Assembly (NCBI GenBank): GCA_016748015.1
Contig: JAAOMT010000372.1
Coordinates: forward strand, 434,074 to 498,000
Direction: 5' to 3'
Source: Geosiphon pyriformis uo1
Taxonomy: Eukaryota > Fungi > Glomeromycota
DNA: 63,927 nt
This document shows, piece by piece, positions 1-63,927 of this stretch. The notes under the pieces were generated by a model that was not told where the DNA came from, ran no database searches, and saw only the letters and a program-made list of their open reading frames with translations. Positions within the stretch are counted from its first letter, which is position 1, and each line of letters opens with the position of its first letter. The position numbers and the translations under genes were made by a program.

Positions 1-7
1 AGCTTCG

Positions 8-1054
8 GTGGCATCCTTGGACAAGGTGTTATTAGGGGTCTCTGGGGCTCCGTTGTCACAATATAACTTTTATTCATATTTACGAGGTTATTGGCAAGCC
101 GAGGCTAATTTAAATTTCTGGTTGGATGTAGCGACTCATGAAAATTTATGGGCAATGTGGTTAGAGAATCAACAACGGAAAAAAGAACAAGAAGCGCAGT
201 ATCAGTATTATTACGAATCGGAGAAAGCGTCACAGCAAACCCGAGATAATAAAGTTGAAGATGATGGCGAAGAATTTGAGGAGCAGAAAGAAGAATCATT
301 CAATCAATTTCAGCGTTCTTATGCTCATGATGATTCTCATTCAAGTAGTGGAAACACTGTAACAGAATTTGACGATTCTCGCAACCCGGTTAGTTCACTC
401 AGTAATAATTCTTCAGGGATTACTGAACAAGAAGCCTCAGTCAGACAACAAACTTATAAAAGACCAATAAGTGAGGAAGACCTTCATAAATCAGCTAAAC
501 AGATTTATCGAAAATATGCGCATTTGAATTTGATCCCTGAAGAGAATCGAATCACAATGCATGATCTGATATTACGCCAAGGGCGCCATAATCCAGTAGT
601 ATTCGCTAGCGCTAAAGCTTACGTATATCACATTATGAACGCTATCTACTTTCCAAAATTTGTGGAAGCATCAATTGACAAGAATTTGACTCGAATACAT
701 TCGATAATTGCCTTGCCTCTGGGAATGATTGCGCTGACCTGTGGAATTGCGTTGGAATTGTATTATATTTTTATGGCATTGGAAAATCGAGTTTTTCGAC
801 TCTGGGGACTTATTCCAGTTTGGATAGGCTGGGTTTTGTTGCAGACTGCGCTGACAAGCTTTTTGCCACCATTGAGTTTTTTTGGAGTTAGCGAACACAA
901 GTTGTTTCGATTCCATAAAATACGCGAGAAATCAATCCTTCATGCACATCGGTCCCGTGCTTTGCGATTCATATTTTATGATACTTTAGTGACCATTTTA
1001 AGCGTTGGATTATTGCTTGCTATTCCACCCATTCGCCTTGACTCGCCGGAGTAA
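8..1054 (+). CDS. Rax1-like RGS-domain protein with three C-terminal TM helices; probably 5'-truncated by the window edge
   Basis: N-terminus 'SLDKVL...APLSQYNFYSYLRGYWQAEANLNFWLDV' matches the Rax1/RGS pattern. 'SAKQIYRKY' and 'NPVVFASAKAYVY...YFPKF' fit the RGS end, followed by three hydrophobic segments. The frame is open back to position 2. Confidence 0.75.
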   Translation: MASLDKVLLGVSGAPLSQYNFYSYLRGYWQAEANLNFWLDVATHENLWAMWLENQQRKKEQEAQYQYYYESEKASQQTRDNKVEDDGEEFEEQKEESFNQFQRSYAHDDSHSSSGNTVTEFDDSRNPVSSLSNNSSGITEQEASVRQQTYKRPISEEDLHKSAKQIYRKYAHLNLIPEENRITMHDLILRQGRHNPVVFASAKAYVYHIMNAIYFPKFVEASIDKNLTRIHSIIALPLGMIALTCGIALELYYIFMALENRVFRLWGLIPVWIGWVLLQTALTSFLPPLSFFGVSEHKLFRFHKIREKSILHAHRSRALRFIFYDTLVTILSVGLLLAIPPIRLDSPE

Positions 1055-2751
1055 TCTTTTTGTATAATAATTCAGGTAACAGTGATATTAGCCTTCTCAC
1101 CTGCCTGAACCTCTTGTTCCAGTGCTTTATAATCGTTGATGGCTGGATTACATCTGGTACCTAGACAACAAACCTTCTGGAGTTTATACATATATATATA
1201 TAATAATAATAAATAAATTTCAATCTATTTAATGAATTAGACAAAAAATGGGCAATGAAACAAAAAAAGTTTGACAGACCTGTTTCTACTCAATTTTAAA
1301 AAAATAAAGCTGTAATTTTAAATGCATATTACTGGGAAGACAATTTTCAGATCTCTAAAATGAAAAATCACTGTTTTGAAAACGCCGAATCACTCTGCCT
1401 GTAATTTCCCTTCAAGTCAACGGATTTAGCTTTATGTCTTTAATTTGAATCAAATTCCAATTCTCTGCGAATTGAGAAAAGATTTAATGAACAGATTTAT
1501 TTTGAAGAATTTTTTAACGCCAAAAATGTGTATTAATTTTGCTGCCGAATTTCATTTTATCATAGTATTTCTAGCAACAGAATTTGTTTAGTCAATTCAA
1601 AAAAAAAAAAAATAGAAATTTCTTTAATTGAGCATTGAAACTATAAGCTATAAGCAACAAGACAATTCAATCGATCTATTTCCTTGAAGAGAAATCTCAA
1701 CAAAGATTTATGTGATAAGCATTTTTTATATGATCTATTGTTTTCTGCTTTCAATAATATTATTAATGAAAAGTGGGGTAACTATTATGACATATATCAC
1801 CATAAATATAATTCGCATGGCTCTTTCGTCTTCAAAATAAATAGCCTGCACAGACGATAACACATGCATCCGTGAATTTTATCTTGGGACTCGTTTAAAA
1901 TAGAGTCGGGGAATTAGATAGATAGACTTTTGTTTATTTGAAGATCTGAGAAAACTGCCGAATGACATAATTTTTAGTCTGTAAAAAAAACTAGGCCACA
2001 AAAAAAAACATCAAACTTGAGCTTTAGTCGGCTAAAAATAGAAATACGAGTAAATGATACATTTTAATTGTTTCTTTTTTTTGGATGAGGTGTTAAATGA
2101 AACAAATTGTCTTACAACAAAAGTTAAATGATTGACTTTTTTAAATTAAAAAGTTTTAATATTTCAACTATTTAAAATCACTATCATTTAACTTTGATTA
2201 ATATTTGTATTCTTTCCAATTTTGATTGAATATTAAAAGGGATACTTATTATTTTCAATTAATAAAATTTACATGCCAATATTAGAATTTTTTAGATCAT
2301 TAATAATTATTATTCTATGAAATATTATAGCCCGCATTCACAGACTAAAAACTTTATCTACCCTAATTTAAAGATTGTCAATTGTTAAAAATTTAAGCTG
2401 CGAAATAAAATAGAGCATTGCTAAATGAAAATCATTCTCCCCATTATATCATTGAACCTGTGCGTTTCACAATTATCCAAAATTCGGATCAAAATTCGGA
2501 TCTTGATTATACCATGTAGGTCGACAGTCAATGATGTAACATATTCTCTGCGTTAAGTTAATTCAGCGTCACATCCCTTGTTGAATCAGTGATTCAAACT
2601 TGACTATTTAACAAGAGGCTAGGTTTCCCACTGCCCCCTTCTTTTTGCTACTTTCGTTACTTCCACCCCCAAGTCGAATAACGAGTCTTGCTAGTCAAAA
2701 ACAAACCCTTAAAACAAGTATAATCCATATCGCTTCAAACATAACATTAAA

Positions 2752-3644
2752 ATGACTGAAGGACCACAGAAAGTTTCGCTAAAGAGTCGTGACGAAAAGG
2801 AGTTCACTGTCGATATCGCTGTCGCTAGTAAATCCATCTTACTCAAGAATATGATTGAAGGTATTTTCACAATTTTTTTCGCTTTTAATTGTCATTACAA
2901 ACAGTATCAGATAGTGGGAAAACTGTGTTGAAGTATTCTTGTACCCTTTCCAATAAAAATAACCCATCGAATTTTTTTGCTTTCCTTTAAAGACGTCGGT
3001 GAATCTGATCAATTTATCCCTCTTCCAAATGTTGATGAAAAGGTTCTTAAAAAGGCATGTTATCTGAGATTTTTATCTTGTTTTAAATATTTTCCACACA
3101 GAATATTTTTCATTAATGTACAATACCGGCATCATGATTACTTAGGTACTTGAATGGTGTGAACATCATGTTCATGATCCTACACCGATTAACGATGATG
3201 ATGACCGTCGAAGAAGAAACACAGAAATAGATGACTGGGATCAAAAGTTCTTGAATGTCGACCAAGAGCTTTTGTTCGAAATTATTTTGGTTAGGGAAAA
3301 AGTTTTTACTATGTTCTTTAATTATTATTATTATATAGATATTTTCACAGATAATAATATAATCTCACCTCTCCAAAAAAAAATTATCTTTAGGCTGCAA
3401 ACTATTTGGATATCAAACCATTGCTGTTCGTATAATACTTTTGAAATGTTCAGAAATAAGTTTCCCTCAATTATTAAGTAAAATTATGAATTTTTTTAGG
3501 GATGTGTCATGCAAAACTGTGGCCAACATGATCAAAGGAAAATCACCTGAAGAAATTCGAAAAATGTTCAATATTGTCAACGATTTCACTCCCGAAGAGG
3601 AAGCTCAGATACGTAAAGAGAATGAGTGGGCCGAGGACCGATAA
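2752..3644 (+). CDS. SKP1: SCF ubiquitin ligase adaptor Skp1. Exons 2752-2860, 2993-3054, 3146-3289, 3394-3425, 3500-3644
   Basis: Spliced translation: [65 protein letters not shown]...[78 protein letters not shown]. Three GT-AG introns and one GC-AG intron. Confidence 0.97.
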
Positions 3645-3950
3645 TTTTTATCCCACAAATTTAATATTTTGAAATCTCGAAAATCCTGTATGGAATTTAT
3701 TGTTCGTTAATTTGTTTATTGCTTTAGCTCCAATTCGTCAACTTTCTTTCCACCATTAGCATAGGTTTCATCTTCTTGTCAGTCCTTCAATCCCTTAAGG
3801 CTAAGATTTAGAGGTATTTTTGTGTGAACTTTCAACCTTTTTTATTTTCTTTGGTCAAATATTTCACTCTGTGCTTTATTTTCATCACGAAAAGCCAAAC
3901 AATACAAATTGGATTGAGTAATATTCCAAGGAATTACCGCACAGACTTTA

Positions 3951-3994
3951 AGGATCGGTTACAACTGTGCTAACTGTTCATGCACGATAAGTTA

Positions 3995-4043
<49 letters not shown>

Positions 4044-4512
4044 GAATGATTGCCTTGGGTGAAATGCGATGCTAAAGATTTAACGAATAACGATCAAACG
4101 TGCTGGTGTCAAACCGACCCTACCTTTCAAGGTGTATCTTTATTAAAATCACAAGTAGCCTTTGAAAGCGATCTTGGATCAAAAAATCTCAAGTTATCAG
4201 GCAATTTTAAATTCCTTAATGTTTTATATTAGTTTCGGAAGAAAATAAAGCATTTGGGAATTACTTGGACAAGTCTAAATATTTGCATTCACTTTGGGGT
4301 CACAATTTAATTGGAAAATGTATCGCCTTTTGAAGTGAAGAATTGTTTTTTGATTATAAAATTCTGCCGTTTAAAGTAGAATTTATTTTACATTATTTTG
4401 ATGGTATTTAATAAAAAAAGTTTTGAATTTTTGCGATAAAAAAACTTTACATTTTTTCAGAGGAATAAAATGAAATTTCTTAAACGTCACAGTCGTCATT
4501 TTAACCGATCCT
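3951..4512. mobile_element. Putative non-autonomous PIF/Harbinger-type MITE (562 bp)
   Basis: Terminal inverted repeat AGGATCGGTTA (3951-3961) / TAACCGATCCT (4502-4512), with a further ACTGTG/CACAGT match just inside. TTA flanks both ends (3948-3950, 4513-4515), the 3-bp target duplication typical of PIF/Harbinger. Confidence 0.6.
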
Positions 4513-4589
4513 TTAAATCAGCTGACAAATAATATAACGTCGTTCAAGAACCATCTAGAATGATTTTTGCAGAACAAATTTTAGCTTGG

Positions 4590-4690
4590 ACCTGTTCCCT
4601 TTGAATGAGCCTAGAACACACAATTCGGGATGGATTATAACACATTAATAATAGGCAATACTAAGCATTGCTATGCAACACCTATTATTC
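4590..4690 (-). ncRNA. Candidate omega-RNA (Fanzor guide scaffold) remnant
   Basis: Overlaps and follows the Fanzor relic's stop codon. Perfect 9-bp stem AATAATAGG (4647-4655) / CCTATTATT (4681-4689) encloses GCAATGC-TTA-GTATTGC. A second weaker stem is TGTTC (4593-4597) / GAACA (4614-4618). The position matches TnpB/Fanzor omega-RNAs. Confidence 0.4.
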
Positions 4691-5770
4691 CCTGCAGGAC
4701 CAAGGCTCCATTAAGCAATGCCCGGAGAAAGATCCCCGAGCACCATTTTCATCTCTATCCATAACAAGCTTCCAATTACGGCAGTTGTACAAGTTTTTGA
4801 GATATAGGTCTCATTTTTGATAGTAACTCGGACTCCCCAATTCTTCTGCTTTACTGAAGAAATCGATAGTGCGCCCTTCTAACTGTTTTTTGTGTGATTT
4901 TTTCAATTCATTGTCTCCGATACCTCAAAGGAAGGAATGACAATAGCATCAAATTCGTGGTGGGACAGCTTTTCAGTCTGCAAGTGTAAGATCTTTTGAT
5001 GCGTGCACCCAATCACCTTTTTTAATCTTTTCTTACGTTTTGAGGAGGTATTTAATTTATTTTTCTTTGAGCAAAGATCATCAGAGATGAACAATACGAC
5101 CGATGTCACTAGAGCCTATTTTTTCTACATCTTTTGCCCGGAATACCATGTAAATGGATTACGAATGTCAGGAACTATGGAACAAAGCTATCCGCTTTGG
5201 TTTCGCGGAGCTGTTTTTGCATCTTGTATATTCAGACAAACTTCTGTTCATTAGTTTTTGTGATAGCAAGTGAGCTTTTTTTTTTTCAAAGTGAAGAGAT
5301 CATGGTATATGTTTATTCTTAATAATAAAGGAAAAGAAAATGGGATAAAAACGACATAAATAATGATATAAAACAATTTTAAAAACAAAAAAATGTAAAA
5401 AATTTATTATCTTTACCCTTGTGTCGGTGTGCATATGTATGCAGTATATTGATGGAGTTTGAAGGTAAGATACATAGAAATGAACTTTGCAAAATTCTGA
5501 GGACGAATTTTTATGGTGTTATGCAGTGCCTTACGGAGATTGAAGAAAAAAAGATGATGTGTTGATGCACCTTTTGTTATCGCTGTACATTACGTTTAAT
5601 AACTTCCTTTGGGGCAAACCAATCTATCCTGTGATTTTGGCAGGAGCTGATGGCTAAGTTACCTCTTAAGAGCATTGCCAAGACGGACGATGGCTTTGAA
5701 ATTATTTTTTTTCACCTGAGCATGCTTTGATGTTAATTCGTGGTTCTTCGCGATTCAAATATTTTTATTT
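4671..5770 (-). pseudogene. Decayed Fanzor (TnpB-like RNA-guided nuclease), copy A
   Basis: Minus-strand fragments in order across frameshifts: PKEVIKRN; NLRKALHNTIKIRPQNF; LCSIVPDIRNPFTWYS (degenerate RuvC-I); KIGSSDIGRIVHL; KRKKRLKKVI..HQKILHLQTE; HEFDAIVIPSFEVSETMN; AHYRF; KAEELG; VRVTIKNETYISKTC; CRNWKLVMDRDENGARG / IFLRALLNGAL (RuvC-III). Confidence 0.88.
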
Positions 5771-7167
5771 AAAGTGGCTCAATGGACAAAAATATAAAAT
5801 GATGATACATTTCGTAATTAACGATTGTAAGACAATTATTGATTATAAAAAAATGAAGTTTCGTTCAAGGTGGTCACGGTTTCATTGCACTTTTCAGGAT
5901 TTTCTTAATACAAATGATTCAAGAAAAGAGTTTTTTCTTTAATTATAAATACTGAACCCGGAAGAAAGTCCTCGAGAGCGGATTAACGATCTTTTTATAT
6001 ATATATATAAATTATTATGACCATATTTCTATAAAAGAATGCGTCTCGTTTCTACTCAAAAAGGTTCAAGAGCAAGGTGGTAACATAATAGAAGCATAAA
6101 AAAATGGTAATCATATCTGCAGAAATCGAAAAACGATTCAATATGAATATGGATGGTAAGCAAGACTTCAGTGGACTCGTACTTTTTTGGTACTTTCAAA
6201 ACTCAAACTAAATATGAAGAGATGGCACGATGACAAGACGCTTTGGAATTATTAGAAATATTGATTCATCCTCTTCAAGCATTAATTAATAATAGTAATT
6301 TTCATAATGAAATTCTGAATTTTTGCAAAGGGGTAAAAGCTAATTGAAAAGTTGTATATTCTCTGGAATTTTGTAAGGAATATTCGAAGTCTCAAGAGAC
6401 ATTGAATAGAGCTGACTCGTCAGGTTTCTATCGAAATAATTAAATTAAATTAAATTAAATTAAATTAGATTAGATTAGATTAGATTAAGTTTTAATAGAT
6501 ATTATATTACAAAGATAATTTCAGTGTTTTAGATATATCAGAATCATTGAATTATATAAACTATGAGAAATAAAAATTAAACGTATTGAAATTATACAGG
6601 TTCTTTGAAAAGCTGTTCGAAACTTTTTAATCCCATCTTACATGAGTCCTGAAAATCACAAAAAAGATGAATGTATAGATAAGACAACGAAAAGATTCTT
6701 TTTATTAAGAAATTGGACAGAATAAAAACATTTTCAAGTTCTTTTCATGAAATTTTTTTTTTTAAATAATGGGAGTTGAAACAAATTGTCTGAAGACAAT
6801 ATTAAATTTTAAAAAGTTCGTATTCCTTTATAAAATGGCTTATATAAATCATAATTTATTATTACCTCTTTTTTTTTTTTGTGTGATGTTACAATTGTAT
6901 GTGTGTGTGTGTGAGTGTGTGTATAATTGAAAAAAAAAGTGCAGCAAAATTTTAAATTGAGCTATTATGTAAAATAAATTATATAATGTAATGTAAAATT
7001 TAATTGGAAACAAGAATTTTCTCAAATCTTGATAAGAAATGGTTATGAAAATATTTTTTTTATCATAAAATATTAATTAAAAAAAAACTTTTTATAAATT
7101 GGAATTAAAAAATAAAATAAAAAAAACAGTTATGATATTTTGGAATTGTATTAAAAAATAATTTTCA

Positions 7168-7168
7168 A

Positions 7169-7237
<69 letters not shown>

Positions 7238-7239
7238 TA

Positions 7240-7271
<32 letters not shown>

Positions 7272-7308
7272 TATTATTATTATTATTATTATTTATTATT
7301 ATTATTAT
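7168..7308. repeat. (ATT)n microsatellite
   Basis: Directly visible trinucleotide tract with a few interruptions. Confidence 0.95.
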
Positions 7309-8578
7309 TTGTAAACACAACACAATATATAATAAATTAATTTTTTTTTAAATTTCGTATTACTTTACATACAACTGTTTACAAAAACTTTGATTATAAA
7401 ATGTTAAGCCAAAAAATAATATTTTGCTTAATATTTTGGAATTAATTTGAACTTGTTTCTTCATTGAAAATTTGAATAATTTGGATTTTATCGCGATTGT
7501 TATCTCAATAGTAGAGTTCAATACGAAAATTATATTATTTTGTGTGGCAAAACTGCTAGGTTACAATCACGGAAACTCACATCAATTCTTCAAATAGAAT
7601 GTAAAAGTTCATTGAAAGTTTTAAACCTAAATTTCACACTCCATGTTTCTATAATGTACTCCTGCGTTGTCTCATTAAAAAAGGATGATTCTGGTAAATT
7701 TCTTGATATGACCGTTGTTATCCTTATTACCAAAAGACGAAGTTACTACTACATATTATAAGCTTTTGTATACGGCTTACAATTAAACAATTAAGATCAA
7801 GCATTGTTGATCCTGGTGAATATTAATAAGCCTTTTTCGCTGCTAATGAAATTCTTCTCTTTCGATGAAACAGATGATTGAATCTTGATACGTTTACAAA
7901 AAATGGTTGGGTGCATATAAATTTATTTTTGTCTATATTCGAGGAGAGAAAAATTTCTTTAGGGAAAGAAATTTAGAATGTATTCTTCAAAAATCCGATA
8001 AAAGTTAATCAAAATCAAAATCTATTTAAAAAATGTTGATGAAATTTACTAATTAGTAATTAGATGGAGATTTTTCTATCAATTTTGTATTCTATTAAGA
8101 TATGTTACCGTGATTTTTACACCTATTTTTTAACTAATTAACCCGTACTGTGACTTGAAGGCGAATATATCTGTACAATTTGATGCTGGTAAATGAATTA
8201 TTTGCTTGTTTTTAATCATTAGCCGGGTTTAATGCTCTAAGGGAAAAGGTTAAATGTAAAATGAAATATTTTTAGATTGTCCCTGAAACCAGGATATTAT
8301 AATATGATATTTTTTGTTTTTTTCGATTCTACCATATTCATATCGTATATCAAGAGGTAGCGATTTTGAATAGATTCTATATTTAGCTAAATTTTTTTCC
8401 AGAATAAGAATTTAATAATTTCCAAGAATAAGGATCAATTTTTCAGTAATTGCTTGATCACCGACCTATAGCATTGAAAATATTTTTTAATAAATGCATG
8501 AAATTGTTAATTTTAATAAAGTATATTGTTCAGAAATTAAAAAATATTGTTATTCAAGATAAGATGAATTAAAAATCT

Positions 8579-8615
<37 letters not shown>

Positions 8616-9346
8616 GGCTACACAGAAAAATTTCTAAAATGGGATAGTTTACCACATGGTTTTTCGCGAAATTATTGGTTTTTGGTAAATAATGATTTTA
8701 CTTCCTTGACAATCTGTTTATGGCGATCGGGGAGTTGCGAAACGGAAATTTTTTGGCGTTATGATTAAGTTTTGATGCCGATTTAGGTTTAGTGCAGAGA
8801 TGTTTCCCCGAAAATGAGAATGCAGGGATGGCATGAAAACCTGCATCATATTTTTCAGAAATCAGGATTTAATTTAGGATGCCTGGTACATGTACTAAAT
8901 TTCATTTCCTATTAAAACATTTTTTAAGGCTTCGCTAAAATTGTCTCCTAAAACGGTTAATGAAAATACTAAACTTTGTCCTGATAAGATTATAAGGTTT
9001 TTTTGGGATCAAATTTATTCAAAGATAGATAGATAGATAGATGGATGGATGAATGGATGGGATGATGAGATGGGATGGGATGAGATGGGATGGGATGGGA
9101 TGAATGAATGGAAGCTTATTTGTCATTCTGGCATTGTCCCATGAATTTCTTTCGCCCCTATTGTAAAGATTTCTATTAATCGAACGTTTTAGCAATAGAG
9201 TTTCTCCTGCTAAAAGACTTTCGAGAGATACTTTACTTGAAAAAGAAAAAGAAAAACTTTTTAAACAGTTCACTTTGTAAATTTTATTTGTGATTATCAC
9301 GTTTTCGTGAAGTTTTATTAATTTAAATGATCAGTTTGAAAAGATT

Positions 9347-9387
<41 letters not shown>

Positions 9388-10490
9388 AATGAATTGGGCA
9401 TCCCACCCATGATGGGGGCATTTTGCTGTATCCCTGCCATATGATGTCACTTATATATCAGGCTGGTTCAGAGTTTTTTGCCATATTTGGCTTTTCATCT
9501 AATTCTTTGCACCTTTTTTGGTTATGAAAGATAAACCTTTTAGCTCAATCGTACTTATTAATTTATTGACTAAATAAATATTCTTTTAGTTCACTCATGC
9601 GCCAATCATTTTTTATTTTTTTGCTTTTTGCTTTTGCAACTCCTAAATTTTTGTTTTTATAGGCTTGCATCGATATGCACTTTTAGTGCAGTGCATTTTC
9701 TTTAATTGTAGAATCAAAATTTGTTCGGCTTTGTCAGATCTACATTCCTGTTTTGTGATAGTGCTCAACGATTTATGAGTTTGATATCAAAAATTTATTC
9801 CTAGGTTGGGGGAGGAGGAATATGCATGGTTTAAAATTTAACTCGAATGTGAAAATTTAGTGTATGACAATTGTAAAAAAGAGAAAAAAAAAAAAAGAAA
9901 AAAAGGAACGATACATGATATACAAGGAAACTCAAACCTGTTCCTTCTTTTCAAATTACCTAAATTAATTGTGTTCAATAGAATGTTCATCAAGTAGGAC
10001 TAAATTGGACACAAGGGAAATTATCCAATATTATATGGCGTTTTTTTTTTCAATAATTTCATTAGAAGATAAAAGGCATTTTTTCAATAGAATGAACATG
10101 CTTACCTTTTTTTTTAAATAAATAATTCAACCTGATTCAACCTAAATGAGGTTAAGGCTTAAATACACATGATACACATCATACACATCATACTCCAAAG
10201 AGGAATTTTCAAGATGCTAAGCCCAAATAAATTTTCGTTGTGCTTCTGTTACCTTTTTCTTTTTGCGGTTTCTATGTGTGTGTTTCAAAAAAGAATAAAA
10301 ATTTCTTTATAAAAAGGAAGCTCTCATTACCCTTCCCATTTTCTTAACCAATTCCACATTCTTCTAGAGATTGTAAAAGGAAATTACTTTATATAAAAAA
10401 GAAAGATTTAGTGTCGAAATATCATCATATCATATCATAAAATATAATATCATATCATATCATTTCATATAATATATACATTTACACAAA

Positions 10491-11214
10491 ATGACTTCAG
10501 GATTCACCTCTCTTCTCCTAATTTCTTTGATCGCTGGCCTCGTTGTTGCTGTACCAGTTCCTGTAACTGACTATAGCAACTGTAAAACTGAGGTTGGCAA
10601 TGTTGGTTGTGGTAATACTGGAAAGGTAAAATTGGGAATAATTTTTTTTTTTTCAATCAGTTCTTTTTTATGGATTCCATTTTTAAAATATTTTTTCATT
10701 ACAAAAATTAACTTTTTTTCATTAATATATCCTCTTTTTAAATCTATAGTGGAATGTAGGAAATTATGACGGAGGAAACAATAATGTTGGAAGTTACAAT
10801 GGTTACGGAAACTCTGGTACAAATAACGGTAATCAAAATATCGGAAGTTGGAACGGATCTTACAATGGTATCGGTAGTACAGACAAAGCCAGTGGATCTA
10901 ACAATGGCAATAAAAATATTGGAAGTAATAACGGTTCATTCAATGGTAATTATGATTATGGTATCCACAACGGTAGCGGCAATGGAAACAACAATTACTC
11001 TAGTGGAAATGGTAAATAATCTTTTTTTTTTAAATTTATACGTTCTTGATATTTCTCTGGATTAAAACCTTATTTTTTTCCTTTCTCCCTTCTCCCTTCT
11101 CCCATGACAGGATCAAACAACGGAAGCAATAATGGTCCATATGGAAGTTTTAACGGTAACGATAACGGAAACAATAACGGCCTTCCTACATGGGCTAGAT
11201 ATTCTTGGCATTAA
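10491..11214 (+). CDS. Secreted Gly/Asn-rich repeat protein. Exons 10491-10625, 10750-11011, 11111-11214
   Basis: Signal peptide MTSGFTSLLLISLIAGLVVA. Two GT-AG introns join a frame reading GNVGCGNTGKWNVGNYDGGNNNVGSYNGYGNSGTNNGNQNIGSWNGSYNG...NNGSFNGN...GNDNGNNNGLPTWARYSWH*. The ORF track reads exon 2 in the wrong frame. Confidence 0.85.
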
Positions 11215-11851
11215 GTGAACGGGGGGAGAGTAGATTAGTACATCTCCTGTTATAAATCTTGATGATCCCCTAATATAGAGAATTCCTCTACTTGATTAGT
11301 GTAATTTGGAATATTATCTTGTAATATTTTTTTAGATGATTTTCTGTTAATAAGTAAAAAATTAATATGACTCTTGATTCTGCTATCGTCACACACATTG
11401 ACTTTGCTTAATTTTTGTAACAGTATTCTATTAAATGGTTTAAATAAATTTTTCTTTGAATTTCAAAGAAAGTTCTTTTTAAAACTTTTTAAAAAATTTA
11501 AAATAAATAAACGCATATAAATAAATAAATGTTTATATTTATTTAAATAATTTAGTTCAATTATTTTTAATTTTTAATTTTTATGGATGTGCGTGTGTGT
11601 GTTGTAAACATGATATTTCATGATATTATATTCATAAATGATAATTGAGATTTTTCATGTTAAATCGTTTTTATAATTTAAATGTAAAAACGTATATATA
11701 TATATATATACTTGATAAATATACTTTATAAATATGTATATTATTTATTTACAAAAATTAAAAATTAAAAATACCAACAATTGTTCAATATCAAATAATA
11801 AATTTATTAATATTTTTTCTTTTACTTTACATTAGATTAGATTAGATTAAA

Positions 11852-12811
11852 TTAAGATCCAATTTCACAAATAGCTGAATTCGGATTCCAATTCATCTGA
11901 ATATTATATTTAATTCCACCAACAATCATATTAAATTCACCACCATTTTCCGCTTTCACAGTCTTTCCAAAATTAAAATTACATTTATCAGCACTTTCTT
12001 GTCCTTTAACATCAAACCAAGCATTCAAAAATGGATCATTCATTACTTCGATAAATTCGTGTGCCATAATATTTATCATTCCATCAATTCCCACATTTTC
12101 ATTCTGTGAACTCTCCGGATTACCATGTGCACATCCTGTAGGACATTGAGTTTCGGCGTTACCAACGTAAGCAAATTTTAACAAGCTATTATTTGGTCGT
12201 TGAAAGTGAGAATGATATCCACAATAATCTTTACATAATCCTTCTGATTTTATATCTTTCGAAGAAAGAATGTAATAAATTGCATTTTCTTGTTCTGGTA
12301 AAAGTTTTACATTAATCGCTTCATTAACAATATCCATATGATCTTGTTTTGTCAAATATTTCCCATGTGTGTATTCATTCACGAGGACGTGTGTAAGATG
12401 TACAGGTCCAGTTATATTGCCACCTTTTTGGTTATTGTAAGCTGTCAAAGTTTGAAACCAAGGTGTACCATCGATATTTTTAAAAAAATTTTCTAAAATA
12501 TCTCTCTCATCCTGTCGTGACCAATCTCCGTAATATATAAAATGAACATTGACTAAACCGGTTATAATATCACCTTGATGATAATCGATATTTACGTTAG
12601 GAGGGTTAACGTTAAGAAACATTTGGTGCTTGTGATTTGAATCATTTGATGTTGAATTAGGATCATAGGGTTTTGCAACTCCTACTTTGAATGACTGTGA
12701 CGAAGTGGATGGAATGATTGGATGTGATTCTACTCGTTTAAAATTTGAGATTATGTTAAATGATGTGAAAAATGAAATAATCATTATAATAGAAAAATTT
12801 TTAATAAACAT
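11852..12811 (-). CDS. Secreted Phi-1 / EXORDIUM-like protein (intronless)
   Basis: Hydrophobic N-terminus plus Phi-1 motifs YHQGDII..VNVHFIYYGDWS, CKDYCGYHS, FAYVGNAETQCPTGCA, VGIDGMINIMAHEFIEVMNDPFLNAWF, ESADKC, YNIQMNW. Confidence 0.88.
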   Translation of the reverse strand: MFIKNFSIIMIISFFTSFNIISNFKRVESHPIIPSTSSQSFKVGVAKPYDPNSTSNDSNHKHQMFLNVNPPNVNIDYHQGDIITGLVNVHFIYYGDWSRQDERDILENFFKNIDGTPWFQTLTAYNNQKGGNITGPVHLTHVLVNEYTHGKYLTKQDHMDIVNEAINVKLLPEQENAIYYILSSKDIKSEGLCKDYCGYHSHFQRPNNSLLKFAYVGNAETQCPTGCAHGNPESSQNENVGIDGMINIMAHEFIEVMNDPFLNAWFDVKGQESADKCNFNFGKTVKAENGGEFNMIVGGIKYNIQMNWNPNSAICEIGS

Positions 12812-13720
12812 TTCTATATTTGATTTAGATAATTATATATATATTTTTTTCTCTTTTGACAAATATGTGGATATGAAGGGATATGGATTAACCAATGATA
12901 TATATTTTTAGGAAATTTAATTTTCGGAAAAAAGGATAAAATATGGTGTATGTGTATGTGTATGTTAATGTATTAAAGGAGGGGGGGGGGGGGATAAGAA
13001 GAAGGGAATAAGAAGAATGAAAAATTGGTGGTATTAAAGAAAGAAAGAAAGAAAGAAAGAAAAGAACCCTTAATTAGTATTTGACTATTTGCACAGCAAA
13101 TGAGATCAAAAATTCAAAGGTTGGCCTGTGTATAAAAATTATCAAACTAAAACAAATGAAGAATAAAACAAAAGATTGATAAAGAAAATAATAACTACTG
13201 GGGGAAACTAGTCTCATTTCTTTTATACATTTTACTGTTAGATTTTGAAGGTACAACAACTCGATAGAAATCAACAATTTGAATAAAACGGGTATTATTT
13301 TGATTGAATTTCAAACTCCCTTTGTTTTCGATTAATGGTTGTAATTATTATTTTTTTGCCCATTCAAAGGTTTCAAGAAAATATTTTTTAAAACAAGTAT
13401 TGTTAATATGAAACCTACTTTAACGTTTCTATTTTAGAAACTTGTAATACCCTAATTATATATATATAAATTCGATGCAGATAATACCCGTTTTTCGTAT
13501 TAATAATATATATCACACACAACAATTTCTAACAACAATGTATTACAAAAGTTTACCTAATCGTCTAGAAAAGATATACAAAAAATAAGTACATGTATTT
13601 TAAAAACTCATGTCTCAACGAAATAATTGCAAAGATGTTTAGAATTTTGTAAAATTTTAAAAAAAAAACTGGTAGTATATTGCAAAAAGTATCCACAAGT
13701 AAAAATATTTTTCAGTAACA

Positions 13721-13793
<73 letters not shown>

Positions 13794-13830
13794 GTAATAA
13801 TAGTAATAATAATAATAATAATAATATAAT
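13721..13830. repeat. (AAT)n microsatellite
   Basis: Directly visible. It produces the spurious poly-Leu ORF 13657-13845. Confidence 0.95.
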
Positions 13831-14098
13831 AATAGTGAATCTCATTTTTATATAAAGTAATTTTTTTAAAATTTTTGTTTATTTAATAAGCTAGTAGTAA
13901 TAATTGAAGAATTATCAAAGTAAAATTCAAGGGTATCGAATACCTTTTACTAAAATGTTGATGTGCTATAATCAGCATAGGGAGAAAATAATAATCTTAA
14001 ATTTACCAACGTTTCTTCTTCGATGATAAACTTGAAATTCTCCAATATTTATTTTTTGATATTTAATTTAGAAAATTCACAACAGTCATCAGTAAGAA

Positions 14099-14695
14099 TT
14101 AAAGACGACCCCAATTAATGGGCCTTAGAAACCAATTCTGTTTCGATGGGGGAGTTGTTACTCTTTGAGAGTACACATACTTTGCTCGGTCTTCAGGTTT
14201 ACAGATTTCATAATTTTTTTGATTTTGCCCAGAAGGTGTCTCATTTGATTTTAATGGGATTTGTGGATTTTGTTGTTGATTTTCTGGTAAACCATTTGTG
14301 CTAGCCATTAAAGAGTTAAAGTTTGAATCTGGTTGTTGATTTAGTTCTTGTTGACTTTCTGGTAAATTATTTGTGCTGGTCATTAAAGAGTTAAAGTTTG
14401 AATCTGGTTGTTGATTTTCTGGTAAACCATTTGTGCTGGCCATTAAAGAGTTAAAGTTTGAATCTGGTTGTTGATTTTCTGGTAAATTATTTGTGCTGGC
14501 CATTAAAGAGTTAAAGTTTGAATCATTATTTAAATAGAAATCCATTTGTGGGATTGGAGAATCATTATTTAAATAGGAATCCATTTGTGGGATTGGGTGT
14601 GCACTCATATGAATGCTGGCAAAAGTTATGAAAAGGAAGGTTGAGAAAAGCCAAGTGGAGAGGAAATATTTTTTTCTGAATAAAACTTGAGACAT
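14099..14695 (-). CDS. Small secreted tandem-repeat protein (candidate effector)
   Basis: Signal-like N-terminus ending ...SIHMSAHP, 2 x 13-aa repeat (PIPQMD[S/F]YLNNDS), 4 x about 20-aa repeat (DSNFNSLM[A/T]STN[N/G]LPE[N/S]QQ), then a unique C-terminal tail. Confidence 0.75.
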   Translation of the reverse strand: MSQVLFRKKYFLSTWLFSTFLFITFASIHMSAHPIPQMDSYLNNDSPIPQMDFYLNNDSNFNSLMASTNNLPENQQPDSNFNSLMASTNGLPENQQPDSNFNSLMTSTNNLPESQQELNQQPDSNFNSLMASTNGLPENQQQNPQIPLKSNETPSGQNQKNYEICKPEDRAKYVYSQRVTTPPSKQNWFLRPINWGRL

Positions 14696-15618
14696 TTTGT
14701 TTCAAGAGTTATTTTTGAATATTTGAAATAAATCAGGCGTTTTTAAATCTTGACTGAATTTGAAAGTTGATTTTGTGAAAAGAATTATTATATTTTTTTT
14801 GTAGGCGTTTCGATCTTTTTTTTGAAGAGTTTTTCCTAAATTCTTTAAAATAATTTTATTTAGTTTTTTGAATTCCGAATATCATTATATATTCCTATTA
14901 GAAAATTAACTTTTTCTAAATTAAAATCATATAGATAAATAATCTACGTTGTACAACTTCTTCTTTTACTATTATTAAGATTTCTACTATTACTATTCGA
15001 ACCGGAAAAAATATTTTATTTAAAATTCGATTTTCATTCAAAATATTTTTTCTTTTAGAATAAAATTTTTAAATAAGAAAATTCTTTTTTGAAAGAAAGT
15101 TTTTCCCGGTTCTCGGAATTATCTGTTATAATTTTTTAAAAAACTTATCTCCAACGAAAAAATGAATTATCTTTTTCTTTTTCTTTTTCTTTTTCTTTTT
15201 CTTTTTCTTTTTTCCAATATTATCTAAATTGGAAATCTTTGGAGAATTATAATTAAGAATGTTGAATAAAAGTAAATTAGAAATCTTTGGAGAAGTATAA
15301 TTAAGAATTTTGAATAAATTTAAATTAGAAAAAATTAGAAATAATTTTCTTCTAATAATTCTTTAGCAAATTATGAAAAAGACAAAAAAATAAATATTTT
15401 AAAACAAATACATGATTACATGCTCCCTAGTTCACAATTAACTTTTAATTAGAAAGGATTTAGAAAAAGAAATTTATATAATTATAGTTATTATTTTCTA
15501 TCATTTCTAATTTAGTTAAAAAGTTGAAATTTGTTTTTATTGATTTATGTTTACTTTTCATTTTTTATTTCCTCAATCAATTCTATGATGAAAACACTAT
15601 ATCCTCAAGAGATTGTCT

Positions 15619-15649
<31 letters not shown>

Positions 15650-16117
15650 GTGCAAGATTGAAATGAAGCCTATTAACAATTATATATATATAAAGAATAA
15701 AAGACAATGATTAATCGGGTCAATTAACGTATCCTTCTTTTAAAACCCATGGTGTCTACCTGAAAAAGACATATTTATATATATAAATTTGTTCAGGGCT
15801 TTTATTTTTATTTTTGATTGATTTAAAAAAAACCCTCCCTCCCTCCCTCCCTCCCTCCCCGTTTTCCAATTGAAATATCTAATATTTAATATTTGCTTTC
15901 ACGATACAATCAAAAATATCTTTATCAATTATAATTTGATGGAGATTAATGTTTAGGCCAATAACCTCACAACATGATTTGTCTTAATATTCCTATTTGT
16001 ACGAGATCCCAGATCAAATATTATTATATATTTTCGAAACAAAAGTTTTAAATCTACTTTATTTTTCAAAAAATTTGATTAAACAAACATAATTATCAAC
16101 AAATCTATCTCTTTGTA

Positions 16118-17089
16118 TTAAGCATTAAGCTTATAAATTGGATCGACTAATTTATTTGGTCCACTAATCCCTTTGCCAAGATCTTTAAGTAAACCGGTTT
16201 TGATATCATACACCCAACCATGAACTTCAAGTCTTCGACCCTTAGCCCAAGTATTTTGAACGATACTTGAAGAGGCGATGTTGGATACTTGACGTAACAC
16301 ATTCAAGTCTACCAAGAGATCGGCACGTTTGTCATGAGGTGTTGAATCGATCAAGGCACGATTGGCATGATAGACATCTTTGATATTTAAAAGCCAACTA
16401 TCGACAATACCGTGTTGGTTATTAGTCATTGAAGCGGCCACACCACCACAACCATAATGACCTATATAAAAAAAATCCCCAATGTAATTCATTAGACACA
16501 TTATGTTACAAAAGTCTTTGAAAATTTCAATGATAAATACATACCACATACGATTACATGTTCAACTTTAAGATGCTCTACAGCGTATTGCAAAACTGAC
16601 AAAGAATTTAAATCCGAATGAAGAAATTGATTCGCTATATTTCTATGAACAAAAATTTCACCAGGACCCAATTGAACGACAGTTTCGGCTGGCACACGAG
16701 AATCGGAACAACCTTTTTAAACATGAATTATAAGAAAAAAAATAGTAAAGATAATTCGAATGATTTTCTAAAATTAAAAAAGAAATTTCAAAATATGCAA
16801 ATATATCACTTTTTAAATATTACCAAACCATGCAATTTTAGGTTGCTGCCCTTTAGCACTAATCTCAAAGTAATCAGATTGATGTTGAGTGATAGATTTG
16901 GCCCAATTTCTATTACTCTCTAGTACATTAGAAAGATTCTCGCCAAGAGCGGAGAAAGTTCCAGGAAGGTGAGAATGTCCTAAATAACAATTAATGAAAT
17001 TTGAAAAGGAATAAATGTTTTAGAAACTAATATATATCAATTAGAAATGAAACAAGAGAAATGAATTTTCTGAAAGGAATACCTGACAT
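16118..17089 (-). CDS. NCE103: Beta-class carbonic anhydrase. Exons 17083-17089, 16824-16979, 16545-16712, 16118-16461
   Basis: Spliced product MSGHSHLPG...NRNWA...[20 protein letters not shown]...[13 protein letters not shown]...[23 protein letters not shown]...[14 protein letters not shown], with the Zn ligands CxD and HxxC. Confidence 0.95.
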
Positions 17090-18249
17090 GATAATGTTAG
17101 AAAGTGAAGAGTTTTTGTTACGTTAGTTGGTTAAGGGAAACTTTTTAGTTGGCCAAAGAAATTGGTGAAAAACGACAAGATTTCAACTTCGCATTTTAAT
17201 ATGCAAAAAAATACCCAAGTGCCCCAGGTCTGTTCCCGAAAAATATTTACGATAAAAATTAAAAACAAATCTGTGGCAATAAGTTTTGTGTTTGCCTTGG
17301 CAAAAGATCATTCCATTTTTGATAATCCACATGATTAATTTAACTTTTTTTTGATCAAAGACGATATTACGGTTATCGGCTTATAAAAATTATTTCAAGC
17401 TTTTATTTATTAAATATCACGTTTGGATAATCACGATCCTTTTAGGAATAGTTTGAATTTAAAAATGCCAGTTATTTTATCAAGGTCAAACAAATCATAA
17501 ATTGCGGGAATAGAATTCAGCAAAAATATTTTTAAATTTTTTCCAAAATTGGCCAATCTAATGTAAACAAGAGATTCGAATTTTTTCAAATTTACTTTCA
17601 AGATTCTTTATTTCTCAAATAAAACATCACGAAGGTGTTCCCTCTAGTCTTGATGGAAAAAAAAAACGAGAAATTTGACTAGCGTAATATTTTATCAACA
17701 AATCATCCCAAAATTTTTTCAATAGACCATCACGATGAAAAGATTCGTATTCTGATCCTGCTCACCCTGGGATAATTTTTCCAACAAATATATAAATCAA
17801 AGAATTCTATTTCAGAGATCTGATATTTTCAAATTGAAAAACAATAAAGTTTTTGAGGATGTTAACACGTTCAAATATTTTTTTTTTTTTTTTTTTCGGA
17901 ACGAAGATTTGGGGCAAAAAATGCAAATCAAGACTCATAATTTAAATTTTCCCTTCGAAAATGAGAAATTAGAATTTTTGGTCATTTCTGTTTTGATGTA
18001 ATTAATTTTCTTTTTGATAAATGTATAGGGAAAAAAAGTTTTTACCGTTACAAAAAAAGTAAAAATTTTGGGGTTACATTACACTGAGTGCTGCAAAAAA
18101 AAATAAATAAAAAAAAGTTGTCTTATTGATTGGGTAACCATGATTAGGTACCTCAAATAGGGTCACTATAGAACTCTTTAATTACAATTAGCTAGTGCAT
18201 GCCTTCTAAATCAAGATTGTCACATGCCGCATTGATTAATCAATTTATC

Positions 18250-21200
18250 ATAATAATAGATTTAGGATCAAGAATTTTTTTTTCGTATAAACAATAAAAA
18301 ACACGGGGAACTTGGTTAGTTTGAAATTTTAATTTAACCCAAAAAAAAATAAATGATGGTTTCTTGATTTAATAAAAATAACAAAACAAAAAATATTGAT
18401 TAGTGATTTTTTTTTTGGTCTAAACATCATGTTTCTTTGTTTAAATAATATTACATTTGATAAGAACAGATAAAAAAAATAATTTAATTAGTGGTATATT
18501 TTTTTTTTGTTGTTAAAATTTTTTTTAAAGTAATTTTTTGCTTGAAAATAATAAAGAAATATTCAAATTTTTGTGATTTAAAATATAAATTTATTTTTAA
18601 TTGTGTTTTATTCATATATTAAAATTATTTTTTTTAAAAATTATAAAAATTTTATTATAATTAATTATTAATAATATAACTGAAAAATTAAGGAAAAAAA
18701 TAATAATTGATAATTGGTTTTAAAAAAAAATGATTAAAAATTACCAATAATAACAAAAAATAATTGTAAATACTTTGTTATTTTAAACATATTTATATAT
18801 CTACTTATTTATTTATTATTTTATATTTTTTATATTTATTATTTAAATTATATATATTTAATTTAAGCTTAATATTTATAATATAATTTACTCTAATAAT
18901 CAAAGAAAAACAACTAAATTCACCAAAAATTTAATTTTCTTAATTATAAATTCTACCAAATTAAACTAATTTATCTGAATTTTAAATATCACAAATAACT
19001 TAAAAGAAAGTTTTTTGTAAACCAAAAAAACAGTTTTATAAACAAAAGCCAAATGCTCTAAACTTTAATACTTATAATATAATAATATTTAAGAGTTTTT
19101 TATTAAATACAAAGTACCAGTTTTAATAATTGCATTATTTAAATCTGAAAATAATAACAACAAAATTTTAATGACAATTAAACTTAAAAATTAAAAAATA
19201 AAACAGTGTTTAATTATTAATTTAAGAAACTAAATTATGAATTTTAAAAAACGGTACAACTAAAAAAAAATATTGATTAATTTTGTTTTAAACTTATTAT
19301 AAAAAGTAATAACTTTTTTTAATCAAACAAAAACAAATTCAAACACTATTTTTTTTTTAATCAGAATTAATTAACAAACAAAAGCAGTATTAAAAACTTC
19401 AAGAAACTTAAAATACACAACAACATATTGTTATAAACTAAAAACTTTATCAAAAACACCAAAAAATTTTTTAATATTATTAATAAAAATATTCAAAAAA
19501 CATTATAAAAAATTATAATAGTAAAATCAAAACTTAAAATTAAAATTAGAAAAATTTTGTTTTTAAAAATGGTCAAAAAAATATTTTTTAATTTTCATTT
19601 TATTTAATTAAAATTTTACTATTAGATAAATTAATAGTATAATTAAGAAAAGTTATATATTAAAACATAATTTGTTTTGTTTCAAAGTTGGCGAAAATTT
19701 AACATATTAAAAAAATTAATAAAGTTAATGTTTTATTTTTAACAAAAAAAACAGATTTTAAATCAAAAAAGTGCTTTAAGAAATACAAAGAAAGATACTG
19801 TCTTTAAGTATTTTAAAAAGTAAATAATTATGTTTTTAAAAATTTAGTAACTTGTAATCAAAAAGTTATTTAAGAATAAGTTTTTATTTAAACTAAAAAT
19901 ATTAAAATTTTGATTAATAAAAATATAATCAAATAATTATAGTCTTATAAGACTGCAACAAAAATAAACAATTTACTGATTTTTAAAAAATGTTTTTTAT
20001 TTTATAATTAATAAATATGTTATTAATCTAAAAAAAATTATTTGTAATATTTAAAACATTTGTATTATAATTTAAATATTGTTAATTCAAATAGTATTAT
20101 TGACAAAAGCATTAACTGAAAAATAAAAAATAATACTAACTTTGAAGTTGATTATGTCTGTATAAGTAACCAGCTTCAAATTAATTTGAAAACTAAAGAA
20201 CCTTTTAATTTTTATATTTTATACAAAACGATATCTAAAAAATCTTTAATATTAAAAAAGAAAACACTTATTTCTAATTCAAACTATTATAGACCTAATA
20301 TTTATTTGTGAAATTAAAGTTAATTATAACTTTGTTTATTTTATCATTATTATAAATATAACCAAAAAACCTAATAAAGCTTTTATATATATTAATTTTA
20401 TATAAGCTTTTTTTAGTTAGCTTACAGAATCATAAGTTTTTTAAATATTCTACAAAATAAACCAAAATTTTCAATTCTTTTTTAAAGTATCTTCAACTAA
20501 AATTCAATAGTGAAAATAGGAGTTTATATCAAAATTTTCTTTAAAGCTAAAAAATTATTATTCTAAAAAACATTACCCAATTTACATGCTAAAAAATCTG
20601 GTTAAACAAAAACTTAAACAATTTTTTTTAGTAGTCTTAATTAAAGCTATTAATTTTGTATTAATAAAGTTTTTCCACTTATAAAACTTGAAAATTATAG
20701 AAAGTCAGGCTTTTTTTCAAAAATTTGAAAGTTTTTTACAAATTAAATACTTATTTAAAAGATTTAAAAATAATTCAAAACAAATTAACTGTAATATTTC
20801 CAAAATTTATTGAGAATCTTTAACGACTTTGCAGTTTTTATTTTTAGAAGACCTTTGACAACTCCCAACAAAACATTCAAAACTATTTCGAATATTACAT
20901 AAAAAAACATAGCATCTTTAATATCAAACAAAGAGCATATTAAATAGTTTAGATATTAGACATGATTTTAAGAACTTTTTGTTTTATATTTAATGTATTA
21001 TAATCTTATTTATTTTTGAAATATTTTTATCAGAATTAAAAATAATATTGTCATTAACAACTAGATAATTCAAAGCAACTTTCTTAAAAAAATTTTCAAA
21101 ACACTATCAATAATATAAGTTTTATTATAAACAAAAATTTACTTATATTTACTAATAACAACTTTTATCTTAAATTTTTTAGCAGTTTTGATTTCATGCA

Positions 21201-24200
21201 TCTTAAATAATTGATAGCATTTTTTAATTTTAGCCAATAATTACTTTAACAAATCATTTAAAGATTTAAAATTAATTAAAAAATGTATTTTTTTTTTCTT
21301 TAACCAAATTCTTAATTTCATTTTATTATGTTTTCTAGTTTAAATAACTCTAAAAATTTGAAAATTAAAAGTTTTAACTTGTAAAAATCAAAAAACATTT
21401 TAACAATAATACATTTTAATTTTTTAAACTTGATTTTAAAAAATCTTATTAACTAAATCTAATAATATATTCCTTAATAAATTTTACATATTATTCAGAT
21501 TTTTATTTTTCTTAAAACATTTTAAAACACCAACAATACCTAAAGTTTTAAACAAATTCAAATTTTTAAACTTATTTTTTTGGGCTTTTTTAAGTTTGCT
21601 TATACTAAACTTCTAATAATTTTTATTAATTTTTTTATATATTACTATTTAATAAATTTCTTAATTAAAAATCGTTAAGACAGCCAAATAATCTGTGTTA
21701 AAAAAATGTTAGTATTAGTTATCTTTTTATTTACTTTTATTTAGTTAAAATTTTTATTAACCAAAATAAAATTCAAAGTTCTAAAAATATTTTTAAAATT
21801 ATTTAATATAGATTAAATAATAATATTTCTTTTAAATAGTGTTTTATAAAAACTGATAATTTGATACTTATTTAAATTAGCATTGTTTTAAAATTATTTT
21901 CATTAAAATTTTTATTTATAATAACAATAAAGCTTTTATTAAAGTTTTAACAATCATATTATAGATAACTATAGCTTAAACAAAACATTTTTTTAGAAAA
22001 ATTTTATATAAAAACCAATTATAAAACAGAAAACAAATTTTTATACAAAAGCTTAAATAATAATAACTGTTCAGAAATATTCTTGATCTTAAACACATAT
22101 ATTTTTTATATTACATATTATTATTTTTCAAATTAAATTATTTATAAAAAATAAATAACTTGTTTTTAAAAAATATATATTTTGGTCAAAAACTAAGACT
22201 AAAGCAAATATTAACAAAAAAAAGATTTAACATATATTAAATTAAAAAAAGTAACATAAGTTTTATTAAAGTATTTATTTAATTAATTAACAGCTTAAAT
22301 TTTTTTAAATTTGGAAAGTTGTAAAATCAAACCAATAAAAGAAAAACCATATCTGTAAACAAGAAATTAAAGACCAAATTAGATTTTTCTAAATTTTTAA
22401 TCTTTACTTAAATTATTTAAAAAAACCAGTTAATTAAAACAACTTTTTTGGCAAAAACCAAGACTTTTTAAACTAAAATAGTGGTTTTTTAACAAAGTTA
22501 TATTTTAAAATAATATATTCAAAATATTTGCAAATTTTGTACTTAAGCAAACAGTATTTGTATATTTTAAAATAGGCATTTAATTCATAGTTTTTAATAT
22601 GCTTTTTTTAAATTAAAACAAATTATAGTCTATAAATATTTTATATAAATAGCCAAATTTTTATTAATAACACAAGTTTTTCATTTACAAAAACAAAATA
22701 TTTTTCAAATTATATACAGTAGTGTTTATTGGCAAAATATATAATAAAACATATATATCTTTCTTAAACCAAATTTTTTGTTTATATTAATCTTAATAGC
22801 ATGCACAACTTTTTTTAATTAAGATAAATTACATAGAAATAATATAATTAACTTAACTTATTTTGCTAAATTCTATTAAAATTTTTTGTTAAAAACCAAT
22901 TAATTATAACTTAATCAACATAATTTTATCAACTCAAAAAACATAGCTACAGCTTTTTTTAGAGTATTAATTAAAATTTTCTTGATAAGTATTTATATAT
23001 TTGAAATTAATATATAAGAATTTAACTATTTTTTAATTAGAAATTTTGTTATAGCCAAACTTGATGCAAAAACTAAATAATAATTTAATAATTTTCTAAA
23101 AAATGTATTTTTCAAATAGCTAAAAGTTTTAACACTCAAAATAAATAAATTTAATCAAAACAAATATTTTTTTGAACAAAATATAATTAATAAAAATAAT
23201 TCTATTTTGGAAAATAATATTTTTTTAGATTTAAATTAATATTTGCAGAGTTAACAAAATCTTAAATTTGTTAAAAGTAATAAATGATTATTTTTTTTGG
23301 ACGTTAAAAAGAGTGTTTCATACTTCATATCCAGGTTTAACTATTAAGACTCAATTTACTAAAGATTTTATTATTTTTGAATTTTTTGGTTTAAGAACGG
23401 CTTAATCAGAAAACTTTAAGAATCAGATCAATTTATTAAAATTAATTGGATTTCAAAATAATCTCATTTAAAACCTTTCAAAATCCAGAATTATAAAGAA
23501 ATAATTACAACAAACATTCTCAACTCATTAGAACTTTTCTTTTTTTTACCATCTTATTTTAATCTCAGTTTTATGTTAATATAAAAATTTGAAAATATTG
23601 AACATATAATGAATTCCATAATTATTGCATCATTCCATTCAAAAAATTTTAAATTGTAATATTTCACAATCTATTTAACATACAATTCACAAATTCAATT
23701 TAAAAAAAAGCCAATAATCTTTCTGATACTTGATTAAGAGTTTATTTATAATTATTTAAGAAATTTTCATATATCTATTTTTTCATGGTGCAATATTGTT
23801 AACATTTGTAAATAAAATATTAGAATCAAAATTATGTAATATGTCGATATATTATCATAAAAACAAATGTTCAAAAAATAAACCTTTTGAAACTTTAAAT
23901 GCATATAATTTATTAGTGAATAGTATTATATTCTATAAATTAATAGTTTAATAATAATAATAATAATAATAATATAGCTTCAAATTGACTAGTACAACAA
24001 CTGAATTTTAATTCAATTAAACATTTATGAAATAAATTAAAAGCTTCTTAACAATATTAATAATAGTAATAATTTTTGAAATAAAATACACATAATGTTT
24101 TAAAACTAATAAAATCATTATATAAAAAAAATCAAAAAAAAATCATTTTCAATATGTGGCACGATAATTGTTCAAGTCATTATAGGTTTATAAATCTTGA

Positions 24201-24500
24201 TTTATCAAGTTCCAAAAATCATGCTCATTTTATTATTGAAATCTAGTTGGAAAATTTCTCAAACAAATGGAATTCAATATCATAAAAAATAATTCAAAAA
24301 TAACTTAAGAAACAACTTTGAAAATGTTTGCATTTACCAATTTCTTAAGTTTTATTATTACACTTTCAATCAAAAAACAACATCTCAACTATTTTTATCA
24401 TATTTTTTAATTTAGATAATTTTTTTCAACACATTATTAACAGGCTTTTAATTCTAATCAATATTATTCTATACAATTTTGATATATTTACTAAAAGCTC
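18250..24500. mobile_element. Very AT-rich block of hypermutated transposon relics (boundaries approximate)
   Basis: About 6 kb with no ORF of 60 aa or more, very few CpG and few CC/GG. It contains the decodable LINE relic listed next. Confidence 0.7.
21676..23000 (-). pseudogene. Non-LTR retrotransposon (LINE) relic: ORF1-like region followed by APE endonuclease
   Basis: Minus strand: FIVIINKNFNEN (~21896-21931, GGDFNED after G>A), RTLNFILV (~21759-21782, [R/K]xD[F/Y]I), FFNTDYLAV (~21679-21705, DTDH). Order and spacing fit an APE domain. Upstream, LIKL*LIGF*QKILIEF, VLLYILPINTTVYNL and KTCVINKNLAIY..*TIICFN resemble, from memory, Glomeromycotina LINE ORF1 proteins. Confidence 0.7.
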
Positions 24501-25291
24501 AAAAAAATTAATTGTGAATAATGATTAATTTTTGTGCTGCTACCATATATACTTAAAAACATGGTTGTGCTTATTTACTTTTTTTATATACATTTTTTTG
24601 ATTAAATATGTCTAAAACGTTATTCGCTTCATCAAAAGGAAATATTTAGACATTTTTTTGTTCTAAGACGTTATTGATATTGGTTGGTAGTTTTTGCTCG
24701 ATTCTCAACCAGAGATATTTTTACGACTTAATTGCCAAAGCTTAAATCTTATTGCTGAAGTTAAGCAACAACAAAATTCAATAAAGTACTCTTTCAGTTG
24801 CTTTGCAAAGAATAATAATAAAAAATGTTAATTATTTGGAAAGAAATTTTATCCATAAAATGATATATTTACTTGGTCAAATTTAGAAAATAATTTAATA
24901 ATGAACTTCAAAATTAAAGCTTTGAATTACAATTTTAAAGTTTAGAATCCACCTTTTCAATCAATAATTTCATGTCGTTTGATTTTGAGAATTGATTCTT
25001 TTCAATTTGCTGAGAACAGCACCGAAGATTTATTTCTAATGAAACACTTCATTTTCAAAGAAAACCGCAGTATATAAGAAATGTTTCACAGCCTCCGATT
25101 TGGTAGTTTTCGGTCACGAAAACCTGCAAGCAAAAACATGTGGATGTCCGCAGTCCCATGATAACTGTAGGGAAAATTATAAGGCCCGCTATATGATCAA
25201 TATAAATAAGACAAGCCATCATTTTAAGTTTGGATTAAACGGCTTCGCACAAACTCATTACCTCCATCCTACCCACAATTTTAGCTCTGCT

Positions 25292-27362
25292 ATGTCAACC
25301 GAAGAAATAGAAATTTTGAGAACGATCTACGAAAATGATTTATCATCATCTAACACCTATCCAACTCGCTATGCGATTACCGTTTCTGGTAACGTAGATC
25401 CTGCTTCAGCATCGCCTCCAATTTCATATTCTCACGAAATAACAACAAAGTTAAATGAGTATTCTTCGATTCTCCAAACCCAAATTCAATTGTTATTTGA
25501 TATTCCATCCGGCTATCCATCACAGCCAATCAATACACATGTGATAAGCCCACTTAATGATCATTCCCAAAGCACAATCCAAGATCTCAAAACCAAACTT
25601 GATGCACGTGCCAAAGAGTTAGCAAAACAAGAAGAATTTGCAATTTATGAGTTAACAGAGCTGTGTCGAAACTGGCTTTGGGAATATCAAAGCGATAATT
25701 TTTCATCGGATGCCACGGATATAATCAGCCCGGATTGGTGGGTTGGTGAATGGGTTAGCAGTATATTTGATTGGCAGATAGAATCGTATTCTCCTACGAA
25801 AATTATGCAAGTACAATTTGAAGCAGAAAGAAAGGTTATTGAGAGTGTGAAAGAACAATGTGGAATTGTTGTATTGATTGCTCAAGCTAGGAAGCGACTG
25901 AGATTCAATCTTTGGGATGCGGAGAAGACTGTGATTGATATTTTGAAGAATGTTGCTGATGGAAAAATTTCGGAATTAGGAGTTTTTGAGATCGAACATA
26001 AGAACCCAAAAGAAGATCCATTTCCTGTGAATGAAAATACTGAAGAAAATTTGAAAACATGTGCAATTTGTTTCGATGATTTTCCAAAAAGCGAGATTAC
26101 AATGTTTGCACCATGTCGTCACGTTGTTTGCAATGATTGTTTTATTCAATATCTAACAATTAAAATATCTGAAAGATCAGTCTTTGCAATTGGATGCCCA
26201 GGCGAAACTAAATGCCAGGTTCTCGTTGATCCAATTACAATTGGTTGGATGCTTTCATGTGAACTTAGCACAAAATATTATACATGGTTACGTGACTCTT
26301 TTGTACAGCTTCAACAAGGCTCTGCAATTACCAGATTCACCTGGTGCATTGAACCGAAGTGTAATTATGCGATCTCTTTTAAACCCGTGAATGGAGGGCA
26401 ACCACTGTTATATAATTGCAATGGGTGTAAATCTACTTGGTGCCAAATGTGTCAAGCAAAAAATGGACATTGGCCGGCAACTTGTAAAGATTATGACCAC
26501 TATTCTCGAATCAATCATACGGTGCAATTATTTCCTAAGATAGTAGCGCCAATTGGAGATATTTCTACAAAAGCTTGTCCAAAGTGTAATATTCAAATCG
26601 CAAAAAACGGTGGTTGTATGCATATGGTTTGTGGTCTATGCACTTTTGAGTGAGTATTATCATTTATTGTTCTTTCTATTGAGCTGATTTAAGGTGTACC
26701 TCTTAAAATTTTATCAAGTTCATACAATATTAACCATCCTATTTTCTAGATATTGCTGGGGGTGTGGGATAGAATGGGCCCAACGAAAACATAGTACCCT
26801 TTACGAATGTGATAAAGGTACATACAATGATATTCAAGAATTCGAGGTCTTTGAAATTGATAATTTACAAAACACACCCGGAACATTTCAGAAAAAATTT
26901 AAACAAGGAGTAATTCAGTACAATTCCAACATGAGGACAAAAATAACTGAACTCAAATACATGCTCAAACAATTGAAGATCAATCACAACAAAGGCCCAT
27001 TGTTCCTCTTGAAAGTTCGTGTATTCTCCCTTTTGGCTCAAGTTAATTCTATTTTAAAATTCACTTCCATGGTCTTCTTTGCAAGGGCAGAAAAAGTAAC
27101 TCCCCTTGTAAGGCAAGCAGTTGAAATCTGTCAAAGGGTTTCTTTCGGGCTTCAAGCTGTGGAAACGATCAAAAATAAGATATTGGAGTTGGAAAGAATG
27201 GAAGGTCATCGGGGATCCGGGAGCTTTTCTAAACAGGATTTAGCAGCTGAGGAGGTCGAAGCTAAGACTGAAAAAGCAAAATCTGATTTCGAGGTGTGTA
27301 TGGATCAAATAGCGAAGAATGTCAAACGATTGGTTTCTGCATTAAGTAATTTAGAATCATAG
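25292..27362 (+). CDS. RWD + RBR (RING1-IBR-RING2) E3 ubiquitin ligase with Ariadne-like elements. Exons 25292-26649, 26750-27362
   Basis: EEIEILRTIY and IPSGYPSQP (RWD). CAICFDD...CRHVVCNDC...IGCP...C (RING1). WCIEPKC...CNGC...WCQMC...HWPATC (IBR). [30 protein letters not shown] (RING2, spanning a GT-AG intron). The start ATG is uncertain because the frame is open upstream. Confidence 0.92.
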
Positions 27363-28770
27363 CCTATTTATATTAGTGACTCTTTTTAATACAAAAAATT
27401 CAGAAGCAACAATCAAAACCTTCGTTATCTTCACTGACTATTCAGGATACTTTGCTCACACTTTTGATATGTTGTGAATTTCGCTTTTGTATTAGCCAAC
27501 TTTCTTGGACTGCTGTCTTTACTATTCATCGGTAGCTTTACATGAATATGCGTTCAAACTTTAGGAAAAATTTTGATTGTTTTGTTAGCATTTTGAACAT
27601 TATTTTGAATTTATGTATTTTAATAATATTTTATCAACTGAAAAAAATGGTCACTTTGAAATGAATATTGGCATATTCTGAAATTTTCAGTTTTTGATTT
27701 AACATTAATTTTCTTCCAGATTCACTACGGTGAGTTTTTTATTGGAGATTAAAAAAATTTAGGCATTTAACAAGATAAATTTGAATGAGTCTTTTATCTA
27801 AACTTTAAACTTATGTAAAGACCCAGAGGGTGAATTTCAAAAAATTAGCAAAAAAATTTCCATTGAAATGTCCATTTTTTATATAAGAACCTTCTTATTC
27901 CTCTTGAAGCTGAATCTTTGCTCTCCTATATTTATATATGAAAACAAAACAAACTTTTGAATTACAATGACCATCTTTAAAATACCAAATGTGTTTGAAC
28001 TGTGTGCTTTACATTTTGTGTGGGCATTGAAAAGCATAAAACTTGGTAATGGAATAGTTTGCACAGCAAAGCTAAACTGGGAAGCTTCAAGAGTTTCAAA
28101 CAATCAAGAAAAGCCAGTAATGTGTCAATTGATATCTTAAACATTTTCAGAAAAAAAAACCAATGAATTTAATTAGTAATTTTTGGAGGAATTAAAATAC
28201 TATTTGTCGAAGCCAAATTATTTATCATCTGGGTCTATAATCATGTTCATGACTATATACCCCAGAAAATACATTTTAGCCATGTTCAATTAGTTTAAAT
28301 CAAGTTTAGTTGAATAGAAGAGGATCGAGCATTGATGGTCAAATAACCAGGGCTAAAGCTTCCCCTGACATGAATAGAATTTGCTTATGGCTGAATTGGG
28401 GCAACGCATAGTAGAGAAGCCTTAATAAATAATTGAGACTGCAGCATAGGTCATGATATAGTGGTTGTCAAGAAATCGGATTTAAATCTCGGGGAGAAAT
28501 ATTGCATTATCAAAAATCATATATATATTATTGTTCAATTTATAAATGGGCATGCATCATGCAATATTTCATATTTGTAGGACCAGAACAAATTTTCAAA
28601 CCACTTTTTCAATAAGCAACCAGTAAAAATTTCATTTGAACGTTGATTTTTTTAAATATTTATTGATGATCACATTTACAAAATAAAATAGATTTTTGAG
28701 AGTATATTTACTAAATAAATTCAATACTTATTATAAAAATATGCTATATTGACCAAGCATTCCCAGAAAA

Positions 28771-30240
28771 TTAAAGATTGTATGGCTGTTTTTCTTCTTG
28801 ACCTTCTTGTGCGTTATTTGAAGAGGCCCTTTCCTGTCCTTGAGCCGCTCGATCACGTCGTTCATGTTGCTGGATTAATACTTCGATGACGCGTTCGAGA
28901 TTACCATTGTAACGAGTTAATAAGTCGGTATTTTGCTCATCATCTTCCCAGTATCCCATCTGGTGAAGAATATTGAGTTTTTCTTTAATAGCTTCTTGGG
29001 TGATCTTTTCTTCCTGTGGTTGAGCATGGGACTGCCAATGTTGCTGGTGACCACCAAAAGGACGCCCACGTGTTCCATATGGGCCACGTCGACAACCACC
29101 AGTTCCACGCTGAGCACATTTGTTGTAATTACTTCTACCACATCGATTACCAGTTGCATGATTAAAATTATCTTGAGAAAATGCAAATGGGGCCGAACCA
29201 CCAAAAGGAAAACCAGGAGCATCCCATGGAGCTCCATTATGGAATGGGAACCCAGGTGGGAAGTTTGGAAAAAAACTAGGGCCACCTTGTTGTTGTCGTT
29301 GTTGTCGTTGGTGTTGATGTTGTTGTTGTTGTTGGTTAGTTTCATCATTATAATCATCGCCTTCATCTTCTCTGGCATAGTCAGTTGGGGATCCAGAGCG
29401 ATTACGAAAAGAAGCTAACCATTCTTTCCAAATTTGGAGGTCAACTGGAACAGCAGCAAGTATCTGTTCCATGACACCATTAGCGGTTTCAATAATTTGA
29501 GGATTCGATATTAAAACATCATGAAATTGATTCAACAATTTTTCAAAATTTGCAGCAAGATCAATGATAGGAGTTGATTCGTCTGTTTTTGGAGTAGATG
29601 AGGAAGCAGCTTTAGCAGAAGTTTCACCAGGGGCATCTTTTTTTTTACCCTTTTCTGAGTCATTTTGGGGTGAAATCGGATCGTTGGCTTCATCACTAAG
29701 GGCGGCGTGGTAATAAGAAGGGGGACGAGATTGGGGCTCAACGATGGGTTCTTTTGTTGTAAAAATCTTTTCATCTATTTGAATCGGCTTTTGGGTTTTT
29801 TGTGGGGTCGAGTTTTGCAAGAAAGAATTTTCTGGGTTTACGACAACAGGTTCTTCCTGAATTTGCAAACCAGCAACCCCTTCACGAATATTCACAGTTT
29901 CATCGGACCTAACCGTATTTACTGATGGAGCACGTTCCCTACTCTCTAACACCCAAGCGTCTTTATTAGCTTCATCCCCGTCAGCTGCTAATGTAGTCAA
30001 ATTGAATTTAAAGGTAGTTCCTTGTGGCTGTTGAGTCAAGATTTCTTGAAGCTCAAAGTCGGTTGAAAGAGTGATAACATCACCGTCTTCATCCGTATAT
30101 GATAGTTGAATTGGGATAGTGGATGGGATAGAAAAGAGATTACGAAGTGTATCTTCTAAATGGGCCCAACTGGTTGTTGATGGAGACGCAAGAGTAAAAC
30201 GGCGAACAGTAGATTTGTAAATGACTTTTATACTAGCCAT
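28771..30240 (-). CDS. PB1-UBA protein, p62/SQSTM1-NBR1-like selective autophagy receptor candidate
   Basis: N-terminal PB1 with the basic cluster (SIKV...VRRF) and OPCA motif (LSYTDEDGDVITLSTDFEL). C-terminal UBA (EKLNILHQMGYW..NTDLLTRYNGNLERVIEVL). Q-rich and F/P/G-rich low-complexity linker. Confidence 0.85.
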   Translation of the reverse strand: MASIKVIYKSTVRRFTLASPSTTSWAHLEDTLRNLFSIPSTIPIQLSYTDEDGDVITLSTDFELQEILTQQPQGTTFKFNLTTLAADGDEANKDAWVLESRERAPSVNTVRSDETVNIREGVAGLQIQEEPVVVNPENSFLQNSTPQKTQKPIQIDEKIFTTKEPIVEPQSRPPSYYHAALSDEANDPISPQNDSEKGKKKDAPGETSAKAASSSTPKTDESTPIIDLAANFEKLLNQFHDVLISNPQIIETANGVMEQILAAVPVDLQIWKEWLASFRNRSGSPTDYAREDEGDDYNDETNQQQQQHQHQRQQRQQQGGPSFFPNFPPGFPFHNGAPWDAPGFPFGGSAPFAFSQDNFNHATGNRCGRSNYNKCAQRGTGGCRRGPYGTRGRPFGGHQQHWQSHAQPQEEKITQEAIKEKLNILHQMGYWEDDEQNTDLLTRYNGNLERVIEVLIQQHERRDRAAQGQERASSNNAQEGQEEKQPYNL

Positions 30241-32266
30241 TTTTAAAGGGTAAGGTTAAAAAAATTTATTTGGGAAGTATTTTGATTATTTTCTGTCTGA
30301 TATAACAAAGAAAATTATTTGCTTGAGTCTGAAAAAAAAAGGTGAGATTCAGAGAAGGGGTTTTATACTTTTTTAACTACTATTGATAATCACTATTGCG
30401 TAAAGTGGCTACGAATCCTCCACGCAATTTAGGTGGGTATTCGTAATTCTTTAGATACTAAATCTAAGTTTTATTGGCTTCGATCATTTCCTTTTATAAG
30501 ATAGTGACGTCGGTAGTTCCCACTTGACTTGGCCGTTATCATTGAGGAAATGCTTGTAAATCAAAAATGACCTGTGCGTTGCCTTTTTCTGGAATAACCA
30601 GGAATCTACCTGATTTGTATGTCGTAAGCAATGCCGGGTTCTTCGGGTAAAACTTTGCTCATTAAATTTAAAACAATCTATTCTGAATACTTTTTGTCTC
30701 ATCAAGAGTTGAACAGGCGTAGTTAAACTTATCAAAGGGCTAAGTCTATAGAAAAATCACATTTTCTTGCATGTTCATTAATTTAAGTGTTTTTTTTATG
30801 TGTCCAAATCTCGAGACATATTTTTTTAATTCTCCTTTTTTTAGAATTCCTTTGACCAGCTTTAAAATACATATAAAAATTTAAATTATTTGAGATTATA
30901 TTTTTGAGATTTTATTTAAGTTTATACAAAAAATAAATGATTAATAGAACAGCTAAAAAAAAAGAATATTTCAACAATAACAACAAAATAACTTTATTTA
31001 AAAATTTGAAATAACTGACAAAATTCATTCAATCTTATAAGACTGATGGCATTTTTAGGTTTACCAATTGTGACCTCTAATAATAAAAAATCGTTGCAAT
31101 TCATTGCAAAAAATTACAGCCCCAAAGCTACTTTTGCTCATTAATTCTCATAATTTGCAAAATGCATATTATCTTTGCCAATTTTTGAACCACTCATATA
31201 TGTTTAAAATTTTTTTTAGGCATTAATTTCATTCTATGTACTTTTTTGAAAAAAAAAAACTTATTTTTATTAAAAAAGATCTGACTAGAAAAAATTTACC
31301 AATATCAATATAATACAATGGCCTTGAAAATAATTTTATTAAATTGTTCCAGCAATTTATTGAAATTAAATGTAATAATTCATGCTATTTTAAAACTAAA
31401 TTCTGATTTCAACAATAAAATTTTGAGTTTTACCAATTCTTAAAATTTGTTAATTATAATTAGATATCATTAATACCTCAATTAAAATTATTATTGCTAC
31501 TTATTAAATCATTTGCTTTCTCAGATCCAATATTTTTATAATGAGATCTGTAATCTTATTAATTTTAGGTTATATTAGCTTTCTTTCAATAAATATATGT
31601 GCATTAATTATTCATATAATAAAAGATTTCAAATAATGAAAAAACTGCAGCGATTCAATAATTATGACCCAAAAAACTTGATAACCAACTTTCGAAATCA
31701 TAAATATTTCTTTTAAAATTGATTATTTGTTTAATGGTCTTAAAATCTATTTAAAAATTTCTCTTCTATATTATATCAAATGATTTTTCCTGGTACACTT
31801 TCCAAAGTTCAAATCATATATTTACATTCCCGAAATTTTGCAAATAAATTAGGGATATCAAAAAATAAAAAATTTATTTATTTATTTATTTTGATTTCTC
31901 AAAAGGGTTCTTTTATCAGGTTAGAATTTATATTGGTAGGGTCAGGAAAAGTATTTAATATATTCCTTGCTAATTTCTTAGTTGTTAAAAGATTTGCTAA
32001 TAAAACACATTTTGATATATTAATGGAATATTGTCCTACAAAATTTTATTTTCAAGTATTCCTTAGATATCCAGTTTCGGCTGCAAATAGTAATTGAATA
32101 TTATCGCTTGGACCAAAAAATTCCGTTTTTTGTTGACAATATTTAATTATAAATCTCAAGTATTATTACATATTCCTAACAAATAATAAAATACTAAATA
32201 AGAAAATATTAAATAGAGGTTTGTCTATCTGAGCTATTTCACTAGGTGCTTAGCAAATACAATCTA

Positions 32267-33646
32267 TCAATAAACCCTAGGTCGAGAATGAACGAAAACA
32301 AATTGATTTGGACTGAAAAAGCTTTCTTTTGGCTGGGTCGTAAGATAATGGTTTCTGATTCGCAATTGATCGTTAAATTTGAGTTCCCTATTAAATTCAT
32401 CACCTGATCTAAGAAAATTTTCGTAAAATCTAAATAAAAAGAGCAATCCAACTATCCCCAAAATTATAGGAAGAAGAAAGCTGAACAAAAAGGAAGCTAT
32501 TCGAAAAGTGGCAAATAATATATATAATGAAATAATGGCTAATATTGCATGTGAAATAACTATTGAAGAGACATGGAATCCCAAGTTAACAAATTTCGAA
32601 AAATGATTATGGCATTGTCTTTCTTGTGGGTGTCGTCTTGTGTAACAACCACCACAGCTATCTTCAAAGTTTGTACATGTAACATGATTAGATGGCCCGT
32701 AAAATTCATTTTGTTGATGGCAAAACCTTTGGCGCTTGTTGCTCAAAATTCTTTCGCTGTTTCTAATATATCGTTCATAATTTGATTTATTGGCCCCCAA
32801 GGAAGAACAAGGGGAAAAGGGATTAAAATGATTCTGACTTTGTGGAGGATTTACTCTTCTAAAAAATACTTTAATAGGTTCATTTTCCAAAGGTATTCGG
32901 GATAATTGATTATTGATAATGTTTTGCGAGATCATTTGCCTTCTCGCTGCTAGTTTTCTATTATATTTGGCAATTTCGAAAAGTTGAAGCCAATCAGTCA
33001 ATGAGTCTATTTCCGTTTCCGAAGAATTGTGTTCTTTTTTGGCTTCAATTGGTTGTGATCTCGTATCAGTATGCAAAGATCCTCTTTCACCAATTGGGGA
33101 TTCTTCTTTAGCGATGGTTTCTTTTTCTTTACCCTTTTCTTTGAAAGTAAAAGTTGGAACAAAGGTAGGATCTTCAATTTCATCCTCTACTGTTGTATGT
33201 AGATGAGAGGTATCCAGCAAGTGTTCAATCTTTGATTCACTAACATTACACTCTCGCCTAAAATTCTTATCCAGTTGAAGTTTTTGTGATTTATCCTTAG
33301 TATCCGAAACGTCTGTTTCAAAGTTTGAAATTACATAAGGATTTACAATTTCGGAATTCCCTTCAAGCACCCAGCCATCCAAATTCTGATCCGCCTCCTC
33401 GTTATTGATTTTCAAAGTAAAATTAATATTTGACGCAGAGGAGTTAGAAAGAGCTTCTTTAAATTCAATGTCAGATGAAATAGTGATAATATCACCATCT
33501 TCATCAGTATAAAATATAGAAATCGGTGCATTATTGGGAATCGTAAATAGTGATCGAAGCTGTTGTTCAAAATCAGACCAAGTAGAATTTTGAGCAAGCT
33601 TTAGTGGATGAAGAATTGATTGGTGTTGTACTTGAATGCTAGCCAT
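32267..33646 (-). CDS. PB1-domain paralog with a C-terminal hydrophobic (probable two-TM) segment and no UBA
   Basis: PB1 OPCA motif FYTDEDGDIITISSDIEF. Shares WVLE, HxxxxDExxDP and EKGKxK with the neighbour. Hydrophobic stretch IVISHAILAIISLYILFATFRIASFLFSFLLPIILGIVGLLFLF. Confidence 0.82.
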   Translation of the reverse strand: MASIQVQHQSILHPLKLAQNSTWSDFEQQLRSLFTIPNNAPISIFYTDEDGDIITISSDIEFKEALSNSSASNINFTLKINNEEADQNLDGWVLEGNSEIVNPYVISNFETDVSDTKDKSQKLQLDKNFRRECNVSESKIEHLLDTSHLHTTVEDEIEDPTFVPTFTFKEKGKEKETIAKEESPIGERGSLHTDTRSQPIEAKKEHNSSETEIDSLTDWLQLFEIAKYNRKLAARRQMISQNIINNQLSRIPLENEPIKVFFRRVNPPQSQNHFNPFSPCSSLGANKSNYERYIRNSERILSNKRQRFCHQQNEFYGPSNHVTCTNFEDSCGGCYTRRHPQERQCHNHFSKFVNLGFHVSSIVISHAILAIISLYILFATFRIASFLFSFLLPIILGIVGLLFLFRFYENFLRSGDEFNRELKFNDQLRIRNHYLTTQPKESFFSPNQFVFVHSRPRVY

Positions 33647-35273
33647 TTTCAGTGGAATTTAAAAATTGAAGCTAATCAAAAATATTTAAATTGATTCGAA
33701 ACGATGCTTCTCTCGCTAAATAAGATAAGCAGAAAGTGATACGCAAGTTCAAGGGTTTTTAATTATCGAGCGTTTTTATGAATTAAAAAGGTTGTAAGGC
33801 TCCCTCTGAACAGAAAAAGAGCTTGCTTCAATTAATGAAGAAAAATTATCTAACTAACCGAGAAGTTTAAACTTGGAGTATTTATATTTTTCTCGTTCTA
33901 AGGGAAAACTGTGGCGTCATAGGTTGAATAATTACGAATAAACAAATGCTCGATGATTCTCGATTCATTTCGGATAAATTGCGGCAATTCAAATGAATCA
34001 TCGGATAAACTAATATATACGCAAAATGATCATTAATCAGCTTTTTGTTTGAATAGATACCATTGCGCTGATTAAACCAAATTATCGCATATTCGAGAAT
34101 CCTTGGTTAATCAATGTTTGTCATCCTACAGTGACATACTTTTCATTGGTTTCTTGTATGAATTCGGCAACTTGAAATTTATAAACCAAAAATAACCAGC
34201 CCCATAAGTAGTAGAAAATATGTTCAAAAAAATATGCGAATTACTAGTGGCTAACTATTTGAGAAATTTGCTGTATTTTATAATGAAACGAGTGTATTTT
34301 ACGAAAGAAAAAGTAAATTAGTGAAATATTTTTAATATAAAAAGAATTAGGAAAATATGGAGAATTGAATAAAATTGCAAATTGATTTTTTATTTAACAT
34401 TCATTCTGAATTTTAATATTTTATAAAAATTAAAAAATAAAAATAAAAATAAAAATAAAAAACTATTAAATCATTAGGACACCAAAAAATTATTGCATAA
34501 TTATTTATTTTTAATAATTTTTATTTTCGTTATCAAATTTATATTGTACGAATATAGTTGTTGGTTGAACCACACCGTGCATTTTAAAAAAAAATTATAA
34601 AGAAATATTTTTTATAAATATTTATAATAACATTATAATTTTTAAATTATTAGTGTTATTTTAATTGTTTATTATTTATTATAATATTTTTTGAAAATGT
34701 AATTCAAATCAATCATTAATCTGTAATCATTAAATTGCTTATTGATTTGATTGTTAATTGGATTTTTAATTTAATTGATAAGTTAATTTTAATATTATGT
34801 ACAAAAAAAAATTAATCAGATTTTAAATAAATAAATAAATAATAAAATATATTATATTGATCTTTAATAAACCATAAACATAAAATATTTTGTATTGTTT
34901 ATTGTTCTTTTCTGAATATTTTATAAGTAAATAATTATTTTACAAATTATAATTAAATATTTATGCACTTGAATGTCAACATTATTACAAAGTTTACTCT
35001 TAAATATAAAAAATTTATCAAAAAACAAAGTTTGATTAAATTTATTAATAAGTTTTATTTATTGAGCTTACATGTTAATTAAAAAATCTTAATACCACTT
35101 TTGTTATGTTAAAGTTAACTAATTTCTGATTCTTATTTTTCATTATTTGAAATAGTTTGCACAATTTGTAAAATAACTTTATCTTTTTTAAAATCTATAA
35201 TTTTAAAATTAATGTTTTAAACAATTGAAAATTTATGCATTATAAAATTTAAAATAGCATTACAATTAATAGA

Positions 35274-36690
35274 TTAAGCTTCGTTCTGGATAATAAAACG
35301 GATTCCCAAATTACTCGATTTTGGTGATCAAAAGTGGTTGTAAGCAACAATGCACCCAACAAAGCATTTTCCACGTAATCTTTTTTCATATTGCGATTCA
35401 CCATGCCCGACACTTCAAAAAGAGGAATGAAAATGGCATCAAATTCGCGGGTAAAGCATCTAACTGATTCCGGTGAATTTCACTTTGCAGATGCATGACT
35501 TTTCGCCGAATCCAAAAAATCACCTTATTGAGTCGCAGAAACATTTTATTCTTACGGTTTGAGAAGGATTCTACTAACTTATTCTTTTGGAAGATCTCAT
35601 CTTCCAAAAGAATGTTCATCAATCGTGTTTACCCCTTTTGTGGGAGATTATCGTAAAAAGTGTACAGACGCCGAGATCAATGGAGACTGCATGAACAGAG
35701 CCATCCGCTTGAGTTTCGCGGAACTGTTGTTACGTCTCGTATACACAAGCAAACTTCCACTGGTTAGTTTTGCGAGAGTAGGTGAGCTTGCCATCCGACA
35801 TTATATTGTAAAGAACGGACCACCTATTATTATGCCTCTTTTCTTGGAAATGAGGAGGCCACAAACCATGCTTGTCATTACCCAGATTGGTGGTAGGCTT
35901 ATAATAATGTGTCTTAAGCATCGACGGATTATGAAGATGAGTGATATAGAAGCGGTTCTATGTGGCTTTCGAAAAAGTTTGTCCATGAATTGTCATTGTT
36001 TGTCGCGGATCTTTTGGAGATCGAAATGATAGTGTGCCAATAGACCTTGCCGATTCGTATTACCCCTAATTAATTTTCCCCTAGCAATCAATGCTTCATC
36101 GATTGCCTCATCAATAATATTCGCGAAGCTTTACCGTGCATACCTGAAGCAACATTCCGAGATATACAACAGTTCGCATGAACTTGCACTCGCCTTATAT
36201 TGCAACTTTTCCGAGCTCTTTGTCTTCGTGTTCATTAGCGTCTTTTTCTGCCCGAGTTTATGCAAAGCTTAAGTTTATCTTTGATGGATTGAGGCTTTGT
36301 CGAAGCCTGTTATGATAAGCCGATATGAGGATTTTTAGTATAAAAGCTGCGGTGTGGCCTCTAGTAGACAGTATTATAAGCAAATCTCGTCGAGCTCAAC
36401 CACCGCTTCAAGAGCTTCTTTTGAAGATGGTTCCGATATACCTTGATTGATAATGTAGTTTGAGAGTATCTTCCATCTAACATTTGCGACGAGCTGCTGT
36501 CTGCTCTTTTCGCCTGTTCTGACGCTCTTATTGATGATATACAGCAGAGAAAGACTGTGTTGATGAAAAAAACATTTTCTGAGAGTTTATGCTCGTCAAA
36601 GAGAACCAGGAGTTTTGCAAAATGGAGACACGGGGTAGAGGTAACCTTTCTTTGGTAGCAGAGGTGGCGGTGATGGTATCAGCATTTGAA
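35274..36690 (-). pseudogene. Decayed Fanzor (TnpB-like RNA-guided nuclease), copy B; C-terminus missing
   Basis: In order on minus: LQNSWFS (NSWFS at 36600-36614); SIKVYRNHLQKKLLKRWLSSTRFAYNTV (TnpB-type N-terminus, ~36367-36450); ANIIDEAIDEALIARE; FRSPKDPRQTMTIHGQTF; KLTYSRKTNQWKFACVYE; AVSIDLGVCTLFT (RuvC-I Asp at 35676-35678); RRKVMHLQSEIHR; FTREFDAIFIPLFEVSGMVNR; KMLCWVH; GIRFIIQNEA* ending at 35274. Confidence 0.9.
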
Positions 36691-36982
36691 TTTATTATTT
36701 ATTATAAAGTAAAATTTCAAAGTATTATTTTCGGGATTTTAAATCTGATAAGAATTTATTAGCAAATTAGGCATTATTAATAATTGATCGCCGACGGAAT
36801 AAATAAAATTCATCCAAGTTTGATCAATTAAAGATTTCCCCTTTTGTTCTTTGATCAAGATTTTTCAAAAAAAAAAAAAAAACTTATTTGTGAACTCTAC
36901 ATGACTCAACTTTCGAAGGAAAAAAATACAAAGCAGCTTGAACAATTTTTTTCACCTTCAAAGACAGAGGAATAATAAAATT

Positions 36983-39681
36983 ATGAAACCTTTTGAATCA
37001 AACATCTCTAATTTAGAGAACGATGACCCAAGTTGTTTTCTTGATTTTGACGATAATAGAGAAAACGTTCACACAACGGAAGTCCCGAACGAAACAGAGG
37101 CATTCGAAGAGGATAATTCGTCTGATGATTCGAGCCTACTCGCCGACGACTTTGCCAAAAAACATTTCGTTCTCGACTCGTTTATCACTCGTCTAGGGAT
37201 GGGGAAATTTCAAAAGCAGCTCTTGGTTAGTAAACATTTTTTCGAAAGTTTTTTTTGAGAAAATAATCAAATGAAGTCTCCTGTTCATTTTTAAGTATTG
37301 CACCTTCTTTCGTGATAGGGTTTCAAGTGGTACAGCTGATTTCAGCAATAACATTTTTCCCTCGTTGTTTTCAGGTACTCTGTGGGTTTGGTTGGCTTGC
37401 CGATAATGTAAGTTTTTTGAAACATAGATTTCATTGATTTATCCAAAATATAGTTACAATGATTGAATATTCAAGCTCTTCTTTATTGTTTCATCAAGAT
37501 GTGGCTGCAGGTAATCTTCTCCACTTATTGATTAGGATTCACAGAATTTCATTTCAGTGTTTCATAAGCGGGTCACTCAAAATTTCACAGCTGTGGGATA
37601 GGGTTTTGTAAGATTTTGGCAAATTCGTCGTAATCCCTTCATGTTTTCTTAATTGGCATTTTGGTAAGGCACTGTAAGTTTCAACTTTTTGGTTGTAATA
37701 AGTTTTCCAAATGCCAATTAAGCTTGAATGACAAATCACAGTAATTTTCTGGACAAGCTCAACTTGATTTTCATCTTATTTGATCCTGCAGACGAATTTC
37801 ATCATCTATAACTGGCTTCTTGCTTGATTTATCATTATATATTTCTGTTTGGTCACGTTTATTTTATAATTTAGTGCATAGCTGTAATATTGCCTAGAGT
37901 TCAAGGTTAGTAGTTTGATTTGCAATCATTCTATATACAGTTCCAATGTTTACTTATTTGATGGATATTTATTCCACCCATTCCTTAGTTCATTATGATA
38001 TTCCTGATAGATTAATTGGAGCTTTATCAAGCTCGGTCTTTACCGGAATGATGTTTGGGGCTATATTCTGGGGCATCCTTTCTGACACGAATGGTCGTAA
38101 ACTAGCCTTTAATTTGACACTAGCTGTTACAGCATTTTTCGGAATATTTTCGAGCTTTGCCCAGAGCTTTTTACAACTTTGCCTCAGTTTATTCTTCTTG
38201 GGTTTTGGAGTTGGCGGTAACATGCCAGTTGATGGTAAGTATAACATTGAGGCGTTCATAGTTCTAGATCGGATATTGAGAATGTTTTATAAAAAATTCA
38301 TTTGATTTATAGGTGCCCTTTTCCTCGAATTTATCCCCAAAGAAAATCAATATTTACTCACTGTCTTATCTGTGTTCTTCTCCTTCGGGGCAGTCCTTAC
38401 ATCGATAATTTCATATATTGTATTACCGCCTAATAGTTGCCCAGAGGTTCAGAAATCCAAAGATATTTTACCCAAATGTGATATTGATAGGCAGAATAAT
38501 GGTTGGAGATATATGTTGGCCATCTCAGGATTTTTGGTTCGAATTTTTATATCTTCAAAATGAAAAAAGTCCCGATAAACTTTTTTCTTAATGATTCATA
38601 TTTATTTAGACCCTCTTGATGCTTATTGCACGCGTCTTCCTCTTCCGTCTTCAAGAGTCGCCCAAATTTTTACTTTCCAATAATCGGAAACATGATGCTG
38701 TGGTAGTCTTGCGCAAAATTGCGAGAATAAATGGCACGCCGATGCAAATACGCGTATGCGATTTCCCCTCGACACCAGTTTTTGAAAACTCCGCTATTCT
38801 TACATCGCCTTCCCATTCTACCTCATTCCCATTCCCTAATGAATATTCTGAGGATCCCCTTATCAACTTTCTCTCCAACCCTGTTTCTTACGTCCAACAG
38901 AAAATCAGATCAAAGACCTTATCGGTCAAACCATTATTTAACACAAAGTGGCTCAAAACAACTTTACTCGTATGGGCTATATGGGGCTTCGTTGGGTTTG
39001 CTTATACTATGTTCAACGTTTTCTTGCCTAAATATCTGGAGGATTTGGGATTAGGTGATATTGAGGACGATGGGGAGAATAGTAGCATAAAGGAGGCTTT
39101 GAAAGATTATTTAATTTATTCAATTTGTGGAGTTCCTGGATCCCTGGTAAAATACTTTTTGTTTCCCTTTTGTTAAATTTCTTTGCTATCTTTCATATCT
39201 GGATCTCATCACTTTTGTATATACAGGTCGGGGCATTTTTGATAGAAACGGGACTTGGTCGAAAAGGCACCATGGCCATTGCTACATTTGGCACCTCTCT
39301 CTCTGTCTTTCTATTTATCTCGGTACTTACACCTACTGGAATGACGGTGTCATCTGCTTTAGTGAGCTTTTTAGCAACCCTGAACTATGCCGTTATATAC
39401 GGGTATACCCCTGAGGTCTTTGAATCAAAATTAAGAGGAACCGCTTGCGGGATCAGTTCAGCTGTTGGGAGAATGTAAGTTTACCAATTGACGAATGATC
39501 AAATTAAAAATTCCTAATAATTTTTTTTTTTGATAGTTCTGGAATTATCGCACCTGTTGTAACTGGGGGACTCCTTTCGATTAGTATAAGTGTGCCTTTA
39601 TACGTCTCTGCAATACTATTTGGGATTTCAGGCGTTTTTATGTTAATGTTGCCCATTGAAACGAGGGGGCGACAGGCCTGA
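36983..39681 (+). CDS. MFS transporter, SV2/SVOP-like. Exons 36983-37225, 37375-37407, 37499-37510, 37875-37905, 37989-38234, 38313-38536, 38610-39146, 39227-39474, 39537-39681
   Basis: Spliced motifs LGMGKFQKQLLVLCGFGWLADNMWLQCIAVILPRVQ, GILSDTNGRK, GFGVGGNMPVDGALFLEFIP, GWRY, LQESPKFL, GLGRKGT, YTPEVFESKLRGTACG, LPIETRGR. All introns are GT-AG. Confidence 0.93.
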
Positions 39682-40199
39682 AGAGAAATCTTGAACGACG
39701 AGCTTTCGATGACATAAATATAATATATTTATTCTAATTACCTGATTTTCATTACTTCTAAAATTAATGATTCAATAGCAGCCATTTTGGGGAGTAAAGG
39801 ATATATCGAACTGGTGACGAATTCGGGTTTAAAATTCGATTTATTATCTTTTGATATTAGTATCTTAATAATTTAATCAATTTTATATGTGAAGCCTTAA
39901 ACCAAAGTTCCCGGTGTTATTTTATTTTCAGCGATCATTGTGAAACCAAACCTCATGCTTTAAGCAGCATGACAAATCAATAGTCATATCATTGTTGAGT
40001 TTTCTGGTATAAATTATTTTTTACCAGGATGGCGTTTTCACTAATGTAGATTTGTGATAAATGATTTAACAATGTAATGCAGTATCAAAAAGTTGACCCT
40101 AAAAGGTTTTGTTTTATTGAATCTGTTGTAATACCAAAAGTTATTCAAATATTTCATGCTTGCACAATTTTTTTGGTGTTACATTTAGATTAGCCAAAA

Positions 40200-43100
40200 A
40201 TTATTCAAACTTTTTAAAAAATTAAAATTTATTTTCATTTAATATAATTGTTTTAAAAATATATTTTTTATATTAATTTTTAAAATATAAAAATTATTGT
40301 AAATAAATAAATAAATATATCAAAATACAATATTATTATTATTTCAAAAAATTTAATTAATAATATAAAAATATTATCTAAATATTATAGCTATTAAATT
40401 AAAAATTAAAAGTTTTTTTACGTAAATAATTTAACATATATTATTTTTGTTATTATATAAATTTTAATTGCAAATTTAGTAATACAATCAGTTTTTATGT
40501 AGAGATTTAAATAATATATTTTGTTTATTTTTACTTGATTTGTATATATTATAATTTTTGATTTTAGTGTGTTTTAAGTTTAATTTTTTTGTAATTAAGC
40601 AAAACAATTATTTACATATTTTCTTAAGTTAATAAATTTTGTTTATCTTAATTGTTAATAAAAAATAACATTTCAGTTTTTTCTAAATATAATTATATTA
40701 TTTTAACTGTTTTTCTAACTAATTTTTCAGTTGTAGCTTTTTTACCATCTTTAATAATATTAAGCAATATAATTTTTTTATTTAAATTAACTTTTTACTT
40801 ATTTTTTAATTTTGCATATATTGAAACAAATTTGTTGTTGAAATTTATTTCGTATTTATTACTCAACAAAATACTTGATAAAATTAAAATTATGGCTTTT
40901 ATTTTATTGCTATAAAAAAACCAATTTTTAAACCTTTTAGACATTTTTGAAATAAAAATAACTTTAAATACATTTAAAAAACGACTACATAAACTTCATA
41001 TATATATTTTTGATAAAACAATCTTATAATTAATATAAAATATTTGTTTAGTTTGATTACAATTTAAAAAATCTGTTGTTTTAATAATAAACCATTTTTT
41101 GAAAATTTATATATGAAAAACAATTTGTATATGTTATAAAGTTAAAATATAAACATTTATTAAACATATGACCTGATATCTTTATCAAAAAAATCTCAAT
41201 AGAAATTTATATTTTAATATTTATAAATGTCGATGCTAAGTTTTTTAGCATAAAATAATTTTAAAAATACATTAAAAAATGGTTAAAATAATTTTTAATG
41301 TGTTTATTAAAAATGTCTTCTTTAATTATTATATAATATTATTTTTATTTTTATTTAAAATATTTGGATGATTTTAAAACAAATTTGAATACTTAAAAAT
41401 GCAAATATAAATATTTTTCGATACATTTTTCAAAGTTATTTAAATTTAAAAGACTAGTTCAAAATTTAGTGGTTTTAACATTATGTGTTCTTGTATTATT
41501 TTGTTATAAACATAAACACCACAATTTTCAATTACGAAAAAGTTTTTTAAAGTAAAAAAATATATTTTAATATTAGTACATAAAAAATCTGTAAAAGAGT
41601 CATTAAGAAAATTAAAATATACTAATATAACAATTTTAGTAGTACATTTAAGTTGAGTTATTGTTTTATTTAAATTTAAAATACTATAAATTCAATTTCT
41701 TGAAATTTTTATTTAATCCAAAAATATGATCTAAGATTTGTAGATTTGAATAAAAATTAACAAAACTAAGTAGTTTAATTTTTTCAAATCATTTGTAATG
41801 TTTTTGGTTATTTGTTGTTTAATATTTTTAAAGCAATTTTACAATACAAGAACAGTTTTGGTATTTGTAAAATTATTACGAAAGAATTTAAAGAATTGTT
41901 TTATTTGGTAAAAGGTAATATGTGTTTTTAGAATCATTTATTTGTTGTTTTTTGAAACTTGAATCTTATTTTATTTATTAGTTTTAATAAACAAAGTCAA
42001 TTTATTATAAAGTATTTATTTTTTAAAAGTATTTGATTTTGATTATATAAAAGTTTAATATTTATTCATTGTTTTTTCTAAATAATTTAATGAGTTAAGA
42101 TCGTTTTTCTTTGTTATTTTTGAAAACAACTCTTAATTTATGTAAACTAATTCAAAAATAATATTAAAATTATAACTTGTTAAAAAAAAGAGAAAATATT
42201 AAAATTAAAGATCATTTTTGGTATGTATTAAAGTATTGTTAATTTAAATAAAATAATTATTAGTTGTATTTTATTTTATTTTTTAGTTTAATAAATAATG
42301 TTGTAGTTAAATTCTTGAGCATAATTAAAGAATATTTATTCTTAATTTAATTTTAATATATTAACAAAATCTTGATTGAACACTTTTATACTTTTTTTAT
42401 ATTTCAAATTTAATGTACATGATTAATATTTAATTTTTTGTAGCATTTAAAATTGTTGTTAAATTAAAATAGTCATTTTATTGTTTATTAATTTCAATTT
42501 ATATGTGTCAATTCTGAAAAGCTTTAATAATTTTGATCAAATTTCAATATGAATTAGTTTTAAGCTTAAAATTTGATTTAAATGTACTAATATTTTTTAT
42601 TGTTTTATCAGTGTGATTTAACTGCTAATTTAATTATATTTAATATATATATATATGTTTCTTATTAAACACAGTTTATGCTCTTTCTAAACATAACCAA
42701 CAACCTGAATTAATATTATTGAAATTAATAATTAGTTAAATTTAAAGTTATTAAAAAAAATTATTTTCTTAATTATTATTTAAAAAAAAGAAACTTGCAT
42801 CATTAAATAAAATTTATTTCAAGTTTTAAAACTTCTTAGCTATTAATTTATACATTTATTTTATACATTTCTAATTTCCGAATATTATCTAAACTTTGCT
42901 TAAAATATTTAAATTTTTAATTGCTACAAAACTTAGAATCTTTTATAATTTAATTATTAGTACAAATAATTAACTGGTAAAAATAGTAATTGCTAAAATA
43001 ATAGTATTTTATAAATCTATTTAGTAATTTTTTAATTATTTACAATTAGTAATATTTACAAAAAGATGGTTTTTTGTTAAAAATTCTGCTTTAAAACCAA

Positions 43101-44600
43101 TCATAAATTATATTGTATCTTTTTTTTATATAAAAATTTAATTCGAATAACCGAATTATCTTTTAGTACTGAATATTAAAACTTTAATATAGAAGTAATT
43201 TATTTTATTTGAAATCTTGCATATTTTAACTTTTCATATAAGTATTTTCAAATTTGCTAAAGCTATATATCAAATTCTTTGCTGTGTTATATTTTGTTAA
43301 CTCCAAATTTTATTTTTAAATAAGCAATTATAATCAATTTTTTACATGTATTTCAACTGTGTATTTTATATTAAATATTTGGTTTTGTTGACATAAAATA
43401 TTATTTATTTATAAAAATTATGTGTTTAAAAAATATTATATTTGTAATAAAATTTTTTTAATTATATTGTTTAAGCAACAAAAAATAGTTAAAGTACTTT
43501 AAATAATAAAATATAACTATTCATATTTCTATCCAAAGCTTTGTAAACATTGATTTTATTATTTTTAAAAATAAATTTATATAAATTATTAAACCAAGAT
43601 TTTTTATAATAAAATGTTATTTTATTTGTTATTATGTTATAACCAATTTTAATCGTATACTTTTTGGATTTATAAATAAATAGTTTTTTATTTTTTCGAA
43701 TTTTTTAAATTACAGTATTTTTAATTTGGACATTTTGGTTAAAAGATTTTTAGTAATTTTTTTTTATTTTTGGTATATTAAAAATATATTTTTTAAGATT
43801 GATACATTTTTTTAATAACAGTATTTCCTTTTTCTATTAATGTAAACAAAAGTTTGTTTATAATTTTTTAAGTAAATTTTTAATTTTGTTTATATTATTT
43901 TTTATCTGTTATTGGTTAAAAATAATTCAATAATTATATTTAATGTAATATATAATTACTATATAATATAGTTACAACTATATATTACTTATTTATAACA
44001 TTTGTAATCTTATTTTTTATTTTTGTAAATGTTTTGTTAATAAATTCTCTAAATATTATCTTATTCGATTTTTTAAATTGTTTTGGTAAACATTAAACAG
44101 ACAGTTTTTTTAGTTTTTTATTGTCATTTTGAACTTTTAAAATATTGTTTAATGCTTGTATTCATAATTTAAACTAATAAAATTCTATACAAATCTATAC
44201 TTTATTTAAAAATACCGCTATTATTCTCATTATTAAATCAAAATATTATTAAAAATTAAAAAAAAAACTCAAAGTAATTTGAAAGTATATTGTAACACGT
44301 ATTAAAAATATTGAGTAAAAATAAATAAATAAAAAAAAAACGTTTAAATAAAGATTCAAAATTTTATTTTATTAAGCTTAAAAGATTATTATAAAATTCT
44401 TTTTTTAGTGCACTTTTTAATAAATATATTTTTAGATTATTATTATTACAACAAAGGCAAAAAAATTGATTTCATTTTTAAATATTTATCTTAAACTTTC
44501 AAATTATGATTAATGGTGGATAAATTTTGAAGGCAGCTATTTTTTAAATGTATAATGTAATGTACAAAGCATTTATTGAAGATTTAATGGTGTTATTTTA
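40200..44600. mobile_element. Very AT-rich hypermutated repeat relic, possibly LTR-retrotransposon gag-derived (boundaries approximate)
   Basis: Same composition as the 18-24 kb block. Only weak minus-strand traces: GCWLCLER near 42690 (zinc-knuckle-like) and QQRI*YIALANLK near 43260. Confidence 0.45.
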
Positions 44601-45890
44601 ACATTTAATAAGTGGAAAATTGGTAAAAAATGAATAATATTTTAAATTTATTACAAATTTTATTTCAGTTTCAAATTCAGCTTTGAAGATTCACATATTG
44701 AGTATTTCAAATTTCAAAAAATAAGCTTTTAGAAATATAATAATTTAAACATATTTAAAGACATTTTTTTATAAAGAAATTAAAAACAGTACATACCATA
44801 TTTTTTCATATGCAAACTTGATCTTATTGATCAACTAATTTAGTGTATTCTTTGCTCAAGACTTTTAATATTTGAGGCAAATTATTGTTTTTGGAATTTC
44901 AGTTATCTTTATGGTATGCTTTAACTCTATTGCTCAAACAAAAGAGATATTTACTATTCCAATATACATATACTCATAATTGTATCAAATTCTTTGATAA
45001 ATCGAATATTAACACAAAAGGCATAGCTAGTAGTAGGGAAAGCGCATACAACCAACCATATGATTTTAAAATCTTGACCTTTTTTGAATATGACCTGGAC
45101 AGTTCCATGGTACTTTAGGGTTCTATTTCTTTTATGATGGTTCAGCGTAAGAGAGCAAATGCCACTGTGTTTTGAATAAATATCGTTAAAACTTGAATCA
45201 ATAATAACAAAACTCAAGATGACAAAAAATAATTGATTTCTTGAAAATTTTATCTGTTCTTATCACCTCATTTTAAATTAATGTTTTTTTAAAATTCAGT
45301 AAATTTATCAAAAGATTTTCATATCTTCAATTCAGCATATCAATTCATCATATATCAATATAGCTTTATCTTGATATCTTTTTTTCATACGCAAAGATCG
45401 TAATAATGCCTAAAAATTTTCCCATTTTGAGCTCATCTAATTTTTAAAAAAATTCTAAGCAACACTTGAAATTTAATTTCTTTTCAATTAATGACCAAAT
45501 CCATACATTAATATGTAAAACTCGTTTTAATGGCTATAATCAAGCTTTAAATTTTCGAAAAAAGAATCAAAGGCCTTGATTATTTAAAAAATTTTATTCC
45601 TCAAGAATTATGGGCCATTCAATCCGAAATTTCAAATAATTTGAAAAATAAAAGTGATGTAAAGGTAAAGATCATTCAGAGAAAGAAATCTCAATTATAA
45701 TTTAAGGTACTGTTTTAATATGAACTGAAATCAAAGAAACATAATTACCAAAGGAAATAAATTTTTTTTGTCTCTTGATTGATATCCTCGGTAGAGTAGC
45801 AACCCATTATTTAATTGTATTACAAAAATCAGGCATACAGGTATACCTTATAAATATATATTTTTGTTCATCGGAATTCAATAATCAGAA

Positions 45891-46663
45891 TTAATTTTTC
45901 ATAGTTTTCACTATAGCCAAAATTATATAAGTGGAAATTCCCAATGAAAGTATACCACTTATTAAACATTTTTGAGCTGAAGAAATTGGTTAGTAAAATA
46001 AAAAGTTTTATTGACAAGTTAAAACTTCAAAATCATCCAAAACCAAATTTTAAAGTTTTACTCACACCATCGTCTTTTCTCTTTTTCTTTAGCACAAATC
46101 CATATTGCACCCACTATCCAAATTGGCCACAAAAGAAATCCAAAAAAGTAAATTTTCTTGGTAATTGACCAAGATCTTTTGGGTTTAGTTGGTTCAATAT
46201 CTTGAAAAGGATCCATATCCATTGTCCAAGGACGATAATATTTTGGCGGCTTATCCTTTATTGATGTAGAATATTGTGGTAGGGATTCAATTGACAAAGA
46301 TCTTCGTGGAAGATGTGCTGCCCGTATTGGAGGTATTACTAAGGGAGTCGATATTGTTGGTGATTTTAGAGGAGAAGAAGAAGAAGAGATGGAACTATTT
46401 GGAGAAACTATACTCTGGGGTGAGGTAACTGCCATAGAAGATGCATTAATGTTTAAATTAATAGTTGATAGTTCATTTGAGAATAAAAATGAACTAGATT
46501 CTTTTTGTGGTTCTGGAAATGCTACAATTTCATTTGAATTTACATCTAGGCTATCTACATTCTGATTTTCTTTTGAATCTAAAGTAGATTTTGTTCTTTG
46601 ATTGCTACTGTCATTGTTACTATAACTGACACTATTTTTTTTATAATTGAATTCCGGATTCAT
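45891..46663 (-). CDS. PY-motif small membrane protein, copy 1. Exons 46066-46663, 45891-45976
   Basis: Ser/Pro-rich N-terminus, then LPQY...PPKY and MDMDPF, then KKIYFFGFLLWPIWIVGAIW...EKRRWSQKCLISGILSLGISTYIILAIVKTMKN*. The intron position is shared with copies 2 and 3. Confidence 0.85.
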
Positions 46664-46957
46664 TAGAGAAAAAAAATTTAACCTGACAAAAATTTTTTGC
46701 ACTTTTTAAATATTTAAAACAGTTCAACTAATGTAACCAACCACGCATATAAAATTATAATCATAAATTAATTTTACTTATATGAAGGACAGATAAACAA
46801 TTTTAGAATTGTGTTTCAATCAAATCATCAAAGAGATTCTTTGTTTTAAATTTTTTTCAAAGCATATAAATGCACTCATGTGGTAGAATTTTTATCGAGT
46901 AATACATTATGTGAATAAAATTTAATATGAATAATAATAATAAAATGCAAAGATCTC

Positions 46958-47006
<49 letters not shown>

Positions 47007-49493
47007 TTTCAAAATAATATTTCTTGCAGAATTGTCGATTAGCAGAAAAGATATTTTTAGTTTGAATTTAAAAAACCAATTAATGCAAAGGTGAGAATGA
47101 ATGAAGAACCAAGAAAAAAAAATTTTTTTACGCGAATAATATTCAATTTATCTATTACTCAATTTTGAAACTGTATTCTATTTCCCTTTTTAGAAAATTT
47201 AGAATAAATTCCTTTGATCATGCATTTGTAAAAAAAAAAAAAAATTGGTCTTAATTTTCCAAAACCTGTTGTAAAAAAAAAAATGGAAGATAGGATTTTA
47301 GATATGAACGCATCCCATTTCATGTTCAAATGTAATGTAGTAGTAAATTTTTTATGTTTTTTATTAATTTAAAACAATAAGAATAAAATGATATGAATTA
47401 AAGATAATAGTGATCCTAGCACTTTTTCATTGTCTTTTTCCTAAAGAATAATATCCTTTGAGACAATAGATAATCGCCATGTATAACGGTTACTCAATAA
47501 TATTGTAAGTGTTGCTGCAACTCAGATGTGACGTTACCAATACACTATGTGCGCAAGAAAATTGGAATTAGCATTGTGTGAGAGACCCAATTAAAATTCA
47601 CTGATCGATAAAGTTCATGTTTTTTCCAGCAAAATAACCAGAATTTACGTCACATCTATTATTTTCTTGTGGCTGGTCATATTTTCCCTTCGTGATTCAA
47701 TAAACAAACAAATTTGGATTCTAGGAAATCAAAATTAAAAATTAGTTGAAAAGAAAAATAAAATTTTACCAGCATTTTATTGCTAATTAATCAATAATAA
47801 TAATAATAATAATAATAATAGTTTATTGAATACATTTATGATGCATTGAGAAATATTTAGTTGTAGATTTAAATAAAAGATCATTTTTATAACAATATCT
47901 TGAAAAATGAGAAATTTTTATTCTTTATTTTTAGTAAACTTTATAATTTCAAAGATAATAAAATTTTCTTTACTTTATTTGATCAAAAATTTATAATACC
48001 AAAAAATTAATTTAAAAAATTATCCCAATTTTGAACAAAAATACCGTATTTCTTTATTTAAAAAAATTAAATTTAAGAAATTGGTACTTGATCAATGACC
48101 AGTTTGACAAATTTGTATTTTGAAATGATTCAATTCCTTAAAAAGTTAAGATTTTATTAAATGAATCAAAAATAAATAAATTATCTTTTATAATATTTTT
48201 TTAATCGAAAATAAAAATAAAAATAAAAATAAAAATAAAAAAATAAAAAGTCTAAATAAAGTTTTAATTTTGCTTTTAAATTCCATCTTTGAGAAAAATA
48301 AATAAAAAAAGATTACCAATTAAAAAAGTTGAAAATTTTTTTCTACAATATATATATTTTGTGAAATTTATTTGAATTTTGCTATTGGTTTCCCTGAAAA
48401 AAAAACAAAAAACAAAAACAAAACAAAAACAAAAACAAAAACAAAAAAACAACTGGTTTCATATTATCTTTAAATAAACTGATCTTTGGATTACCATTTT
48501 TTTTTTGTCAAAACTTTTTTAAACCAATTGTATTCACAGATTTCGAGTAGAACTTGTTTAAATTAAATTTTGGGCTAACATTTTAAAATGAATAATAAAT
48601 TTGATAAATGTAATGTATAAATTATTACAATAAAACATTGCAGATAATCATCTTTTATTATTCTTTTTCTAAATCACTGTTTCCATTTTCTATAAACAAA
48701 GAAAATAAAAAAATTTTTCTTTAAATATATTATTGAATAATAGTTTCATTTTTTATAAACAAAAAGTTCATCAAAATAAAACTTTTTTTTTATATATATG
48801 TTGTATTAAAAAATTCAAACCTATCAAGAATTCTTAAAAGATATTTATATACAATTACTCGAAAAACCAAATTTTTTATTTTACTCATTCATCTCTAAAA
48901 ACATGAAATGCGATCTCATACAGATATGTCATTATACCATTTTCTTTAGTTAAAAATGCATTCTACAAGTTTTTTAATATTACACGAATTTAGGATCTTG
49001 ATTCTTTTAAAAGAAAAAAATCATGCTTGTAAAATATAATATTCAAAAATAATTTCCCTAGATCAAAATATTTCCATCACAAGACAAAAGCGAAAAAAAT
49101 TTAAACCATTCTTTAAATTTGTCATTCACCATGCTTGTAATAAAATTTGTACCATTCATAATGGCAAAATTTTGGTTCATGAAATATAAATTAGTGTAAT
49201 ATTTACTAAAATATATATATATATATTTTTACAATGCTTCGAGGCACAAAAGTAATTTATGCACAAAAATATTGAGCTTTGAATGAGTAGATCCATGGGT
49301 AAGCAATCAAAAAATATTTTTGAACCTATCAACTTGAATTTTTATAACTAAACATAGATATGGTTTGTTAAGTAAAGATATAATTTTTCATTTGGTTTAA
49401 GCCCTTATTTGTCAAACACAATTAATATTATAATTGAAATTTTGCAAAAATTGACCCCTACATACAGTATCTAATGGGATCATGCATAAAAAT

Positions 49494-50310
49494 AAAGAGA
49501 ATAAGCAGGGATAATATCCTTTGTTTAATCGATAAATATAGCTCTTTTATTAAAAAAAAAAAGAAAAAAAAAAGAAGAAACGAATTAGAATTCAAGTTTT
49601 ACAAAAAATCTTTATTATTAATAGAATCGTTAGAAACTATCAAATTAAATATCAGAATATAATGATTTATTTTAAAATTATCTATGTTATCAAGTAAAGA
49701 TCAAGTAAAGTTTAAAAATATTGAGTAGCTTCTAAAAGAGTTTTATTTTTATATTAAAGTAAAAATTGCACTGTGACCTAAATAAAAGAATTTCTATAGT
49801 AAAAACCGATTAATCTTTAGATATAATAATAAGATGTCTTTAACAAAGAATTAAAATTAACCCATCTAATCAAATGTGACTATTAATATTTGTATCAAAA
49901 AAAAAAAGCTTTCAAGAATTCTTGTGTCTACTTTTCTTGGAATTAGCATCGCCACGATTTTTGAGAACAGTGTTTAAAAATTCCCAAAAGTAGAATTAAG
50001 AATGGGATATTTATTATTTTTTAATCGCATTAGCAAACGATCAACATTTGATTATCATTTGGCAGAAATGTGAATGCATAGAATGGCTGATAACATCTCG
50101 CATGCAGATTTTGCGGTATGTACTAGTTTTTTGGCGAATAACATTATTCTAATCTAGTAACTAAGTTTATTAAGGTAACCCAATAAATTAAAAGACTTTT
50201 AGAAACAAAGAATACTTGCGTTGGTCCAATTGATACCGAGGATGAAAATAGTTTGTATTATATTACCGGCTAATGAGACTCTTAGTTCGCATAAATGGTT
50301 CTTTTGTATT
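49494..50310 (+). repeat. Left arm of a ~0.82-kb inverted repeat
   Basis: 49494-49909 is the reverse complement of 55219-55634 with one mismatch seen. 49910-50310 aligns to 54778-55218 with many substitutions and indels. Confidence 0.95.
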
Positions 50311-50803
50311 CAATTGGTATTAAGGGAGAAACCAGTTCTTGGTTCGTCACATTCATAAATTTTAATACCACTCTTAGAATGGGAATGCAGTTTATAAAAT
50401 TTTACACACAATTATTTAAACATGGGCGTTGCATTTTTGAACTTTTAAGATAAGAGAGAACATAGTTGAACGAGACTATTTTAGGAAATTATTATATCTT
50501 TAAATAGATATTGTATATCGTTGTTGAAAAAGTCTTTTATTAAATTTCATAACTACAGAGTTGTTCACTCTCGAAAGTGGTGAAAAACATATTATTTACC
50601 TTAAAAAATTAACCAATAAACTTATTTCACTGATAATCTTATATGTGTTTTTTAATAAATATCTTTCTTAACGTAGAAAGTTTAAACTAAAAAGTTTTTT
50701 TTAATAAATTACTATCCCATGCTTTCATTATCTATTACATGCTTTATTCGGATCATCATTTTTGATATATATAGAGTGTAATTTACACAATACGTATTAC
50801 CTT

Positions 50804-50805
<2 letters not shown>

Positions 50806-50872
<67 letters not shown>
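50806..50872. repeat. (ACT)n microsatellite
   Basis: Directly visible. Confidence 0.95.
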
Positions 50873-51459
50873 TATCTTTGCCTTTATTACGTTTGTGATA
50901 AATACAAATAGGTACACAAAAAAAGACAATGAATTTTTACTCATTTAATATGTTTCATAAATTAAAATTTTTTTAGTATTGTTTTGCCCTATATTTGCCA
51001 TGTGTTTTCAACGAGGAAAATATTAATCTTTTTTTAATATTACTTTCAAAGTGATTTTTTTTAATGGAAAGGATCATCGTCATCATCATCATTATCATCA
51101 TCTTCTTATAAATATCATCAAAGACAGTGAACAGGGAATAGTATTCTTTGTCACATTTTTCTTTTGACTTGTCAAATAATTTTTTTTGTATCGAATATTA
51201 AAGTTACTTGGGCATTAGGTAACTTCCAGTTAAATAAATATATACATATATATATATATAAACCTAATCTGTGGTCGAAGAATTCTTTATTTTCTCCTTA
51301 AATCAATTCAAGTTCATCCCAGTTTTAAAACATTAGACCTTTCTCGGGATAATTTTTATTTTTTTACGTTTATACCCTTTTCTTCACCTTCATTTCCTTC
51401 TTCCCTTTACGAATAATAGTAATTTATATAAATTTTTTCAATAATTTTCTTCTCTTAAA

Positions 51460-52209
51460 ATGGACCAAATGCTTGAAATACCAAGTAAAAGTATTATCAA
51501 TATTAAAATCGATCAAGAAGAAAACAAAAATCATAATGAAGAAAACGAAACCAACTTTTCATACACAACATCCGACCCATTAAACGTTCCCTCAAAACCA
51601 ATATCATTGCCTAAATTAACAACTCTACCGATAAATGTTTCTACACCCACTACTTTTAATTCCCAAGGCAATGACCCAAACTGTTCCATTACAATATCAA
51701 CCTTCAGTCCAACCTTACAAGAAAATATGACTTCAATAACACCACCAAGACCAGTAATACAGCGTCAGAGTTCATCATCTCTTTCGATGGACGAAATTCT
51801 ACCAAAGTATTCAATGGCAGCAAAAGATATGCCACCAAAGTATACCAAATCATGGATGATGGAAATGGATCCATTCCTCTTTTTGGAACCAATACAACCA
51901 CAACTTCCATGGCCTATCACAAAAAAACTATATATTTACGGATTTTTATTTTGGCCTCTTTGGGTTTTAGGCGCTGTATGGATTACTTCTCGACATCAAG
52001 AGAAAAAACGATGGTGTAAGTAATCAGTTTTAATTTTTTAAGCTTTTCTTTAAATTGAAAACGAAATGAACAAATATCCTCATCAAATTTTTTTTTCATA
52101 TTCATATATATTCATAGCAAGACGATGTTTACTAAATAGTTTAGTTGCGATGTCAATATTATCCTATGTTATTGTTGCATCTCTAAAAGTGAATCAAAAA
52201 AAAGCCTAA
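51460..52209 (+). CDS. PY-motif small membrane protein, copy 2 (divergent paralog). Exons 51460-52015, 52118-52209
   Basis: LPKY...PPKY, MEMDPF, KKLYIYGFLFWPLWVLGAVW...EKKRWSRRCLLNSLVAMSILSYVIVASLKVNQKKA*. Confidence 0.87.
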
Positions 52210-53192
52210 GAAAATCAACATGAACGCAGCTTCATTCGAGTTGCAAAATTTAGACTGAAAATAACCAAATTCAAGAGAGTTCTTTTTTTTAGAATTTTCT
52301 TGAGGATACAGTCAATATAGCCTTGTCAAGCTAAACTTTGGCATGGTTTCTTTAATGAACAAAAAAATTTGGTTTAATCACTAGTGATTAAACCCATAAG
52401 TTGATGGATGTCCTTAAAAGGAGCATCTGACAAATAATTTATGGTTTTCAGATACAATAATCTTCAAAATTTAATAGTAAACTTTCTATATATATATATA
52501 ACAAATTTAAAAGAACTTAAACATTGAAACCTGAAACCATCTAAGATTTTAAATTATCTTTTTTTACATTCACTTAAAGTTTGTTTTAAATCTCATTGAG
52601 AAGCCTTTTTTTTTAATTAATTTTTCGAGATTTTATTAATTTTCTCATGTATCATAACTAGCATTATTGCATTTATTCAATCAAGCATTTTCTTTCAAAA
52701 AAAAAAAAAAATTTTAAGTTAGGTAAACTTAGAAAGAAATAGTAGTAGCAAATAGATTTTGATTATTTTTTTCTTTCAAATGTAGATCCAAATCGTGAAA
52801 ATCCGATAGAGATGAACAACGACATATAAAGGCTCAAAGAATCAAATATATGATTCGTAATGAGGTTTTTGAAATGAAATAATTTTTTTTTCACCAATAT
52901 GAATTATCTTTTTTAATCTTTATTATAAAATAAAATAAAAAGGGAAAAGGATTAAAAATTAAATTTAAAATTAAATTCGTGTGTTTTATGCATTATCAAA
53001 CTAATTGTTGATTAAGTAATATTTTCATAATTAACTTTGAAAATTTGATTTTTTAATTTTTCTTTTCGTGCTATTGAAATCTAACGAGAAATTAATAATT
53101 TTTTTTTTAAGACAGCAATCGAATGATTGTTGTTAATAATAATAATAATAATAATAATAATGGGCCTCACTCGTTAAATAAAATAAAAATAA

Positions 53193-53329
<137 letters not shown>

Positions 53330-54777
53330 TCTTTTAAACATTTATTTTTTGATCCTTTGTAAAAATTCTATCTATAATCCCCTTCCCACCACTGTTCAGT
53401 TATGATCAATGATCATTACTAAAAACTTGATTAAATTGGTCAAACAAACACAAATGCAATTCGTTCAATTCAAGCATTGTTTCAAATAATCTTGTTACCA
53501 AGAAATTGTTACACAAAATACCCGATTTCTATTGTTTCCAAAATCATTCTTTTTTTGAACTCAATTTTCTTTAAACAAAATAATTATATATGACTGACTG
53601 TCTGTCTGTCTGTCTGTCTGTCTACCTGTCTGCCTTTGTTTCTAGGCATAAAAACTTAAACTGAAATAGTTTAGTTCAATCAGAAATTTGAATTTTTAAA
53701 AATAGTCTAGTTTCAAATTTTTAATACGGTTAAATCATAAAAGTTTTTCGAAAATCAATTTTTGGTTTGACAAGGATTTTTTAACCTTTGTTCTTTTTTT
53801 TTGTCTTTGTAAAAAAAATTTTTTTTGTGTTTCATTCATTTTTTCGTTTCTTTGTTTTATTTATGATGACAATATTTTGATCAAAAAAAAGATTTTTTTC
53901 ATTAAAGTTAAAGGGAATATATTATTTTTTAAATGAAAATAAATCGAAATATTTCAAAAAAAAAAAACCTTCACCCCACCCCCCTCAAATCAAATCAAAT
54001 CAAATCAAATTACAAACTCACTAGTCAAAAGCTCAATTATAAATATATTTTTTGTTAGGGGGAACTCGTTCTTTTCAAAAAAAAATATTTTTAAGGCTAA
54101 AAAAATTTTATTTTTTTAATTCAAAATTCCCATTTTAAGGCATTCATTATAGAGTACCCAGCACTTGATATGATTTCTATAAAGAACAAGGTAAAACATT
54201 TTGAAAAATAAAAAAAACAAAATAATTTATTAAAAGCTCAGACCTCAGTCTAACTCTTTTTCAAGAAACCATATACTTATCGGGAAAATCATTTCAAAGA
54301 TTTATTTATAATTTTGTTTATAATTTCTTTTAATGAGTATATTATAAAAAGTTCGAGAATAGCCAAGCTGAATTATGTCGTAATAATAAAACAAATGCAT
54401 GAACTCTGTAATGTTTAAATTATAGTGATTGAAAATATATTAAATTGAATATCCTCATAGATAACTTATCAATGGTATGCAACATGGGATTGTACAATCA
54501 ACAACAAACCTATTATCATTACTAAATTTAAAGATTATTATTATAATTTCCGAAGACACTCTTTGTGTAACTATATATGCTCTCTGTCCCCTCAAAGAGA
54601 AATACGAAAGAATTTGTACCATTTTTTACAATGGATCATTGGGTAAATCTACTAGGCTTGCATCCCATTCTTGAAAGGGTTAAATTTTATTGGCAGAAAA
54701 TAAGTCTCATAAATTCACAATTATCCTTATTTATACATGATATTCATGAAAATGACAAATTCTTGGCACGATTTAGG

Positions 54778-55634
54778 GATACAAAGAATTATTTAATGCG
54801 AGCCAGGAGTCTCATTAACCGGTAATATAATATAAATTAGTTTAATTCTCGGTATCAATTAAATTAACTTAAATATTCTTTGTTTCTAAAAAGTCTTTTT
54901 AATCTATTGGATTACCCTAATAATAAACTTTAGTTACCATATAGAAATAATGCTATTCGCCAAAAAAAACTAGTACAGTGTAAATAACGTAAAAAAAAAA
55001 AATCTGCATGCCATTCTATGCATCGTCAAAAAATAATTAAAATTTTTTTCAGTTTGTAATAATCAGATGTTAATCATTTGCTAATATGATTAAAAAAATA
55101 AAAAAAGATGGAAATAAATATCCCATTCTTAATTCTAATTTTGGGAATTTCGAAACACTGTTCTTAAAAAATCGTGGCGATGCTAATTCCAAGAGAGTAG
55201 ACAGAAGAATTCTTGAGTGCTTTTTTTTTTTGATACAAATATTAATAGTCACATTTGATTAGATGGGTTAATTTTAATTCTTTGTTAAAGACATCTTATT
55301 ATTATATCTAAAGATTAATCGGTTTTTACTATAGAAATTCTTTTATTTAGGTCACAGTGCAATTTTTACTTTAATATAAAAATAAAACTCTTTTAGAAGC
55401 TACTCAATATTTTTTAACTTTACTTGATCTTTACTTGATAACATAGATAATTTTAAAATAAATCATTATATTCTGATATTTAATTTGATAGTTTCTAACG
55501 ATTCTATTAATAATAAAGATTTTTTGTAAAACTTGAATTCTAATTCGTTTCTTCTTTTTTTTTTCTTTTTTTTTTTAATAAAAGAGCTATATTTATCGAT
55601 TAAACAAAGGATATTATCCCTGCTTATTCTCTTT
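54778..55634 (-). repeat. Right arm of the ~0.82-kb inverted repeat
   Basis: Reverse complement of 49494-50310 (see left arm). Confidence 0.95.
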
Positions 55635-56779
55635 CTTTGTCTAGATTTTATTAGATATCTAGGGGTAAATTTTGAATTATAAACTTAATTTATAAATGGA
55701 GCCCTTGTTTTTGGATTTATTAAGTTAGACAAACAAGAATTAAATTAAACGAATGATTAAACTTAACCTTTTTTTGTACAGTTTTTAAGTAATAATATTT
55801 TTGTTTTAAATTTTTATTAATTATTAAATGTGAAACCTTGACTATTTTTATTATTGAAAATTTTAAATAATAATAATAAGGCTCAATATATTATTATAAA
55901 TAAAAATACCATTATTGTGAACATGTTGAGTAACAAATAAAAGATGATTATAAATTTTATAATATATATTTTTATAAAATAAAAAAAAATGAAAATTTAA
56001 CTTTTTGGGAGAAAAAAAAAATTTAAATAATTTATCATTTCGCGAATAACGAAAAAAATATATACAATAAATATTTTGTAAACAAAATAAAAATTAATTT
56101 TTGAAAATAAAAAAAATATATATATATATATTTTTTTTTATACTGTAACATATAATTATTTAAAATCAAATGTTCTCTAATTTATTTTTAATAATTGATT
56201 TTACTAAAAAAAGTCAATTTTCATAATAAAATATATTTTAATAAATGAACAAAATATATATATTTTAACAGTATTTTATTTCATATATTTTCAAATATAT
56301 ATTTTTTTTATAAAAACAAAATGTACATTTTTTATCAAATTATAAAATCTTAAAAATTTTTCAGTTTAAAGTATAACATATTTGTGAAATGTATGAGATG
56401 ATACAAATTTCAAGATGTATTATTACAAATGTTTTTTCATTCAGCTTTTTACTTGAAATTTTTTTATACTTTGATCATTCATTTACCGTTTAAATCTAAA
56501 TAATTGGTCTACCAAAAGTAATAATACTGTCTTTTTAACTTATTATTACTTACCTCGTGTAGTACACACAGTAAAAAAAAAAATGCTAAAATTATAACGA
56601 ATTGAAACTTTCAATATAAAACTTTACACAAAGAGTACTTTTTTATGATTTCATTCAGGCCTTTGTTCAGACGTACATTACAAGATCGTGTGGCATTTAG
56701 TGCATGGATTTTAAAGAAATATAAAAAGGTGAAAATCCAAAATATAAAAATTCTTTATCATATTAGAAGTTTTTCTCTA

Positions 56780-57582
56780 ATGGATTTGGAAGTCAATTCT
56801 GAAAACTACTGTTTCAGTAACAGTAACAGTGGCATTAACAGTGACAGTAACAGTAACAGTAACAGTAACAGTAACAGTAACAGTCAAAGAATAAAACCTA
56901 CTTTAGATTCAAAAGAAAATCAGAATGTAGATAGTTTGGATGTAAATTTTAATGAAATTTTAATATTCCCAGAACCATCAAAAGAATCTAGTCCAACTTT
57001 ATCATTAAATGAACTATCAACGAATAATTTAAACATTAATACATCTTCTACGACAGTTATCCTAACCCAGACTATAGTTTCTCCAAATAGTTCCATCTCT
57101 TCTTCTTCTTCCCCTCTAACATCACCAACAATATCGACTCCCTTAATAATACCTCCAATACAAGCGGTAAATTGTCGACAAAGATCTGTATCAATTGAAT
57201 CCCTGCCAAAATATTCTACATCAATTAATGATAAGCCACCAAAATATTATCGTCCTTGGATAATGGATATGGATCCTTTTCAAGAAGTTAAACCAAGTCA
57301 ATCTAAAAGATCTTGGTCAATTACCAAGAAAATATATTTTTTTGGATTTATTTTATGGCCAATTTGGATAGTTGGTACAATATGGATTTGTGCCAAAGAT
57401 AAAGAGAAGAAGCGATGGTGTGAGTAAACTTTGAAACTTGGTCTTTAATAATTTTCAAGGTTTTAACTTTACTAATTTATACTTAAAACCTTTTTCTAGC
57501 ACAAAGATGTTTAATAAACAGCATAATTGCAATACCAATTTCCATCTACGTTATTGTGTCTCTGGTCAAAACTTTATCATGA
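56780..57582 (+). CDS. PY-motif small membrane protein, copy 3 (close inverted duplicate of copy 1). Exons 56780-57419, 57500-57582
   Basis: Shares TLDSKENQNVDSLDVN, SPNSSISSSSSPL and DKPPKYYRPW with copy 1 and has an expanded (NS)n tract. C-terminus EKKRWSQRCLINSIIAIPISIYVIVSLVKTLS*. Confidence 0.87.
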
Positions 57583-59599
57583 GAAATTTTTTTTTTATAA
57601 TTTTACTTTTCTAGTAACATAAAATACCCCAATTCAAATATTTTTCAAAATTTTAGGAATAAAAATTATTATTTCCCATGACCCAAAGTGTAAGATTTAT
57701 AGATTATATTAGAATTAATGTTTACCCATTATTTTATGAAACCAACTAAATAACTTTTTTACTTATAAAATTGAATTTAAAAAAATATTTTAAATCAAAC
57801 CGATTACTTCTTAATTTGCAATCTAAATTATCGGGATCATTTTAATTCAATTCTGCCGCTAATATATGCCTAAAACATAAAGTATGGGAAAACCCTTTTT
57901 TCCATTAATTTTTATAGCTTTGTAAGCTATATTAATTTGAACATTTTGAACATTTTAAAGAAAAATTTATATTTGAACCCATTTTTTTTTTAGAATGATA
58001 GAATTCTTGTGAAACTTTTAATTTAAATTCATGAAAAGTGTTTAAGTTAAAAAGAATAGTATAAAAAAAATTGTATTATTTAATAATATAACTTTTCTTT
58101 TAATATTAAGTTTTTCCTGTTCAAAGATTTTTAATGTAATTTTTGAGGAAAATAAAAAAATTGAAACTGGTTTTAATTTAAACAAGTAATTCAAGCTATT
58201 TTATTTTTTTTATTATAAAACCTTATACGAAATATTTTAATAGTTAATTAAAAATGTTTAAACATGAATAATAATAAAAAAACCTTGACTTACAGAAATC
58301 GTGAATTGTAACTATTTCTTATTAATTTTTGTTGTTGTACTAAATTAAACAGAACAGCAAACTAATCAAAAAAATTTTAGGCAAATGGTTATTAACCAAT
58401 AAATTATTTGTGTATTTGTACTAAAATTTATTTTGTTGAAAAGGTGGAGATTAGATTCATATTTTATTTTTTTATATTTTTTCGTTTATTAAAAAGTAAA
58501 TAAATAATTGGATTAAGGAATTATTTAAAAACATATCCTAAAAAAGTATAAGAATAGTAAAATTTTTATTCTTTGAACTGCAAAGAATCTTATTGATGAC
58601 GATTTCATAACTTTATTTGGAACACTAAAAAAAACTAAAAAACCTGATGATCATCTGTGCAGCAATGTGTAAAATGTCACAAAATTTGAAACAATCATTA
58701 CAATGTAAAGCTGATCTCGTTAATATTTAATTGGATTCTTTCTGCAAACAATGTTAAATTCATTGTTTATAATATTATGTTCAAACTAATCACTATTGTT
58801 TGTAGTTTCATATATTCTTTTGAAAAAAAGTTTGACAAATCCTCACCCTTCTTTTTTAATATCCTTTTTAAAAAAAAAAATTCATTTAATATCACGTAAT
58901 TTCAGGTTCTTATAATAGTTAATATACCACCCACGCTTAAGTAAGATCATGTACACATTTATTAAAATTTTAATTTTGTCAAAGGGAGGAATAATACAAG
59001 TATTAAAAAATTCAAAGATAAACAAATCCATATGACTTATTCGTGGGAAAATATATTATACAGATCTTTGTTCTTTTACCCTTTATCCATTTCTTTAATG
59101 GTCTGAATTTCTTTGTTTCTTTTTCAAATTAATAAAAACCATGTAACAATCAAATGAAAAAGATTTTATTAACAGTTTCATTTAATCAATATATTTTTAT
59201 TTCCTCATCATAATATTGAATTTTGATTGAACCAAACTAATTTATCTCACAAAGAATTTTTCTTTCTTTCTTTATTTCTTTCTTTCTTTCTTTTCTAAAT
59301 TACCTTGTCTTTTACATGCAACATTTCGTGCATTGCTTTGTCGACAGTATGCAATTGATCAATTGGTCTTGAAGATTTTTTTTATATTAAATTTTTTCAA
59401 TATATAAAAGGAAAATGTATTGATCCTGAATGATACAGAATAAAAAAATTCTAGAGAAAATCAATTTTTTTAACGTTATTTTTATTCTCTATCATTTTTT
59501 TCTATATGAGCCTAAATCTATTGAACTTTAATCATATAATAAATTTTCTTTTTGATTCTTATCAGAAAATTATTTTTAAAATTGTAAATAGTATATTTC

Positions 59600-61620
59600 A
59601 AAATTATAAGTTTTAAGTTTAATAACCTTAAAAATTATATATTCTTTCAATAGTAAAAATACACAATATTGTTCAAAATTCTCGTGTCATTTAATAATAA
59701 TAATAATAATAGTAAAGTAAAATCAAGTTTTTAAAAAAAACAATGATAACAAATTTTTGATTTAAATTTAATAACCTTAAAAATTATATATTCTTTTAAT
59801 AATAAATTTATTAGAATTAATAATGAAAAAAAATTTATAAAAGTTTTAATAAAAGTAACAAAAATAAAAAAAATTCATTAAAATATAAAAATATAAAAAA
59901 CTAATATAAAAATAAATTTATTAATTATAAAAATCAATAAAATTAAAATACAGTATTTATAATAATAATTAAACATATATTTAAGTATTTGTTTTATTTT
60001 TTTAAAAAATATTTATTTTAAAGCTTAATAATTTGTAAAAATTAAATAAAATTAGTCGTAATACAAATATGTTTGTAATAAAATATTATTAATTAAATAT
60101 TATAAAAATAGTTTTTTATTAAATTATTATAATAAAATTTTTACGACTTTATTCAATTTTAAAATAAACAAATATATCTTTAAAATTTAGCCAAAAAATT
60201 AAAATAAATAATAAAACTTATTAAAGATTATTAATAACTGTAGTAATTAGTTTTGAAGTTAATTTTTTGGTTTTTTATTAATATTTTTTTAATAACTAAC
60301 TTAATTAATTTTATTAACAAAACTAACTTAAATAATTTACTAAGCTTTTACTTTAACAATTATAAACAGATAAATTTATTTTTTATACTTTAATATTATT
60401 CTTTTTATTTAAATTTTTAATAAATTACAATATTTAATTAGAATTATAAATCTGAGTTTATTATCTTTTACCAGAATTGTAATTTATAATACATATATAA
60501 ATTTATAATAAGAAGAATTTTTTATATACCAAAATTACGGTACTTAATTATTTTATTTTTAGAATTAGTTATTAATTTGATCATTGATTTGATTAATAAC
60601 TTAATTGTTAACTTAGTTATTAATCTGATTATTGACTTAATTGTTAATTAAATCGTTTACCAAATTTTTAACTTTGTTCATTTGTTCTTTTTATTAACTA
60701 TATAAACAAGACCTTGAAAACTGTAAAAAATTATTTGAACTTATTTAAAACTATTTAATAATATAATTATTTTAATATTTTTTTTTTATTTTTAGATTAA
60801 AGTCAATACTATTTTTTTTCCTTTTTTTAATTTTTATTTTATTAAAATTAGCTTAAAAAATAAGAAACTTGTTTTAATTTAATGAATAAACAATTGTTAA
60901 AAATAATTGATAAAGTATCTGTTATTAAATTCTGAAATACCAATTGAAACATAAAATTATAACAATTATATTATTTTTTATTAAATATTAAAACTATATT
61001 CTAAATTTCAGATTTCTTTTGTAAAAATTAATAACTGTATTTTTAAAACTAATCAAATTTATTGAATTGGTTACATATTCAATTTTTTTATTAATTAAAA
61101 TTTTTTTTGTTAAATTTATATTATTTTTAATTATCTTACTTACTTTGAATTGTAATATTATGATCAAAACTTATTTTTTTAATTATGCAAAAAAAAATTT
61201 TTTTCTTATAATGTTATATTATAAACTATGTTTTATTTTTTATTTGAGTAAGAAATATTTCAATTATATAACTTATAGAATTACAATTATTTTTCTTTCT
61301 TTTCAGATCAAAGTTATTCTTTTTTTTTTCTTGAATTCTATTGCTAAAATTAGCTTAAGAAGTAAAAAAAAAAAAAAAATTGCTTTTGTAATTTATTAAA
61401 TAAACAACTATTGAAAATAATCAAGTTTTGTTATTAAATTTTATAAAATATTACTAAAACATAAAATTATACAAACTGTGTTATTTATTTTATTTACAAT
61501 TACAAACTATTTTTCTACTTTTAAAAAATTAACAAATTTAAATTTTTCACATATTTTATTTATCTTTTAATAAGATTTTTTTTTGTTAAATTTATATTGT
61601 CCTTAATTACTTTATTTTCA
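59600..61620. repeat. AT-rich relic with internal degenerate direct duplications
   Basis: A ~40-bp direct repeat (59611-59651 / 59761-59801), a ~12-bp periodic tract (~60565-60650) and a degenerate duplication (~60840-61140 / ~61345-61620). Confidence 0.55.
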
Positions 61621-61662
61621 GTTATTTGTTAATACGTTAACTGAAAACATAAAGCATACAAG

Positions 61663-62279
61663 TCATTGGTATGGATTTCTTTTAAGGCATTTTGATGGCA
61701 TACTAAGGTTTATTTTATTACCCTTACACACTTTTAGGGATATCACTTTACAAACCGCAGTTGTATAAGATATTTGAAATCTGGAGCGAAGTAATCCCAT
61801 TTGCCTTGTCTTCCATAAGACAATAAATGGTATTTTCATGTTTTTTTTATCGATATGGTTTAATTCTGCCAACTTTTGTACATGCCTAAGATGAAGTGAT
61901 TAAGCATTGGAAAGGTTATACCATAGCTGTCTAATGAAGCTAATGAGGTAAAGAAGCTAAATTCGGAAAGTTTGAAAGACTGGTGGAGTAAATGACTGGT
62001 ATGTATCAAACTTCTGAAATTTCACTGAGCTTTTGTGTTTGGGCGTTATTATTCTACTGGTATTTTACTGACATGTAAATTGCTCTTGGCATCTAGTGGA
62101 GAATAATTCTGGGTTTTCTTATTAAATTAAAGAGTTCTGTTTGTGCGTGTTGCAAGAAGACGACGAGCATCTGGTACAAACTTCAAGGAAATTTGCTCAA
62201 AATAAAAAATAATAGGGTTCAGGTCACGAGTGGTTGATTTTTGGCTAACAAAAAAATTATTATTTGTGATTGAAGTCAT
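61663..62279 (-). pseudogene. Possible HMG-box (MATA-HMG-like) pseudogene
   Basis: Higher-GC segment starting with ATG at 62279, with in-frame stops. Fragments IRQLWYNLSNA*...QKLAELNH and IPFIVLWKTRQ...TAVCKVISLK loosely resemble HMG-box helices. Confidence 0.3.
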
Positions 62280-63494
62280 TTTTTGTCAAACCTATATAAA
62301 TATTATAATATAATCATATTGATTCCATTAGACAATTTCAACAAAACGAAATAAATTGTCAAAAATTTTGCAAGTCTTTTAGGACCTCTTAAAAAATTGT
62401 ATAGGTCATTTAACTTTGAACGAGCGCAATGGAAATGAACGAATTGAATATTTTTGCTAAAGTGGATCACCAAATTTCCCGATAAATTGCAACCGTGTAG
62501 AGAATGTCAAAAATTTCCACAAACAGTAATTATTTGTAGACCAAAAACAAACGTTGTTTTTAATTGTTTCACAGTCAGTGAAAACTCAAAGAATACTAAA
62601 ATGGGTAGATAATAACAATAATAATTTAATGATAATTAAACAAATAAGAACCGTAACATTTCTGCTCTCCCAGGCTTTTTCCTTTTTTAATGATAAATTC
62701 TAGCATACTTGGAAAAAACCCATCACATATCAGATATTTAACTCAAACCCTCGGATTTTGATAAGAAATCGCCACCAAAAACGTCAATAAATTTTTTATT
62801 TATAATTTTTATTGGATTATTACTCTACCTGATTCAATCGTCTCCTAAAAGAAATTGGCTACCAGAATCAAATTGGAAATCAACAGAGAATACAAAATCA
62901 AATGGAAAAATCAACTTGAACTCAAGAAAGAGCACAATAAATAGCCCAGTTCAAGCAAGCGACATGTTTTAGTCCAACATTTTTGAAGAGACAAATCACA
63001 GCAAAACAGAAATAAGAGTAAAGGTTATGTTCTTCGAAAAATTTACAACCCAAAAAATTTTTTTAACTCAACATTTATCGGAAAGGAAACATTATTCAAT
63101 TATCAGGTCTAACCAGCTTTTTGGTAAATACCTTTTAGAAAATACAACTACATATTAATTTCTGGCCAAGATTGTGAAATACGCGAACAAAAGTTTCAAT
63201 CTATTAGAAAGAAAGCAGAAATTAGGAGACAGTAGAATTTTTAGTATAGAATTAAAAATTTTGTTTGAAGTTATCCAATTCAATTTCAATATTTTTTAAC
63301 CTTAAATTTTTACTTTAAGTGAATGTTGAAATCAGAGAAGAGAAAAGGGAAAAAAATTATCATTGTATTCTAGTTTTTCCTATGAAAGTTTTATGGGCCT
63401 TGATAAAGAAGTGACTCCGCTAAAATATATGGGAAGATTCAAGAGCGTAGGGTTAATACTATGATTTTGCAGGTTTTAACAGGTACAGGTTGCC

Positions 63495-63531
<37 letters not shown>

Positions 63532-63927
63532 GCACTAAAGATAGCAAAGAAATGTTATTACAAATTTATTGGTCATGGCATAGCTGAAGGTAATTATTAC
63601 CTGGTGTTTTGTCTTACTTTAGTGTTAGCAAAGTATAATTGATAAATTTTATAAAATTATTTAAAGCTATTACCATGTTCGCAGCAGTACAATTTAAAGT
63701 GAGGTATGGAAAATAAAAGTTTCCCATATAAATTTTGGCTCTCTACGAATAGGTAATGGGTACTTTGGAAATTATGTTGAAAGAGGATTTATTGTCTATC
63801 GTGTTACCCATTCAAACGATTGGTATCCTCTATTATGAGTCATATTCAACCAGAATATTGGATTCCAAGCGACGACGATTGTGAGTGTTGGTCATCCGGT
63901 TTGTAACTTCAATCAATTGAGTTCATG

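Follow-up and report, generated by a model that had tools for sequence, protein, structure and literature searches.

A decayed element on the minus strand

The window analysed here is a stretch of 63,927 nucleotides of the Geosiphon pyriformis genome (contig JAAOMT010000372.1), to which all coordinates refer. It carries two relics of one repeat family, copy A (4628–5277) and copy B (35275–36800, 5′ limit approximate), both on the minus strand. Copy B as a whole is annotated as a decayed, 3′-truncated IS607-type element that combines a relic of the transposase gene tnpA with a relic of a Fanzor2 nuclease. The stretch that it shares with more than 25 other genomic copies, 35275–36687, nearly coincides with the limits given in the preliminary description (35274–36690). 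The family consensus aligns to B in three blocks (36755–36722, 36687–36625 and 36627–35275) with 88% identity at the aligned positions and a K2P distance of 0.133; 83 of the 169 substitutions are C>T or G>A.

The left end of the element (36722–36800, outer limit approximate), delineated from a 5′-end alignment of 11 copies, contains subterminal repeats of TGCTTAnnAATGnnTATCA; in B it is still recognisable at 36722–36755 and probably reaches about 36790–36800. The ATG of the long Fanzor2 frame (MLIPSPPPLLP...) lies at 36683–36685; the refined consensus has the same Met right after a stop, and the N-termini of relatives are similar. KKGYLY (36635–36652), a relic of tnpA, leads into YARVSS, the motif with the catalytic serine in the IS607 transposase. 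At 36625–36627 lies the junction of an internal deletion of ~207 nt, where consensus positions 94–152 and 360–1795 abut. The deletion (consensus 153–359), seen again in a comparison with copy L003, takes out the catalytic core of tnpA from the serine codon on, together with the PYWN..LW helix of the Fanzor extension. NSWFS (36600–36614), a hallmark of the N-terminal extension of Fanzor2 and pro-Fanzor nucleases, is read in frame +1 relative to KLVVL, a strand of tnpA. Within 36543–36566 the same bases encode, in two frames, SSTQSFSA of the Fanzor extension (motif LPSTxSxSA) and INTVF of the tnpA C-terminal helix (36550–36564).

The TnpB core starts with IKVYRNHLQKKLLKRWLSSTRFAYN (36373–36447; IKVY..LQKKLLKRW..TRFAYN), which matches Pfam HTH_OrfB_IS605 with an E-value of 0.0023 and lines up with the core start of the relatives. 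Further along, KTNQWKFACVYET (35733–35771 onward) is followed by an in-frame stop (35730–35732) that separates VYET from QQFRETQAD. The RuvC-I Asp (35676–35678) is retained within SIDLGV, where the DPG of the family reads DLG. EFDAIFIPLFEVS (35408–35446) stands at the canonical site of RuvC-II and lacks the usual arrangement of a catalytic Glu, and the alternative RuvC-II Glu (35280–35282) lies within QNEA (35277–35288). Copy B is truncated at 35275, where 13 alignments begin exactly, and lacks the last ~250 nt of the element, with the zinc ribbon, RuvC-III, the right end and the putative guide-RNA region. In addition to the in-frame stop, it has accumulated at least six frameshifts. Both the unique DNA and the unrelated dispersed repeat that flank the copy are AT-rich. 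All motifs of B quoted in the preliminary description were found at their places on the minus strand; its identification of the RuvC-I Asp and the alternative Glu was correct, its abrupt stop at AT-rich DNA corresponds to the sharp end at 35275, and NSWFS, which it took for an N-terminal motif, is conserved in intact relatives. The best Pfam matches of B's own pieces (HTH_OrfB_IS605, 17.8 bits; OrfB_IS605, 14.9 bits) stay below the curated cut-offs, so that the assignment of B rests on its homology to better-preserved copies. Single pieces of A likewise matched Pfam weakly; stronger matches came from longer pieces of other copies.

Copies A and B and the repeat family in the Geosiphon genome

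The alignment between copies A and B is significant (blastn E-value of 9.5e-14; tblastx E-value of 2e-10), and both copies map to one family consensus, B to positions 17–1795 and A to positions 1239–2027, including the right-end terminus. Copy A retains the zinc ribbon, RuvC-III and the right end, all absent from B. The two had been described as old, independent insertions; they are indeed separate, with different lesions and stop codons at different positions, but they are not of one age, as their K2P distances to the consensus (0.236 for A and 0.133 for B) make A the older. Nor do A and B together suffice for the near full-length reconstruction that had been proposed: consensus positions 153–359 are left uncovered, and other copies are required.

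Such copies are numerous. The family repeat has 69–85 matches of 65–80% identity on more than 40 contigs of the 128-Mb, AT-rich genome, in line with the earlier suggestion of a once-abundant family. The copies are scattered singly with unrelated flanks and show a burst-like divergence of 0.09–0.14. The repeat unit is ~1.95–2.05 kb long with defined ends, the consensus running on to about position 2029, and contains only tnpA and the nuclease gene. The left-end start and the right-end terminus of complete copies (...ACAATCCATCCG) are not reverse complements of each other and share a motif in direct orientation. Other copies show a conserved and well-defined right end; at the left end, the outer limit is resolved to within about 10 nt. 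An Rfam search of one complete copy and of B, which lacks the right-end region, gave no match to a guide (omega) RNA. Among 72 loci of this genome no intact copy was found, the longest in-family open frame being 228 aa. The majority consensus, which is rough and contains indel errors, served for mapping and divergence only. For the nuclease from RuvC-I to the C-terminus, alignment A3 of family pieces was preferred to the tiled A1 and A2, in which MAFFT had put some stop-free pieces in the wrong place. The genome also harbours a second, younger-looking Fanzor2 family (L031 type), again with no intact copy among the loci examined.

The relatives P0001, P0002 and P0151 share 70–52% identity with the consensus core (the intact P0001 70%, the intact P0002 59%). 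The best named bacterial sequences share 41–45% over at least 240 aa, and Nostoc is not in the 12 best. In the tree, the family falls into a clade of 15 rows (support 99) without any named prokaryote. A search with the alignment of intact relatives retrieved many cyanobacterial relatives, Nostoc included; scans of bacterial genomes and viral contigs with narrow family patterns found no relative.

An IS607 transposase gene at the 5′ end of the element

The preliminary description saw no adjacent serine recombinase and regarded the mobilising element as unknown. The gene had been overlooked because the DNA of the Fanzor N-terminus carries it in a different frame: the element has its own IS607 serine transposase gene within its 5′ ~500 nt. 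Three family pieces match the IS607 transposase model NCBIfam NF033518 with E-values of 1.8e-13 (50.4 bits), 2.7e-5 and 0.013, the best of them below the whole-protein cut-off of 110 bits. The tnpA products of intact relatives exceed this cut-off with 154.8, 154.0 and 134.9 bits. Family pieces also match IS607-family TnpA catalytic domains in the PDB with E-values down to 5.9e-7 and contain the catalytic-serine motif YARVSS. In the genome, tnpA has 30 matches, many beside family copies. Copy B preserves the start of the gene (KKGYLY) and its C-terminal third (INTVF).

No MerR-type DNA-binding domain was detected in the tnpA pieces of the family, positions 1–48 of NF033518 being unmatched, and the N-terminus of the consensus tnpA is about 25–30 residues shorter than that of the relatives. 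One other tnpA match in the genome spans profile positions 3–165. In the family sequences, the MerR-like domain thus appears either lost or too decayed to be seen. Because of the shortened N-terminus and the undetected domain, the amplified form of the family may have been non-autonomous.

The nuclease as a member of Fanzor2

Copy B and copy A had been interpreted as TnpB/Fanzor nuclease relics of the same repeat family, which the analysis bears out. A profile of real in-frame family pieces matched the mimivirus Fanzor2 (9b0l) with an E-value of 1.5e-27, followed by Cas12f and TnpB proteins at 1e-14 or weaker; with the relatives, the match to the mimivirus protein reached 8.8e-43. An AF2 model gave a fold match of Z 22.8 to ApmFz2 versus 19.3 to ISDra2 TnpB. 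Fanzor1 (8GKH) was absent from the sequence matches at E-values of 0.01 or less and from the 50 best fold matches. The C4 zinc-ribbon domain of Pfam (PF07282) has 68 matches in the genome, many adjoining family copies, and family pieces score 51.8 and 45.1 bits. These pieces carry DPG (SIDPG), NEAYTSKTC and DRDENGA, the last containing the DRD of RuvC-III. DPG is invariant in the relatives; B, with SIDLG, has kept the Asp and mutated the Pro. In complete copies, the alternative Glu, as defined for RuvC-II previously (PMC13565253, PMC10711439), stands six residues ahead of the zinc finger. Taken together, the sequence profiles and the predicted fold indicate that the nuclease is a Fanzor2, not a Fanzor1.

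The closest counterparts are IS607-type elements of eukaryotes and viruses that carry Fanzor2 ('IS607EU'; ISvMimi of Acanthamoeba polyphaga mimivirus, the element of ApmFz2, PDB 9B0L). Like the family, they unite a serine-recombinase tnpA and a TnpB-like nuclease in one unit of ~2 kb without apparent inverted repeats. ApmFz2 shares with the family nuclease DPG, the alternative Glu, again six residues ahead of the zinc finger, DRD and an N-terminal extension absent from TnpB, and it is the best match in both sequence and fold. In contrast, identity in the fold alignment is about 19%, the family resides in a glomeromycotan fungus, where its copies are dead and number dozens, versus a few live ones, and the tnpA of the family has no detectable MerR-type domain. 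The pro-Fanzor IS607 elements described by Yoon et al. 2023 (PMC10711439) have the same catalytic signatures, with TnpB proteins that carry DPG and the alternative Glu. In the bacterial pro-Fanzor loci, tnpA is likewise nested, in frame −1 of a nuclease ORF of 500–680 aa (47 of 47 loci), and the SWF motif stands at the same offset; these bacterial nucleases differ from the fungal family in identity to its core and in forming a separate clade. They are also without the long Ser/Pro-rich and Lys-rich leader that precedes the structured islands in the eukaryote-like relatives. The culturable Anabaenopsis elenkinii CCIBt3563 has several copies that are intact (loci L099, L102, L106 and L109).

tnpA nested in the nuclease frame

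In six of the seven eukaryote-like loci and all 47 bacterial loci, the first ~200 codons of the nuclease ORF enclose tnpA, which is shifted by one frame. The overlap of 175–242 codons is stop-free in the extension frame in all 53 loci with intact tnpA, whereas the third frame contains 5–18 stops. When synonymous codons were shuffled at 22 loci, the probability of finding no stop ranged from <0.0005 to 0.049 per locus. The offset of SWF is the same in about 47 of 52 loci, its Trp being invariant in 64 sequences, and the underlying tnpA codons read NTG|GTT in 51 of 52; synonymous positions of tnpA are fixed where the extension needs Trp-Phe. At locus L077 the tnpA frame is dead, and the extension is still open, with its motifs. 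The AF2 model contains two islands in the extension, with pLDDT of about 92 and about 72; on superposition, they coincide with the N-terminal domain that cryo-EM resolved in ApmFz2. In the fold comparison, ApmFz2 is matched from model residue 84 (chain residue 53) onward, TnpB and Cas12 from near residue 190.

These observations make it likely that, across the whole pro-Fanzor/Fanzor2 lineage, from bacteria of several phyla to eukaryotes, an N-terminal extension of the nuclease (roughly 180–240 codons, tnpA frame +1) is encoded by overprinting. According to the model, the overprinted extension would include the part matching the extra N-terminal domain of the mimivirus Fanzor2 structure. We infer that the extension is translated. 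Copy B, in which NSWFS and the tnpA remnants occupy the same bases, would then be a fossil of this arrangement. We found no description of tnpA–nuclease overprinting in the literature searched. The overlap might, on the other hand, not be dual coding at all, the nuclease starting at the core Met and the open frame reflecting codon bias or a constraint at the nucleic-acid level. Gene callers and NCBIfam models do give TnpB proteins of about 390–430 aa, P0003 (463 aa) has the core Met as its first residue, and whatever is conserved in one frame constrains the other to some extent. We nevertheless regard this as unlikely in view of the stop-free frame at 53 of 53 loci and the shuffling results, the tnpA synonymous positions fixed under Trp-Phe, the open, motif-bearing extension of L077, and the superposition of the predicted islands on the ApmFz2 domain.

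Origin of copy B

We conclude, with a probability of roughly 0.93, that copy B is the dead remnant of a eukaryotic IS607-type transposon of ~2.0 kb (IS607EU in Repbase terms), with tnpA and Fanzor2 genes, tnpA being nested in the nuclease frame. In such an element, the serine recombinase would presumably cut and join double-stranded DNA without inverted repeats. By analogy with the TnpB and Fanzor2 nucleases that have been studied, Fanzor2 would use a guide RNA from the right end to cut the empty site, so that the element is kept in place. The same DNA would yield the transposase, within the first ~200 codons, and the N-terminal extension of the nuclease. The family would have passed through one main amplification burst in the fungal genome and then died, and copy B would afterwards have lost ~207 nt inside tnpA and the last ~250 nt, gained frameshifts and a stop, and drifted by 13%. 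It does nothing today.

Fanzor1 nucleases are larger and are carried by cut-and-paste and other eukaryotic transposons (Mariner, hAT, Helitron and others) with TIRs and TSDs. On one alternative reading, in the spirit of the preliminary description, which saw no transposase beside it, B would be an orphan Fanzor1-like relic captured by some eukaryotic transposon and without a transposase of its own. No separate transposase ORF stands beside B, a single-frame reading yields only nuclease motifs, and the repeat unit is barely longer than one long ORF, all of which would fit. This is nevertheless highly improbable, given the IS607 transposase that the 5′ 500 nt carry in another frame, which relatives have intact, and given that the ends of the element are not inverted repeats. 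SpuFz1 (PDB 8GKH) resembles the family nuclease in being a eukaryotic TnpB-like nuclease, RNA-guided as predicted for the family, with a rearranged RuvC-II Glu; Fanzor1-type carriage is rejected, as the unit consists only of tnpA and the nuclease gene, is without TIRs, and 8GKH is missing from the sequence and fold matches.

IS607 DNA of a bacterial pro-Fanzor, from a Nostoc symbiont or an endobacterium, could also have moved straight into the nucleus of the fungus, in which case B would not belong to a family that was mobile there. Most pro-Fanzors come from cyanobacteria (PMC10711439), and Nostoc is among the many cyanobacterial relatives retrieved here. Dozens of dispersed, burst-like copies, a core closer to the intact relatives (59–70%) than to the best named bacteria (41–45%), and the well-supported clade without named prokaryotes leave little room for this scenario. 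Direct transfer from Nostoc finds no support, since Nostoc is outside the 12 best named bacteria and the family clade contains no named prokaryote; an ancient transfer of the family's ancestor from bacteria is possible. Alternatively, B could sit in integrated giant-virus DNA: giant viruses typically carry IS607/Fanzor2 elements, a mimivirus protein is the nearest relative of solved structure, and Fanzor2 is enriched in viruses (PMC10530073). The copies are, however, scattered singly, B itself being flanked by unique AT-rich DNA and an unrelated AT-rich repeat, and the viral contigs scanned with the family patterns yielded no relative; a viral setting is therefore very improbable.

Implications

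Copy B, although itself junk DNA, shows that an IS607/Fanzor2 family was once prolific in a glomeromycotan fungus; in the literature searched, we found no paper joining Fanzor to Glomeromycota or arbuscular mycorrhizal fungi. The more general point, the nested gene, was reached by following the N-terminal motif of B, NSWFS. If tnpA is indeed nested as proposed, this shows where the Fanzor2-specific N-terminal domain is encoded and links transposase and nuclease to each other in both evolution and expression. Many database models of TnpB proteins of this clade may then be about 130–200 residues short, which would be relevant to cloning such nucleases for genome editing.

Anatomy of copy B and its repeat family

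The motifs quoted for copy B in the preliminary description were all found on the minus strand of the AT-rich window (GC 14–38% per 2 kb), between positions 35275 and 36690. Read on this strand, B contains NSWFS (36600–36614), the start of the TnpB core IKVYRNHLQKKLLKRWLSSTRFAYN (36373–36447; Pfam HTH_OrfB_IS605, E 0.0023), KTNQWKFACVYET followed by a stop and QQFRETQAD, SIDLGV with the RuvC-I aspartate (35676–35678), EFDAIFIPLFEVS, and QNEA (35277–35288). The interpretation of B as a relic is upheld overall, and the copy carries at least six reading-frame changes and one in-frame stop. Homology with other copies spans 35275–36687, with 13 alignments starting precisely at 35275. Mapping to a rough majority consensus of the family located consensus positions 17–51, 94–152, and 360–1795 in B; thus, the left end is partly kept (out to ~36790–36800 on the minus strand, from consensus mapping and sequence reading), ~207 nt are deleted internally, and the last ~250 nt are gone. 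In other copies, matches to the PF07282 zinc ribbon, of which there are 68 genome-wide, follow directly past the point where B stops. The 300 nt directly adjoining the truncated end are unique sequence, and an AT-rich dispersed repeat (34580–34965; ~50 weak matches, 66–80% identity) lies ~310 nt beyond that end. At 35330–35410, just after ..FEVS.., the same wrong frame is open in B and at the equivalent site of three other copies (L032, L043, and L058); this may reflect a shared frameshift, passed down from a master copy that was itself defective.

Searching the genome (128.3 Mb, 792 contigs) with B gave at least 69 matches at 67–80% identity, and with a complete copy at least 85, both counts being lower bounds. 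Complete copies set the repeat unit at ~1.95–2.05 kb. Its left end is made up of repeats of TGCTTAnnAATGnnTATCA and its right-end terminus reads ...ACAATCCATCCG; the two ends are not related as inverted repeats and have a common motif in direct orientation. This ~20-nt motif, TGCTTAGTAATGCTTATCAGG and TGCTTAGTATTGCCTATTATTG in complete copies (for example, L043:1530–1600 and L043:3440–3500), is plausibly a transposase binding site.

Copy A (window 5277–4628) covers consensus positions 1239–2027, including the right-end terminus. Measured against the same rough consensus, K2P divergence is 0.133 for B (83 of 169 substitutions being C>T or G>A), 0.087–0.138 for most copies, ~0.22 for two further copies, and 0.236 for A. 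A and B are thus, as previously proposed, separate insertions of one family; A belongs to an older wave. No intact family copy was seen in the genome; across 72 loci, open frames belonging to the family reach at most 228 aa. The genome also holds a second, less decayed Fanzor2 family (L031, at G000:C701:384126–387323, L033, and L034; 24 matches, 65–89% identity), which shares 35–60% protein identity with the main family and has only single in-frame stops in its C-terminal halves; no intact copy of it was seen in the stretches covered, downstream of its 5′ part.

The family nuclease is a Fanzor2

Alignment A3 was restricted to genuine in-frame pieces, drawn from many copies, and its profile matched, among known structures, the mimivirus Fanzor2 9B0L (PMC11832414) with E 1.5e-27, followed by Cas12f and TnpB at E 1e-14 or weaker; Fanzor1 (8GKH) gave no match in this search. 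The family has DPG at RuvC-I and DRDENGA, and the alternative glutamate of its NEAYTSKTC motif precedes the zinc finger by six residues; DPG, the alternative glutamate, and a DRD-type motif are signatures of the Fanzor/pro-Fanzor clade (PMC10711439, PMC13565253). Among 1.84 billion representative proteins, 993 matched at E ≤ 1e-30. The closest protein relatives are P0001, P0002, and P0003/P0151, with 70%, 59%, and 52% identity to the consensus core, respectively. A tree places the fungal consensus as the sister of P0002/P0003/P0151 (support 99), within a 15-row clade (support 99) that includes no named prokaryote. The best matches from named bacteria, among which Nostoc is absent, reach 41–45% identity to the core over at least 240 aa.

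A transposase gene nested out of frame in the nuclease gene

The preliminary description had found no serine recombinase next to B and had left the mobilizer unnamed. Neither point stands: B retains KKGYLY, which leads into the tnpA serine motif (36635–36652, minus strand), followed by the 207-nt deletion and then the C-terminal part of tnpA with INTVF (36550–36564, minus strand), and pieces of other family copies match IS607 transposases. One 162-aa piece, taken from another copy's 5′ part, matches Pfam Resolvase; pieces from three copies, one each, together tile the NCBIfam IS607 transposase model over positions 49–142 (E 1.8e-13, 2.7e-5, and 0.013), PDB searches with family pieces return catalytic domains of IS607-family TnpA, and YARVSS is still readable in several copies. 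The same model has 30 matches in the genome, many adjoining copies of the family, with none intact and none above the cut-off. Judged from these remnants and matches, the element of B is of the IS607 type. The transposase had been overlooked because the two frames share one stretch of DNA.

This arrangement is intact in relatives. Their nucleases are 580–650 aa long, with a ~190-aa N-terminal extension containing PYWN..LS..LW.P, NSWFSF, LPSTPSxSA, and a Lys-rich stretch, motifs with counterparts in the fungal consensus when this is read in frame +1 with respect to its tnpA-like frame. In six of seven eukaryote-like loci from the relatives' DNA, an open IS607 transposase of 233–259 aa lies in frame −1 of the nuclease ORF (L073:3916–4614, L075:1–705, L076:280–1002, L078:2943–3683, L079:277–1005, and L080:262–1002), contained wholly or nearly so in the opening ~200 codons of that long Fanzor2/TnpB frame. 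Three of these transposases were scanned and scored 154.8, 154.0, and 134.9 bits against a curated cut-off of 110, the MerR-like domain included. The remaining locus, L077:172–2007, has an intact 611-aa nuclease ORF in which the extension is open with its motifs kept, and stops abound in the tnpA frame that overlaps it; here, the extension seems to be maintained independently of tnpA. The same nesting occurs in all 47 bacterial loci with open tnpA and tnpB (among L081–L160; cyanobacteria, Chloroflexota, Pseudomonadota, and others), with overlaps of 332–728 nt and a constant relative frame. In the fungal family, the tnpA N-terminus is ~25–30 residues shorter than in the intact relatives, and no MerR-type DNA-binding domain was detectable in the consensus 5′ end or in real copies L043–L072. 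The amplified copies may have relied on transposase provided in trans.

Four observations point toward the overlap truly coding for both the nuclease extension and tnpA. Across the overlap of 175–242 codons, the nuclease frame contains no stops, whereas the third frame contains 5–18, and when tnpA was shuffled among synonymous codons, the probability of zero stops was between <0.0005 and 0.049 in each of 22 loci. In the extension, SWF is found at ~47 of 52 loci at one constant distance from the serine codon, and the tnpA codons at this position are NTG then GTT in 51 of 52, so that synonymous sites of tnpA are fixed. The tryptophan of SWF is invariant in a 64-sequence alignment, as are the catalytic Asp, Glu, and Asp. 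Modeled with AlphaFold2 (mean pLDDT 71, pTM 0.71), P0002 is predicted to have a disordered leader (residues 1–83) followed by two confident islands, a helix at 90–98 (pLDDT ~92) and, at SWFSF, a strand (pLDDT ~72). ApmFz2 is the best match in fold (Z 22.8, rmsd 4.2, 416 aligned residues); its alignment begins at residue 84 of the model and residue 53 of the chain, whereas all TnpB and Cas12 matches begin near model residue 190. Residues 53–130 of ApmFz2 form an extra N-terminal domain in the cryo-EM structure (PMC11832414). The islands likely correspond to this domain, short of proof since the fold ranges give first and last aligned residues only.

Relation to known elements

Our literature search found no published report of IS607-Fanzor2 in the fungal lineage of B and no paper relevantly linking Fanzor with Glomeromycota or arbuscular mycorrhizal fungi. 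One survey notes partially overlapping ORFs in some IS607 elements and says no more on the overlap; no mention of the tnpA/nuclease overlap was found in Yoon et al., Altae-Tran et al., the paper on the Fanzor2 structure, a 2026 review, or the IStron preprint, nor by word search. Copy B is an ordinary dead IS607 element with a Fanzor2, of a known kind; the chief outcome concerns elements of this kind rather than B itself, namely that their transposase gene is nested out of frame within the nuclease gene.
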